A stretch of 63,318 nt of DNA, filler included, from an uncultured virus (IMG/VR IMGVR_UViG_2061766007_002030) (lineage: Duplodnaviria > Heunggongvirae > Uroviricota > Caudoviricetes). It is 5 parts of one record of this genome, joined end to end, with 100 filler letters (N's around TTAATTAATTAA, not from the genome) between each part and the next. Parts side by side here need not be neighbours in the genome. Positions count along the whole stretch, not along the records: positions 672 to 11,532 come from IMGVR_UViG_2061766007_002030; 4 more parts are not named here. The stretch is one strand, 5' to 3'. Under the pieces are notes generated by a model that did no database searches, was not told where the DNA came from, and was given only the letters and a program-made list of their open reading frames with translations. This document shows positions 1 through 63,318 of this stretch, piece by piece. A program made the translations under genes and the position numbers. Within the stretch, counting starts at the first letter, position 1; every line of letters starts with the position of its first letter.

Positions 1-172
1 GAGTATAACGTGAAGTTCTATCACGCTGTACAAGTCTCCGACTCGACGCAGTTTAATTACGCTTTCAAAACCAATGCTGGCCACATGCTGGCATACGGAA
101 CNNNNNNNNNNAACGACCTCTATGACGTCATCAAGGCGACGCTGGAGAACGCTGTCATCGAANNNNNNNNNN

Positions 173-533
173 GCGTAATGTTTATCCGTGCCGCCGGATT
201 CGACGTCCCGATTCCGACAGCAACGAAGCTGGTCTGTACGAAATCATCGACGACGACACCTTCTTTGCCGAAATGTATCCGAAGTTCGAACAAGTTGCAA
301 AGACCATCGACAAGGATACTGCACGAAAGATTATGGACATGCTGTTCATTGAAAAGTCCTTTGAAGACATCTTGAAGGAATTTCCGACGGTCAACCAGGA
401 AGAACTTGAGATGTACGACTGGACTTACGTTCGTGGCAGCAGTGAAACCGTGAATTTCTGCGAATCGTATGTCGAAGGTCAAATTTCGGCTGGTAACGGA
501 AAGTTTGCCGTACTCATTTCGATGAGTTGCTAA
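173..533 (+). CDS. Hypothetical protein, C-terminal fragment
   Basis: Open frame from the gap to TAA at 533 (includes track ORF 273..533); no recognisable motif. Confidence 0.5.
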
Positions 534-615
534 ATAAACTGATTGTTGCTATCTTTATAGGCAATCAATCGNNNNNNNNNNNNNNNNNNNNNNNNNNNNN
601 NNNNNNNNNNNNNNN

Positions 616-627
616 TTAATTAATTAA
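616..627. other. Artificial scaffold linker TTAATTAATTAA (stops in all six frames) within Ns
   Basis: Identical 12-mer embedded in N runs at 616, 11577, 40010 and 51251. Confidence 0.95.
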
Positions 628-720
628 NNNNNNNNNNNNNNNNNNNNNNNNNNNNNNNNNNNNNNNNNNNNAGGGCCTCAGAAGGAGGATGAGTAGATGG
701 GTAGTGAAGTTTAAATTTTC

Positions 721-793
721 GCCGGATTAGCTCAATCGGTAGAGCAACTGATTTGTAATCAGTAGGTTATTGGTTCAAGTCCGATATTCGGCT
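721..793 (+). tRNA. tRNA-Thr(UGU)
   Basis: Acceptor GCCGGAT/ATTCGGC; anticodon arm ACTGA-TTTGTAA-TCAGT; GGTTCAAGTCC T arm; no encoded CCA. Confidence 0.95.
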
Positions 794-799
794 TATCGT

Positions 800-1152
800 G
801 GTTAGCGCCATGACCGCAAATATGGCGTGAATCATAGCTGGCCTGGGGACGGGTGTGACTGATCCGTCGGACAAGTAGACAATGTCTCTTAATAGTGCAT
901 TGCCGAAAAATCAGTTCCGCCATGGGGGACTGCCGAACTTAGTCGAGTGAGGCATAGTCCATGGGGAAAACGGTTGGCGAGTGACCGGACGAGTCATTGC
1001 GGTGGTGAGTCTGGAAGGTGCTACGAGAGGCGAGTCCCTTATGATGTAGGTACTGCTAGGGGATGAGCTGGATTACAACCAGGTACAGCCATGTGGTGAG
1101 GTGGGCTGAGGCACTGATTCATGTGGTAAGAAACTTATATTCGACCTCAGCA
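800..1152 (+). ncRNA. Candidate large structured ncRNA between tRNAs
   Basis: No ORF; multiple hairpins, long-range pairing and two possible pseudoknots (see findings). Confidence 0.6.
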
Positions 1153-1157
1153 TTTAT

Positions 1158-1229
1158 GCCACTATAGAATAACGGTTAGTTCACCGGATTCTCAATCCGT
1201 TCATTCCAGTTCGATTCTGGATAGTGGTA
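1158..1229 (+). tRNA. tRNA-Glu(CUC), variant A
   Basis: Acceptor GCCACTA/TAGTGGT; anticodon arm CGGA-TTCTCAA-TCCG; T arm CCAG-TTCGATT-CTGG. Confidence 0.85.
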
Positions 1230-1288
1230 CTACACAGATCAAAAGGTTGAAGAATGAAAGAGAAGAAGGAATTTGTTNNNNNNNNNNC

Positions 1289-1361
1289 GGCTCCTTCGTC
1301 TAGTGGCCTAGGACATAGCCCTCTCAAGGCTAGAACAGCGATTCGAATTCGCTAGGAGCTA
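1289..1361 (+). tRNA. tRNA-Glu(CUC), variant B
   Basis: Acceptor GGCTCCT/AGGAGCT; anticodon arm TAGCC-CTCTCAA-GGCTA; TTCGAAT T loop. Confidence 0.92.
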
Positions 1362-1385
1362 CTACACAGATCAAAAGGTTGAAGA

Positions 1386-1568
1386 ATGAAAGAGAAGAAG
1401 GAATTTGTTGAAGAAACGATGGAGCAGAAGCAAGCTCGCTGGGAGAAGCAGAGCAAGTCTGCCAAGTCGTTTGCCAAGCAGTGTGGCGTGAACTTGAAGA
1501 AGATTGCCAAGGAACGTAACCGCATCGCCGCCGAGAAGCGTGCAATGTCGAGCCCTCGTTTCTACTAG
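1386..1568 (+). CDS. Small basic hypothetical protein
   Basis: 60-aa ORF between tRNAs; its start is repeated after the variant A tRNA. Confidence 0.55.
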   Translation: MKEKKEFVEETMEQKQARWEKQSKSAKSFAKQCGVNLKKIAKERNRIAAEKRAMSSPRFY

Positions 1569-1575
1569 CAAGAAT

Positions 1576-1668
1576 GGAAGTATGCGTGAGTGGTTAAAAA
1601 CGGGCGGTCTTGAAAACCGCTGTCTCGGTAACCAATCCGGGCCGGGGGTTCGAATCCCTCTACTTCCT
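1576..1668 (+). tRNA. tRNA-Ser(UGA)
   Basis: Acceptor GGAAGTA/TACTTCC; GCGGT-CTTGAAA-ACCGC anticodon arm; long variable arm; GGTTCGAATCC. Confidence 0.95.
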
Positions 1669-1724
1669 TTATAGAATCATCCGATAAGTCGATCTTCGAT
1701 CCTCCTTATTTGTGGTTAAAGTAG

Positions 1725-1756
1725 GCAGCCACCGAGAAATCGGTGGCTGTTTTTGT
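1725..1756 (+). terminator. Intrinsic terminator after the tRNA cluster
   Basis: GCAGCCACCGA-GAAA-TCGGTGGCTGT followed by a T run; related hairpin at 1832-1860. Confidence 0.7.
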
Positions 1757-1861
1757 TGACAGTNNNNNNNNNNNNNNNNNNNNNNNNNNNNNNNNNNNNN
1801 NNNGAAAGACTCCATGTTATTATTTGTCAGGATGGCCACCGAGCAATCGGTGGCCATTTTG

Positions 1862-1890
1862 TTTACAGCCAAATTATAAATTGCTATATT
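1862..1890 (+). promoter_or_regulatory. sigma70-type promoter
   Basis: TTTACA-17-TATATT preceded by TGC; same architecture recurs many times in the window. Confidence 0.7.
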
Positions 1891-1916
1891 TAGTCCATCC
1901 AACAAAGGAACTATCT

Positions 1917-3489
1917 ATGGAACATATCGAAGGTACTTATGTACTTCCTTATAACAAAATAGACACGGATATCGTGTTTACTCCAGCACATCGCATGGCT
2001 TCGTCAATATTTCTTGCTGGCCCGTGTCCACGTGAGAATTACGGTGAAGACTGGCGTTTCGAAGCTGCGGACATTCTACGTCGACTTGGCTTCAAGGGCA
2101 ATATCATTTCGCCAACGAACGACCAATTCATGACGATGCGCAGCAATTACGGGCTTGACATGCTTCGCCAGCAGACCGAATGGGAACGCTACATGATGCA
2201 CATGTGTTCGGCACTTGTATTCTGGGTACCTCGTTCCGAAAAGTGGCCAGCAATGACTACTAACGTAGAATACGGCGAATGGTACAAGAAGGAAGGCGTG
2301 TTCTTCGGTTATCCGGAAGGCGCAATCAAGAACGAATACCTTGAGCTGAAGCTTCAAGAACAGCACAAGACTGCATACCATACGCTTGAGGATATCCTCA
2401 AGGCGGCCATGGAGCATATCTACCGTCCGTCTGACACTTACTTTACTGCCGACACGCACTTCGGCCAGGAACGTACGCTGCAGCTTTCTCGCCGTCCGTT
2501 CGTCGACGTGGAAGAAATGGACTTGGAGATGATTTCCAACTGGAACAAGAAAATTCCGGAATCTGGCATCGTGTATCACGCCGGTGACTTGATTGACCCG
2601 GTGCAGCTTGATGACTTGTCTGTGTGGCTCAGTAATCTCAACTTTGCCGAGCTCCACTGGGTTCTTGGCAATTATGACCGTAAGCACAAGGATAAAATCA
2701 TCGAACTGGTGAAAACGATTGACCGTAAGATTTTCATCTACGATCTCGACAAGCCGTGCTATGTGACTCTCAAGAAGGAAGACGGCAAGGAAGTTAAGTT
2801 CCGTGTCATCCACGAACCAGCAGACTTCGAGTATCAAGACGATACAGATATCACCTATCTGTTCGGTCATATTCACGGACGTTCNNNNNNNNNNACCAAC
2901 GAACGACCAATTCATGATGATGCGCAGCAATTACGGTCTTGACATGCTTCGTCAGCAGACCGAATGGGNNNNNNNNNNCTTCGCCAAGAAAAACGGATTC
3001 GACATCGCTTGCGATTACAGCAACTATACTCCGCTGTCCAGCGAACAGGTGCTCTGGTTCAAGAATGCCATGCAGTACTGGGACAAGAACGTATACTGCG
3101 ACCGAGTCAACCGTGTTGCGGATACGTTCGAACACGAATTTGAAGCTACTGCACATTCGTATCACTGGCCTAAGCAAGCGATTGAAAGCTTCATGCGTCT
3201 CCCGGAAGAGAAACGCATCGCTACGATAGGAAAGAACGAAGCGGACTATCCTATTTGCTCAGTTGATTTGTCGACTGCTGTCGGTACGGTCAAGTCTATT
3301 AAAGACGGCAAGATTACAGTTGTTATCAATAAGGACTGGCCGCAAGGAAAGCTGGTTTCCGACATGCTTGACAAGAAAGTTCCGCTCAAGTATTGCTTGG
3401 CTGGTGCTGCAGACGTGTCGATGATCATTGAACGAGATATCAACGATCCGAGCGCTACGATTACTGAGGCGCAGCTCAAATACGAATAA
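1917..3489 (+). CDS. Nucleoside 2-deoxyribosyltransferase-like domain fused to calcineurin-like metallophosphoesterase (interrupted by a gap and a misplaced duplicate at 2885-2978)
   Basis: IFLAGP..W, QTEWE, FWVPR, TTNVEYG (NDT-like); TADTHFG, GD, LGNYD, FGHIHG (metallophosphoesterase). Confidence 0.8.
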
Positions 3490-3557
3490 TCTATGCGGCT
3501 TGCGAAAGCAAGCCGTTTTTGCTATATTTGCATTACACTGAAACAAGGTTTAATGAA

Positions 3558-4920
3558 ATGAAAGTTCTAAGCTTGTTTGACGGCATCGCATGTGGCCGTG
3601 AAGCACTTCGTCGCATGGGTATCGATGTGGAGCGCTATGTCGCATACGAGATCGAGCCTAGCGCCATTAAAATAGCCAAGAAGAATTTCCCTGACATCGA
3701 GGAACGAGGAGACGTGTTCAAGGCGGACTACACGGAATTCAAGGGATTCGACTTACTAATCGGTGGAAGCCCTTGTACGAATTGGTCAATAGCCAAGGCC
3801 GGTCACGGACGAGAAACGACTAACTCCGGAATTGGTTGGGAACTGTTCTCCCAGTACATCCGGGCATGGAAGGAATCCGGCGTCAAGTATTATCTGTACG
3901 AGAACAATGCATCCATGTCCAATGAAATCCGCAAAGCGATCTCGGAAGCGTTTGGACACGAACCGCTTGAAATCAATTCCGCATTGGTATCGGCGCAGAC
4001 CCGCAAGCGTCTGTACTGGACGAACATTCCGAAGGCGTGCGTGCCGCTAGACATGGGTATCAAGCTTTCCGATATTCTGGAACATGGTGTGGTAGACCGT
4101 GANNNNNNNNNNGTCGGCGCAGACTCGCAAGCGTCTGTACTGGACGAACATTCCGAAGGCATGCGTGCCGCTAGACATGGGCATCAAGCTTTCCGATATT
4201 CTGGAACATGGTGTGGTAGACCGTGACAAGTCATTGTGCTTGGCTCGTCGCTATGCTGGGTTCCAAGGTTCGCTGTCATATCTGTGCCGACGTTATTTCG
4301 GCAAGTCCATGGGGCAAGCCGCATTTGAATTGAACGGCGGTACAATCCAGGACTTGAAGGACTTGTACAAGTCTAACGACCGTTTCACCGATGACGAAGG
4401 CAAGGCTACTGGCTGCGTTATCCGCCCATTGACCGAGACCGAGTGCGAACGTCTGCAGACATTGCCGGACGGTTACACTGACGGTGCTGGATGCACTCGT
4501 GTGCAGCGCATTGAGGCGATCGGCAATGGATGGACGGTCAACGTAATAGTCCATCTTATGCAGGGCTTGCTTCAGGTCGATTATAGCCGTCTTGAGGAGC
4601 TTGCCGATCCAAAAGCGGAGCCGGGTTTTGTATATTCTAGTCATTCGATGCAGACGATTAGCACGCTGACGGATGAAGACTGCAAGCAGCTGTCCGACAT
4701 CTGTGAGATATGCGGCGAACCCATCGTGAATATCAAGAACGCAATTGCTGACTCGAAAGAACGGCTTCATCCGATCTGCTGGCATTGCGACGTGAGATTG
4801 CGTCTGGGTATTGCTCTACGTGACATGATGCGGATAGCCGGTGTCAACGACGTGGACGAGCTTATCAACTGGATCGATAACAACAGGAAATACCTTAACA
4901 AACCGGAGTTCATGCGATGA
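3558..4920 (+). CDS. DNA (cytosine-5)-methyltransferase with a C-terminal Cys/His extension; split by a gap with overlap
   Basis: MKVLSLFDG, GGSPC, YENN, QTRKRLYW, ECERLQTLPDGYT, GNGW motifs. Confidence 0.92.
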
Positions 4921-5903
4921 ATGACGAAATGCTTGACAAGGACGACAAGTACAGTCCGATACGATTCTCTCGTAACTACTTTGACGAACCTACCAAGGTT
5001 CAGCCTTACTGGATCAGCAAGGTATCCGTCAAGAACATGGTTGGCGTAGGACGACCGGTCGGTACTGCAGAAATCGATTTCCTTGGAAAGCCAGCGTTGA
5101 CTGCGCCGAACGGCTATGGGAAGACGCTGCTACTCAAGATCGTCAATGCCGTGATGGAACTTGTCAACGGCGAGGACCCGTTGTCATTGAACTCGCTGGT
5201 AAAGACTGTCGAGGAAGATGACTGGGACAGATACGTAAGGTATCATCATCTGTTTGACGAAGTCGTAATTGAGCTTGCCGACGGTCGTCAGTTCAAGCTG
5301 ATTACCGACGATGCGTCTACTGGTTCATACATCTTCGAGGTGGACGGAAACGTGTATCCGTTGCATGACGGACGGTTCGACGTGAATCCTCCGCAATTTA
5401 CCACTGCTGGAATCTATATGCTTCCGACCGGTAGGCTGACTTCTCCAGAACTGTATATCTATCAGCTGTTGGCTATGCTTGACGGAAATGTCGACTACGA
5501 CTTCATCAACAAGTGGTATAACATGATGATGCAAGGTATCGATCCAGACGAAACTCCGGCTAGTGCAGTGAAGCGGTATGCCGGGGCTCCGTTCGACAAG
5601 GATAAGTCGTACAAGGAAAACAGCAAGGCGATTTGCAAATGGATCGAGGAACGCATGCTGAGCCACGGAGAGCTGGAGCTGTTCATGCAGCTGTTGGCTA
5701 TGTCCAGCGGTTGCAAGGTGGTGCTGATCGACTCTGCGGAGATCGGCTTGCATCCTGGGGTTCAAGTATGCTACATGCACTTGCTGTCGTCCCTATACCA
5801 GAAGGGCGTCCAGGTGCTGTTCTCGACGCATTCTCCTACGACATTCGACTTGAATTTCTCCTATTCGAACGACTTGTTCGATCTGTTTGACCAGAAAGAA
5901 TAG
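4917..5903 (+). CDS. ABC-type (AAA_21-like) P-loop ATPase
   Basis: Walker A APNGYGKT; LSHGE signature; VVLIDSAE..LHP; STHSP. Confidence 0.8.
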   Translation: MNDEMLDKDDKYSPIRFSRNYFDEPTKVQPYWISKVSVKNMVGVGRPVGTAEIDFLGKPALTAPNGYGKTLLLKIVNAVMELVNGEDPLSLNSLVKTVEEDDWDRYVRYHHLFDEVVIELADGRQFKLITDDASTGSYIFEVDGNVYPLHDGRFDVNPPQFTTAGIYMLPTGRLTSPELYIYQLLAMLDGNVDYDFINKWYNMMMQGIDPDETPASAVKRYAGAPFDKDKSYKENSKAICKWIEERMLSHGELELFMQLLAMSSGCKVVLIDSAEIGLHPGVQVCYMHLLSSLYQKGVQVLFSTHSPTTFDLNFSYSNDLFDLFDQKE

Positions 5904-6001
5904 ATAAGTTTGCAGAAGACGAGCTGCATGATGGCGCAAGGCTTAACGGCTTTGCGCCATTGTTATAAACTATGGTAGAAATTATTAGCAAGGGTACCAA
6001 A

Positions 6002-6850
6002 ATGCTAAATCAAAAAGAATTGTTTAATAAAGCCATGGGTCGTCTGCTCACTCTGTATAAGGACAGCCCAGCACAGCTCGAAGCCATCCAGAATACCGCC
6101 ACGGTCGTATCCGCATTGATGGAAGAGACTATCACGAATACCGCTGCATATACGAAAACGCCGGAATTGAATCTGTTTTCGGACAAACGTCCCCAGGCTG
6201 GAACTGGTACAATGTCGAATAAGCCTTCCGAGAAGGAAGCCCCGGTGGAAATCAGTGCCGAGCAGCTGAATACTGTCAAGGAATTGATGATGAAGTGGGT
6301 TAAGGCTGATCCGGTTGCCTTTAAGCAGTTCTTGACGAAGGAACTAGAACCGGCTTTGAAGGAAGTCATTGAGAAGCGCTATGCTGGCGCTGTTGATGAT
6401 CCGAATAAGACCTTTGAGGACGAAGTATCTGGCAAGCTCGATGAACGCATTGACGACAAGAAATCTAAGGAAGATGCTAAGGAAGAGAAGAAGGCTGAAC
6501 ATATCGCCAAGGCCGAAGAGTATGAAAAGAAGAACGAAGACATGGATAAGGCCAAGGAAGCCGAGAAAGCCCAGTATTCGTCCTTGTCTAAAAATACTGG
6601 CGGCTTGCTGTCTGACGAAGAATACGAAAAGGCTCTGAACAAGAAGTCGATGGCCGATAATGTCAAGGAAAAGGCTGGCAAGTTCAAGAACTGGCTTGCA
6701 AGCAAGGCTCACCGTCTGAAAGCTAAGTTGACCGAAGCCGTGGAAAGCAAGGACGCAGCCAAGCTGGAAGCCGTGCGTGCCGAAATGCTTGAATTCAAGT
6801 CCTTGTGCGAAGCCGCTGGCTACAGTGTCGATGAAGTCTTGATGGGCTAA
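6002..6850 (+). CDS. Hypothetical protein (possible late/virion protein)
   Basis: Intact ORF; ATAAACT upstream at 5965; LEAI/LEAV motifs. Confidence 0.75.
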   Translation: MLNQKELFNKAMGRLLTLYKDSPAQLEAIQNTATVVSALMEETITNTAAYTKTPELNLFSDKRPQAGTGTMSNKPSEKEAPVEISAEQLNTVKELMMKWVKADPVAFKQFLTKELEPALKEVIEKRYAGAVDDPNKTFEDEVSGKLDERIDDKKSKEDAKEEKKAEHIAKAEEYEKKNEDMDKAKEAEKAQYSSLSKNTGGLLSDEEYEKALNKKSMADNVKEKAGKFKNWLASKAHRLKAKLTEAVESKDAAKLEAVRAEMLEFKSLCEAAGYSVDEVLMG

Positions 6851-6870
6851 TTCGTCTAAATTTGATGATT

Positions 6871-6902
6871 AGAAGGTTCGGTTAATGCCGAACCTTCTTT
6901 TT
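6871..6902 (+). terminator. Intrinsic terminator
   Basis: AGAAGGTTCGG-TTAATG-CCGAACCTTCT followed by TTTT. Confidence 0.8.
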
Positions 6903-6938
6903 GTTTACTAAAATTTACATAAAAATTAACACTAGGTA

Positions 6939-6967
6939 TTGACAAACAATACCGAAAGAAGTATATT
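6939..6967 (+). promoter_or_regulatory. sigma70-type promoter
   Basis: TTGACA-17-TATATT; GAGG RBS before the ATG at 6988. Confidence 0.85.
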
Positions 6968-6987
6968 TGTGAAAAACGAGGTAGATT

Positions 6988-7237
6988 ATGTACAAGAATT
7001 TATTCAAACGCCGTTGGATCTGTCAAGAAGCCGTTAACTACTTGATGTCCTTGCCCAAGATGTACCGTGTGTATTACATGGTTCAGTCTGGAAACGATCT
7101 CCACAAGCTTCTGATCCGTGACGAGGACTGCGTCCAGTCCGCCATTCTGGACTGGAAGGACTCCAATGTTGTCTGCATCGGTGTCCAGTACCAGGAAGAC
7201 GGTTTCAGCGAATACTATCACGTCAACGGATATATCG
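6988..7237 (+). CDS. Hypothetical protein (truncated by gap)
   Basis: Promoter, RBS and open frame up to the gap. Confidence 0.6.
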
Positions 7238-7509
7238 NNNNNNNNNNATCCAGGTGCTGTTCTCGACGCATTCTCCGACGACATTCGACTTGAATTTCTC
7301 ATATTCGAACGATTTGTTCGAGCTGTTCGACCAGAAAGAATAGATACGTTTGCAGAAGACGAGCTGCATGATGGCGCAAGGCTTAACTGCTTTGCGCCAT
7401 TGTTATAAACTATGGTAGAAATTATTAGCAAGGGTACCNNNNNNNNNNTGATGTGTCTCGCATGAAGGAGACCTTCGACAAGTTCATTGCCAAGTATACN
7501 NNNNNNNNN

Positions 7510-7868
7510 GCTCGTCCGACGTGTCTCGCATGAAGGAAACCTTCGGCAAGTTCATTGCCAAGTACACCGCTACCAATAGCGCACTGGACATGAAGTCGCT
7601 CTACGCAATGCAGCACCAGCTCCGTACCGAAATCGAGCGTGTCTGCGGCGTACCGTGTGCATATGACGGCAAGGATATTATCTACAACCTTACTGGTATT
7701 TCTCAGGAAGGCAAGGAACGTGTTCTCGACATGGTTCGCCGTTTCAACAAGGACTGCGTCGAAGTTGCCATGCTGATCACGATCGCTGGATCTACTGACG
7801 AACGTATCGGTTCTACATTGGATGAACTGGCCATGTACGAAGTTGGCGTAGAAGGCTCTGTAGAATAA
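7510..7868 (+). CDS. Hypothetical protein, C-terminal part
   Basis: Open frame with typical codon usage. Confidence 0.6.
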
Positions 7869-7930
7869 TGTTGCCAAATCACGTGGATTTTCCTATATTT
7901 CTATTACAAACGGAAATAGAGGAAAATCCC

Positions 7931-8182
7931 ATGAGTAATTTGGATTGCATCAACATCTTGAAGAAGATCCGCCAGCGTGCCGTTGGCTCAACAGTCACCC
8001 AGTTAATAGACTACATCGATGGTCAGATCGACGTTCTCCAGACGATGGATTCGACTCCGATCAACGCAATTCCCGGTCACGACAACTTAATACCTCGTGG
8101 CTATACGGAAACTGGAAGCACCACAGCAACGATTACGCCAGCCGCCCAGCCACCACGCTTCCGTGGTGCAGATATGGACTAG
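7931..8182 (+). CDS. Hypothetical protein
   Basis: TTGCCA-17-TATATT promoter and GAGG RBS upstream. Confidence 0.6.
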   Translation: MSNLDCINILKKIRQRAVGSTVTQLIDYIDGQIDVLQTMDSTPINAIPGHDNLIPRGYTETGSTTATITPAAQPPRFRGADMD

Positions 8183-8306
8183 GAGGCGGCTATGCAGCAC
8201 GCTGCATTACTATCTAGCTCCTTAATAATCTTATAACATAATCAACTCGGTTGACCGGGCGTACTTGGCGGTACGTCCGGTTTTCGACGTTATACAAGGA
8301 GGCATT

Positions 8307-8754
8307 ATGGCCTTAATAGACGAATTCCCCCAGCTATCCTTGTTTACTATCAGAAAGCAAATAGCAGACAAGGCAAAGTGCAAGACCCAAGACGCAATAC
8401 CGGCGGCAAAGTTGTACCGACGAAAATTGGGCGCTCTTGGAAAGACTCCGGCTGACAAAATAAAGGCTGCCTTACTAGCCACACGGCTGAAGGAAGACGT
8501 ATCTGCGGTCGACTTACTAACAGGATTAATAGATGTCTGGTGGAATGAAATAAAGGCCGCTATCGAGCCGTACGACCGTGCAGCTCACGAGACTCATCCA
8601 AGGTCACTGCCGATTCGTCGCAAGTACCGCAAGGCGAAGGAATACTGGTCGAAGTACAAGTTCTCCAAGCGTGCGGAGTTTGACGCAGTGCTGCAGAAAT
8701 ACACGTGCAAGGATGTCAACTTTCCGTACCTCACCGTAGTCGGTTCTCTGTTCG
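8307..8754 (+). CDS. Hypothetical basic protein (truncated by gap)
   Basis: GGAGG RBS; open frame up to the gap. Confidence 0.6.
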
Positions 8755-9274
8755 NNNNNNNNNNNNNNNNNNNNNNNNNNNNNNNNNNNNNNNNNNNNNN
8801 NNNNNNNNNNNNNNNNNNNNNNNNNNNNNNNNNNNNNNNNNNNNNNNNNNNNNNNNNNNNNNNNNNNNNNNNNNNNNNNNNNNNNNNNNNNNNNNNNNNN
8901 NNNNNNNNNNNNNNNNNNNNNNNNNNNNNNNNNNNNNNNNNNNNNNNNNNNNNNNNNNNNNNNNNNNNNNNNNNNNNNNNNNNNNNNNNNNNNNNNNNNN
9001 NNNNNNNNNNNNNNNNNNNNNNNNNNNNNNNNNNNNNNNNNNNNNNNNNNNNNNNNNNNNNNNNNNNNNNNNNNNNNNNNNNNNNNNNNNNNNNNNNNNN
9101 NNNNNNNNNNNNNNNNNNNNNNNNNNNNNNNNNNNNNNNNNNNNNNNNNNNNNNNNNNNNNNNNNNNNNNNNNNNNNNNNNNNNNNNNNNNNNNNNNNNN
9201 NNNNNNNNNNNNNNNNNNNNNNNNNNNNNNNNNNNNNNNNNNNNNNNNNNNNNNNNNNNNNNNNNNNNNNNNNT

Positions 9275-10118
9275 GGACAAGTCGTCATGACCATTGACGA
9301 CAATACGCTTGATGTTGTTGACATACAGTTCTACGGTTACACGCATACAAAATGTTATGCGATCGACGAGGGCAATGTACATATAACATATCTGGGAAGT
9401 TATGACTCTTGTCGTAACCGCTGTATTCCGGATCGCCAGGAACAGACGTTCGGTATTATCAAAAGCCATCTGGACGGCGTATCGTTTGTCGGCATGGAAG
9501 ACTATGCGACTTCAAAGGCCAAGAAGGAAAGCGGCAGCATCTTGCAGATCGCCGAGTTCTGTGGCGGAATCCGTTACATGATGTACACTATGGGAATAGG
9601 CATCATCAATTTCGGTATCGGTCAGATCAAACGGTTTGCTACTGGAAACGGTGATGCCGGGAAGCCGGATATGTGCTTGTCTTTCTTGCACGAATATCCG
9701 AATCTATATCCNNNNNNNNNNGATGGGAATAGGCATCATCAATTTCGGTATCGGTCAGATCAAAAGGTTTGCTACTGGAAACGGTGACGCCGGGAAGCCG
9801 GATATGTGCTTGTCTTTCTTGCACGAATATCCGAATCTATATCCGTCCGACATCTTCGCAAAGCTGAAGGAGTTCGAGTCGCCGCACAACGACTTGTGCG
9901 ATGCGTTCTGGATGTGCGAGATCCTCCGCAGTTGCATGAAGCTGGAGAAGTTCGGCCCTGAATCGCTTGACGCTACCAAGTATGCGTTCTTGACTACGAC
10001 GGTGACAAGGGGCGCTCTGTCGCTCGCAGAATCTCCGTTGATGAAGAAGGGCGTCCCGTACGAACCAGTCAGAAAGAAAAAGAAATCCAAAAAGAAAAAG
10101 GAAACGAACAATGACTAA
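9275..10118 (+). CDS. RuvC-like Holliday junction resolvase (N-terminus in gap)
   Basis: MEDYA, IAEFCG, QIKRFATGNGDAGK and DLCDAFW match phage RuvC acidic motifs. Confidence 0.75.
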
Positions 10119-10509
10119 AGCAGAAGAATTCAAGCAGAAGGCTGCTATCGCTCGCAGCAAGACTCCGGCCACGCTCAAGTACGAGGCTTTGCTGGAAGAC
10201 ATCGACCAGGCGGCCAAGGCTGGCATGGTTGCCCTTCCTCAGACCAAGTATACGGTGGAAGGTCTCCAGTATACACGTGGCATGATGGGCGGTGCCATGC
10301 TGGACTACAATAAGCTCTACGACGAACAGGAAGAAATCTACGACCTTCTCCGCAAGGACGGCTTCGATGTTCGTATTACCGATCCGGAACTTCCTTCGAC
10401 TCTGGACATCAACTTGACTCCGGAAGCTCGTGAGAGAATCGAGATGACCAAGCGTTGCATCGAAAAGCAAGTGCTCATCGTCTGGGATCCGGAAGAATTC
10501 GACAAGTAA
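10111..10509 (+). CDS. Hypothetical protein
   Basis: Overlapping start with AGGA RBS; terminator-like hairpin follows at ~10529-10558. Confidence 0.7.
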   Translation: MTKAEEFKQKAAIARSKTPATLKYEALLEDIDQAAKAGMVALPQTKYTVEGLQYTRGMMGGAMLDYNKLYDEQEEIYDLLRKDGFDVRITDPELPSTLDINLTPEARERIEMTKRCIEKQVLIVWDPEEFDK

Positions 10510-10645
10510 TGTAAAGTAACTTTTACAAGAAAATCCAGCATTTCTTGCTGGATTTTTTCGTTTGTCAAATTATGACATCTGAATTAAACTAGATTTGTCT
10601 TTACAAAAATCCCAATAATTACTATAATTATCCAAGAGGTTAAAC

Positions 10646-11532
10646 ATGAATACAATCGCATCTTCNNNNNNNNNNTTCTTCCTTAACGAATACGAACTCA
10701 AGGACACCGACGTCAAAGACGAAGTCAAGGTTCGTGAACCCATCAACCACGTCTTCTGCTGCGATATTTCTGGCAGTATGTGGCGCAGCCTTCCCAAGAT
10801 GAGGGAACAGCTGAAGAACCGTCTGTCTTCCATCGTCGAAGAAAACGACACGATTTCTATTATCGTCTTCGCCGACCCCGAAGACTGCGTTATCGTGAAG
10901 GAACATGTTCACTGTAACAATGCTCGTGAACTCTCCGAACTTCACAAGGCAATTGACCGCTACTTGGTCGACCAGGGCTGTACCGACTTCTATACTCCGG
11001 TCAAGATGACCCATGACCTTATCCGCAAGGGAGAACGCTACAACTTCGTGTTCCTGTCCGACGGTTACCACAACTGCTGCGCCTATACCAAGGTACTTGA
11101 CGCTCTCCATGAACTTGCTCCGGAAATCGCCCAGTGTACCGTGATTGAATACGGTTACAACGCCGACAGTGACCGTCTGTCCGAAATGGCAGAAATCCTC
11201 GGCGGCTCCAAGATTCCGTCCGCCGACTTCGACGAATACGTGCCGATCATGGAAAACGTGTTCAAGGGTGGCGCAGTCTCGCCCAAGGTCAAGGTGTTCA
11301 TTACCGCTGAACCCAAGAACCTTATCAAGCCTGTTGTTATCTACATGAACGAGGGCACCAGCCAGGTGACTTCCGTGGTTGTCGAAGATGACGGCTACGC
11401 CATGTTGCCGACTTCCGTCAAGAAGTTCTGGACTGTTACTCGTTCCAACTCCGCTGCCGTTGTCAACAAGAAGCCGCTCGAATTGGACGGTTTCTACGCT
11501 GTGGCATACATCCTCGCCGACAAGCTCGAATA
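10646..11532 (+). CDS. vWA domain protein, N-terminal part
   Basis: MIDAS motif CDISGSM, GCTDF, FLSDG; TTTACA-17-TATAAT promoter upstream. Confidence 0.85.
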
Positions 11533-11633
11533 NNNNNNNNNNNNNNNNNNNNNNNNNNNNNNNNNNNNNNNNNNNNTTAATTAATTAANNNNNNNNNNNN
11601 NNNNNNNNNNNNNNNNNNNNNNNNNNNNNNNNT

Positions 11634-11821
11634 CTGACATGGACGGCGACAAGAAGAGCTTCGCTCGTCAGCTTGCCCAGATGAAGTTCGCAATGCTCGT
11701 CAGCCGCAAGTGGTTCGAAGGTTCTACCGACTTCGATGACAACACGGATACGATCCATTCCCAGTACGGTCTGGACATGACGATCGAATACCGCTTCGTC
11801 GACAAGAAGCAGAATCTCTAG
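11634..11821 (+). CDS. C-terminal fragment, probably of the vWA protein (misplaced)
   Basis: Open frame ending at TAG 11821 before a hairpin and the next promoter; link to the vWA gene is inferred. Confidence 0.5.
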
Positions 11822-11982
11822 TATTGGCTCATATAAACAATACGGGGCTGGGCGATGTCCCAGCCCCGTTATTTTTACTATATTGGATAACATATGGATA
11901 ATGAAATGACTATGAAAGGTGNNNNNNNNNNAGGGGCTGGGAGATGTCCCAGTCCCTTTCTTTTTACTATATTGGATAACAT

Positions 11983-12665
11983 ATGGATAATGAAATGACT
12001 ATGAAAGGTGGGCAGAACATGCCGTATCGTTCGTCCGTAATCTTGAACACGAAAGGCAACTTTTCTGAGGTTCACAGCATGACTGATTGGATTAAGGACA
12101 AGTCCACACGTGTTCTCAATATTACTCACGACGACTTGGACGGAGCAGTAGCTGGTATCGTCATTCGTAACGTGTATCCGGCTTGCATTACTGTAAGGAC
12201 AAATTACAGTGGTCCCGTTTACCGTGACGCTATCGAGGCAATCTCTAAGCCAGACACATACGACGCAATTATCTTCAGCGACTTCTGTCCGGATGATGCG
12301 ATGCTTGATGCCGTGCATGCCGTTCGCAAGCCTTACTTGGTGATCGACCATCACCAGACCGCCGTGGTGCGTGCTGATGATCCTTATGGCGAATATTTCG
12401 TCCAGGAAGGCCGCTGTGGCGCTTTATTGTGCTACGACTACTTCAAGGATATGGCTGACTTGAAAAAGCTCTACCAGCTGTGCGTGGTGACGAACGACCA
12501 TGACCTATGGCTGAGGAAGATGATTCCTATTTCGGACGACTTGAATACGCTGCTGTACGAATACGGCTATGACGCATTCATGACTAAATTCATGAACGGT
12601 CTGGAGCCAAACGGTAATCTTCCGGAAGATTCGAGGGCTATTCTCGCCAACCACGAGCATGAAGT
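11983..12665 (+). CDS. DHH family phosphoesterase, N-terminal part
   Basis: THDDLDG, SDF, IDHH, DHDLW motifs. Confidence 0.88.
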
Positions 12666-12675
12666 NNNNNNNNNN

Positions 12676-14217
12676 GACTCGTTCCAACTCCGCTGCAGTT
12701 GTCAACAAGAAGCCGATCGACTTGGACGGTTTCTACGCTGTGGCATACATCCTCGCCGACAAGCTCGAATACGACCTTGTGGAAGACTTGCTCTACTATA
12801 TTGGCGACAAGAAGTTCATCAGCCAGTACCAGTCTTCGTTCGGTAAGCAAAAGCTGTTCGTGTTCCAGACAGATCTTTCTGCTGCGGTGTTCGACAAGTC
12901 GCTGCGTGGCGAAATCGATCCGAACTACAAGGCATCCGATGACCGTTATTGCGTGATCGATTTCTTCAATGAACTCGCCACCAATACCGACAACCTTGTC
13001 CGTGTGGCTTCTGACGACTTCAGCTATAACCGTACCGGCGCTAAGTCGGTCGATAAGGTTGTGCTGACTGATGAAGAACAGAAGGCTCTTGCCGAAGCCA
13101 AGTCCGCTGCCGCTGCCCAGGCTATCCTTGACAAGGCAAAGGAACGTCAGGTCAAGATGACCAAGATCGACAAGGGTTATCCGCTGGATTCCTTCGTGTG
13201 GAACGAAGACCGTGCAAACCTCGGTGGCCTTTTCAACATCGANNNNNNNNNNTGTGTTCGACAAGTCGTTGCGTGGCGAAATCGATCCGAACTACAAGGC
13301 ATCCGATGACCGTTATTGCNNNNNNNNNNNNNNNNNNNNNNNNNNNNNNNNNNNNNNNNNNNNNNNNNNNNNNNNNNNNNNNNNNNNNNNNNNNNNNNNN
13401 NNNNNNNNNNNNNNNNNNNNNNNNNNNNNNNNNNNNNNNNNNNNNNNNNNNNNNNNNNNNNAGTCAAGATGACCAAGATCGACAAGGGTTATCCGCTGGA
13501 TTCTTTCGTGTGGAACGAAGACCGTGCAAACCTCGGTGGCCTCTTCAATATCGAAGTGGAACTCGAACTGCCGGAAAACAAGTTCGGTCTTACCAAGGTC
13601 AACTCTACCATCTTCCGTAACTACACCATCATCAAGGATGGTATCGTAAACATTCCGGTGCTTCCGTTGATTCTCACCAAGGCCACGCTCAACACCATCA
13701 AGAAGCATGAAGGCGTTGTCATTACTGTCCAGAAGGAACTTGACAACGGAATGACCCAGTGCATGGTGGATATCTCTGCCCTTCCGGTGATCAACAAGAA
13801 GAAGATCAAGGGTGCTAAGAAGTCCGAAATGACCAAGCTCGCCTTGAACCTCACCGACAGCAAGTTCTGTCTGAAGTACCTCAAGTCCCTCGTTACCAAG
13901 GAAGCTCCGGCTCCTCTCAGCGAAGGTTACACTCCGGAACAGGCCGACTACCTTGCTTCTCTCGGCATCACGTCCAAGGGCTACAATCCGCCCAAGGAAA
14001 CCGTCAAGGAAGGCGACTTCTATATGGCTCCGACCATCAACTCCGCATTCAAGGGCTTCTCTTCCGAACCGAAGATTGCCGACGTTCTTGACAAGGTCAA
14101 GAGTGGCAAGAAGCTTACTCCGTCCGTGGAATACATGGCCGCTGTCATCAAGCGCATCGACGAATATCTCGCCAAGAACTCTACCGACGCTAACCGTGAA
14201 GAAGTCATCAACCAGAT
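12676..14217 (+). CDS. vWA protein, middle part (gapped)
   Basis: Overlaps the end of 10646..11532 (TRSNSAAVVNKKP...ILADKLE). Confidence 0.75.
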
Positions 14218-15079
14218 NNNNNNNNNNNNNNNNNNNNNNNNNNNNNNNNNNNNNNNNNNNNNNNNNNNNNNNNNNNNNNNNNNNNNNNNNNNNNNNNNNN
14301 NNNNNNNNNNNNNNNNNNNNNNNNNNNNNNNNNNNNNNNNNNNNNNNNNNNNNNNNNNNNNNNNNNNNNNNNNNNNNNNNNNNNNNNNNNNNNNNNNNNN
14401 NNNNNNNNNNNNNNNNNNNNNNNNNNNNNNNNNNNNNNNNNNNNNNNNNNNNNNNNNNNNNNNNNNNNNNNNNNNNNNNNNNNNNNNNNNNNNNNNNNNN
14501 NNNNNNNNNNNNNNNNNNNNNNNNNNNNNNNNNNNNNNNNNNNNNNNNNNNNNNNNNNNNNNNNNNNNNNNNNNNNNNNNNNNNNNNNNNNNNNNNNNNN
14601 NNNNNNNNNNNNNNNNNNNNNNNNNNNNNNNNNNNNNNNNNNNNNNNNNNNNNNNNNNNNNNNNNNNNNNNNNNNNNNNNNNNNNNNNNNNNNNNNNNNN
14701 NNNNNNNNNNNNNNNNNNNNNNNNNNNNNNNNNNNNNNNNNNNNNNNNNNNNNNNNNNNNNNNNNNNNNNNNNNNNNNNNNNNNNNNNNNNNNNNNNNNN
14801 NNNNNNNNNNNNNNNNNNNNNNNNNNNNNNNNNNNNNNNNNNNNNNNNNNNNNNNNNNNNNNNNNNNNNNNNNNNNNNNNNNNNNNNNNNNNNNNNNNNN
14901 NNNNNNNNNNNNNNNNNNNNNNNNNNNNNNNNNNNNNNNNNNNNNNNNNNNNNNNNNNNNNNNNNNNNNNNNNNNNNNNNNNNNNNNNNNNNNNNNNNNN
15001 NNNNNNNNNNNNNNNNNNNNNNNNNNNNNNNNNNNNNNNNNNNNNNNNNNNNNNNNNNNNNNNNNNNNNNNNNNNNNNN

Positions 15080-15503
15080 TTATGACACATTCATGACGAA
15101 ATTCATGAACGGTCTGGAGCCAAACGGAAATCTTCCGGAAGATTCGAGGGCTATTCTCGCCAACCACGAGCATGAAGTGGAAGAATACATCGCAAAGTGT
15201 GTCCAGCATGAGCTTCCGTACAACGGACACTATATCGAGTGTGACAAGTTCAATTCCGATATCAACATGCGATTGACTCCGCAGTACGATTGGTTGGTGA
15301 TGGCTGGAACCGATGGCGTAGATCCGGGAATGACAAAGCTGTCCTTCCGTACTAGACGAAAGGACATCAACATTGGTCAGACGCTAAAGGAGTTCGGTCG
15401 AGGCGGTGGCGGTCATCCGGCTGCAGCTGGACAGACAATTCCTACTGTAGAACGTGACGAATTCATCCAGCAAGTCGGCGACAAGCTATTTGGTGGTAAA
15501 TAA
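15080..15503 (+). CDS. DHH/DHHA1 phosphoesterase, C-terminal part
   Basis: Overlaps 11983..12665 (FMTKFMNGLEP); SFRT and GGGGHPAAAG motifs. Confidence 0.88.
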
Positions 15504-15531
15504 AAAAGGCGGCTCATTGAGCCGCTTTTTA
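15503..15531. terminator. Bidirectional terminator between convergent genes
   Basis: AAAAAAGGCGGCTC-ATT-GAGCCGCTTTTT. Confidence 0.75.
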
Positions 15532-16119
15532 TTAATAATCGTTAATGGTTTCTGGATCATCGAACATTTGCCGAGTTTCGTCATAATCGGACAATACACC
15601 CATATCATCTATATCGGTTTTAGGGTCGTCAGAAATTGCGAGATTATTTTTTACCAATTTCTGGTCGATATCTTGTTGATTAATGGTCCCGCTCCAGTCC
15701 ATTTCGCCATAACTTGGCTTCGTCATTTTCTTGCGGTCAGCTGGGTTGACTGGCGTATTGTTGACATAATCCCAGTTTACTGCGGTCTTTTCTTCCGGAA
15801 AGGCTGATGTCGACATTTGTTCTTTGAACTTGTCAGTATCTACAGTGTCGAACGTATCTACATCGTCTTGTTCTACGGTGGCGATGTCAGATTGCATTTC
15901 CATCAAACCGAACTTGCCACGAATCATGTTGATTTCGTCTTTTTCTGCTTGAGTTGCGGCAACAGCCTCTAGCTGAGCCAAGGTACGAACGAACATGTTT
16001 TCTGTACCGAACTTGGCAACATACTTACCGCGTACTGCATTGATCGTATCACGTTCCTGTTGTGTGCAAGAGACGGATTCTAGCTGTGCCAGCGCATTCA
16101 TGAATTGGTTGTTCAACAT
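15532..16119 (-). CDS. Hypothetical protein with two tandem ~33-aa N-terminal repeats
   Basis: FMNALAQLESVS...INAVRGKY and FVRTLAQLEAVA...INMIRGKF; ATAAACT upstream. Confidence 0.75.
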   Translation of the reverse strand: MLNNQFMNALAQLESVSCTQQERDTINAVRGKYVAKFGTENMFVRTLAQLEAVAATQAEKDEINMIRGKFGLMEMQSDIATVEQDDVDTFDTVDTDKFKEQMSTSAFPEEKTAVNWDYVNNTPVNPADRKKMTKPSYGEMDWSGTINQQDIDQKLVKNNLAISDDPKTDIDDMGVLSDYDETRQMFDDPETINDY

Positions 16120-16214
16120 ATAAATACTCGTTTGATTTTATAACCGTAGTTTATCAAAAAGAAAAACTCACTCATATCGAATGAGTGAGTTTAATGATAT
16201 ATCAATGACCCAAA

Positions 16215-17444
16215 TTAGATCTGCTTGACGTTCGGCAGCAGCTTGAGCACTTGATAGAAAGCGTTCTGAATAATGTCGTCAATGCTTGCACGAGTCATGA
16301 GAACGGTTTCTTGGTTGGTTGCTGAGTCAAACGAAGCCGAAATCGACACACCGTCTGCGTTAGACTTGGTAGCTTCGGTTTGGGTAAACTGGATTTTCCA
16401 GTGTTCAGAGAATGCTTCGCCGTTCTTGATTGGGGCATGCTCATTCAGATCGACAGTATTGCCGCTACCAGACAAAGATACGCCATTAGTAGCCATTTCG
16501 TAAGCGATACGGATAGGAATGTTTACGCCTTCGCCACGGAACAAGAAATTACCGGTATTCTTATCAGTTACGAACAACGACGTATCAACTTTAAGGCCCC
16601 AGTCTTGGATCTTGCGCTTGACGGTCGTCTTTGTTCCGACATTTGCGTCACGGTTCTGTCCGATAATCGCCTTGTACATATTACGGATATTGTCAGCTTG
16701 GGCTGCGGTTGCCGTGATGATTGCATTGAGGCGATCTTGGAGATCGGTTGCAAATGTTTCCGGCTTCGTTTTGAGAGAGGCCAAATAGTTGTTGTGGTCA
16801 GTCTCACGCTGGGCTTGGAACTTATTGACTGTAGCGTGGGCAACATTGTCAAGCCAGTCACAACCAGACAGGATCACCTTGATAGTGTCGAATGCATGCA
16901 AGATATTGTTCAAGTTATTAGTCTCAACTTGATATTGGCGCAGAGTAGTTTTATCTACTTGTAGAGCATTCAGTAGATCCTCATTTTCTGTAGCGAATTC
17001 ATCGGCATTAACTCCATCTTTAAATTCATTGATGTGAGCTGCACGTTTCATTGCATTGAGTTGACCCATGTGACCAACTATGGACTGATTGATAACCTCA
17101 ATTTGTCCATTAATCTCACCGAGCTCTTCATTAATATCCTCGGCCTCGTTAAGATCGATTCCGTGCTCTGTAATGCTGTTACGAAGCTGTTCTGTAGTTA
17201 CGTTATGCAGTACATCTTGGAATTCTTGGTCGCCCAAGTATTTCTTACATGTATCAATAAAGGTAGATAGCTGTGTCTTGATTGCTTGACCTTGCTGATC
17301 AAGGTTACCCATATCAGCGTAATTACCGGTGCTACAATTCTTTACGTTGGTCAAGAACTCGTCGATAGAAGGAAGGAATTCAGTTATGCTTGCAGTGCCA
17401 TTTGCGCTGACGGCATCGGTAATGGCGGTCTTCATGTCTACTAG
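16215..17444 (-). CDS. Large helical hypothetical protein, C-terminal part (continuation of 18395..19212, misoriented)
   Basis: Starts LVDMKT, the residues at which the + ORF at 19196-19212 ends. Confidence 0.7.
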   Translation of the reverse strand, partial: LVDMKTAITDAVSANGTASITEFLPSIDEFLTNVKNCSTGNYADMGNLDQQGQAIKTQLSTFIDTCKKYLGDQEFQDVLHNVTTEQLRNSITEHGIDLNEAEDINEELGEINGQIEVINQSIVGHMGQLNAMKRAAHINEFKDGVNADEFATENEDLLNALQVDKTTLRQYQVETNNLNNILHAFDTIKVILSGCDWLDNVAHATVNKFQAQRETDHNNYLASLKTKPETFATDLQDRLNAIITATAAQADNIRNMYKAIIGQNRDANVGTKTTVKRKIQDWGLKVDTSLFVTDKNTGNFLFRGEGVNIPIRIAYEMATNGVSLSGSGNTVDLNEHAPIKNGEAFSEHWKIQFTQTEATKSNADGVSISASFDSATNQETVLMTRASIDDIIQNAFYQVLKLLPNVKQI

Positions 17445-17454
17445 NNNNNNNNNN

Positions 17455-18019
17455 GTCGCCTTGTACAGTTCAAACATCGCCACCACGGTTCCGTCATCGG
17501 ACTCGAACCGAACGAAATCGTCATGGCCAGTCAGCGCCACGCCAGTAACTTCCTTGTACTGTTCCGACATGCGAGCAACCGCAGCCTTCTTTGTCGGATG
17601 GTAAGTCGTGATNNNNNNNNNNNNNNNNNNNNNNNNNNNNNNNNNNNNNNNNNNNNNNNNNNNNNNNNNNNNNNNNNNNNNNNNNNNNNNNNNNNNNNNN
17701 NNTGACTTGCTGGCTTCAGCTAATTCTCGTTTTACAGAATCTTTATTTTTTGACATCGCTAACATCCGTTGGTTTAGGTGAAATAAGACCAATATCGGTC
17801 AACCACTTGACGTAATTGCCTTGGAACGGAGTCAATTCGCCGTCCTTNNNNNNNNNNCGACTTGACGACGGTCTGCCCGTCCTCTATAGTCCTAACCTTC
17901 GATTCAAGAACATATGTCGCCTTACAAGCCTTCACATGAGCCATTGTCTGGGCAATCTTGTCGACCGACTTGCTGGCTTCAGCTAATTCTCGCTTTACAG
18001 AATCCTTATTTTTTGACAT
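17455..18019 (-). CDS. Hypothetical protein (MSKNKDSVKREL...), fragmented and duplicated
   Basis: Two variant copies across gaps. Confidence 0.5.
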
Positions 18020-18308
18020 CGCTAACATCCGTTGGTTTAGGTGAAATCAGACCAATATCTGTCAACCACTTGACGTAATTGCCTTGGAACGGAGTCAATT
18101 CGCCGTCCTTCATAGCCTTTCTTACACATTGACACAAAGTACACAGCGATCGTTCAAGTTCAATTCCCCTGGCAAAATCCGGATCATATTCCAATCCGTC
18201 CTCGACCGACGCCTTGGCGTCCATTGCGTCCTCAAATGTAGCTGACATGATGGCACGCATGAGACCATGCATCGTAATCGGGTCTAATCTGTCTAATGGC
18301 ATACTCAT
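18006..18308 (-). CDS. Hypothetical protein
   Basis: TTGCCG-17-TATATT on the minus strand, 7 nt before the ATG. Confidence 0.7.
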   Translation of the reverse strand: MSMPLDRLDPITMHGLMRAIMSATFEDAMDAKASVEDGLEYDPDFARGIELERSLCTLCQCVRKAMKDGELTPFQGNYVKWLTDIGLISPKPTDVSDVKK

Positions 18309-18394
18309 GGCTCAAAATATAGTAAACAATGCTTTAAACGGCAATAATCAACTAAAAAGATATAAACTCCATGTAAATCAGTCTGGTTGATAAT

Positions 18395-19212
18395 ATGACT
18401 AATCAAGAGCGTTTTCACTGGTTCGATGTATATCTAGAATCAATCGAAGGACTCAGTCCGTCCATCAAAAAACCCATTTCTCAGCTCGCTCGCTGCGTGT
18501 TCGAGGCGGAAACCGGAATCGACGTAAGTAATGCCCCAGTCGACGTTGCTGACATTCTGGGAATCCAAAATGTAATTGATACTATCAGCGATAGCATCGA
18601 CAACAAGAAACCGCTTCCAAAAGATATCGTGCAGCAGATCAACGACCTTACTTACGCAATCGACAAGCTCCAAGACTCCAACGACTTGAAGAACTTGGAT
18701 ACGTCTGCTGCTAAGGCTGCCATCAACACATTCGCGAATACGAAGCCGATGATCGACCGCCTCAATAGAGAACTAGCTGACCTCAAGCGTCAATATAGTG
18801 GACTAAACCGCAACATGGATCCGCAGAAACTCCAGGAATTGAGCGAACAAGTCGCTACCATCAACAATACGAAACGTATGCTTGATGCTATCGGCAAGCC
18901 GTATGATCAGCTCAAGTCACACTTGGATATGCTTGATCAAGCAATCAACAATGCCAAGCACGATGAACGCAATCTCAACTACCGTCAGCATGAGTTCGAC
19001 CAGTTTGTAAAGAACAAGGCGATCGACGATCAGCGTATGGCAATTAAACGCCAAGCTGTGCGTGATAACGCCAGCCAGGAAAAGGCGGCATCGGCCAATG
19101 CAGAAAAGGATATCAATACTTCTGCAACACCAAAAGCCGATATTTCAAAATTGTTCACCAAGCCAGAAGAAAAACTGTCTCCGCAAGAACAAGCTCTGGT
19201 AGACATGAAGAC
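18395..19212 (+). CDS. Coiled-coil hypothetical protein, N-terminal part
   Basis: ATAAACT upstream; YLESI...CVFE motif. Confidence 0.75.
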
Positions 19213-19461
19213 NNNNNNNNNNNNNNNNNNNNNNNNNNNNNNNNNNNNNNNNNNNNNNNNNNNNNNNNNNNNNNNNNNNNNNNNNNNNNNNNNNNNNNNN
19301 NNNNNNNNNNNNNNNNNNNNNNNNNNNNNNNNNNNNNNNNNNNNNNNNNNNNNNNNNNNNNNNNNNNNNNNNNNNNNNNNNNNNNNNNNNNNNNNNNNNN
19401 NNNNNNNNNNNNNNNNNNNNNNNNNNNNNNNNNNTTGGAATGACAGGAGCAAGTAGTATTT

Positions 19462-19701
19462 ATGCCGCAGAAAGAAGAACTTAGGAAATCTATTGTATTT
19501 GACGAAGTTAATGCTACATTGAATCGAATGGGAATTATTGCGAATAACAGCAACGATCCGGTCGAGGTGTTCTTGGCTACGCAGATGGAAGCGATTATTG
19601 GCCGAGTGGTCGAGGATATCGTGATGACCTTGAGGAATCCAGCGCTTGATGCCACTGCGGAAGAGTTCATGAAGGCTGCCTTGGAAGACCAGAAAAAATA
19701 G
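19462..19701 (+). CDS. Hypothetical protein
   Basis: 79-aa ORF; variant end repeated at 20035-20098. Confidence 0.55.
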   Translation: MPQKEELRKSIVFDEVNATLNRMGIIANNSNDPVEVFLATQMEAIIGRVVEDIVMTLRNPALDATAEEFMKAALEDQKK

Positions 19702-19760
19702 GCTTGCCAACAAGTAGATATATTGCTATATTCTGTATATCAAACAGAGAGGAATTCATC

Positions 19761-19916
19761 ATGAAAGAAAAACTTATCGATCTTAAAGAAAAGTCTGTGA
19801 TCGCCTTGGCGATTGTCGGTATTCTGTCCATCGGACTGACCATCGTGCGTCTTGTAACTTCCAAGCGTGCATCGGATGATCAGAAGTTCGGTGTCGAAAT
19901 GGAACCGGAAGAATAA
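19761..19916 (+). CDS. Small single-TM membrane protein
   Basis: TTGCCA-17-TATATT promoter, GAGG RBS, hydrophobic stretch; terminator at 19943-19972. Confidence 0.65.
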   Translation: MKEKLIDLKEKSVIALAIVGILSIGLTIVRLVTSKRASDDQKFGVEMEPEE

Positions 19917-20265
19917 TCGATTTTTGGTTGGTTTGTGTCCTGGGACGGTGGTCGAAAGACCGCCGTCTTTTTATGTGTAAAATTTAATAAACCTGTTACA
20001 AACAAGTAAATTAATTGCTATATTNNNNNNNNNNCCCAGCGCTTGATGCCACTGCGGAAGAGTTCATGAAAGCTGCCTTGGAAGACCAGAAAAAATAGTC
20101 TTGCCAACCAGTGGATATATTGCTATATTCTGAGTATCAAACATAGAGGAATTCATCATGAAAGAAAAACTTATCGATCTTAAAGAAAAGTCTGNNNNNN
20201 NNNNTTTGCGTGTAAAATTTAATAAACCTGTTACAAACAAGTAAATTAATTGCTATATTTTGGAT

Positions 20266-21747
20266 ATGTCTGACGAAAGTCTAATTAAAACCATAGATAA
20301 TCAAGTCGAAATTCTTACGAAAAGCATACAAGAAGGCCGTGCGCTCCACTTGAGGGACGAACGAGTTGCTCCTAACGATGGATATGAGAACTACGAGACG
20401 ATCGTGGAGGCTCAGGTCACCGATGCCCTGCAGTACGAGAAGAAGGCTGCCGTCGACACTCTTAAAGCACTCAAACAATACCTACTGGTAGAGGGACTAT
20501 GACAGATCGAGAATCCGTTATGATGTTCATGGACAAGCCGTTCAGCTTACTAAACAAGTTCTTAATATCGAAAGGATTTGTTCCGAGTCGTGGACAGCGG
20601 GACCGCACTCACAAGATGAACAAGGTAATATACCGGCTGCATACACGGAATGAACACTTGAAAATATCGGTATGGCATCTCTGGCTGGATCCGGACAAGT
20701 TCGGAATCTCGTCGCCGGGATACGTTACCGACATCGAATATACTAATCTCGATCCTAAGGAAGAAGAGAATGTACGGAATGGTTGATGACATCTGGGAAC
20801 GGTTTACCGAGGAGCTGCTTGGCGTAGCGACGAATCTCGGAATCGTTGCCGAGTACCCTAACGACAAGCTGCTGGTGATATTTGTCGCATACAAGTGCGA
20901 CGTTATCCAGCTGTCCGCCGAAGAAACCAAGTATGTCGACGATATGATGAACAAGGTTGTTCTGACTGGCCGTATTGAAGGCAATGTGCAGAGCGCTCTC
21001 AACGATCCGGAATTCTACAAGGCGATGTTCTAATGGTTATTACTCACTCGGAAGACAAGTTAACGGTAAAGGACGGCGACACGGTCTACGCAGAGCTGGA
21101 CTTGCAAACGTACTATCAAAATAACGACGAGACTATCGACGAGGCAGTATTTCATGCCTTGAAGAACTTGCAAGCGCAGCTGATGTTGACCGCCGAACCA
21201 AAGGAAGTTGANNNNNNNNNNGCTGATGTTGACAGCCGAACCAAAGGAAGTTGACGATTCGGTTGCATGCGCCGCATCGATCTTGATCGACCGTATCCGA
21301 GCGAAGAAAAAGCACACCGCCAGCTATCGAGAACACACGTTTTCTTATTAACCCATAACAACATAAACAGGACACACATGACATCAACCGTTCTTCGCAA
21401 CAGGTTCCGGGACGAATATCGTCGTTCAATCAAAGCTATACCAAACCGTGACGTAGAGGTCATATACATACAGCGTGCCAAGGAAGGCGACCGTGCAGCC
21501 ACGACTAGGCTGATCTACAAGTACATTCCCTTCTTGTACAAGATGGCAAAGCAGCTGTCTAATAGTGCATACAACCTTACTATCGATGAACTGGTTAATT
21601 CCGCTGTGTTCGGCTTGCCCAAGGCCGTGAAGGAATTTGATCCGAGCAGAGGTACCGCCTTTTATACATACTTCTCGGCGAAGGCTCTGAACGAAATGAA
21701 GAAAGCTTCGTTTGCCAGCCTCCTTATCCACCGTCCGGAAAATATCT
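20266..21747 (+). other. Haplotype A of an operon: four small hypothetical CDSs (20266, 20499, 20779, 21033) plus the N-terminal half of the sigma factor (21378)
   Basis: Overlapping stop/start ORFs, repeated with substitutions at 21759-23130. Confidence 0.75.
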
Positions 21748-21758
21748 NNNNNNNNNNG

Positions 21759-22740
21759 GACGGCCGTGCGCTCCACTTGAGGGACGAACGGGTTGCTCCT
21801 AACGATGGATATGAGAACTACGAGACGATCGTTGAGGCTCAGGTCACCGATGCCCTGCAGTACGAAAAGAAGGCTGCCGTCGACACTCTTAAAGCACTCA
21901 AACAATACCTACTGGTAGAGGGACTATGACAGATCAAGAATCCGTTATGATGTTCATTGACAAGCCGTTCAGCTTACTAAACAAGTTTTTAATATCGAAA
22001 GGCTTTATAGCGAGTCGTGGTCAACGGGACCGCACTCACAAGATGAACAAGGTAATATTCAAGCTGCATAAACGGAATGAACACGTGAAAATATCTGTAT
22101 GGCATCTCTGGCTGGATCCGAACGAATACGGAATTTCCATGCCGGGATACGTTACCGATATCGAATACACGGATCTTGATCCGAAGGAAGAGTCGAATGT
22201 ACGGAATGGTTGATGACATCTGGGAACGGTTTACCGAGGAGCTGNNNNNNNNNNTGTGGCTACCAATCTTGGTATCGTTGCCGAGTACCCTAACGACAAG
22301 CTGCTGGTGATGTTTGTCGCATACAAGTGCGGCGTTGTTCAGTTGACAGCAGAAGAATCCAAGTACGTCGACGATATGATGGGCAAGGTGGTTCTGACTG
22401 GCCGTATTGAAGGCAATGTGCAGAGCGCTCTCAACGATCCGGAATTCTATAAGGCGATGTTCTAATGGTCATTACTCACTCGGAAGAAAAATTGACAGTC
22501 AAGGACGGTGACAATGTCTACGCAGAATTGGACATGGGTAAGTTCTATGACTGTAAAGACGAAACGATCGACGAGGCTGTCCTCCGTGCATTGAAAAATC
22601 TGCAAGCACAGCTGATGCTAACCGCAGAGCCGAAGGAAACTGACGATACAGTCGCATGCGCCGCATCGATATTGATTGACCGTATCCGAGCGAAGAAGAA
22701 AGCAACCGCCAGCTATCGGGAACACACGTTTATTTATTAA
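21759..22740 (+). other. Haplotype B of the same four small CDSs
   Basis: Same gene order with amino-acid substitutions. Confidence 0.75.
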
Positions 22741-22765
22741 CCCAAACAACATAAACAGGACACAC

Positions 22766-23506
22766 ATGACAACAACCGTTCTTCGTAACAGGTTCAGAGA
22801 CGAATATCGTCGTTCCATACAAGCTATACCAAACCGTGATGTGGAAGCCATCTACATCCAGCGTGCCAAAGAAGGAGATCGTGCGGCCACAACCAGGCTG
22901 ATCTACAAGTACATTCCCTTCTTGTACAAGATGGCCAAGCAGCTATCTACTAGCGCATACAACCTTACGATCGACGAGCTGGTTAATTCCGCCGTGTTCG
23001 GTTTGCCCAAGGCAGTGAAGGAATTCGATTCGAGTCGAGGCACTGCCTTTTATACATACTTTTCGGCAAAGGCATTGAACGAAATGAAGAAAGCGTCTTT
23101 CGCAAGCCTTCTTATCCATCGTCCGGAAAATATCTTGAAGTCCAAGGACACCACAAAGACGTCGGTCGCCATGCTTTCTACCGACATGAAAGTAGATGGA
23201 AAGCGTTCTATCAGCGAGTTGCTTCGCAGCGACGCCAGTACTGAAGAAGGCACCGTAGATAACGAGAATACAAAACTGATGGAAAGCTTCTTGTCGATGG
23301 TCAGCGACAATGAGCGTGAAGTGCTCAACCGTCTGTTCGTCTATGGCGACGATTCGGTAACATTGCGTAGCGTTGGTTCTGACATGAATGTCTCTCATGA
23401 ACGTGTGCGCCAGATTCGTAATGCGGCATTGAACCGTATCCGTAAGAGTCCGCAATATGAGAACATGGTCGCAGAGGCAAAATATCTGCGAAAGGAAGCT
23501 GTATGA
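22766..23506 (+). CDS. Phage-encoded sigma70-family RNA polymerase sigma factor
   Basis: AKEGDRAA..LI, GLPKAVKEFD.SRGTAFYTY (region 2); TLRSVGSDMNVSHERVRQI (region 4 HTH). Confidence 0.88.
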   Translation: MTTTVLRNRFRDEYRRSIQAIPNRDVEAIYIQRAKEGDRAATTRLIYKYIPFLYKMAKQLSTSAYNLTIDELVNSAVFGLPKAVKEFDSSRGTAFYTYFSAKALNEMKKASFASLLIHRPENILKSKDTTKTSVAMLSTDMKVDGKRSISELLRSDASTEEGTVDNENTKLMESFLSMVSDNEREVLNRLFVYGDDSVTLRSVGSDMNVSHERVRQIRNAALNRIRKSPQYENMVAEAKYLRKEAV

Positions 23507-24457
23507 GGGATGATAACGAATTACTGCAGCTAATCCGGACTGCCAAGCGTAAGAAGATTGCGCCGCTTTCCATTTCTATGGAAATGGATTTTGATAACGA
23601 CAAAACACCAGACCACGAGATCCAGTCCGATGTGAAAATTGATCTTCCAAGAGTCCACTACACAATGGATGAAAATTCGGTTGTTGGCTATATCAAGATT
23701 GCCGCCCAGTTGCGTGCGTTCGAGAAGAAGATCGACGAGCTTCATCGGCAGTACAAGCGGTCAATCGAATGTATCTACGGGCCCCTTATGGNNNNNNNNN
23801 NATCCCACGAACGAGTTCGCCAGATTCGTAACGCCGCATTAAACCGCATACGTAAGAGCCCTCAATATGAAAATATGGTCGCAGAGGCTAAATATCTGCG
23901 AAAGGAAGCTGTATGAAAAACGATAATGAACTGTTACAGCTAATCCGTGCNNNNNNNNNNCGGTAAGCGTATTGAGAATGAACTAAACGATTTGGAGGAT
24001 ATCAATGGCGACGATGATAAATAGCAGCAGCGTGATACGGCTGTTCGAGAATANNNNNNNNNNTTCGCTGGACATGAATTTTGATAGCGACACGCCGGAC
24101 AACGAGATCCAGTCCGACGAGAAAATCGACATTCCTAAAGTCCACTACACGATGGATGAGAATTCCGTAGTAGGATATATTAAGATTGCCGCCCAGTTGC
24201 TGGCATTCGAGAAGAAGANNNNNNNNNNNNNNNNNNNNNNNNNNNNNNNNNNNNNNNNNNNNNNNNNNNNNNNNNNNAACGCATATAATAAGAAGGTTCC
24301 GGACTTGTTCGACATGAAGGCGCAGATGGTGAATATCCGTACGCTGGCGAAGGAACTGGCCTTGCGTGAAAATCGAGATGAATGTATATTTGATGGTAAG
24401 CGTATCGAGAACGAACTTAGCAATTTGGAGGATATAAATGGCGACGATGATAAATAG
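23503..24457 (+). CDS. Hypothetical protein (fragmented, variant copies)
   Basis: ORFs 23503.. and ..24457 share VHYTMDENSVVGYIKIAAQL. Confidence 0.6.
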
Positions 24458-24914
24458 CAGCAGCGTGATACGGCTGTTCGAGAATAACTTGTTCGACTAT
24501 GACGAAGACCGTAACCTGATGATCTACCGTGAGTGCGAGCCGAACATCGAGTTCAGCGTTCCTTGGTTGACCAACGATGTCAGCAAGACGTATGACTTGG
24601 CAAAGGTGCGTGCCATTATGGGCGAAATGATGAAGAACGTAGCCCATACATTGGCGGTCAAGGCGAAGCTCGATGACAAGGAGTTCATGGCTAACTTGTC
24701 GAAGGAAATGACCGATTTCGGTATGCAGTACGTTACCGATACCGACGAATTTGCCTATGAAGAAAACGGAAAGTACTTGTTTGTATTCGATCTGGAATAC
24801 TTAGTTTCTTTGCTAGTGATAAACAAGAATGAAACCGTAACGTCAATTCTGACGGCTATGCGAGACGATGCACGAGGTAAAAACAATGGCAAAGAAGAAA
24901 AAGATCGAGTATAA
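24438..24914 (+). CDS. Hypothetical protein
   Basis: GGAGG RBS; intact 158-aa ORF. Confidence 0.7.
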   Translation: MATMINSSSVIRLFENNLFDYDEDRNLMIYRECEPNIEFSVPWLTNDVSKTYDLAKVRAIMGEMMKNVAHTLAVKAKLDDKEFMANLSKEMTDFGMQYVTDTDEFAYEENGKYLFVFDLEYLVSLLVINKNETVTSILTAMRDDARGKNNGKEEKDRV

Positions 24915-25071
24915 CGAACTGGAAACTGAAAACGAGAACGAGCTCATTGAAGAGCAAGATGAGCCTATTATTGAGGAGCCTGAAGATGTCGAAGAAACAC
25001 AAGAACTGTCATTCGGCGACGAGTCCTACAGTCGACTCAGTGAACTCGCCGACTCCGATGAATGGAATTAG
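24886..25071 (+). CDS. Small acidic hypothetical protein
   Basis: GAGG RBS; MAKKKK followed by a Glu-rich tract. Confidence 0.55.
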   Translation: MAKKKKIEYNELETENENELIEEQDEPIIEEPEDVEETQELSFGDESYSRLSELADSDEWN

Positions 25072-25399
25072 GAATCTTGGTGCTACATTAACTCCACACA
25101 AGTATAATGCGACCTACATCCGTGCTGGACGATCTGGCAAGGATCGTAATGCGTTGCTCATCATGCTTCGTGACGACCAAGACCATGTGCTGTGTGACCA
25201 TATATGGGTAAAATGGTGTAATGCGTTCGCTCGTATGGCACCAGGCGACATCATCTCGTTTACGGCTACGCCTTATCGGTATATCAAGGGATACTGCGGA
25301 GACAANNNNNNNNNNNNNNNNNNNNNNNNNNNNNNNNNGGAATTGCGGCAAGTACGTGTGATTGGGCACAATCCAGTAATTGTAAGCCATGACAAGTAA
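25058..25399 (+). CDS. Hypothetical protein (possibly OB-fold-like)
   Basis: CDHIW...GDIISFTA..YRY.KGY pattern; bidirectional hairpin at 25405-25433. Confidence 0.55.
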   Translation: MNGIRNLGATLTPHKYNATYIRAGRSGKDRNALLIMLRDDQDHVLCDHIWVKWCNAFARMAPGDIISFTATPYRYIKGYCGDXXXXXXXXXXXXELRQVRVIGHNPVIVSHDK

Positions 25400-25452
25400 A
25401 ATAAAAACAAGCTCGACATAATCGAGCTTGTTTTGTTTCATGGAGGTTTCAA

Positions 25453-27260
25453 TTATCGAGCCGAGGCAAACCCAGCCAACTTGGATTGGTTGTCAGACTG
25501 CTGGAACTCTTCATTAGCAATATCGTCTTCNNNNNNNNNNNNNNNNNNNNNNNNNNNNNNNNNNNNNNNNNNNNNNNNNNNNNNNNNNNNNNNNNNNNNN
25601 NNNTGTATTGTAATCTTGGGTAGCGTTTGCGGACGGATCGCCATCCTTTGTCGAATTAGACTGGATATCAGCCAAGAGCTTTGTAAAGACATTGGAGTTG
25701 CCGACAATTCCAAGAACCTTGCCCTTGTCAATGCCGCCAGCATTGGAGACCTTTCCACGGAGCTTATCTTCGGTATTAGAACCCTTGTGGTTCATGATAT
25801 CAACAACGTTCGCAATTGCCTTGTTGAAAATTGTCTTATACTGGCGAAGTTCTTCTTCATTAGCGCCATTAAACTGTGCAATGAGTTTTGGATTGAAGGT
25901 ATCGCTAATATAGCTATAGATAGCTGCGGCAATTTGTTGTGCGAGACCAGAGGTGGCTGGCATGTTCAGCATTCCAGCAATTTCGCTTACACCAGGTAGG
26001 TTCACCTTGTCATATACGGAAATTTCGTAATGCTTTGCGAGCTTATTGATGAAGCCACGTCCCTTGTAGTTGTCTTGAACAAGAATGCTTGCACCATCAA
26101 CCTTCATCGGGGTCGTAATGATATCCTTGATTCGAGCATCCATGTAAAGGCAGTACAATGCAACTTCGGAAATGTTATACAGATTCATGTTGGTCTGATC
26201 ATCGGTATAGCCTTGGTCAATGTAGAGCTTGAGCGTACCATTGCTTGAACTGGTGTCATTGAGCAAATCATCATCGGACACTGCGTCTGACCCAGCGCCA
26301 GTACCTTGCTGATACTCAAAGACAAATGATTCACGACGAAGGCTAAGAGATTTACCCTTAGACTGCAGCAATTCGTTCAATGTATTATTCAGATAATTGA
26401 TAATGCGAGTAGCGTCTTGTGGGTTCACGTTTTCTGCAGAGATAATCAAGTGATTGGTATCTGCGTTGACGGAACTACCATCGATAAAGTTGGTCGGCAA
26501 TTCTTCTTCTTGAGCTGCTGGTTTTTCTTCCTTAGTGGGTTTCTTGCCAGTCTTCGGTGCCTTGCCGTTAGGAGCAGATGTATCGGCAGNNNNNNNNNNN
26601 NNNNNNNNNNNCCAGATAGACATCCTTGGCCTTGGGCGGACGCTTGAACATCGACGGAGCCTTGCTATGGTCATTGGCCAGCGAAACCAGATACTGTGTA
26701 AACTCGCTCAGCAAGTTATCACGGAAATTCAGGGCAGATTGAATTTGAGCGTTGGGAACTTTACCGATTCTCAAATTCTGCTGCCAAGTCTTGTCGTTTA
26801 CGATCTTTGTATTCTGGATCAAACGTGCCGCAATGTTGTAAAGGTTCTTGAACAGATCATAATTTGACATGGTTGGTGTTTCAAGACAGTGCTTGAACAA
26901 TGACCAAGTGTCATATTGATTCTGCTTAGTTGGGTCGGCAGAGTCATATATCGGGTCTTCCGTTGCAGGCTTGACGAAATACGAGATTAGTGACGGCTTG
27001 CTGTTGTCCCTCATGTCCGTTTCGTTCTTGAGTCGATCGCCAGCATCATATACCTTCTGGGCAATATCCAGCAAATGTTGACGAACCTCGGCATCCGGAT
27101 TCTGTTTGGTATCTTCGGCAGCTGGTTCCTCGGTGGTTTGTTCTTGAGCGTTGTCGATCTGTTCCTCGAACAAGACCTTGTACATGTGGGATACGGCTTC
27201 CAAGTAGACCGCATTATCTGGCGTAGTGAATTCCGCAAGTTTTTTGTCAAAAAGATTCAT
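25453..27260 (-). CDS. Large hypothetical protein (gapped)
   Basis: Start MNLFDKK at 27260; ATAAACT upstream; YLEAV...VLFE motif. Confidence 0.7.
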
Positions 27261-27356
27261 TGGATTGCTCCATCGATTTGAACTTAAGTTTATATAATTT
27301 TTTAATGAGATGTCGTCATGAAATGATAAACTGCGCATAGGTAAATAAGGTATACT

Positions 27357-29999
27357 ATGTTGACCAATCTCCAAATCCGCACGTTGCTTAACAATATATT
27401 CATGCTGCCTATCTGTAGGACAATTGGCGTCAAGTTGAATCAATTGCAGAAAAATGCGGCACATACTGAATATATAGCGAAAATTGCCGTGGGTGCTGGC
27501 TACAAGAATCAATGGATTCTTAAGACGATGCAAACTGCATCGACTGACAAGATGTTCATTATATTGTCGAACGGAATACGTAAGATCCGTTTGACTGTGA
27601 ACATGGCAACGATGCAGTTGGACGACAGTAGTGTATCAATGTTGACGAATCTTTTACTTACCTACCAATACTTGGTAAGCCATATCTTGTATCAAATCGT
27701 GAACGTCGGCTGTGTATATGATAGCGCACGTAGTGACGAATACCACCGTATCTATCCATCGAATTCATCTCCTTTGGATATCATGTGTATTATCGATGGT
27801 AAAGAACGAGTAAAGCTTGACCAGTCTGATGCAAATGCTACGTTGAACCAGCCGCTGTCCAAGGTTAACCGTTTGACCGTTGACCTTGTATCCTATGAAA
27901 CTGGCGAAATGGTTCCGCTCTACCATATCATATTCGAAAATGATGCCATCGCAATCGCTCGATATTTGAACACTGGATCTGCGCATCGTTTAAGTACGCA
28001 TGCCGACCGTGTATCAACCAAGGATTCCCTGACGGCTGACGATAGCGACGAAAAATCAATCTATTCCAAAATAAATGATATCGTCGAAGGATGGTCAATT
28101 GCCGAAAACGACCGTACGATAGTTGACCGTGAAACGACTGATAAGCAAGTCACCGAAAAACATCGAGTCGCACTCGGACATGTCGGTATTTTGAAACAGC
28201 GTGATATTCCGATCAAATCGGCGGACAACAGCATTGCCAGCGATTCAGCGGCATTACAATCTGAACCGATTATCGGCTATGGTATCGATGATTTCTATGA
28301 CGTATATCCGCTGGATTCGCTGAAGGTTAGGGTCACGGTAACTCGTTCTACTAAGAAGCGTTTCTGTATATCCTATTCATGCCCGATGATGGGAACGATT
28401 GCGGCGATATACGTTGATGGCGACGTCAACTATATTGCTGACCAGAATAAGGTGACATCGAACGACTTGATTGTGCTGTCTGGCGATGATACCAGAACGG
28501 CAATCCTTAGTTATAACTCTGGTCGAGGCGGTACTGAAACAATCGACCGTATCAACATCGAGCGTGCCTTGGAAATTGTTCGTGAACTTGTCTCACTGTC
28601 AGCAGTTGCTTGCGATATCGAACAGTCGGTTAAATACTTTACCAACGACATCTACAAGAGTGCAAAGCTTCCGCTGGACAATATCTATACATCGACATCG
28701 TATTACTTTACCGTATTGCCGGAATATGACAGTGAATTGCATGTCAACATTATTTCGCAGACGACAAGTATGACTATTCCGGTTGCATGCTTTATTGAGC
28801 GCTCTGGATCAGAAGTCAAAATTTCGTGCCAGATTGCAAATAAAAAGGCATATCGAATGTCCAACAATTCGATCTTTAAGCAGAGTCTTTCTTATGACGG
28901 AACTGACGTCCGTAATCTAGGTCAGCTGTTGGCTGCGGAAATTGTACATGTATGCACTGGGTCTGTAGATAACCCGTTGCCGCATAACTTAAAGAAAAAT
29001 GTGATCCAGCACAAAGAAAACACTTTGGCAAAGACTGCCAAGGTGCTCCGCTTCCAGAGTTCTTCTCCGGTTGGATCGCTCTTGCTAGACGTACGTGATG
29101 CGTTTGTAAATACGTTTGGACCTGGTGTATTTGGTTATGGTCCTGACCATAAGAGTACTTTCGATTCCAAGATGAACTTCGGCGACTTCTACTACAATAT
29201 CACTACGCTGAAGGACGGCAAGCAAGTGCCAATCGAAGCTGAATGTAGTATATACGGCGACGGATATCTTGCGACTGGCGGTGGTAGGATTACTACAANN
29301 NNNNNNNNTGACTTCTACTACAATATCACGACACTGAAGGACGGAAAGCAAGTGCCTATCGAAGCTGAATGTAGTATCTATGGCGACGGATATCTTGCGA
29401 CTGGTGGTGGTAGGATTACTACAAAGTATAAGGACGACCATAAAGTTCACGCAGAATGTTCGTTTAATAACCACTGGGTTGAAATTGAATTGGACGGTGA
29501 CCGACTGTCGCCAGAATTCCTAGAATGGTATCTTGGCGCATCCGGAAACCAGGTCACTTCGACGATCCATCGAGCTATCCGAAACAATGCTACCGAGAAG
29601 CTTGATAAGGAAGGAAACATCATTTATAAGATCGATCCGCTTGTTATCAAGATTGTCAAGTCGTTGTATGATGATTCCACTGCGCCGCAAGAACCGATGT
29701 CGAATCTTCCGAAGGGAACCAAGACACACCGCATGTATCTCGCACCAGACATTGACGTGAACCAGGAGTTCAATGGTCAGTATGTCGACGAGAATAACCA
29801 GCTACGCAATTATTCCGACCTTCCAGAAGAAGAAAGGGCGTTGGCTGCGTATGATGATCAGATGAGGCAGCTGGATGCTAGCGGACGTATGTCGGAAGAT
29901 GATGAAGATAATGATGAAGAATCTCCGTATCATTATTCCGACGAGGTATCGCATCGGTTCGATAAATGGAAAGGCAAGAAAGACTCCGATGAAAAATAG
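27357..29999 (+). CDS. Large hypothetical protein (~840 aa after removing the gap duplicate)
   Basis: Long ORF; ATAAACT 25 nt upstream. Confidence 0.8.
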   Translation: MLTNLQIRTLLNNIFMLPICRTIGVKLNQLQKNAAHTEYIAKIAVGAGYKNQWILKTMQTASTDKMFIILSNGIRKIRLTVNMATMQLDDSSVSMLTNLLLTYQYLVSHILYQIVNVGCVYDSARSDEYHRIYPSNSSPLDIMCIIDGKERVKLDQSDANATLNQPLSKVNRLTVDLVSYETGEMVPLYHIIFENDAIAIARYLNTGSAHRLSTHADRVSTKDSLTADDSDEKSIYSKINDIVEGWSIAENDRTIVDRETTDKQVTEKHRVALGHVGILKQRDIPIKSADNSIASDSAALQSEPIIGYGIDDFYDVYPLDSLKVRVTVTRSTKKRFCISYSCPMMGTIAAIYVDGDVNYIADQNKVTSNDLIVLSGDDTRTAILSYNSGRGGTETIDRINIERALEIVRELVSLSAVACDIEQSVKYFTNDIYKSAKLPLDNIYTSTSYYFTVLPEYDSELHVNIISQTTSMTIPVACFIERSGSEVKISCQIANKKAYRMSNNSIFKQSLSYDGTDVRNLGQLLAAEIVHVCTGSVDNPLPHNLKKNVIQHKENTLAKTAKVLRFQSSSPVGSLLLDVRDAFVNTFGPGVFGYGPDHKSTFDSKMNFGDFYYNITTLKDGKQVPIEAECSIYGDGYLATGGGRITTXXXXDFYYNITTLKDGKQVPIEAECSIYGDGYLATGGGRITTKYKDDHKVHAECSFNNHWVEIELDGDRLSPEFLEWYLGASGNQVTSTIHRAIRNNATEKLDKEGNIIYKIDPLVIKIVKSLYDDSTAPQEPMSNLPKGTKTHRMYLAPDIDVNQEFNGQYVDENNQLRNYSDLPEEERALAAYDDQMRQLDASGRMSEDDEDNDEESPYHYSDEVSHRFDKWKGKKDSDEK

Positions 30000-30249
30000 T
30001 CTTGACACATAGAGTTAAATTCCTATATTTGGTACATTATGAGCAATATAGAACATATCAAGGAAACGAGAGCCCAACGGGCCGCAAGGATTGCCGGGAC
30101 TGGCAACGGTGCGACACTTCGCACTCGGCTGGTTCTTGACAAGAAGAAATACTCACGGAAAATCAAGCATAAAGGACAATCCATCGCAAATGCGATGGAT
30201 TTCGCTTTTATAGTGGACAATTTTACTCTTAATTGCTATATTGTCAAGT

Positions 30250-31227
30250 ATGGAAAGAATACAATCAGATACTATGAAGCTTGGCGACCGTATCAAGGCA
30301 TACGAACACCAGTTTACCGAACACAAANNNNNNNNNNCTATACCAAGCGGATGCACAAGCCGTTCGACTATCGTTTCGTCAAGGCTATGCAAGAGACCGC
30401 AAAGAAGCTGACCGAAACCTTCGATCCCATTTTGACCTATGTGCAGTCAGACGAAATCACTCTGCTGTTCAAGCCGACTACGGAAGCTTTCTTGAGTGGT
30501 AAGTTGTCCAAGATGAACAGCGTCATTGCGTCGACCGCTACCTATTGGTTCAGTACGTTCATCGATCCAGAAACTCCTACTGTTGGTTTGCCGCTATTTG
30601 ACTGCCGTGTCTTCAACGTGCCGGATGAATGGGAAGCTATCAATGCGCTACGTTTCCGTTACCGTGACGCNNNNNNNNNNTAGTACGTTCATCGATCCAG
30701 AAACTCCTACTGTTGGCTTACCGCTATTCGACTGCCGTGTCTTCAACGTTCCGGATGAATGGGAAGCTATCAATGCGCTACGTTTCCGTTACCGTGACGC
30801 TGTCCGTAATGCCGTAAGCTCTGCTGCTCGATACAAGGTCGGCCACAAGAAATGCAACGGACTGAACACTGATGAAAAGCTCAAGATCATCGGTAGCGAC
30901 TGGAAGGGCTATCCTATGGAAGCTCGCTACGGTACGTTCTATCACCGTGTCAACGTGGAAAAGCCGGTAGACATCGATCGCAGCAAGCTGAAACCAGAAG
31001 TGGCGGCGAAGATTCCTGATACATGTATCCGTACGGAAATCCAGGAATATTACGTGAAACTGGCCACCTCGTGGAGCAATAGTCTTCCATATCAGCTGGA
31101 TCCTATTTACATGCCGTTAAACAGTCCAGCAGCTGGTATCGACGATATCAAGAACGCCACGGACGTTATTTTCCGTGGCGAAGATGCTGTGCTGTATGCG
31201 AACGGAGAAAAGCCTACCGAGACTTAA
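30250..31227 (+). CDS. tRNA(His) guanylyltransferase Thg1-like 3'-5' polymerase
   Basis: LGDRIKAYE, KPFD, YVQSDEITL, KMNSVIAS, FDCRVF, RDAVRNAV. Confidence 0.9.
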
Positions 31228-32448
31228 ACAGCGACTTGATCCAGTTCAAAAATTTGTCGAACCAAGTAAGATGGACTTGCTCCTCTTCGGGTTCGCTTGA
31301 TTCTACTTCGGCGACGTAAGGGTCGCCGTCTTCGTTTTCCTTGACGATGAACTCACGTTTGACGAAATCGGTCTCCGGCTGCGGATCTTCCACGGCTGGC
31401 TCCGGCTCCTCGGTAGGTTCTGGTTCTGCAGCAACTGGTTCCTCGACCTTGTTCATTTCATCAAGAGCGTCCTTGATTTGCAAGGTGAATTCCGGAGGCA
31501 TGTCGTACTTGTCNNNNNNNNNNTTCCGGCTCCTCGGTAGGTTCTGGTTCCTGTTCTGGTTCTGCAGCAACTGGTTCCTCGGCCTTGTTCATTTCATCGA
31601 GAGCGTCCTTGATTTGCAAGGTGAATTCCGGAGGCATGTCGTACTTGTCCTTCCTCACGTTCGAGTGGCAGAAGATGCCCTTGTAGGCGACGGCCTTTTC
31701 TGCAGATTCAAACACGTCTCCGATCATTTCCTTGAAGGTAAGCGGAATATCATGCTTCTCCGANNNNNNNNNNTTTCCTCACGTTCGAGTGGCAGAGGAT
31801 GCCCTTGTAGGCGACGGCCTTTTCTGCAGATTCAAATACGTCTCCGATCATTTCCTTGAAGGTAAGCGGAATATCATGCTTCTCCGACAGATACTTGAGC
31901 AAGTGGGCGATAGCTTGCTTCTGTATGGCAGTCATCTTTGCATAGCAGTTATAGCCACGATACGAAATGAAGTCGACGTTTGCTGGATCCTTGGTATATA
32001 GGTTTCCGTATGCGTCCAGATAGTGTCCGTTCTGTTCCTTGTCCTTGAGGGGCCCGTAGTTCGATATCTCGATACCGATGGACTGCTTGGACATTACGGC
32101 GTTTCCTCCAATAGCGGTGGATCCGAGGTGGTATGACCAGAAAGAGTCATCGAACAGCCTGTAGATGTGTCCGCAGCGGTCTACGACGTACGGAACCGAC
32201 ATGTGGTTGTTCTCCTTTGTCAAGGACGCAACGTCGCCTGTAATCACGCCTACGGTGAAATGGAGGCATATCTGCGTCTTTACCGTACGTGTCTGGTAGA
32301 AATAGGTCTTGAACCCAGGATTGATGGGAATGATGCTGAAGCCGTCACCGATATCGATCGGGTTTCCAGCGGTGAACTTCTTGCCGGACGAATCCGTCAA
32401 GGTAGTGGCAAACTTGGCCTCTCGGCTAGCGATTGTTTCTGGAGTCAT
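31214..32448 (-). CDS. N-acetylmuramoyl-L-alanine amidase (Amidase_2, endolysin-like) with an acidic Pro/Glu C-terminal tail
   Basis: ICLHFT, SYHLG, SIGIEI, HSNVRKDKYD zinc amidase motifs. Confidence 0.85.
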
Positions 32449-32500
32449 GCCGAACCTCCTTTTATAGCCGTTTATAAATTATTTTACTATATTGACTGGC

Positions 32501-33676
32501 ATGAAATACTTGAAAAATTATGACTTTATATTTGTCGGCGCTGGTCTAACCAACGCTACCATCGCAGAAACCATCACAACCAATAGCCGCTGGGATGATA
32601 AGTTCAAGATGCTAGTCATCGACCGTCGTAACCATATAGGCGGTAACTGCTACACCGAAAAGAAGAACGGAATTGACGTACATAAGTACGGTGCCCATAT
32701 TTTCCATACGTCCAATGGCTTTGCGGCGTCCTATATCCAGCAGTTCGGAGAATGGAGTCCGTTCATCAACCAGCCGATCGCCGTGTTTACACAGCCAGAC
32801 GGAACGAAACGTATGTACAACATGCCGTTCAACATGAATACATTCGTGCAGTTGTTCCCTGGACTTACGACACCGGATGAAATCAAGGCTGCTATCCAGA
32901 AGGAAATCGACGAAGCTGGTATCAAGGAACCGAAGAACCTTGCCGAACAAGCCATCTCAATGGTCGGCACGACAATCTTCAATACACTCGTCAAGGGCTA
33001 CACAGAGAAGCAGTGGGGTCGAAAGTGCGAAGACCTTCCGGCCAGCATCATCAAGCGTCTCCCAGTGCGTTTCACGTTCGACAATAATTATTTCAATGAT
33101 ACGTACCAGCTGATGCCAGACGACGGTTATACAAGCGTCATTGAGAATATGTTCAATGAAGTAAACAAATATGACGACATCCGCTTGGATATTATGCTGG
33201 ACACGCCATATCAGAAGCTTGCTGAACTTGGTATCAAGGGTAAAAGGGTCTTTTATTCCGGCGGAATCGATGAGTTTTATGGATACAAGTTCGGTGCGCT
33301 CAAGTACCGTTCGGTCAAGTTCAAGGAAAAGGAATTCAAGTCGGACAATGTACAAGGCTGCCCTGTATGCAACTACACGTCGACCGATGTACCATATACT
33401 CGCTCTATTGAGCACAAGTGGTTCTGTCCGCATGAAGGTACTAAGGGCTCTATCGTGAGCTACGAGTATTCCTCTGAATGGAAGAAGGGCATGGAACCGT
33501 ACTATCCGGTCAACGACGAGGCTAATCAGGAGCTGTATGCTAAATACGTACGGCATCATGAATCTCAGCCGACTAATGTTCAGTTTGTCGGTCGACTTGG
33601 TACATACAGCTACATGGACATGGATGATTGTATCCTGGCCGCAAGGCAGATCGGACTGCGTTACGTTGACAAATAA
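32501..33676 (+). CDS. glf: UDP-galactopyranose mutase
   Basis: VGAG, HIGGNCY, HKYGAHIFHT, YTEKQWG, EPYYPVN, GRLGTYSYMDMD. Confidence 0.95.
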   Translation: MKYLKNYDFIFVGAGLTNATIAETITTNSRWDDKFKMLVIDRRNHIGGNCYTEKKNGIDVHKYGAHIFHTSNGFAASYIQQFGEWSPFINQPIAVFTQPDGTKRMYNMPFNMNTFVQLFPGLTTPDEIKAAIQKEIDEAGIKEPKNLAEQAISMVGTTIFNTLVKGYTEKQWGRKCEDLPASIIKRLPVRFTFDNNYFNDTYQLMPDDGYTSVIENMFNEVNKYDDIRLDIMLDTPYQKLAELGIKGKRVFYSGGIDEFYGYKFGALKYRSVKFKEKEFKSDNVQGCPVCNYTSTDVPYTRSIEHKWFCPHEGTKGSIVSYEYSSEWKKGMEPYYPVNDEANQELYAKYVRHHESQPTNVQFVGRLGTYSYMDMDDCILAARQIGLRYVDK

Positions 33677-33710
33677 CTTATAAACTGCATATGACCAAAT
33701 GTGAGTTCAT

Positions 33711-35054
33711 ATGCAGTTTTTTGACTATGACGCAGATTTAAGCTTGTTCAATTCCTTGATGGAAGAAACTGAAGCCCCAGCAAATACTGAGGCTGGTGAA
33801 CCAGCACAAGGTAATGACACGGCAAAGACACCCAAACAGCGTGGTTCCAAGAAGTCGACGGGTAAATCAAAATTTACCGGCAGTACAATCGTTAAGGCCA
33901 TCAGCGATGCCCTTACGAATAAAGATTTAAACTATAAATTATTTTACGAGACCTATTATCCGAAGGAACCGGAGAGCAAGCCATTTGTTCTGTGTAAAGC
34001 TGGCGGATTTACCATTAAGAATGATCCGCATCTTGGTGACTATGTCCAAAAGACTGACGATACACATATTACGGTTAACTTATCTGCAGCAATCAATGCC
34101 AAATCAAGATCTAAAGTAGCTAAAGATTTGGAACATATGCAAGACAAAAGAGCTTACGCTGATCGAGAAGACTCGTTATATCAACTTGCAAAAATCCAAG
34201 TGCTTGATTCCTTCGCAACGCTGATAAATCATGTGCTAAAAGATCCAGAATACGAGAAAAACAAGATTCTCGATCCGGAAGAAAAGAAAGAACTGCAGAA
34301 GAAGGCTAGGGAAGAAAAGAACGCCCAGAAGGCTCAAGCTGAACAGAAACCTCAAGAGGAACAACAGCCACAAGAGCAGCAGAAGTCGACAGATGAACAG
34401 CAGCCGCAAGAGGAGCAGAAGCCGCAAGAACAGCAGCCGCAGAATGACCCAAATACGCCTTCCGACGACGATCCGAAAGAACAGTTCAAAAAGATTCGTG
34501 CTAACTACAACGAGAATTACAAAAACGACTTGAAATACTATTGCGAGAAAAATGCAGATGATCTTGATGATGAAGGTAAGTCTGCGTTGGCCGATCAATA
34601 TTATGACAAGGCCATGGAAGACTTCCAAGAGGTTCAGGATCCGGAAGTTCAAAAGAAAGTACAAGAGATGATTCAGTCTGATATCGAATTGTATGCCCAG
34701 CCGAATAAAAAAAATGATTCGGATTCTGACAACGATAAAGATAATCCGAATGACTTCAACTGGGGTCAGGATGACAAAGATAAGAAAGACGGCGAATCCG
34801 AAGACGATGGCGATTCTGATGATACCGACAACAGCGGTACATCGCCAGCCAACAACAATAAGGGATTCTTCAACTGGATCAACAATACTATGAACAACTG
34901 GGATCAGAACGGTGTAACAAACAAGACTGCAAACCCGCGTCCGCAAGGCGGTGTCCAGCGCATGGACTACACTTGGAAGCAATCTCAGAGAGACCGCAAC
35001 GGCGGCAAGGTAAAAAAGAAAAAGACCGTAGACCAACAATTGGACGAAGACTAA
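33711..35054 (+). CDS. Hypothetical protein with Gln/Glu-rich low-complexity repeats
   Basis: Intact ORF; (E)EQ(K/Q)PQ repeats; ATAAACT upstream. Confidence 0.75.
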   Translation: MQFFDYDADLSLFNSLMEETEAPANTEAGEPAQGNDTAKTPKQRGSKKSTGKSKFTGSTIVKAISDALTNKDLNYKLFYETYYPKEPESKPFVLCKAGGFTIKNDPHLGDYVQKTDDTHITVNLSAAINAKSRSKVAKDLEHMQDKRAYADREDSLYQLAKIQVLDSFATLINHVLKDPEYEKNKILDPEEKKELQKKAREEKNAQKAQAEQKPQEEQQPQEQQKSTDEQQPQEEQKPQEQQPQNDPNTPSDDDPKEQFKKIRANYNENYKNDLKYYCEKNADDLDDEGKSALADQYYDKAMEDFQEVQDPEVQKKVQEMIQSDIELYAQPNKKNDSDSDNDKDNPNDFNWGQDDKDKKDGESEDDGDSDDTDNSGTSPANNNKGFFNWINNTMNNWDQNGVTNKTANPRPQGGVQRMDYTWKQSQRDRNGGKVKKKKTVDQQLDED

Positions 35055-35422
35055 TGGGACATAAGGAGATAACGATGCAAGAGTTACTTAATACAGCGAA
35101 CCGGCTCATTGACAAGACTGGACTGGTAGCGGAGCCGAACGGCGAACACGTCGACATCAAAATTTACGATGTCCCAATGGGGATGTTGTCTATTGATGAC
35201 CTCGGTAAACTGATGTACACTTCTGCCGACGGTGAGACGGCGTCTGGTGACGAGGAAACCGTGAAAGACGCAATCTTGAACGACCTCAGCAACCAGTTCG
35301 AATTTACCGAAGTCGAGCCGGGTAGCTTTCAAGAAGCAATAGCGAACTCGATCAAGAACCCGACATTGAGACGAGCAGTTCTAGAAGCGTATAACTTGTA
35401 CAAGAAGAAAGCGCTTGTTTAA
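35054..35422 (+). CDS. Hypothetical protein
   Basis: Coupled to the previous gene; AGGAG RBS before 35075; bidirectional hairpin at 35431-35458. Confidence 0.65.
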   Translation: MGHKEITMQELLNTANRLIDKTGLVAEPNGEHVDIKIYDVPMGMLSIDDLGKLMYTSADGETASGDEETVKDAILNDLSNQFEFTEVEPGSFQEAIANSIKNPTLRRAVLEAYNLYKKKALV

Positions 35423-35460
35423 ATAAACAGAAAGGCTGGTCAATCGACCAGCCTTCTTTG

Positions 35461-36069
35461 TATTCTATCTCAACTGATGATTAGGCGGCTTGACGGAGCC
35501 ACTTGTGCTAACCCAGCAGAACTGGACAGCATAGAGGAGATTTCTTACATAGCCATATCACCCCAAAGTGCTGCTATGATTAAATATCGAGTTTAACGCA
35601 GGATCAATAATATCTTGCTTAAACTGTGCTAGATAGCGATTATATTCATATTCGGGTAGTTGGGTACGCCACGGGTGCATAACATTACGAACTATAAAGC
35701 GTCCCTTGGCATAATCCATTTGAAACCATATCTTACAACCGTCCACATTGCTCTTATCATACCACCTAAAAACAACCACATCATTGCAGTCACACTGATT
35801 ACGCAGTGGGGGTAGCCAATTTTTAACAGATGTGCACATAATTATTTGTTCTAACTGTCTTAATTGAGCTATAGGCAGATTTACTATCAAATCGTCATAA
35901 TCATACGTTATTTTCATGTTGTTTCTCCACGGCGACACTTTGTGTGTACATAGCTTATTACAGTTAGTATCGGCGGGTCTTACCCACACCCTAAAGGGTG
36001 TGAGCTTGCGACCGCCTATTTGTCAATAGACCTATTCTATCTCAACTGATGATTAGGCGGCTTGACGGA
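35461..36069. mobile_element. Insertion bounded by 37-bp direct repeats, containing an IS200/IS605-type end and an AT-rich ORF
   Basis: TATTCTATCTCAACTGATGATTAGGCGGCTTGACGGA at 35461-35497 and 36033-36069; CACACC-CTAAAG-GGTGTG hairpin near TTGAC (minus strand). Confidence 0.65.
35558..35917 (-). CDS. AT-rich hypothetical cargo protein
   Basis: GGAG RBS; MKITYDYDDL...; codon usage differs from neighbours. Confidence 0.6.
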   Translation of the reverse strand: MKITYDYDDLIVNLPIAQLRQLEQIIMCTSVKNWLPPLRNQCDCNDVVVFRWYDKSNVDGCKIWFQMDYAKGRFIVRNVMHPWRTQLPEYEYNRYLAQFKQDIIDPALNSIFNHSSTLG

Positions 36070-36737
36070 TAATCGTGAAGCCACAGCGTTCCATGACGAG
36101 GATTGCTGCGTCTTGTGCGCCAGGAGTAGCTGCACAAGCGTATTCCACGATTTCGATCGGCGTATCCTTGAACATCGCACGGAGAATCATTGCGTTGGAA
36201 ATGACGCAAATGTCGGTGCAAGTACCAACAAGGCGAATGCGCTTGATGCGTTCCTTGCCGAGCTTTGCGAGCTCTTCCTGGCTCTTGAGAGAACCGTCTG
36301 CATTGAAGGCGTCGTCGCCGAGGAAGTACTTCGCCCAACCGAGGTAGCCGAACGTCGGCTTTTCGATCTTGGTAGCGTAAGCGTCGTCAAGAGCCTTCTG
36401 GATGGATTCTTCGAACTTCCAGCCTTCGGTGCCCTTGATNNNNNNNNNNGCCGAGGTAGCCGAACGTCGGCTTTTCGATCTTTGTAGCGTAAGCGTCGTC
36501 GAGAGCCTTCTGGATGGATTCTTCGAACTTCCAGCCTTCGGTGCCCTTGATGCAGTGTTCCGGCAGCACGCCTTCGAGCGTCTGCTTGAAGTCTGCGCCG
36601 TGGGTATCCATCGTGTAGAACACGTAGCCCTTCCATTCACGGATTTCTACGATTACGGCACCGATGATTGCCTTGGCGTCTTCGTTTGCAAGAGAACCGT
36701 CGATGAAGTCCTTCTGCATGTCGATAACGATGAGGTA
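36053..36737 (-). CDS. pncA: Nicotinamidase (isochorismatase family); start in gap
   Basis: DMQKDFIDGSL, DTH, HCIKGT, KPTFG, GTCTDICV. Confidence 0.88.
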
Positions 36738-37016
36738 NNNNNNNNNNCTTGATCAAACTAAGCGGACACCACATGGCATCCTTTGCGTCGTCTTGTGCGT
36801 CCGGCTTACCGGCCAAGATACCTTCACTGGTAAAATCGACCATAACACCGACATCATAGCCCCAGTAGTCTGGATGACAGTCACAGCGAGGATCAGCTGG
36901 CTTAAACACGCCAACTTGATGAACTTGGTTCACGTTGATATGCAATCCAGTTTCTTCGGCGACTTCTCGGATACCAGTTTCTTCGACGGTTTCNNNNNNN
37001 NNNTGTTTAGTCCTTG

Positions 37017-38293
37017 TTAAAGAGTTTGACGGAGTTTCAACGCATTGTCGATGATCTGTCGGTGATGGAACGCAAGCTTGATATCATTGATCAAGTTAAG
37101 CGGACACCACATGGCATCCTTGGCGTCGTCTTGGGCGTCCGGCTTACCGGCCAAGATACCTTCACGGGTAAAATCGACCATAACACCGACATCGTAGCCC
37201 CAGTAGTCTGGATGACAGTCACAGCGAGGATCAGCTGGCTTGAACACACCAACTTGATGAACTTGGTTCACGTTGATGGTGAATCCAGTTTCTTCGGCGA
37301 CTTCTCGGATACCAGTTTCTTCGACGGTTTCCTTCGGATTGGCGAATCCACCGGGCAAGCACCAGTAGTCATGGAAAGGAGCTGCCTTGCGCTTCACCAA
37401 GAGTACGCAGCCGTCAAAGAACATCGCAGATGTCACTGTAACGGATGGACGAGGGAAGCGGAACGGATCGTACTTAGTCAGCACGAGATCTTCCACCTTC
37501 TGATAGTCTTCCGGAGTAGACTGGTCNNNNNNNNNNTTGTCACTGTGACGGACGGACGAGGAAAGCGGAACGGGTCGTACTTCGTCAGCACGAGATCTTC
37601 CACCTTCTGATAGTCTTCCGGAGTAGACTGGTCGTACAGATGATTGCGACGGATATATTCCATCACGATCGGCGACACTTGGTCACTGCTGCACAGCGGA
37701 TCGAAGCCCATCTGGCTACGAGCCTTCGTGGAGCTAGAATCCGGAATGATCCAGTCGACTTCTTCAGTTCGATCCTTGAGCAGATTAATTTTTTCTGCTT
37801 CATGATTATGAAAGAACGATTCGTACCTAGCACGACGAACAACCAAGAAGTTGTTGTTTTCAATAAGCCAGTTAGAATTGACCCAGCCATCAGCCAGCAA
37901 CGAATGCCATTCGTCAGTTCCAAGAACCAGAGTGAATACGGCATCCGACAAGGAATCGTCCTTGCGGAGATTCTGTAAGGCTTCTGCAGTGCGGCTCACT
38001 TCGTCGACAATCTTCACACGGTGGAAGATTTCGGACGGCTCGCCCTGATTGTAGGCAGCCGGAGAATCAGACGTGTCAGAATACAAGCTGTGGAGCGAAT
38101 TGACCGTATGGACAATCATCGCAATACGGTCTTCGCATTCAACCTTGTAGTTCTTCGTGTCGTTGTCACTCACCAGGATGTACAATAGGGACTCTGGTTC
38201 CTTCTTGAGTCGGTTGAGCAGCTCGGTAATAATGGCGGTGTGCGCAGTCGTTACCGGATCGAATGCGCCGCCGTAGATGTACACCTTCTTCAT
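37017..38293 (-). CDS. nadD: Nicotinate/nicotinamide-nucleotide adenylyltransferase fused to a Nudix hydrolase
   Basis: YGGAFDPVTTAH, LVLGTD, SSSTKAR; Nudix box GGFANPKETVEETGIREVAEETG. Confidence 0.85.
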
Positions 38294-39564
38294 TAGTCGA
38301 GTGCGTCCTTGTTTTCTGCAATGGGTTCGTAACGGTACGCATCCTTTGCACGTTCGATTACCTTCGGATCCGGACAGTTGACCTTACCCGGAGAGTCGGA
38401 AAGCTTCACTGCGTAGATACCGTTAGACTTGACGAGCTTCATGATCATGCGGAGAGCGTCACGCTTGATGCCACCCTTGAAACGGAGAACCTTGCAATCG
38501 AGGAAGCCGCCGATACCGAATGCCACGTTGATACGAGTGTGGAAGCGTTCGGCGATAGCGATGGACTGGTCGCAGTTAAGGCTGTCAGACCAGCAGCCGA
38601 CCTTGCTCTTGGAATTGATTGCGTTCTTGATGTAGTGTGCGATAAGCATTTCGCCCCAGACATACGGATCGCCTGAATCGTGACGGCAGCCGTCGAACAG
38701 CTTTGCGTAATACTTATCGAAATCACGCAAGAATGCATTGAAGCCAAAGTTGTCGGAAAGCGCAATACCGAGGTCGCCACGGAATTCGTCAGACCAGTCT
38801 TCGAGAACTCTCTTCTGCACGAGTTCAAGCGGAATGTCCTTGATGCCCTGATACAAGGCGTACATTTCGTGTGCGAAAGTACCGATAGCCTTGCAGCCGA
38901 GCTTGATGGCGAGGTAGACGTTCGACGTACCCACGAAAGCGGGGCAGAAGTCGATCATGGTCTGAACCATGTATTCGTTCCATTCGTCGGACACGGAACG
39001 GCGGACACCGAAGTCAGAGATCGTGAACTTGACGCCACGGCGGAGAGCTGCGTTCCACTTTGCGATAGATTCGTTGAGTGTCTTCTTGGATTCTTCCCAG
39101 TCGATTTCGAGATCGTCGAAGAAGAGGTTCTGGATAATCTTCAGAACATAGATTTCAAACCAGGTAACTTGGATTGCTGGGCCTTCAGCCCAGATGTGGA
39201 GACCGCCGTTGCGAGTAGCGTCATAGTCGACGTGGATGTACTTGCGCTTGAGCTGNNNNNNNNNNTTTGGAATTGATGGCGTTCTTGAGGTAGTGTGCGA
39301 TAAGCATTTCGCCCCAGACATACGGATCNNNNNNNNNNGCCGTTTTTGATGTAGTGAGCAATCAGCATTTCGCCCCAGACATACGGATCGCCGGAATCGT
39401 GACGGCAGCCGTCNNNNNNNNNNGATACCTTCGAGTTCCCATTCAGTAAACTTGAGTGTGCAAAGGTGGTCAAGTTCTCGATTGATTTCGTCGTAGAACG
39501 GAGTCAGGTCGACACCATCAGAACGGAGCTTGAATTCCCAGTAGGCACGTTCGTTCGGATGCTT
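38293..39564 (-). CDS. pncB: Nicotinate phosphoribosyltransferase (start in gap)
   Basis: DFGVRR, GTSNV, GTFAHE, RHDSGDP, SDSL, FGIG, KLSDSPGK. Confidence 0.92.
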   Translation of the reverse strand, partial: KHPNERAYWEFKLRSDGVDLTPFYDEINRELDHLCTLKFTEWELEGIXXXXRLPSRFRRSVCLGRNADCSLHQKRXXXXIRMSGAKCLSHTTSRTPSIPXXXXQLKRKYIHVDYDATRNGGLHIWAEGPAIQVTWFEIYVLKIIQNLFFDDLEIDWEESKKTLNESIAKWNAALRRGVKFTISDFGVRRSVSDEWNEYMVQTMIDFCPAFVGTSNVYLAIKLGCKAIGTFAHEMYALYQGIKDIPLELVQKRVLEDWSDEFRGDLGIALSDNFGFNAFLRDFDKYYAKLFDGCRHDSGDPYVWGEMLIAHYIKNAINSKSKVGCWSDSLNCDQSIAIAERFHTRINVAFGIGGFLDCKVLRFKGGIKRDALRMIMKLVKSNGIYAVKLSDSPGKVNCPDPKVIERAKDAYRYEPIAENKDALD

Positions 39565-39748
39565 NNNNNNNNNNNNNNNNNNNNNNNNNNNNNNNNNNNN
39601 NNNNNNNNNNNNNNNNNNNNNNNNNNNNNNNNNNNNNNNNNNNNNNNNNNNNNNNNNNNNNNNNNNNNNNNNNNNNNNNNNNNNNNNNNNNNNNNNNNNN
39701 NNNNNNNNNNNNNNNNAATAGTCCTTGTTAAAGATTAAGTTTCCATGT

Positions 39749-39777
39749 AATATAGCAAATGAGTGTATGTTTGGCAA
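39749..39777 (-). promoter_or_regulatory. sigma70-type promoter of the NAD salvage operon
   Basis: Minus strand TTGCCA-17-TATATT; AAGGA RBS at the gap edge. Confidence 0.75.
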
Positions 39778-40150
39778 CCCGTGGCAAAAATAAACAAAAT
39801 GTAAGTTAGTTTGTTATAAATCTTTACTATATTTCGCGCCATGGTGTGGACTGTTCTATTAATTCTTGTTATTTTGGTGATTGTATCGGTGTATGGGATT
39901 GCCATTTATAAGATCGTTTGCTATATTCTAACTGAACGTCGGGTTCGTCGGCTGGAAAAGACAGTNNNNNNNNNNNNNNNNNNNNNNNNNNNNNNNNNNN
40001 NNNNNNNNNTTAATTAATTAANNNNNNNNNNNNNNNNNNNNNNNNNNNNNNNNNNNNNNNNNNNNGCCATGTAGATTTTTTCTCGCATGGTTTATAAATT
40101 ATATCAAATGCCGCTTGACAGTTATGAGTGTTATTACTATATTCTGAAAT

Positions 40151-41447
40151 ATGAAAATTAACTTGAATGAAATTGACAATGACCAACTGAAGTCTGGTCT
40201 TGCGTTGGCCAAGAAGATTACCGAGCTTGGCCCCTACAAGGCAGAGGCTTACCTCGTTGGCGGCTGTGTCCGTGACTTGGTTCGTTACCAGCTCGGTCAG
40301 ACAGACACTATCGATATCCATGATATCGATATTGCCACTTCTTTACCTATAGAAGAACTGAAGAAGTATTTCAAGACATGCGACAACAACGGCGAGAAGC
40401 ACGGCACTATTCTCGTATGGTGGAGCGACCAGTATTTCGAGGTGACCCATTTCCGTACTGACGGCGAATACAGCGACGGTCGTCATCCTGACGAGGTTAT
40501 TCTTACTGAATCATTCGAGGAAGACACTGCTCGTCGTGACTTTACCATCAATGCCCTCGGTCTCGCATGGGACGGCGAGGTCATCGACTATCACGGAGGC
40601 GTCGACGACATCAAGAATAAAATTATCCGTGCTGTCGGCGATCCTAGCAAGCGTTTCGAGGAAGATGCACTCCGCATGATCCGTGGCGCTCGTTTCGCTG
40701 TCAACTTCAATTACAGCATCGAGAACGATACGTCTCATGCAATGTATAAGAACGCTGACCGTCTTGCCNNNNNNNNNNTGATACGTCTCATGCAATGTAT
40801 AAGAACGCTGACCGTCTGGTCAACGTGTCAAACGAGCGTATCCGTGCTGAATTCTTGAAGATTACTGATCTGGCGAACATTCCAGACTTCATCGACCGTT
40901 TAATCTGGGATGGACTGATTAAGCATATCAGAGCTTTCGTTGGTCTAGACTGGTATGAAGTGAAGAGCAACCTTATCGAGTGCGATGATTTGCTGACTGC
41001 GGATAACCTATTCCCGGCAATCTGTTTCACGGCAAATGACGAAAGCAACTTGGAAGCGTTCGTTCCTACTCGTGATGAACGAAAACTCTGGAACTGGCTA
41101 CGTTCTTACAAGAACGTCTACGCATGGGATCCGGATTCCAAACTGTATTGGACTTCTCTAGTGGAATTCGTTTCTGGAGAGTACGATCTGCTGCTTGCTC
41201 TCAATGCCGATTATTATTGTGAGCGTGCGTGGCTGCCCAAGCTTCCAACAGCACGCTATCTGCTTCAGAATCCGCCTGACATGAAGGCGATTTCTCAAAG
41301 GGTCTCTGACATGGGTATCCCTCAAGGCAAGGAATTTGGCGACAAGGTGAAGGAACTCCTTGAAGCCGAATATGCTAAGATGGCGGCCATATTCCCCAAC
41401 ACGGTCTCGCTGACGATGGGGAACAGCACTCTTGTATACAAAATTGA
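40151..41447 (+). CDS. cca: CCA-adding tRNA nucleotidyltransferase (class II)
   Basis: YLVGGCVRD, DIDIAT, FRTD, RRDFTINA, RFEEDALRMIRGARF, ERIRAEF. Confidence 0.9.
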
Positions 41448-41512
41448 NNNNNNNNNNNNNNNNNNNNNNNNNNNNNNNNNNNNNNNNNNNNNNNNNNNNN
41501 NNNNNNNNNNNN

Positions 41513-42202
41513 TTGCACTCACTATCGTCGCATCCATCTTCATGGTTCAGAACTACCAGAACCGTGCGATCCAGATGGAACAGCTCGTAGAACGTGCCCA
41601 GTCTAACCTCAATGCGGAATACAACCGCCGTGCCGGACTCTTGGTCAACTTGGCCGAAGCCGTGATGAGCTACGACGAGCACGAAGCTAAAGTAATCGTC
41701 GAGCTGTCCAAGGCTCGTACTCCGGAAGGCGGCAAGGGCAACGTGAACGCATCCGCATACATCCAAGGTGTCGTGGAACGCTATCCTCAACTCCGTTCTA
41801 TCGAGAACTATGACAGGTACATGACGGAGCTCGCCATGACCGAGAACCGCATAGCTTCTCACAGAAACGACTACAACACAATGGTAGGCAACTACAATGC
41901 TTACGTGCGTGGTTTCCCGGCTCGTTTCTGCTTGTCNNNNNNNNNNGCAGCTCCGTTCGATCGAGAACTACGATCGATATATGACGGAGCTCGCCATGAC
42001 CGAGAACCGCATCGCTTCTCACAGAAACGACTACAACACAATGGTCGGCAACTACAATGCTTACGTGCGTGGTTTCCCGGCTCGTTTCTGCTTGTCCATT
42101 CTCGGATATACCGCACAGAAATACGACTTCTTGCAGTTTAATAATGCTCCGGTCGACGCACCGACTGGTCTCTTGAAGAAGAATAAGGAACAGCAAAACT
42201 AA
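41513..42202 (+). CDS. LemA family membrane protein
   Basis: TM segment; YNRRAGLLVNL, ERYPQLRS, TENRIA, YN..VRGFP. Confidence 0.85.
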
Positions 42203-43108
42203 TGAGTTCTCGCACTCTAATTGACGGTAGCGGATGGGATCTGACTGTCCGTGAGCTGTTCGTGTCGATTGTAGGCGTGTTGCTTGCCATCATTGTAGGC
42301 TGCATCATCGCCAACCACATCGCACAAGCTCAGGACGAGTATAACGTGAAGTTCTATCACGCTGTACAAGTCTCCGACTCGACGCANNNNNNNNNNNNNN
42401 NNNNNNNNNNNNNNNNNNNNNNTGTGAGCGCAGTGGAGTTCGTTACCGATGACGGTATCGGACACTACATGACGTTGACTAGGGATCTTGAAGAATACCG
42501 CAAGCATCACCGCACCGTATGTACTGGATCCGGAAAAGATAGGCATTGCCATACGGAAACATACTGGACGTGGGACGTGATGAAGACTGACCGTTTCAGT
42601 GTCCAGCATGTAGATTTCTTAGGTAAGCGATTCTATTATTCTGAATTTCCGGCGTTGCCTCGTGAACGGTATATCGAGACGATTCCTATCAAGAAAGACG
42701 GCATTCTGGAGGCATTATTGTCGAATCGGCAACGATACGTGTACTATGGTCGTAACTTGACGTACACCGGCACGATGTACACTAATGCGATTAACCACAG
42801 AATCAATGATTCGATGTGGGCNNNNNNNNNNTATTCTGGAGGCATTATTGTCGAATAGGCAACGGTACGTGTATTATGGTCGTAACTTGACGTACACCGG
42901 AACGATGTACACTAATGCGATTAACCACAGAATCAATGATTCGATGTGGGCTGACGGAGTTCCGCTTGACGGTGCGATCCAGTATTACATCAGAGAACAT
43001 GGCGTCTTGTATTTCTGGATTTGCTTCGCAGTAATTATCGTGCTTGCCGTTATCTTCTTCGTGGCAGCACCAAATGAATGGCTTAACGGTTCAGTGAGGG
43101 ACTGGTAA
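42202..43108 (+). CDS. Membrane protein (N- and C-terminal TM) coupled to LemA
   Basis: Hydrophobic termini; HTETYWTWD. Confidence 0.7.
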
Positions 43109-43109
43109 A

Positions 43110-43520
43110 ATGAATGTACAAATCGTAAAGGGACTTGATGGAAATGGTTCCGTCACACTCAAGGATGCCAACGGTAATGTAATGGTATCCGTGCATGACT
43201 CCGAGGATTTCACTGTAAAAGGTGATATAACCCTAGAATCAGACAATGTTGTTATTGTCGGTGGTCGCCGTATCGAATGCGGTAGCCGTATCGCCGGTAT
43301 CAACATTTGTGGCAGCATGAAGTCCGTACAAAATCTTCCGAACATTGTTGTGAACGGAAGTGTCGGCAGTGTCAGTTCGACATCTGGCGACATTGAAATT
43401 CATGGCAACGTAAGTGGCTCGGTATCCGCAGTTTCTGGGGATGTCGATGTCAGAGGTAGCGTCGCCGGATCGGTGAGTACCGTGTCTGGCGATGTAGACA
43501 TCAGAAACAATCAACAGTAA
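43110..43520 (+). CDS. Beta-helix-type repeat protein
   Basis: Repeated GSV.SVSGDV units. Confidence 0.65.
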   Translation: MNVQIVKGLDGNGSVTLKDANGNVMVSVHDSEDFTVKGDITLESDNVVIVGGRRIECGSRIAGINICGSMKSVQNLPNIVVNGSVGSVSSTSGDIEIHGNVSGSVSAVSGDVDVRGSVAGSVSTVSGDVDIRNNQQ

Positions 43521-43532
43521 AGGAAACAACTC

Positions 43533-45133
43533 ATGGACATTGCTAATGTTCTTTTCTACGGTGGAATTGCAGTCGTCGTGCTCTTCCTCATTATCCTCTT
43601 CTGCGTGTCTTATATCAAGGCCGCACCCGACGAAGTCATCATCATTTCCGGTTTCCGCAAGCGCCGTACCATCATCGGTCACGCCGGATTCAAGATTCCG
43701 TTCTTGGAACGAGCCGACAAGCTTAGCTTGCAGCTCTTCTCCATCGACGTGAAGACCAAGGCGATTCCGACTTGCGACTACATCAACGTCGACGTGGACG
43801 CAGTCGTTACTGTTAAGGTGTCCGATGACCAGGAACTTCTTGAAGCATCCGCACAGAACTTCTTGAATACCAAGACTGAAGATATTGCTGGTAACATCAA
43901 GGATATCCTTGAAGGCAATATGCGTGAAATTGTCGGCCAGATGGAACTGGTAAAGCTTGTCAATGACCGTAAGGGCGTGTCTGACCTCGTTCGTGACAAC
44001 GCAGACCCAGACCTCAAGAAACTCGGCTTGGAAATCCAGACATTTAATATCCAGAACTTCGTCGACGACAAGGGCGTTATCAAAGACCTTGGCGTTGACA
44101 AGACATCCGCTATCCGTAAGGCTGCCGCTATCTCCAAGGCTAATTCCGATCGTGACATTAGCATTGCCGAATCCAAGGCCGCAAAGGAAGCCAACGATGC
44201 TAAGGTCGCCGCTGACCTCGAAATCGCACAGAAGAAGAACGACCTCGAAGTGAAGAAGGCTGACCTCAAGCGTATTGCCGACACCAAGATGGCTGAAGCT
44301 GACGCCGCTTACGAAATCCAGAAGCAAGAACAGCAGAAGATCATCAACATCAAGGCCGCTGACGCCGAATGCGCTCGCCAGGAAAAGGAAGCCGAAATCC
44401 GTGAACGCATGGTCGCTGTGAAGCAGAAGGAACTCGAAGCCGAAATCCAGAAGAAGGCCGAAGCCAACCGTCAAGCCCAGATCCAGAACTCTGAAGCTGA
44501 CCTCTTCCGCCAGAACAAGGATGCCGAAGCAAAGCTCTTCGCAAAGACTCAAGAAGCGGAAGCCATCAAACAGATTTCCGAAGCCGAAAAGACTCGTGCG
44601 TTCAACGACGCTGAAGCTATCCGTGCTCGTGGTGAGGCTGAAGCTGACGCTATCAAGGCAAAGGGTCTTGCCGAAGNNNNNNNNNNGCTGAAGCCATGCA
44701 GAAGTATGGCGAAGCAGCTCGTCAGGAAATGCAGCTCAAGGCTCTCGAAAAGTACTTCGACCAGTTGCCGAGTGTCGCAGCCGCCATCGCAAAGCCGATG
44801 GAAAAAATCGGCGGCATCACCATGTACGGCAACGGCAACACCGCTGCTCTCACTGGCGACATCATCAAGACGTTGACACAAGTATCCAACGGCCTCACCG
44901 AATCGCTCGGTATCAGTCTGCCNNNNNNNNNNTTGACACAAGTATCCAACGGTCTCACCGAATCGCTCGGTATCAGTCTGCCCAATGTGCTTAGCTCCAT
45001 GTTCGGTGCCAAGCTTGCTGGCGTAGGTTCCAACAAGGCAGAACCGTGCCAGTGTACCGTCGTGAACGACGAACCGAAGGCTGCTGAAGCTCCCAAGGCC
45101 GAAGCACCAAAGGCTTCCCCCAAGATGACCGCT
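43533..45133 (+). CDS. Flotillin-like SPFH/band 7 protein
   Basis: TM, PDEVIIISG, ILEGNMREIVG, AEAE coiled coil. Confidence 0.9.
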
Positions 45134-45154
45134 NNNNNNNNNNATATTTTGTAC

Positions 45155-46024
45155 ATGACTTATCCAGTACATCACGAAGAGCCGGTTATCAATCCGACCC
45201 CAAAGAAAATCAAGAAGGAAGCCGATATCGAGATCTTTGTCGATATCGAGGGAACCTTGATCGACGACTTGTTCAATGCGAATTTTCTGAACCATAACTG
45301 CGACAATATCAAGGAATATATCCACAAGCATGATGGGCACCCCTACAAGGTGCATATCTACACTTGGGGATGGGTACGCCGTTCCGAAATCGAGCTCGGA
45401 CTTGTAGATAACTTGTATAAAAGACTTGATGTCGATAAAGAACATCGTGGCACTATNNNNNNNNNNACTACAAGGTGCATATCTACACTTGGGGATGGGT
45501 ACACCGTTCCGAAATCGAACTCGGACTTGTGGATAACTTGTATAAAAGACTTGATGTCGATAAAGAACATCGTGGCACTATCTATGTCAAGGAAGATGCG
45601 GTCGATGGTTTGTTGGCCAACTGTTCTGATTTTGCGTTCGATCGAGATACGTTGCTGCAACCCGGCGGATTTGGTACGTATGGATTGAACAAGCCGACTG
45701 TATGGAAATGGTTTGTAGATGATACGAACAAGTTCAATGTGTTGATTGATGATACAGTCGAACATGAAATCGATCTTGATAGAATCAAGTTCATCAATCC
45801 GGCAAGGATGAAGGTCATTGTCCGCAACGACCTTGACAAGCCAGCTACGCTGTACAATCCGGATGGCTGTAAAGTCGGCGAGATCAAGAACGACACCGCA
45901 TTCGAGGATGTCCGTAGGCAGATCGGTCTACAGCGACTTTCTGGTTACTACATCATGTTCGAAGGACAGCGTATCGATATCGACCGCTACGGCAACGTAG
46001 CAGAATATTCGATAGGCTTCTTTG
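45155..46024 (+). CDS. HAD-like hypothetical protein with an extra C-terminal domain
   Basis: FVDIEGTL, IYTW, VLIDD motifs. Confidence 0.55.
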
Positions 46025-46390
46025 NNNNNNNNNNNNNNNNNNNNNNNNNNNNNNNNNNNNNNNNNNNNNNNNNNNNNNNNNNNNNNNNNNNNNNNNNNNN
46101 NNNNNNNNNNNNNNNNNNNNNNNNNNNNNNNNNNNNNNNNNNNNNNNNNNNNNNNNNNNNNNNNNNNNNNNNNNNNNNNNNNNNNNNNNNNNNNNNNNNN
46201 NNNNNNNNNNNNNNNNNNNNNNNNNNNNNNNNNNNNNNNNNNNNNNNNNNNNNNNNNNNNNNNNNNNNNNNNNNNNNNNNNNNNNNNNNNNNNNNNNNNN
46301 NNNNNNNNNNNNNNNNNNNNNNNNNNNNNNNNNNNNNNNNNNNNNNNNNNNNNNNNNNNNNNNNNNNNNNNNNNNNNNNNNNNNNNNNNN

Positions 46391-46831
46391 GAACGCAACC
46401 GTATCCGCGATCGAGTGTTGCGTACCGAGCTTAATGAGAAGCTTGCTCGTATCATGGGCAAGTGGGTTCTTATCCCCGGCTTCCATACTGCAGACGAAAT
46501 GGACGATACGAAGTATTTTCGTCTTGGAAAAGTCGTCGGAGTCGAAAAGTGGCGCGGCAACAACGAGTTCGAACTGGTGATGGATCACTTGGTCTATCTT
46601 GGTCACGCCAATAAGGGCGATACTTATGACCATGCCGTACAAGAGATAATGTTCACCAACGGAGACGACAAGTCGAAGCATGTCGTTGGCGATATCGACC
46701 GAGTCAAGGTGATCACCGCGAGGAAGGCCAGCAAGCTTATCGAGGAACAGATGAATTCCGTCACTCGTCGACTGAAGAAAATGCAAGACGCCGCGCTTAC
46801 AGACTACGGCGAAAAGGAAATGTACAAATGA
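46391..46831 (+). CDS. Hypothetical protein, C-terminal part
   Basis: Open frame from the gap. Confidence 0.6.
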   Translation, partial: ERNRIRDRVLRTELNEKLARIMGKWVLIPGFHTADEMDDTKYFRLGKVVGVEKWRGNNEFELVMDHLVYLGHANKGDTYDHAVQEIMFTNGDDKSKHVVGDIDRVKVITARKASKLIEEQMNSVTRRLKKMQDAALTDYGEKEMYK

Positions 46832-47849
46832 ACACGACCGTAGCTCACCTGTTCCGCCAGTTGCGCCAGATTGCCGCAGAGCGACCGGAATGCATCAGGA
46901 CGGAACTACTTGACGAAGTCGAAGCTAAGGCTACTGAACTTGCTCAAGGTTCCCGTATAGAAGGCCCCGCACTATCTGAATTGTGGCGACTCGTCAATAC
47001 GCATGTCAAGCCGTACAAGAAGCTCATGCCGAGAATCATCGCCGAGCTGAAACACTGGAAGTGCAAGGACATCAAGGTTACCGTGGCAAACCACTGTTCC
47101 CATGATTTCTATCCGGTAGACAAGGATCAATACCAGCCGTATTTCTTTGCATACAACATAGAATGCACTCGTCATGTCGGTGGCAAGTGCTATTTCCGTG
47201 TTATGCTCCATGCGGCTTATTCCGACATCATGAAAGTGATTACCGACGGGGTATTCGACACTATCTACTACCGTCTTGCGTACGGAACCGGATCCGCCAA
47301 CGGCGTGGAATTTCCGGAAGTGCATTCAGACTGCTTTGTAGACCGCCAGGAAGATATCCGTAATGACATCCATGACGCTCTGTGGGACTACCATAGGGAC
47401 TGTCTCTGGAGAGCTAATGCCAATGACGAGTGGTACTTGATTCATGACTGTCTGGAACGTGAATATAGCGGCAAGACCATCGAAGAAATGAACGAACGCT
47501 TGGCTTACTCAATTACGCCGGTGCAAGAATATCTAAAGTCACACACGTTGCTTGACGGATATACGACAGCACCGATCGCCATTCAGAAGGTCATCTATGA
47601 CATTCGCCGTAGCAAACATAAATTTATTCCCAAGAAGCTCGAAGAATATCAGTTCTCTCCGGTAGTCATCCACAACGACCTCGATCCGCAAGTCGAGCTG
47701 TTCGACCCTCAAGGACGATTTGTCGGAGTTATCAAGAACATCACTGCGCTGTATGATGTGAAGCTGCAGATACGTACCCTAGGTGTACCCGGCTACTACA
47801 TGCTATACGGCGACCAGAAAATCAACATCGACCAGAATGGCGAATTCGA
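46828..47849 (+). CDS. Hypothetical protein
   Basis: Long ORF; its C-terminal domain resembles that of 45155..46024. Confidence 0.7.
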
Positions 47850-48064
47850 NNNNNNNNNNTGGCATTTTCGGTAATTTTTGTTAAAAAGTTTCATCCTGGA
47901 AAATTTTATCGTAGAATATTCCAAGTTGGAAATGGCGTTTTTGATACAGAAATGACGTTTTTTAAAATCTATCAACACTATAACCAAGATAATAACATTC
48001 TATCAACAGGATATCAACAATAAAAAGTACAGGCCCGTCATGCCAAATCATATAATCTTCAGGT

Positions 48065-48631
48065 ATGTGTGACGACGATTTTGACGATGTTGACATCGCC
48101 CGGGACGAAGAGGCGGAAAGAATAATCCGAATTACGGGAGAAATCGACGAGGATTCCTCGGAGAAGTTCATCCTATTGTTACACAGAGTCGCAAAAGTCC
48201 CGGGCGATATCACCGTTATTATTTCTAGTGACGGCGGGGATATAGAGGAGGGACTCCGCATCATAGATGCTATTACCATAGCTAAGACGAAGAACTGTCG
48301 CATACACACCGTCGTTTCCGGAAAGGCTTATTCTATGGCCGCACTGATTACTTGCATCGGGGACATTCGTACGATGTACTCGCATTCCAGGATGATGTTC
48401 CACCCGGGCCGCTACGAAGAGGGTAACGAAAGCAAGACTCTTACACCGAAAGAACTTAAGGAAATGTACGAAGAGCTCGAGATGTTCAACAGGATGTTCA
48501 AGCGCATACTCAAGAATGTCGGCGTATCCGATACGGAATGCGATAAGATGATGTCCGGCGATGTATACTTGAATGCCGAGGAAGCAATCTCCCTCGGCAT
48601 AATAAATTCAATCGAAACTGAGATTATATGA
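48065..48631 (+). CDS. clpP: ClpP-family protease proteolytic subunit
   Basis: ITGEID, ISSDGG, AYSMAA (catalytic Ser), MMFH, YLNAEEA..LGII. Confidence 0.85.
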   Translation: MCDDDFDDVDIARDEEAERIIRITGEIDEDSSEKFILLLHRVAKVPGDITVIISSDGGDIEEGLRIIDAITIAKTKNCRIHTVVSGKAYSMAALITCIGDIRTMYSHSRMMFHPGRYEEGNESKTLTPKELKEMYEELEMFNRMFKRILKNVGVSDTECDKMMSGDVYLNAEEAISLGIINSIETEII

Positions 48632-48671
48632 ACTACCCACACGCTAAAGACGTGTGGGTTTCCACAACGTC
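48628..48671 (-). mobile_element. IS200/IS605 (TnpB-type) right end; remainder lost in gap
   Basis: Minus strand GAAACCCACACGTCTTTAGCGTGTGGGTAGTTCAT; empty allele at 48741-48756. Confidence 0.7.
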
Positions 48672-48751
48672 NNNNNNNNNNACGATGTATACTTGAATGC
48701 CGAGGAAGCTATCTCCCTCGGCATAATAAATTCAATCGAAACTGATATTAT

Positions 48752-49625
48752 TTAAAATATTGCTATATTGTTGTCCATCAAGAACTTGGCAAACGGGTAG
48801 CTCCCGTGCCTCTCCATGAATCTCCCGATAATCCCCATGGCTTCTTCTAGCGCTTTCACGCCCGCTTCACCGGTTTCCATTATCGGCGCGCATTTTGGTT
48901 CAGGGTGTTCACTGTCATCGAAATCTAGGATGATTCCTTCGATTAGCGCCCGGTCTTCCCCGCGGTTAAGCATTTCTAAGCACTTTTTCATGTTCTCCTT
49001 GCGGCTTTCCTCTTTTCGCAGTGGATTCATCCTCAATAGGTCGAGCTTGTTTCCCCGGTCAGCCGATTCAAGGAACGCGTCCGATGATGCTATCCGGCGT
49101 ACATCGTCCAGACCGTACATCAAGGCATATTCCTTTACCGCCTCGCAGCTTTCGCAGAATACTCTGTAGTCCTTTTCCCAACAGTCAGGCTCAAATGTGA
49201 TTGCCTTTTTCAGTTCCGGGCTGAGTTCCTTCTCGGCCGATTCCATGAGCACCTTGTTGCTTCTGATGGGATTATCCGGGGCTGCAGGGGGGTACAGGCC
49301 TTCGTTGATGATATAAGTTTTCACTATNNNNNNNNNNCTTTACCGCCTCGCAGCTTTCACAGAATGCTCTGTAGTCCTTTTCCCAGCAGTCAGGCTCGAA
49401 TGTGATTGCCTTTTTCAGTTCCGGGCTGAGTTCCTTTTCGGCAGATTCCATGAGCGCCTTGTGGCTTCTGGTGGGGATACCAGGGGCTGCAGGGGGGTAC
49501 AGGCCTTCGTTGATGATATAAGTTTTCACTATAGCTTCGAGTACCGGACGGTTGTATCCGTTATTCCTCGAAACGACGCTGTGGATGAACTGCTTCTGTC
49601 GTGCATTTAAAATCGGCTTGAACAT
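48752..49625 (-). CDS. Hypothetical protein (two variant overlaps)
   Basis: Start MFKPILN with GAGG RBS; ATAAACT upstream; VLEAIV motif. Confidence 0.7.
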
Positions 49626-49702
49626 TCTGGACCTCGTTATCTGGAGTTTATGATTTTTTGCTATATTTGAATAGAATATTGGCCCACCAATGGAAGTTAA
49701 AT

Positions 49703-49881
49703 ATGACCGCAAACGAAAGGGATATCGAATTCGACACGCTTATCGACAAGAAGTACCTCGAAAAGCACTTCATCACCGTTACGAAGAAAAATGATGGCGA
49801 TTATGTATTTACCTATGCCGATACCGGTGTAGTGCTCGGCTATGTGTTCAATGCCCCGGCGGGGAACATTTTCCTTGCCGA
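49703..49881 (+). CDS. Hypothetical protein (truncated); empty allele of the omegaRNA site
   Basis: Promoter TTGCTATATT and GGAAG RBS. Confidence 0.55.
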
Positions 49882-49965
49882 NNNNNNNNNNGGTACCTCG
49901 TTATAGGGAGTTTATGGTTTTTGCTATATTTGAATAGAATATTGGACCACCAATGGAAGTTAAAT

Positions 49966-50255
49966 ATCAACTACCCACGGGCTAAAGACCCGTGAGTTTG
50001 AAACAGTAAACAATGTGAACTGCTGAGAACTCATAGTTGATTAGACTAAGTGATAGGAGAAATCCTTGAACTACGTTAGGATGGTCACGATACCCTGGAA
50101 TGTTTGTCCAAGTTCCCCGCTCTATCGTGTATCATTAAACAGACCTGATGGGTAGGGTCAGTGTGGTACGCACGACAAGCCATCCTAACATTGTCGATGG
50201 ACACCCACGGGGAGAAATCCCTGCATTACCCATTAAGTTGGGTTCAACAAAAGGA
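49966..50255 (+). ncRNA. HEARO / IscB omegaRNA scaffold
   Basis: TCAACTACCC..., AGTTGATTAGACTAAG, CTACGTT, CCAAGTTCC..GCTCT, TTAAACAG, CAGTG, AACATTGTCGA in the canonical order. Confidence 0.85.
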
Positions 50256-50317
50256 AACGTGGAGGTTTCCTCTCACCCACTAAAGATGGGTGAGTTTCCG
50301 CCTCCACAAAGGTTTAT
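49966..50317 (+). mobile_element. Non-autonomous IS200/IS605 (IscB-type) element carrying only the omegaRNA
   Basis: Left hairpin CACGGG-CTAAAG-ACCCGTG; right hairpin CTCACCCA-CTAAAG-ATGGGTGAG; no nuclease ORF; ATGA follows immediately. Confidence 0.8.
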
Positions 50318-51206
50318 ATGAAAAAAGAAATCGACATCAACGAAAAGCCCAAGCACTGCTTGATGAACATTACCCCGGCAATGGCCTNNNNNNNNNNCAT
50401 GTACCAGCGCATCATTACCGCCGTGTACCCGCTGACCCATGCCAACCGCATGCTCACGCCTCGTACAGCTGGTTCCGTTATGTACTACCTCATCAACGAC
50501 CTCGGATACGACTGGGACAGCGTCGAAAGNNNNNNNNNNAAATCCCTGCATTACCCGATTAAGTTCGGGTTCCCCCAAAAGGGCCAGAGTCGGGGCTCCT
50601 CTCACCCACTAAAGATGGGTGAGTTTCCGCCCCGGCAAAGNNNNNNNNNNCCGCCATGCTCAAGAAGACCGAAATGCTCGGCATCACTAACCGCCGCATC
50701 AACCAGAAATGGGTGACCCGCTTCGCCAAGATCATGGCAGAACACGGCTGGATGCTCAACGGCGAGACCATCGTCCTCGACAAGGACGGTGGCGTCATCG
50801 ACGGCCAGCACCGTCTCCACGCTTGCATCAAGGCCAATACTCCGTTCGCAACCAGCGTGATCAAGAACATCGACCGCAAGACCTTCACCACCATCAACTG
50901 CGGCCACTCACGCAACGCAGCACAGGCACTGCAGATCGAAGGCGTAAAGTACAATACCCAGATCGCCAGCATCATCCACGGCGTCCACCTGATCCGCAAC
51001 AACACCTTCAAGAACGTCGAGCTCATCCCCATGACCAATACCGAGGTCACCGAGGAATACCACGAACATGCCGATATGTACCAGCGCATCATTACAGCCG
51101 TGTACCCGCTGACCCATGCCAACCGCATGCTCACGCCGCGTACAGCCGGTTCCGTCATGTACTACCTCATCAACGACCTCGGATACGACTGGGACAGCGT
51201 CGAAAG
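50318..51206 (+). CDS. ParB/Srx-like domain protein (fragmented)
   Basis: NRRINQ, WMLNGETI, IDGQHRLHA. Confidence 0.75.
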
Positions 51207-51306
51207 NNNNNNNNNNNNNNNNNNNNNNNNNNNNNNNNNNNNNNNNNNNNTTAATTAATTAANNNNNNNNNNNNNNNNNNNNNNNNNNNNNNNNNNNNNN
51301 NNNNNN

Positions 51307-52566
51307 GTCATGCGGCTCGTCACCTTGCCCAAGAAGGACCTGAACGCCAGTACCCCGGCCAGTATGTAGAAAAGCCACGGCAGATTCCTCATAGCTCCCT
51401 CGGTATTCCGTAGAACGCTTCCTTGATAAGGTCGAACTCCGACATGTCGATATCCTTGGGTACGATCTCTATGCAGCTCACGAGCGCATGCACCGGCGCT
51501 AGGCCGAAGCTGATCCCTTTGCCGAGTCCTCCGTGACCCTTTATGTACTTGTCCATAGCNNNNNNNNNNCCTTTATACGGAACACACGTCCCTTGTCGCT
51601 CCGTATGTTCTCTATGCAGAAATTCTCTTGACCGGAACGGTCTACGTAGGTGTACGTCACGCAGAAGTGTACCTCGGCGCATACGCTGCTGTAACCGTTT
51701 CCGAACGACCTCATCAACGTGTGGAACTTCATGCGGCCAGTCACCTTGCCCATGAAGTCCTTGAATGCCAGTACACCGGCCAGTATGTAGAAAAGCCACG
51801 GCAGTTTACTCATAGCTCCCTCGGTATTCCGTAGAACGCTTCCTTGATAAGGTCGAACNNNNNNNNNNAATGCTCTCGTCGCTCCAGTCTCCCCTTATAC
51901 GGAACACCCGTCCCTTGTCGCTCCGTATCGTCTCGATGCAGTACTTCGTTTCACCTGAACGGTCTACGTAATCGTACGTCACGCAGTAGTGCACCTCTGC
52001 GGCGACGCTGCTGTAACCGTTTTCGAACGACTTCATCAACGCGTGGAACTTCATGTGGCTCGTCACCTTGCCCATGAATGACCTGAATGCCAGTACACCG
52101 GCCAGTANNNNNNNNNNTCCGTAGAACGCTTCCTTGATTAGGGAGAACTCCTCCATGCCCTTCGTCCCACGGTACTGCACCTCTCCGCCCACGTAGGAGT
52201 GCATGGGTGCCAGACTGTAGTCGATGCCGTCCCCAAGGNNNNNNNNNNNNNNNNNNNNNNNNNNNTGTCCATCGAGTTCCTTACCTTGCACATCACGTCG
52301 ACGTTGCTGCTCGCTCCACGCAAGCGGAACCGACGGAAACACCCGCTAATGATAACGTGACGGAACTTCACGTCGGCACCGTCAATACGGCTGTTCACCA
52401 GATCGACGTCCCTCACGTACATCAGCTTCACCTCGAACCAGCTGCTCTTCATGCCGTACATGTTGCACTGAACCCTGAACTCCCGGTACTTCCCCAAGTC
52501 CGTAACGAACTTCCTCGCCGCACCCACAAGGAACATGCCGTATATAATGTAAAGAAACTTTTTCAT
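51307..52566 (-). CDS. Tandem paralogous membrane-anchored proteins (starts at 52566, 51813, 51392, plus fragments)
   Basis: Shared ends F(S/D)LIKEAFYG(IPREL) and starts LPWLFYILAGVLAF with ATGA coupling. Confidence 0.6.
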
Positions 52567-53063
52567 CGCAGCTCGCTCTCCTTCAGCCGACCGTCCTTCA
52601 CCATCTCTCGGTACAGAGCCCTTCTGTACTCGTTCATCACCGCCACCAGGGTCGACCGCTTGACCCCGCTCAGCTTCAGGTACGTGTCGAACTGGTGTCT
52701 CTCCGTGATCAGCACGTATCCGTCCGGACAAGACACAGTGTACTCGCTCGGTACGTTGTACTCGACCGACATGTAGCCGCCCTTCAGCTCGTCCCGGTAG
52801 TTGCCGCCTATGCGACGCTTCACCTCGTTCATGTAAAGGAACCCTATCCTCATAGGCATGTACATCCGGGTGAACGTGTAGTACTCGACTCCCTTGTACT
52901 CCACGCAGAAGAACATAGGGTCGAGCTTGCTCGCCGGTATGCTGCCCACGTCGATCCACCCACGGTAACGTGAGTCCGTCATGAACCGTACACGGCGTAC
53001 CACAGACCTCGCTATGCCTACCGCAGCGATTACAAAGGCCACCAATGGCAAGAAACGACTCAC
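52563..53063 (-). CDS. N-terminal TM hypothetical protein
   Basis: Intact 166-aa ORF. Confidence 0.7.
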   Translation of the reverse strand: MSRFLPLVAFVIAAVGIARSVVRRVRFMTDSRYRGWIDVGSIPASKLDPMFFCVEYKGVEYYTFTRMYMPMRIGFLYMNEVKRRIGGNYRDELKGGYMSVEYNVPSEYTVSCPDGYVLITERHQFDTYLKLSGVKRSTLVAVMNEYRRALYREMVKDGRLKESELR

Positions 53064-53586
53064 CGCACGTACTCCTTCCCTATGTAGCCCTGACGCAGCA
53101 GAGTCCGGTAGAACTCCGCACCTATGTCAGACATCAGACGATCCACCTTGCTACGCTTGATACGGTACTTCCTACAGAACGATCCGATGCTGTACTCTTC
53201 GACTATGCCGCCCGTCTCCATGTCGATGATCTTCGTCGGAAGCGACTCCGTTATCGACACCCAGAACTTCCCATAGAATATCTCCGCAGTCGAAAGGAAT
53301 ATCTTCTGGAGACTTGCACTCCCTATGGACCTGTACACCGTATACGGCAAGTGCAGACGGGCCTCCGTATAGTAGTCCTCCGCCCTCAGACGCCACTTTC
53401 CGTGATGGAACCTCATGTCGGTATTCCATACCTCGAACCTCAACGGAACGAGGTCGCCACGGCGGAGACTTCCCCGGTCGAAGATCCCCTTTATGTCCGT
53501 ACGCCTAGAATTCCGCATCCGNNNNNNNNNNNNNNNNNNNNNNNCGCTATACCTAACGCCAATATGGGATATATGTACCTACTCAT
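53060..53586 (-). CDS. N-terminal TM hypothetical protein (gapped)
   Basis: MSRYIYPILALGIA start continues in ORF 53060..53518. Confidence 0.6.
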
Positions 53587-54075
53587 TCCAGCTCGTCCTC
53601 CCTCAGGAAGCCAAGCTCCACCATGCGCTGATAATATCGCCGTGTCACGTCGTGCAGCACGTCCATCAGACTGCGCTCGCGTATGCCGTACTTCTTGCNN
53701 NNNNNNNNNNNNNNNNNNNNNNNNNNNNNNNNNNNNNNNNNNNNNNNNNNNNNNNNCGGCCAGCCGGTCTCGGTATGCCCCTTCGAACATTTTCTGGATC
53801 TCGTAGAACGAACCCCTAGATGCCACGTATATACTGTGCGGTAGGTAGAAGTTCGATACCCGCACGTAGGATTCCTCCATGCAATGTCCGGCGGATAACT
53901 GACGGTACGTCCTCAGAACGAACTTGTACCTGACCATGCGGATATCCCTTACACTGTCGCTGAATAACCCGTTGCTTGCACTGTTGCGCACGACGAACCG
54001 TAAACGCCGCCGTACGCTACGTACTATGCCGTATGCCGATATGCCCAATGACGCTATGTATAGGAATGTCCTCAT
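53583..54075 (-). CDS. N-terminal TM hypothetical protein (gapped)
   Basis: MRTFLYIASLG start downstream of TTGCTG-17-TATATT. Confidence 0.6.
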
Positions 54076-54228
54076 ATTACCGCCCAAATATAGCAAATTG
54101 ACCGAATTCCAGCAAATTTCCCCTATATATGAACAACCGTGAACCCCAGGCAAAATTTTTCAAAATCGGGGCATGGGCTTCTCTGGGAAAACCCCAGTGG
54201 GGTCATTCACCGCCGAGTTTTTTATTTG

Positions 54229-56048
54229 TCACGTGCTTGTTTTGCTTTGGCATGTCCGCCACGATCTCGTCGTATATGCCTCGCTTCTTAGCCGCATAGC
54301 TTTCGCTGTGGTATTTCTTGTTGAATTCGGTACGGCTGGGGNNNNNNNNNNNNNNNNNNNNNNNNNNNNNNNNNNNNNNNNNTCAGTTTTCTTGTATGTA
54401 CGTTCCAGATGACTTGTTAAGTGTTCCCAGTGGTTCTTGTGTACTACTTGGTATTCTGATGGGTATTCCTTCATGAACTGTGCCCATGTCGTACACTTGG
54501 ATGCCGCCGACTTTATGTCGTCCTCGGTCAGCTTAGGCCGGTGCGCCTTCTGCATCTGGTCGGTCACGGTGCGATATAACTTGTGACGCTTTACCTGCGC
54601 ATAGAGGTTCGGATCCTTTTCACGAAGATCCTTAATGGTCGAATACCGTAACGCCGATTCGATGTAGCCGTTGTTCTGGTGTTCCAGTCGTTCTTCCTTC
54701 CAATTGGGATTGATGCGTTGCGCATATGTAATAAATTGAACGTAATTGATTCCGTGTTGTGCCAGAATGTCGGTTTGGCTCTTGTCGCCATGTATAACGG
54801 ACGTCAGCGCTTCTGGAAACCATTCGGGAATAGGGGACAGACTACTGCGGCGAATTCTTGGCCGATGCTTATCCAGCATGCCTTTACTTTCTTTATAAAA
54901 CATATGCAATGGAATGCCTAGCCGGTGTGCAGCTTCTTTGGACGTAATGGCATTATCATTAACATCGGCAATCAATTGACGAAGTTCATCTGCGCTATAT
55001 GATGGACTAGACGTATATGGCAATGACGATAACATGGTAGTCCAGCCACACGTCCTGATACGATGATATTCGGTAGGATATTTCTTACGAAATTCCGTCA
55101 GATCGCTACATAGCGGAACAATTTGTTCCACATGCTGCTTGAAGAACGTGTGTTCTACGTGTTTTATGGCATGTAGGCGTTTGATTTCGTTATATAGTGC
55201 GGTATCTTGTTTAAAACTGGCATAATCGGCATACCGTGTAAACGCTTCGGAAAGCAAGTCGGATAAGCTGGGTTGTGGATATGGTTCGGTCGATCCATTA
55301 TAACTTCCTAGTGAACCGCCTCGGTTACGGTTTAATACATTATAGCCATCATTCTTGTATTGCTGTATAGTGGCAATCTCTTGNNNNNNNNNNNNNNNNN
55401 NNNNNNNNNNNNNNNNNNNNNNNNNNNNNNNNNNNNNNNNNNNNNNNNNNNNNNNNNNNNNNNNNNNNNNNCCTTTAATCGCTGAGTAACATTCATTGAT
55501 ATGCCTATATATACAGAATGTGTTTCCGGAAATAACCATCGATACAATGACCAGCTTAACGTATCTGCACTAGGTAGAATACGTGGCAATTGATCAAGTA
55601 ATTCATAGAGCTTATGGCTAATTATGTATTGATATGCCGATCGGTGATCCTGTCGAAACGTATACAAACTTTGACTGGATGATATCAAGTAGTTTAACTT
55701 TTGTAGTGTCCATGTATTACGAGTCGCATGCGGTAAGTTTGCCAATAAGTCAAACCATCGGTTTTTCTTTATTTTTTCGTACGCACGTGGATATTTCTTG
55801 CAAAATTCGCTATAGGTGCTACATTGTTCGACTAATGCTGGTATAGTTGTTCGACTCCATTTTATATTATCAGAACCTACGGTAGATTTGTTCGGTAGGT
55901 GATTTCCTAACGAGTCATATAGGTGTGACCACCCATGACGTTTGATACTGTTGTATGCTCCCGGATATCGTTTACGGAATTGCTTTTTGCTACTACACTC
56001 GCATATTACTGATAATATACTAGCCTCTGTCCATACTGTGTTAGCCAT
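54229..56048 (-). CDS. GIY-YIG homing-type endonuclease with multiple short helical repeats
   Basis: LYRW...VYIGISMN..QR, E..TI..YK..GYNVLN; repeats F(R/C)KKYP.AY...(G/R)W..L. Confidence 0.7.
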
Positions 56049-56507
56049 TGGTAACCTCGTATAATTGTTGCATATATCCCCCAGGGATATTTTTTTATTT
56101 TAACTCTATTGCTGTGCATAGAAATATGGGGTAGGTATTGCCGATGGGCTGATTTTTCTTACCCTATATGTCGGATACCCCAGAGCAACTTTGTTCGCTT
56201 TTGGGGTGCCATATGCCTTTAAAAATTAGTTTATATTTTTCGTACCTTGATTTTTTATTTTAAAACGGACAGACTTTATCCTAGACCCCTGGCTCTGGTT
56301 GGGACTCGTCTGGACTGGNNNNNNNNNNNNNNNNNNNNNNNNNNNNNNNNNNNNNNNNNNNNNNNNNNTGGTGAACGGAAGTCACTTATTACTGCTCATA
56401 TGTACCCTACGGCGTTTTAGTCTGGGCTAACTTAGCCTGGGGTAACCTAGGTAGCCTAGGCTAACACTCGGCCACCTATTCCCCTACAGATCCCCTTACG
56501 GCGTTCC

Positions 56508-56575
56508 GGACTGGCAGAACTCGCACGGGACTGACTCGCTGTCCTATGAAGGCTATGTGAGCCGATGGGGCTTAC
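56508..56575 (+). promoter_or_regulatory. Tripartite conserved upstream motif, copy 1 (others at 57595, 58033, 59334, 61312, 62227, 62349)
   Basis: ACTGRCR-N8-ACGGGRCTG-N19/20-CTATGT. Confidence 0.8.
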
Positions 56576-56622
56576 AACCGAGCGGTTCGGTAAACCGCAC
56601 CACCACTCTCAAGGAGTCTATT

Positions 56623-57462
56623 ATGGCTATCAAGAAACTGAACCTTGAGCTTCTCAAGAAGCTCTCTAACTCTTTTGCGTCCTTCCACTATGACGCTGAT
56701 GTGGCATGTGTGCAGAAGGCTCGTGTTCCTACTCTGTCCAAGAAGGAACGCGAAGAAGACCACTTGACCGAAGCTGACCTTCAGCAGCGTATCGCCACTT
56801 TCAATGCCAATATGGCGAAGGCTGACGTCACTCCGCTTGCCAAGGGCACGCCTAACCCATTCAAGGTCGTCCACAAGACTAGCGACTATGTTGTGACATT
56901 GGGTGCCAAGCTCAGCTATGTCCGCAAGAACGAGGCCATTATGAAGCGTGGCGGCGTAGAAGGGAAGTATACCAAGTCCCAAAAGAATAGGGGTATGTTC
57001 CCAGTCTATTCCGAACTTATCTATGTGAGCGATGATTTGACCACAATGTATTTTGTGGCATATCGAGCTGGCGTTCCTAAGACGGTTTGGACTGCTGACG
57101 GCAAGAATGTCAAGAAAGAAGAAGTTTGCCAAATCATCAAGGACACAAAAGTTTTTAATAATCTTTGTGGTCTGAAGACTGCATATACGCTCGCTGACAA
57201 AGACGGCTATGAAATTATTCAGAAAAACGAAGATGGCTCTGACAAGATTGGCAAGGACGGCAAGCCTATGACTATGGAAGCGGCACCGTATATCAATGTA
57301 AAAATTGAAAATGCGGTAGTTACTATCAAGGGCAATCCGATTAAATTCACTACCGACGAGGATTGGGATTTGGCTGACCTTGCAAGGCGTCGTGATAATT
57401 ATTACGCAAACCTTGCCAAGCTCGCTGAAGCCCAAGCAGCCAAGGAAGCCGAAACCAAATAA
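56623..57462 (+). CDS. Hypothetical protein
   Basis: AAGGAG RBS; intact ORF. Confidence 0.75.
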   Translation: MAIKKLNLELLKKLSNSFASFHYDADVACVQKARVPTLSKKEREEDHLTEADLQQRIATFNANMAKADVTPLAKGTPNPFKVVHKTSDYVVTLGAKLSYVRKNEAIMKRGGVEGKYTKSQKNRGMFPVYSELIYVSDDLTTMYFVAYRAGVPKTVWTADGKNVKKEEVCQIIKDTKVFNNLCGLKTAYTLADKDGYEIIQKNEDGSDKIGKDGKPMTMEAAPYINVKIENAVVTIKGNPIKFTTDEDWDLADLARRRDNYYANLAKLAEAQAAKEAETK

Positions 57463-57670
57463 AATTCGCCCCCAATTGGGGGCATAACCTTTTATCACTT
57501 CGGTGGTAAAAAGTTATGCTCCGTAGTGGTGGACGGACGGCGGAGTGCCTTACCCCAGGTGCTCCGCCTTTTTTATTTGTCCCCAGGATCCGGCGACTGG
57601 CACAGTTGATACGGGACTGCATAAAATGATTTTCAATTTCTATGTTAAACCTTCAACCGGAGAATCAAAA

Positions 57671-57997
57671 ATGCGTAAAACTTTCTTAACAATTATTGCC
57701 CTTTCTGCGTTCGCTTTGGCAAATGATTTACCAATTTGCGAGGAATTTGAGGGCGAGCAAAATATATCTTGCGTAGCTGGCGAAAATACCGCCGTTATAA
57801 TTAGTTATCATAGCGACGGCGGTCGTAGCTATGAATTTTACAAGAATGACCGCAAAATCTATATGGAAACTAATCAAACATATGTTTTTGCGAGTGATGG
57901 ACGCCGTAAAATTGAATTAGATTCTATTCCGTCTATGGACAAAACGGCGTATCTTGATGAACTATTTTTTGGGCTTATTGAGTCCATAGACTTCTAG
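57671..57997 (+). CDS. Secreted hypothetical protein
   Basis: GGAG RBS; signal-peptide-like MRKTFLTIIALSAFALA; terminator AGGGCGTAAGCCCT followed by a T run. Confidence 0.65.
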   Translation: MRKTFLTIIALSAFALANDLPICEEFEGEQNISCVAGENTAVIISYHSDGGRSYEFYKNDRKIYMETNQTYVFASDGRRKIELDSIPSMDKTAYLDELFFGLIESIDF

Positions 57998-58127
57998 GGC
58001 GTAAGCCCTTTTTTTGTGCCGCCTACGGCGACGGACTGACAGAACGCATACGGGGCTGCCTATGCGTGTTATACTAACTATGTAAGCCGATGGGGCTTAA
58101 GAAACTTCACCACAAAGGAGATTTGCT

Positions 58128-59111
58128 ATGTATAAAAAAACAAAAAAGACCCACAATGAAGTCGCTGCTGAAATCCAAGCTACGATTACAGACAAGTTCC
58201 TTGCTTGCCTTGACAAGGGCGTAGTCCCTTGGAAGGAACAGTGGAATAAGACTGAAAGTGGCTTCTTGTCGAGCACTGGCAAGGGGTATAGCTTTATGAA
58301 CGCCCTTCTGCTCGCTATGGAAGGCTGCACCGAAGGTGAGTTCGTCACGCAGAACGGCATTGCCGAACGCTTGGGCGTGAGCTATAAGGACGCCTACAAA
58401 GCCATCAAGGTTGACGCCAACGGTCAGAAGTTCAAGGGTCACTATGTCTACTTCTATACGGTGGCACCTATCTATCAGAAGGAAAACGGACAAGTCGTCT
58501 ACGAAAAGGATAGCAATGGCAAGCCGTTGCTTGACGCCAAGGGCAAGAAGATACCGAAGATTATCGGAAAGTATCCGCTGCTGAAGGGGTTCAAGGTATG
58601 GCAAGTCGGCACCGAAGTGGATTGTCCGACCAAGTTCGAAAAGAAAAAGATTGAACGCAACAATAACCCTATTGCTGCTGCGGAAAAAATCATCGTTGAT
58701 TACCAAGCACGCGAAGGAATTAAAATTGAGTTCAGCAATGTCACGCCAGGTTACTCCGAATCGTTGGATAGAGTGAGAATTCCGCAAATAAATTCTTATA
58801 ACTCTTCCGAAGCCTATTATTGTGACTTGTTTCACGAATTGGGTCATAGCACTGGACACGAAAAAAGATTAAAGCGAGTGCTCGCCAATCGTATGGAACG
58901 CCAATCATATTCTTTTGAAGAATTGGTCGCTGAAATCTGTTCTTGCTCCATTATGCATGACCAAGGCTTTGATACGCCTACTTGTGACGAACAGAGCGAA
59001 TCTTATGTCAAGGGTTGGGCACGAGCACTCCGTTCGGATAAGAATATGGTTGAAAAAGCTTGCCGTATGGCTTTCCACGCTGCAAAATATATCTATACGA
59101 GCGAAAAATAA
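58128..59111 (+). CDS. ardC: ArdC-like antirestriction / ssDNA-binding protein with a zincin domain
   Basis: GVVPWKEQW, TGKGYSFMN; FHELGHSTGH, YSFEELVAE, SESYVKGW. Confidence 0.88.
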   Translation: MYKKTKKTHNEVAAEIQATITDKFLACLDKGVVPWKEQWNKTESGFLSSTGKGYSFMNALLLAMEGCTEGEFVTQNGIAERLGVSYKDAYKAIKVDANGQKFKGHYVYFYTVAPIYQKENGQVVYEKDSNGKPLLDAKGKKIPKIIGKYPLLKGFKVWQVGTEVDCPTKFEKKKIERNNNPIAAAEKIIVDYQAREGIKIEFSNVTPGYSESLDRVRIPQINSYNSSEAYYCDLFHELGHSTGHEKRLKRVLANRMERQSYSFEELVAEICSCSIMHDQGFDTPTCDEQSESYVKGWARALRSDKNMVEKACRMAFHAAKYIYTSEK

Positions 59112-59162
59112 AGTAAAGGGCGTAAGCCCTTTACTTTTTCACCATTAACAAAGGAATTTACT

Positions 59163-59327
59163 ATGGAAGGAATCAGCATTAAACTTATTCTTATTGCCAT
59201 AGCGGCATTGCTTACCACTGTAAAGGTTTTCAGCGGTGCGAAGCCGTTGCCGACGGTGGTCGGCTTCTGTGGCGTGTTCGTAATATATCTTTTGGTGGTC
59301 AATACCATCATTGACAAAATCAATTAA
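59163..59327 (+). CDS. Small two-TM membrane protein
   Basis: AAGGA RBS; hydrophobic; variant end at 60045-60102. Confidence 0.5.
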   Translation: MEGISIKLILIAIAALLTTVKVFSGAKPLPTVVGFCGVFVIYLLVVNTIIDKIN

Positions 59328-59425
59328 GTTTTTACTGACGGACAGTCTACGGGGCTGCTCCGTCGGTCTATTCTTACTATGTAAGCCGAACGGCTTATGA
59401 GTTTTAACCTTTTCAAGGAGTTAAT

Positions 59426-59845
59426 ATGAAAGAACTTCAATCTGTAGGAATTAACGAATTCATTTTCGATATGAAAAAAGAATACGCTTATGCCCACAAG
59501 ACTCACCTTGCAGTGAGCGAGTTCGACGAGAGCGTCATCAATTTGGCGTGGCGTTGTCGTAAGACGACGCATTATAACGGCGCAGATAATGCGCTTGTGT
59601 TCGGCGAGCTTCACGCCCTTACGGCGACGGCGAACCTTGCAGTAGTCTATGAAATGAATCAGAATACAGACCTTACCGATGATGTTATTCTGTCTATCGT
59701 GATTTATGACGGCACGAATCGCATTAAGTTGCGTTCCTACAGCGCTCCGAGCGATGGCGCTGTCATCAATTTAATGAGCTGTTTGCACGAGCAAGCGAAG
59801 GCTATCGTGCAAGCTGTCAATGATATGAGCGTGTTCCACGCTTAA
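59426..59845 (+). CDS. Hypothetical protein
   Basis: Tripartite motif and AAGGAG RBS; terminator at 59857-59887. Confidence 0.7.
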   Translation: MKELQSVGINEFIFDMKKEYAYAHKTHLAVSEFDESVINLAWRCRKTTHYNGADNALVFGELHALTATANLAVVYEMNQNTDLTDDVILSIVIYDGTNRIKLRSYSAPSDGAVINLMSCLHEQAKAIVQAVNDMSVFHA

Positions 59846-60169
59846 CAAACACTCTAGGGGACGGCTGAGTGGTCGTCCCCTTTTTTCACCCAACAAAAGG
59901 AGAATTCAAAATGAATAGAATCGTAGCACTTTCCGCCGTCATCACCCTATCAGCCATTATGTTTATGGGTTGCGATGACAAAGTAAAACAGAACGGCGAA
60001 GCGATGACCGCAGCCACAAAAGAATTCGTAAAGTNNNNNNNNNNCGGTGTGTTCGTCATCTATCTTTTGATTGTGAACACATTGCTGTCAAAGATTCACT
60101 AACAATCAACCTAGGGAGCGGCTAGGCGGTCGCTCCCTTTTTCACACTCAACCAAAAAGGAAAATAAAA

Positions 60170-60454
60170 ATGAATCGAATCGTAGCACTTGCCGCAGTCA
60201 TCACCCTTTCAGCAATTATGTTCATGGGTTGCGACGAAAAAACAAAACAGAACGGCGAAGCGATGACCGCAGCCACAAAAGAATTCGTAAAGTCGGCGTT
60301 GGATAATGCAGCGGACACGGCGAAGCAGAAGGCTTCTGAAGCAGCGGACGCAGCCAAAGAAAAAGCTTCTGAAGCAGCCGCAGCCGTTAAGCAGACCGCC
60401 AAAGAAAAAGCCGTTGAAGCTGCCGAGGCGGTGGCGAAGGAATTAAAAGAATGA
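60170..60454 (+). CDS. Ala/Lys-rich lipoprotein (variant start at 59911)
   Basis: Lipobox-like FMGC after a hydrophobic signal. Confidence 0.65.
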   Translation: MNRIVALAAVITLSAIMFMGCDEKTKQNGEAMTAATKEFVKSALDNAADTAKQKASEAADAAKEKASEAAAAVKQTAKEKAVEAAEAVAKELKE

Positions 60455-61067
60455 AAATACATAATGTCATAGCCATGGCGATAGTGTTCGCCGTNNNNNN
60501 NNNNNNNNNNNNNNNNNNNNNNNNNNNNNNNNNNNNNNNNNNNNNNNNNNNNNNNNNNNNNNNNNNNNNNNNNNNNNNNNNNNNNNNNNNNNNNNNNNNN
60601 NNNNNNNNNNNNNNNNNNNNNNNNNNNNNNNNNNNNNNNNNNNNNNNNNNNNNNNNNNNNNNNNNNNNNNNNNNNNNNNNNNNNNNNNNNNNNNNNNNNN
60701 NNNNNNNNNNNNNNNNNNNNNNNNNNNNNNNNNNNNNNNNNNNNNNNNNNNNNNNNNNNNNNNCAAGCTACCGCCTATCCGAACCCCACGGATGTGGTCA
60801 TCGTCAACGGCTCCAACGGACGCCCCAAGCCCATCGTGCTTGATGACACCGACTCTNNNNNNNNNNTTCGCTTGAGCATTGACAGTCGCTCTCCGACTCC
60901 AGGCTTTCCGCCTAAGAACGAGATGACCGCCGACGNNNNNNNNNNGCCGCTTGAGCATTGACTCTCGCTCTCCGACTCCAGGCTTTCCGCCTAAGAACGA
61001 GATGACCGCCGACGNNNNNNNNNNGAACGCTCTTCTTTTCCCTTTACCCATAACCAAGGAGATTAAA

Positions 61068-61244
61068 ATGTTAAAGGTCTGGAAAGAAGTTAAGATGGTC
61101 TGTGCCCTCGCTGGGTTCAAGTATCTAGGTCGTGACGACTTCGCCTTCGCAAAGAGGCTGTTCAAGGCTGGCAAGTCGCCTCGTGAAATCGCTAACCGAG
61201 TTCTGAACTCTATCTATGGTCTGGATAAGGTCTATGACTGCTAG
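61068..61244 (+). CDS. Small hypothetical protein (variant copy 61820..61996)
   Basis: AAGGAG RBS; MLKVWKEVK in both copies; GGGGCGCAAGCCCC terminator. Confidence 0.6.
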   Translation: MLKVWKEVKMVCALAGFKYLGRDDFAFAKRLFKAGKSPREIANRVLNSIYGLDKVYDC

Positions 61245-62431
61245 GGGCGCAAGCCCCTTTTTTTATTTATCCGCTTGACAAATTCCCAGGATCATGCGAT
61301 AATATATCCAGGGACTGGCAGCCTCGTGACGGGACTGCCCTCGACAGGTATTGTAGCTATGTAACAAGTTCCACCTAACAAAAGGAGAATGACCTATGTC
61401 AAGAAGAGAATACACGAGCGACGACTACACGCTNNNNNNNNNNCTTTCCGTTCCGTCCCAAGATGTTCTGCGTCAGCGTGCTGAACGAAACTACCAATAA
61501 GCAGTGCAAGTTTATGGTAGGCGTCAATACCGAAGTGAGTGCTATGGGTCAGATGAAATCTGTATCCGTCGGCACGAATCGCTTGAGCATTGACTCTCGC
61601 TCGCCGACTCCAGGCTTTCCGCCTAAGAACGAGATGACCGCCGACGAAGTCAATGCTGAATTTGACGCAATGTGCGACGCTATCGCCGCCGACTTCAAGA
61701 AGAGNNNNNNNNNNAAGTCAAGGCTGAATTTGACGCAATGTGCGACGCTATCGCCGCCGACTTCAAGAAGAGCGTGTAAACGCTCTTCTTTTCCCTTAAC
61801 CCATAACCAAGGAGATGACATGTTAAAGGTCTGGAAAGAAGTCAAGATGGTCTGTGCCCTTGCTGGCTTCAAGTATCTTGGGCGAGATGACTTCGCCTTT
61901 GCAAAGAAGCTGTTCAAGGCTGGCAAGAAACCTAGAGAGATAGCCAATAGGGTTCTTGACTCTATCTATGGGCTAGACAAAAGCTATGACTGCTAGGAGG
62001 AATTTATGACTAACTTTGAACAGTATCTGAAAGAACAGCATGGCATGACCATCAGCGAATATCAAGCGCTGGACAATGACACGAGACTTGGGTTTCTCCG
62101 TGGTCATCAGATGTTCAATATGCTTGAACTCCTTGATAGTGTCAGACACCGTTAAGAAGGGGCGCAAGCCCCTTTTTTTATTTATCCACTTGACAAATCC
62201 CCAGGATCATGCGATAATATATCCAAGGACTGGCAGCCTCGTGACGGGACTGCCCTCGACAGGTATTGTATCTATGTAACAAGTTCCACCNNNNNNNNNN
62301 ATTTATCCGCTTGACAAATCCCCAGGATCATGCGATAATATATCCAGGGACTGGCAGCCTAGTGACGGGACTGCCCTCGACAGGTATTGTATCTATGTAA
62401 CAAGTTCCACCAATCAAACGGAGAATGACCT

Positions 62432-62998
62432 ATGTCAAGAAGAGAATACACGAGCGACGACTACACGCTGTATCTGCGATTCGTCGAAGCGTTTGACGCC
62501 AAAGCCAAGCTGGTAAGCACAGAGTGTGACGGTGACAGCGACGGCTATGTCGATATCACGTTCAACGACGAGCTGCTGGAACGCTACCAGCCCTACGGCA
62601 CGGTCGAGGAGGTTAAGGCTGCCCTCGCAGACTTGTCCTATGTGCTGGGCGAGTATGAGTGTGCTGAAATCGGCACGGTCAAGGTAAGAGGCTGGTATGA
62701 ACCGCCTACCATCTGCTGGTCTGACCCCAGCTGCTCCGACCCAGGCGACGGCGAGTCTACGGCGACGATTGACCTCGTGTCCGCTGACGACCTCTATGAC
62801 GTCATCAAGGCGACGCTGGAGAACGCTGTCATCGAANNNNNNNNNNGACGACCTCTATGACGTTATCAAGGCGACGCTGGAGAACGCTGTCATCGAAGCC
62901 TTTGAGGCGAATAACAAAGCCCACGAGAAGTATAATAGGGAACAGCCTCAAAGCGTTGAGTATATGCTGGCGAAGTATCTTGAGGGCGTAGAAGATGA
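62432..62998 (+). CDS. Acidic hypothetical protein (gapped)
   Basis: Tripartite motif and GGAG RBS upstream. Confidence 0.65.
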
Positions 62999-63318
62999 NN
63001 NNNNNNNNNNNNNNNNNNNNNNNNNNNNNNNNNNNNNNNNNNNNNNNNNNNNNNNNNNNNNNNNNNNNNNNNNNNNNNNNNNNNNNNNNNNNNNNNNNNN
63101 NNNNNNNNNNNNNNNNNNNNNNNNNNNNNNNNNNNNNNNNNNNNNNNNNNNNNNNNNNNNNNNNNNGTTATTTTGATTATGTAAGAAGTTCCACTCAACG
63201 AAAGGAGTTAGATATGGAAATTTCTGTTGTATCTCGTTCGGATATGTCTCACCGTATCCTTGAAAGCGTCCACCTTGACAAGACCGAAGCCGAAGCGGCT
63301 CGCCAGGGTATCATTAAG

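Follow-up and report, generated by a model that had tools for sequence, protein, structure and literature searches.

A 364-nt putative structured RNA, apparently of a family absent from Rfam, between two tRNA genes of a T4-like jumbo phage

What fills the space between tRNA-Thr(UGU) and tRNA-Glu(CUC) in this uncultured tailed phage? The locus lies near the start of the window, by which we mean the whole 63,318-nucleotide stretch of DNA that was analysed. The first-pass annotation, made from the sequence itself, had proposed an ornate, ORF-less candidate non-coding RNA at 800–1152 between the two tRNAs. The placement and the lack of coding capacity are both borne out, the plus strand of the gap holding no ORF of at least 40 aa; there is indeed an element at this position, slightly wider than first drawn, and it occupies the entire 364-nt gap. 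The features of the locus are the following:

721–793, plus strand: tRNA-Thr(UGU), without an encoded CCA, adjoining the 5′ end of the RNA
794–1157, plus strand: 364-nt RNA gene (358–364 nt in full-length homologues)
1158–1230, plus strand: tRNA-Glu(CUC), without an encoded CCA, adjoining the 3′ end of the RNA
1228–1359, plus strand: second tRNA-Glu allele, flanked by a duplicated 50-nt stretch
1726–1755, plus strand: terminator-like hairpin and T run, after tRNA-Ser

The first bases of homology are TATCG in every copy, and at four of the five full-length loci the RNA follows immediately on the tRNA-Thr discriminator base. Since an 810-nt insertion with a DUF559 gene between tRNA-Thr and the RNA at locus L210 leaves the same start base, the 5′ boundary is fixed independently. 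The 3′ boundary lies 5–6 nt past the last helix, directly at tRNA-Glu. Close relatives differ strongly in the alleles that occupy the tRNA-Glu(CUC) and tRNA-Thr(UGU) slots, with the RNA kept between them. No promoter or terminator belonging to the 364-nt RNA was found in our scan. The transcript likely ends at the hairpin and T run after tRNA-Ser, a 10-bp inverted repeat (1726–1735/1740–1749) followed by TTTTTG that is kept in the related locus L006 and that the terminator scan did not list.

The window itself is pieced together: it contains 91 N runs, and parts of some alleles appear in duplicate. Positions 572–671 read N44-TTAATTAATTAA-N44, which has the look of a contig-joining linker, and the same pattern recurs at 11533, 39966 and 51207. 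An exact 50-nt repeat, 132 nt apart and with an N gap, surrounds the second tRNA-Glu allele; because a contig of DNA run X2 joins 1227 to 1360, this allele is probably an assembly bubble, and relatives have a single tRNA-Glu at that site. The short junction at 672–746 is confirmed by X2.

Taken as a single sequence, the gap gives none of the motif evidence above chance. Every motif of the first-pass annotation can be found where it was placed, including the two occurrences of GGCGAGT (976 and 1029). However, complementary 7-nt pairs number 4 versus 2.7 in shuffles, with 86 of 300 shuffles reaching 4, and some 7-mer is repeated in 294 of 300 shuffles. The fold z-score of the window is −1.6 on the plus strand, where 7 of 100 shuffles are as good, and +0.2 on the minus strand; with other shuffles it is −2.5, and the copies give weak values of −0.6 to −2.8. 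It is thus the homologues that decide.

The neighbouring proteins led to G001, a viral contig of 348 kb (91% complete) that is syntenic with the window; 33,210 bases of the window align with it at ~77%. Its T4-like genes include those for portal, major head, tail sheath and DNA polymerase. Of its tRNAs, 42 form a single 17-kb island, at whose tail the RNA lies, and one is found elsewhere. Besides the window, copies of the RNA were found at L006 (on G001), L140, L236, L207, L204 (partial), L210 and L251, the last with its 3′ end on L254. L140 and L236 are identical across the RNA, and the alignment (A5) comprises six distinct rows, L236, L204 and L254 being excluded as duplicate or partial; the rows represent two main alleles, L207 and L210 being mosaics. 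A metagenome pattern scan returned at least 119 loci, five of them real copies, and more copies may exist. Among the at least 121 loci listed for a triple-GGCGAGT pattern, all were chance or tandem repeats except the G001 copy; other pattern scans gave 4 loci, all by chance, and another 3, of which one was real. Against 50,697 records of phages and 72,556 of plasmids, blastn with the RNA gave no match at E≤1. The RNA is single-copy both in G001 and in the window, and the same element stands in independent assemblies and on an independent DNA contig spanning 785–1227.

Conservation of the RNA exceeds that of silent sites. Between the window and G001, 301 of 360 positions (84%) are identical in the RNA, compared with 388 of 833 fourfold sites (47%) in 11 genes (12 were tried, one without a match). 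Recent exchange of the whole region fails to explain this conservation, because the fourfold sites of the two nearest genes are identical at only 7/16 and 61/111. The tRNA-Thr of the window shares 52 of 73 positions with that of G001 (L006), which is below the conservation of the RNA, and the regulatory (promoter/terminator) spacer after tRNA-Ser is as conserved as the RNA (74/90 and 95/110, 82–86%). No ORF is shared among the copies, indels breaking every frame. We consider it very probable that the 364-nt element is a selected structured RNA.

The structure model was built from stems kept in all rows (307 of at least 4 bp) together with a consensus fold, yielding 95 pairs in 13 helices. All lie on the plus strand:

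796–802/1020–1026, plus strand: P1, long-range helix closing the 5′ domain; 7/7 pairs in 6/6 rows
805–812/821–828, plus strand: P2, hairpin with a G-C/G-U/A-U series
814–819/997–1002, plus strand: KL1, loop-loop pseudoknot CCGCAA/UUGCGG; 6/6 pairs in all rows
837–844/1081–1089, plus strand: P3, tentative long-range helix, crossing P1
848–854/862–868, plus strand: P4, hairpin; 100% paired, one double and two single changes
857–861/940–944, plus strand: KL2, loop-loop pseudoknot GACUR/UAGUC; 5/5 pairs in all rows
878–885/897–904, plus strand: P5, hairpin with a variable tip; one double and two single changes
915–925/959–968, 931–934/951–954 and 937–939/946–948, plus strand: P6-P7-P8 arm (915–968)
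985–990/1009–1014 and 993–996/1003–1006, plus strand: P9, hairpin (985–1014) with tandem G-A at 991–992/1007–1008
1029–1031/1067–1069 and 1034–1040/1058–1064, plus strand: P10, hairpin (1029–1069) with tandem G-A, containing the second GGCGAGU
1105–1111/1145–1151, plus strand: P11, 3′ domain; one double change
1121–1125/1134–1138, plus strand: P12, inside P11; 88% paired, one double change

In this model 98.0% of 558 cells are paired, as against 36–39% in slid controls, although the model was fitted to the same six rows and reflects ~10 independent events. With regard to the covariation test among homologues that the first-pass annotation had called for, double-sided changes occur at 10 pairs, one in each of 10 of the 13 helices of the six related rows (0–2 pairs in slid controls), the exceptions being P3, KL2 and P9. 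Shuffles gave 5.4 double-changed pairs and equalled the observed 10 in 1 of 500, a test inflated by the kinship of the rows. Where private substitutions of L207, L140 and L251 hit Watson-Crick columns, pairing survives in 8 of 9 cases, compared with 19–38% after a random single change; those of L210 fall in loops or the G-A motif. In a non-circular, modest test, 16 of 34 pairs of the window-only MFE fold that are changed in L006 are kept, five of them by double change. About 40% of the RNA lies outside the assigned pairs.

Seven elements (P1, KL1, KL2, P5, P6, P9 and P10) are additions to what had been proposed from the single sequence. P1 shows a U-A/C-G double and a U-G/U-A single change. 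KL1 is invariant in five rows and reads CUGCAA/UUGCAG in L251, a double change; KL2 has one G-U/A-U change. The P6-P7-P8 arm is 100% paired, with double changes in P6 and P8, and so is P10, with one double and three single changes. P5 carries one A-C mismatch in the window and in L210. The hairpins proposed earlier at 848/868 (5/5 pairs in 6/6 rows) and 1105/1151 (7/7 pairs in all five rows that reach it) stand as P4 and P11, and that at 805/828 mostly holds as P2 (6–7 of 7 pairs), with one G-A mismatch in L251 and an extra double change at 811/822 in that row. In the proposed stem GGACT-GCC/GGC-AGTCC the GCC/GGC part is kept, but GGACT/AGTCC retains only 3/5 pairs in three rows. The 971–987 hairpin is invariant, but it competes with the better supported P9, which we favour because L207 turns the tandem G-A into Watson-Crick pairs (both of them, and L210 one); P9 otherwise has two single changes and one pair broken in three rows. 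As to the long-range pairing 837–844/1081–1089, it is preserved at 7–8 of 8 pairs but lacks compensatory change: seven of the eight P3 pairs are invariant, one is broken in two of six rows, and RNAalifold favours another partner for the P3 strand.

The two pseudoknots of the first-pass annotation did not survive the alignment. GACTGAT/ATCAGTT keeps 5/7 pairs in three rows and 6/7 in one, and (T)GAATCA/TGATTC(A) keeps 4–5 of 6 pairs in three rows; both are wrong, and by comparison of the rows the predicted KL1 and KL2 take their place. Whether these kissing loops would form within or between molecules is not distinguishable by sequence. The self-complementary loop hexamer GGUACU (1049–1054) is invariant, but with 13 such hexamers in all it is no more than a lead. 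A reading of the GGCGAGU repeats as T-loop-like loops was rejected, the second copy lying in a covarying helix and a third similar motif being variable.

No RNA family in Rfam matches the element. As had been suggested as a check, the gap was compared with Rfam, and no family matched over it at E≤10. The absence of tmRNA ends and of an RNase P signature noted in the first pass agrees with ARAGORN, the models and the motif searches alike. For tmRNA (RF00023), ARAGORN found none, the model matches in G001 lie elsewhere and below cut-off (the related phage G010 reaches 111.7 bits), no tag frame is common to all copies and there are no tRNA-like ends. The type A RNase P RNA model (RF00010) gave no match at E≤10 in G001, with controls over cut-off in 8 of 14 genomes, and the CR-I/CR-V motifs are absent at ≤1 mismatch in 6/6 rows. 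Type A RNase P RNA and tmRNA resemble the 364-nt RNA in length and in being pseudoknotted, but differ by model match at the locus, tRNA-like ends, tag frame and conserved-region motifs, none of which it has. The group I intron model (RF00028) likewise gave no match at E≤10 in G001, and R/S motifs are absent at ≤1 mismatch in 6/6 rows; both flanking tRNAs are complete without splicing, which argues against a group I interruption. Rfam small-ribozyme families do not match over the gap, and a loose HDV-like/theta descriptor gave an uninformative 15–34 matches per row. HDV-like folds, which are nested double pseudoknots, have a short P3/L3 hairpin, and the 364-nt RNA has ~175 nt at that place.

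GOLLD and ROOL deserve closer comparison. Both are phage RNAs near tRNA islands that form cages via kissing loops and whose function is unknown (10.1101/2024.12.08.627333, PMC12990946); ROOL averages 581 nt (PMC5737381), and GOLLD sometimes embeds a tRNA (PMC6582537) and possesses, besides a variable 5′ domain, a conserved 3′ domain of 375 nt that in S. agalactiae contains two kissing loops of the intramolecular kind (PMC12990946, PMC6582537). The 364-nt RNA has a GOLLD-like location, at the tail of the 42-tRNA island of a T4-like jumbo phage, and it shares with GOLLD the ORF-less character, multiple helices with kissing loops and the approximate size of the 3′ domain (PMC12990946). Unlike GOLLD, which is 700–830 nt in full, it is confined to one phage clade so far and has no model match: the GOLLD model (RF02032) gave none at E≤10 in window positions 660–1300 or in G001. 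The gathering threshold of the model of the conserved GOLLD 3′ domain is 150 bits; as a control, the model registered in 5 of 14 genomes, always below cut-off. With ROOL it shares rumen or gut origin, vicinity to phage tRNAs, several junctions with pseudoknots and non-essentiality (PMC5737381, 10.1101/2024.12.08.627333). The ROOL model (RF03087) gave no match at E≤10 at the locus or in G001, nor did any control genome match; the ROOL architecture of ~580 nt, six multistem junctions along with three pseudoknots differs from what we see, namely 358–364 nt, sharp ends, a pair of loop-loop pairings and, tentatively, one long-range pseudoknot. GOLLD and ROOL form homo-oligomeric RNA-only cages. The literature searched held no description of it; supplementary files 1, 2 and 4 of PMC10690425, which lay outside the search, could contain a fragment, and the part of that paper that was covered (Fremin 2023) lists candidates of 29–151 nt only. 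The first-pass annotation had offered a short relative of GOLLD and ROOL or a new class; an uncatalogued family fits, but kinship with GOLLD or ROOL is unsupported by sequence or covariance models. On these comparisons the 364-nt RNA appears to represent a family absent from Rfam and to be a member of neither GOLLD nor ROOL.

Is the RNA transcribed? Among the 24 runs listed, 20 (14 studies) contain the stretch, six of these being RNA runs from five studies; in RNA runs X21, X22 and X24 its words are almost entirely missing. Contigs of three of the six RNA runs (X15, X17 and X19, from three studies) and of one DNA run, X2, were placed on the window. The X15 contig covers 766–1134 with two differences and reaches 28 nt into tRNA-Thr; those of X17 cover 829–878, 888–1150 and 888–1015, and that of X19 covers 807–1083. 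X15 contigs also lie over parts of protein genes. X17 and X19 give no cover at the protein genes 1338–1633 and 1708–2884, where X2 is continuous, a lack of contigs that is no proof of silence. RNA-library contigs give no strand, ends or level, and the runs were chosen for containing the stretch; the cover is a weak hint that the 364-nt RNA is transcribed.

The distribution of the RNA is narrow. In G004, a near-complete relative whose capsid protein is 88% identical, the syntenic tRNA-Thr runs directly into a 60-aa ORF and the RNA is absent. A capsid-protein alignment gave 80 related loci. Covariance model R1 is narrow: it has 236 positions, spans only 794–1030 and might overlook remote homologues. 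It gave no genuine match in the 25 records of related phages that were searched (best E 0.49), among them four at least 90% complete with 22–39 tRNAs, nor in 150 other genomes of the phylum of G002, nor with filters off in three tRNA islands (best 8.8 bits). A profile HMM run over the relatives' tRNA islands came back empty, the 3′ third of the RNA being searched by profile HMM only. Because G004 lacks it and the searched relatives gave no match, the RNA is accessory, and confined to one clade as far as the narrow model tells. The habitat-labelled runs with the stretch are gut or bovine gut metagenomes. Relatives of the capsid (83%) and of a mutase (53%) carry the label of a Fibrobacter MAG, and a Prevotella MAG includes a 4-kb contig with one copy of the RNA; either label may reflect mis-binned phage DNA, so the host is uncertain.

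Several other elements of these phages lie in or near tRNA islands. An ORF-less, GC-rich element of ~520 nt sits just upstream of tRNA-Thr in L006 (2944–3466), L140, L251 and, in part, L210, and is absent from the window (693–720), L207 and L204; with a fold z of −2.1, no Rfam match at E≤1 and copies too alike for covariation, it is a candidate second large ncRNA. G004 has a different ORF-less element of 216 nt before tRNA-Thr(UGU) and then the 60-aa ORF (L358:12432–12647, minus strand), without an Rfam match at gathering level. Inside the G001 tRNA island, at L265:10903–11159 and 11391–12809, two Y-RNA-like RNAs (YrlA, below cut-off) stand beside a gene for a phrog_850 RNA-binding protein, which we take to be Ro60-like. 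HEARO RNAs occur in the window (49966–50208, 132 bits) and in G010, where L362:9606–11872 also holds a true tmRNA in the tRNA island and further long, ORF-poor, GC-rich inter-tRNA stretches without Rfam matches; G011, G013 and G014 too have many tRNA-adjacent gaps of 200–600 nt. AT-rich endonuclease-like genes (DUF559; a weak phage endonuclease I match) are inserted right after tRNA-Thr and tRNA-Glu, each with a similar short leader, at L210:572–1261 and 1814–2854 and on L254. The window further encodes the head of a tRNA nucleotidyltransferase/poly(A) polymerase (40151–40768), a UDP-galactopyranose mutase (32501–33676) and a ClpP-like protein (48065–48631).

Our leading reading, to which we give slightly less than an even chance, is that the 364-nt RNA founds a new family: structured, accessory and acting on its own, it would work in the manner of GOLLD and ROOL. 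It would be co-transcribed with the island tRNAs during infection. RNase P cleavage of the tRNA-Glu leader together with removal of the tRNA-Thr trailer would free an intervening RNA; the former would make the 3′ end and 3′-trailer removal the 5′ end, and the placement between CCA-less tRNAs supports the notion that tRNA processing could release the RNA. The kissing loops would then give a compact, nuclease-resistant particle, or may pair between molecules into oligomers as in ROOL and GOLLD. Its most likely job, at a guess, would be to sustain phage translation when host defences target RNA, serving as scaffold, decoy or sponge alongside phage tRNAs, Y-RNA-like RNAs, a Ro-like protein and a CCA-adding enzyme.

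Could the RNA instead be a new class of ribozyme that processes its neighbour tRNAs, by self-cleavage at the tRNA-Thr 3′ end or by RNase P-like action in trans? The size and the crossing P1/P3 are reminiscent of RNase P and group I topology, the RNA has long invariant unpaired stretches, and its start right after the tRNA-Thr discriminator at four of five loci would suit such a role. Theta (minimal HDV-like) ribozymes, whose start in gut phages coincides with tRNA 3′ ends, are proposed to trim tRNA 3′ trailers there (PMC10879173); these are minimal ribozymes, however, and the 364-nt RNA has no Rfam match. Moreover, RNase P and group I models that matched controls found nothing in G001, their motifs and Rfam small ribozymes are missing, P3 is without covariation, G004 has the same tRNA without the RNA, and in L210 the RNA is intact despite 810 nt separating it from the tRNA, all of which leaves catalysis quite unlikely.

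We regard as very unlikely that the RNA is the 3′ domain of a strongly diverged GOLLD, with the upstream ~520-nt element as its 5′ domain and the tRNA in the linker. The domain layout of known GOLLD, as described above, invites this comparison, and L006, L140, L251 and L210 carry the upstream element (the window, L207 and L204 lack it); however, the GOLLD model finds nothing at E≤10 in G001 or at 660–1300, pairing between the two elements is not above chance (longest helix 11 pairs, shuffles 11–15), and in L210 a protein gene separates them. A cis-acting structured spacer that paces or protects tRNA precursor processing and is then degraded strikes us as similarly improbable. Such a spacer would always lie within the tRNA transcript, and the RNA does so, with no promoter or terminator of its own found and one RNA-library contig running 28 nt into tRNA-Thr; yet most island tRNAs are a few bases apart without spacers of this kind, two pseudoknots and 84% conservation exceed what a spacer needs, and RNA-library contigs cover the RNA. 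Highly unlikely, too, is a selfish or mobile RNA module inserting at tRNA ends, whether it serves as guide to an RNA-guided nuclease or is left over from an intron: presence is patchy, endonuclease-like genes flank the RNA in L210 and HEARO RNAs occur in these phages, but the RNA is single-copy at one site, no nuclease gene is linked to it in the window, L006, L140 or L207, neither HEARO nor intron matches at the locus, and the endonuclease genes, as AT-rich insertions, bring flanks of their own. A neutral spacer or assembly artefact, as the N runs and duplicated pieces of the window and its chance-level single-sequence statistics might suggest, is scarcely credible given independent assemblies and the 785–1227 DNA contig carrying the same element, conservation far above silent sites, and compensatory changes.

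A bolder extension, which we hold to be unlikely as a whole, would make the 364-nt RNA the founding example of a class of large phage RNAs, new to science, that catalyse or self-assemble: a tRNA maturase or a translation-shielding RNA-only particle, with the tRNA-Thr site as an exchange point. RNase P-sized and doubly kissing-looped but devoid of any known motif, it would itself mature CCA-less tRNAs or shield against tRNA-cutting defences, and the RNAs exchanged at the site, unrelated to each other, would be the 364-nt RNA, the ~520-nt upstream element and the 216-nt G004 element.

The stand-alone structured RNA that we favour would matter beyond this locus. Limits are set by how narrowly it is distributed, by a phage that is uncultured and by the uncertainty over the host, and natural plus/minus relatives exist. 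At 364 nt, with its ends fixed, its kissing loops specified and compensatory alleles supplied by nature, it can be transcribed, probed and imaged at little cost. Among bacteria and phages, large RNAs with an intricate fold are rare, and what the best known of them, GOLLD and ROOL, do is still open. A third, shorter and unrelated family in the same setting suggests that phages repeatedly recruit such RNAs to tRNA islands.
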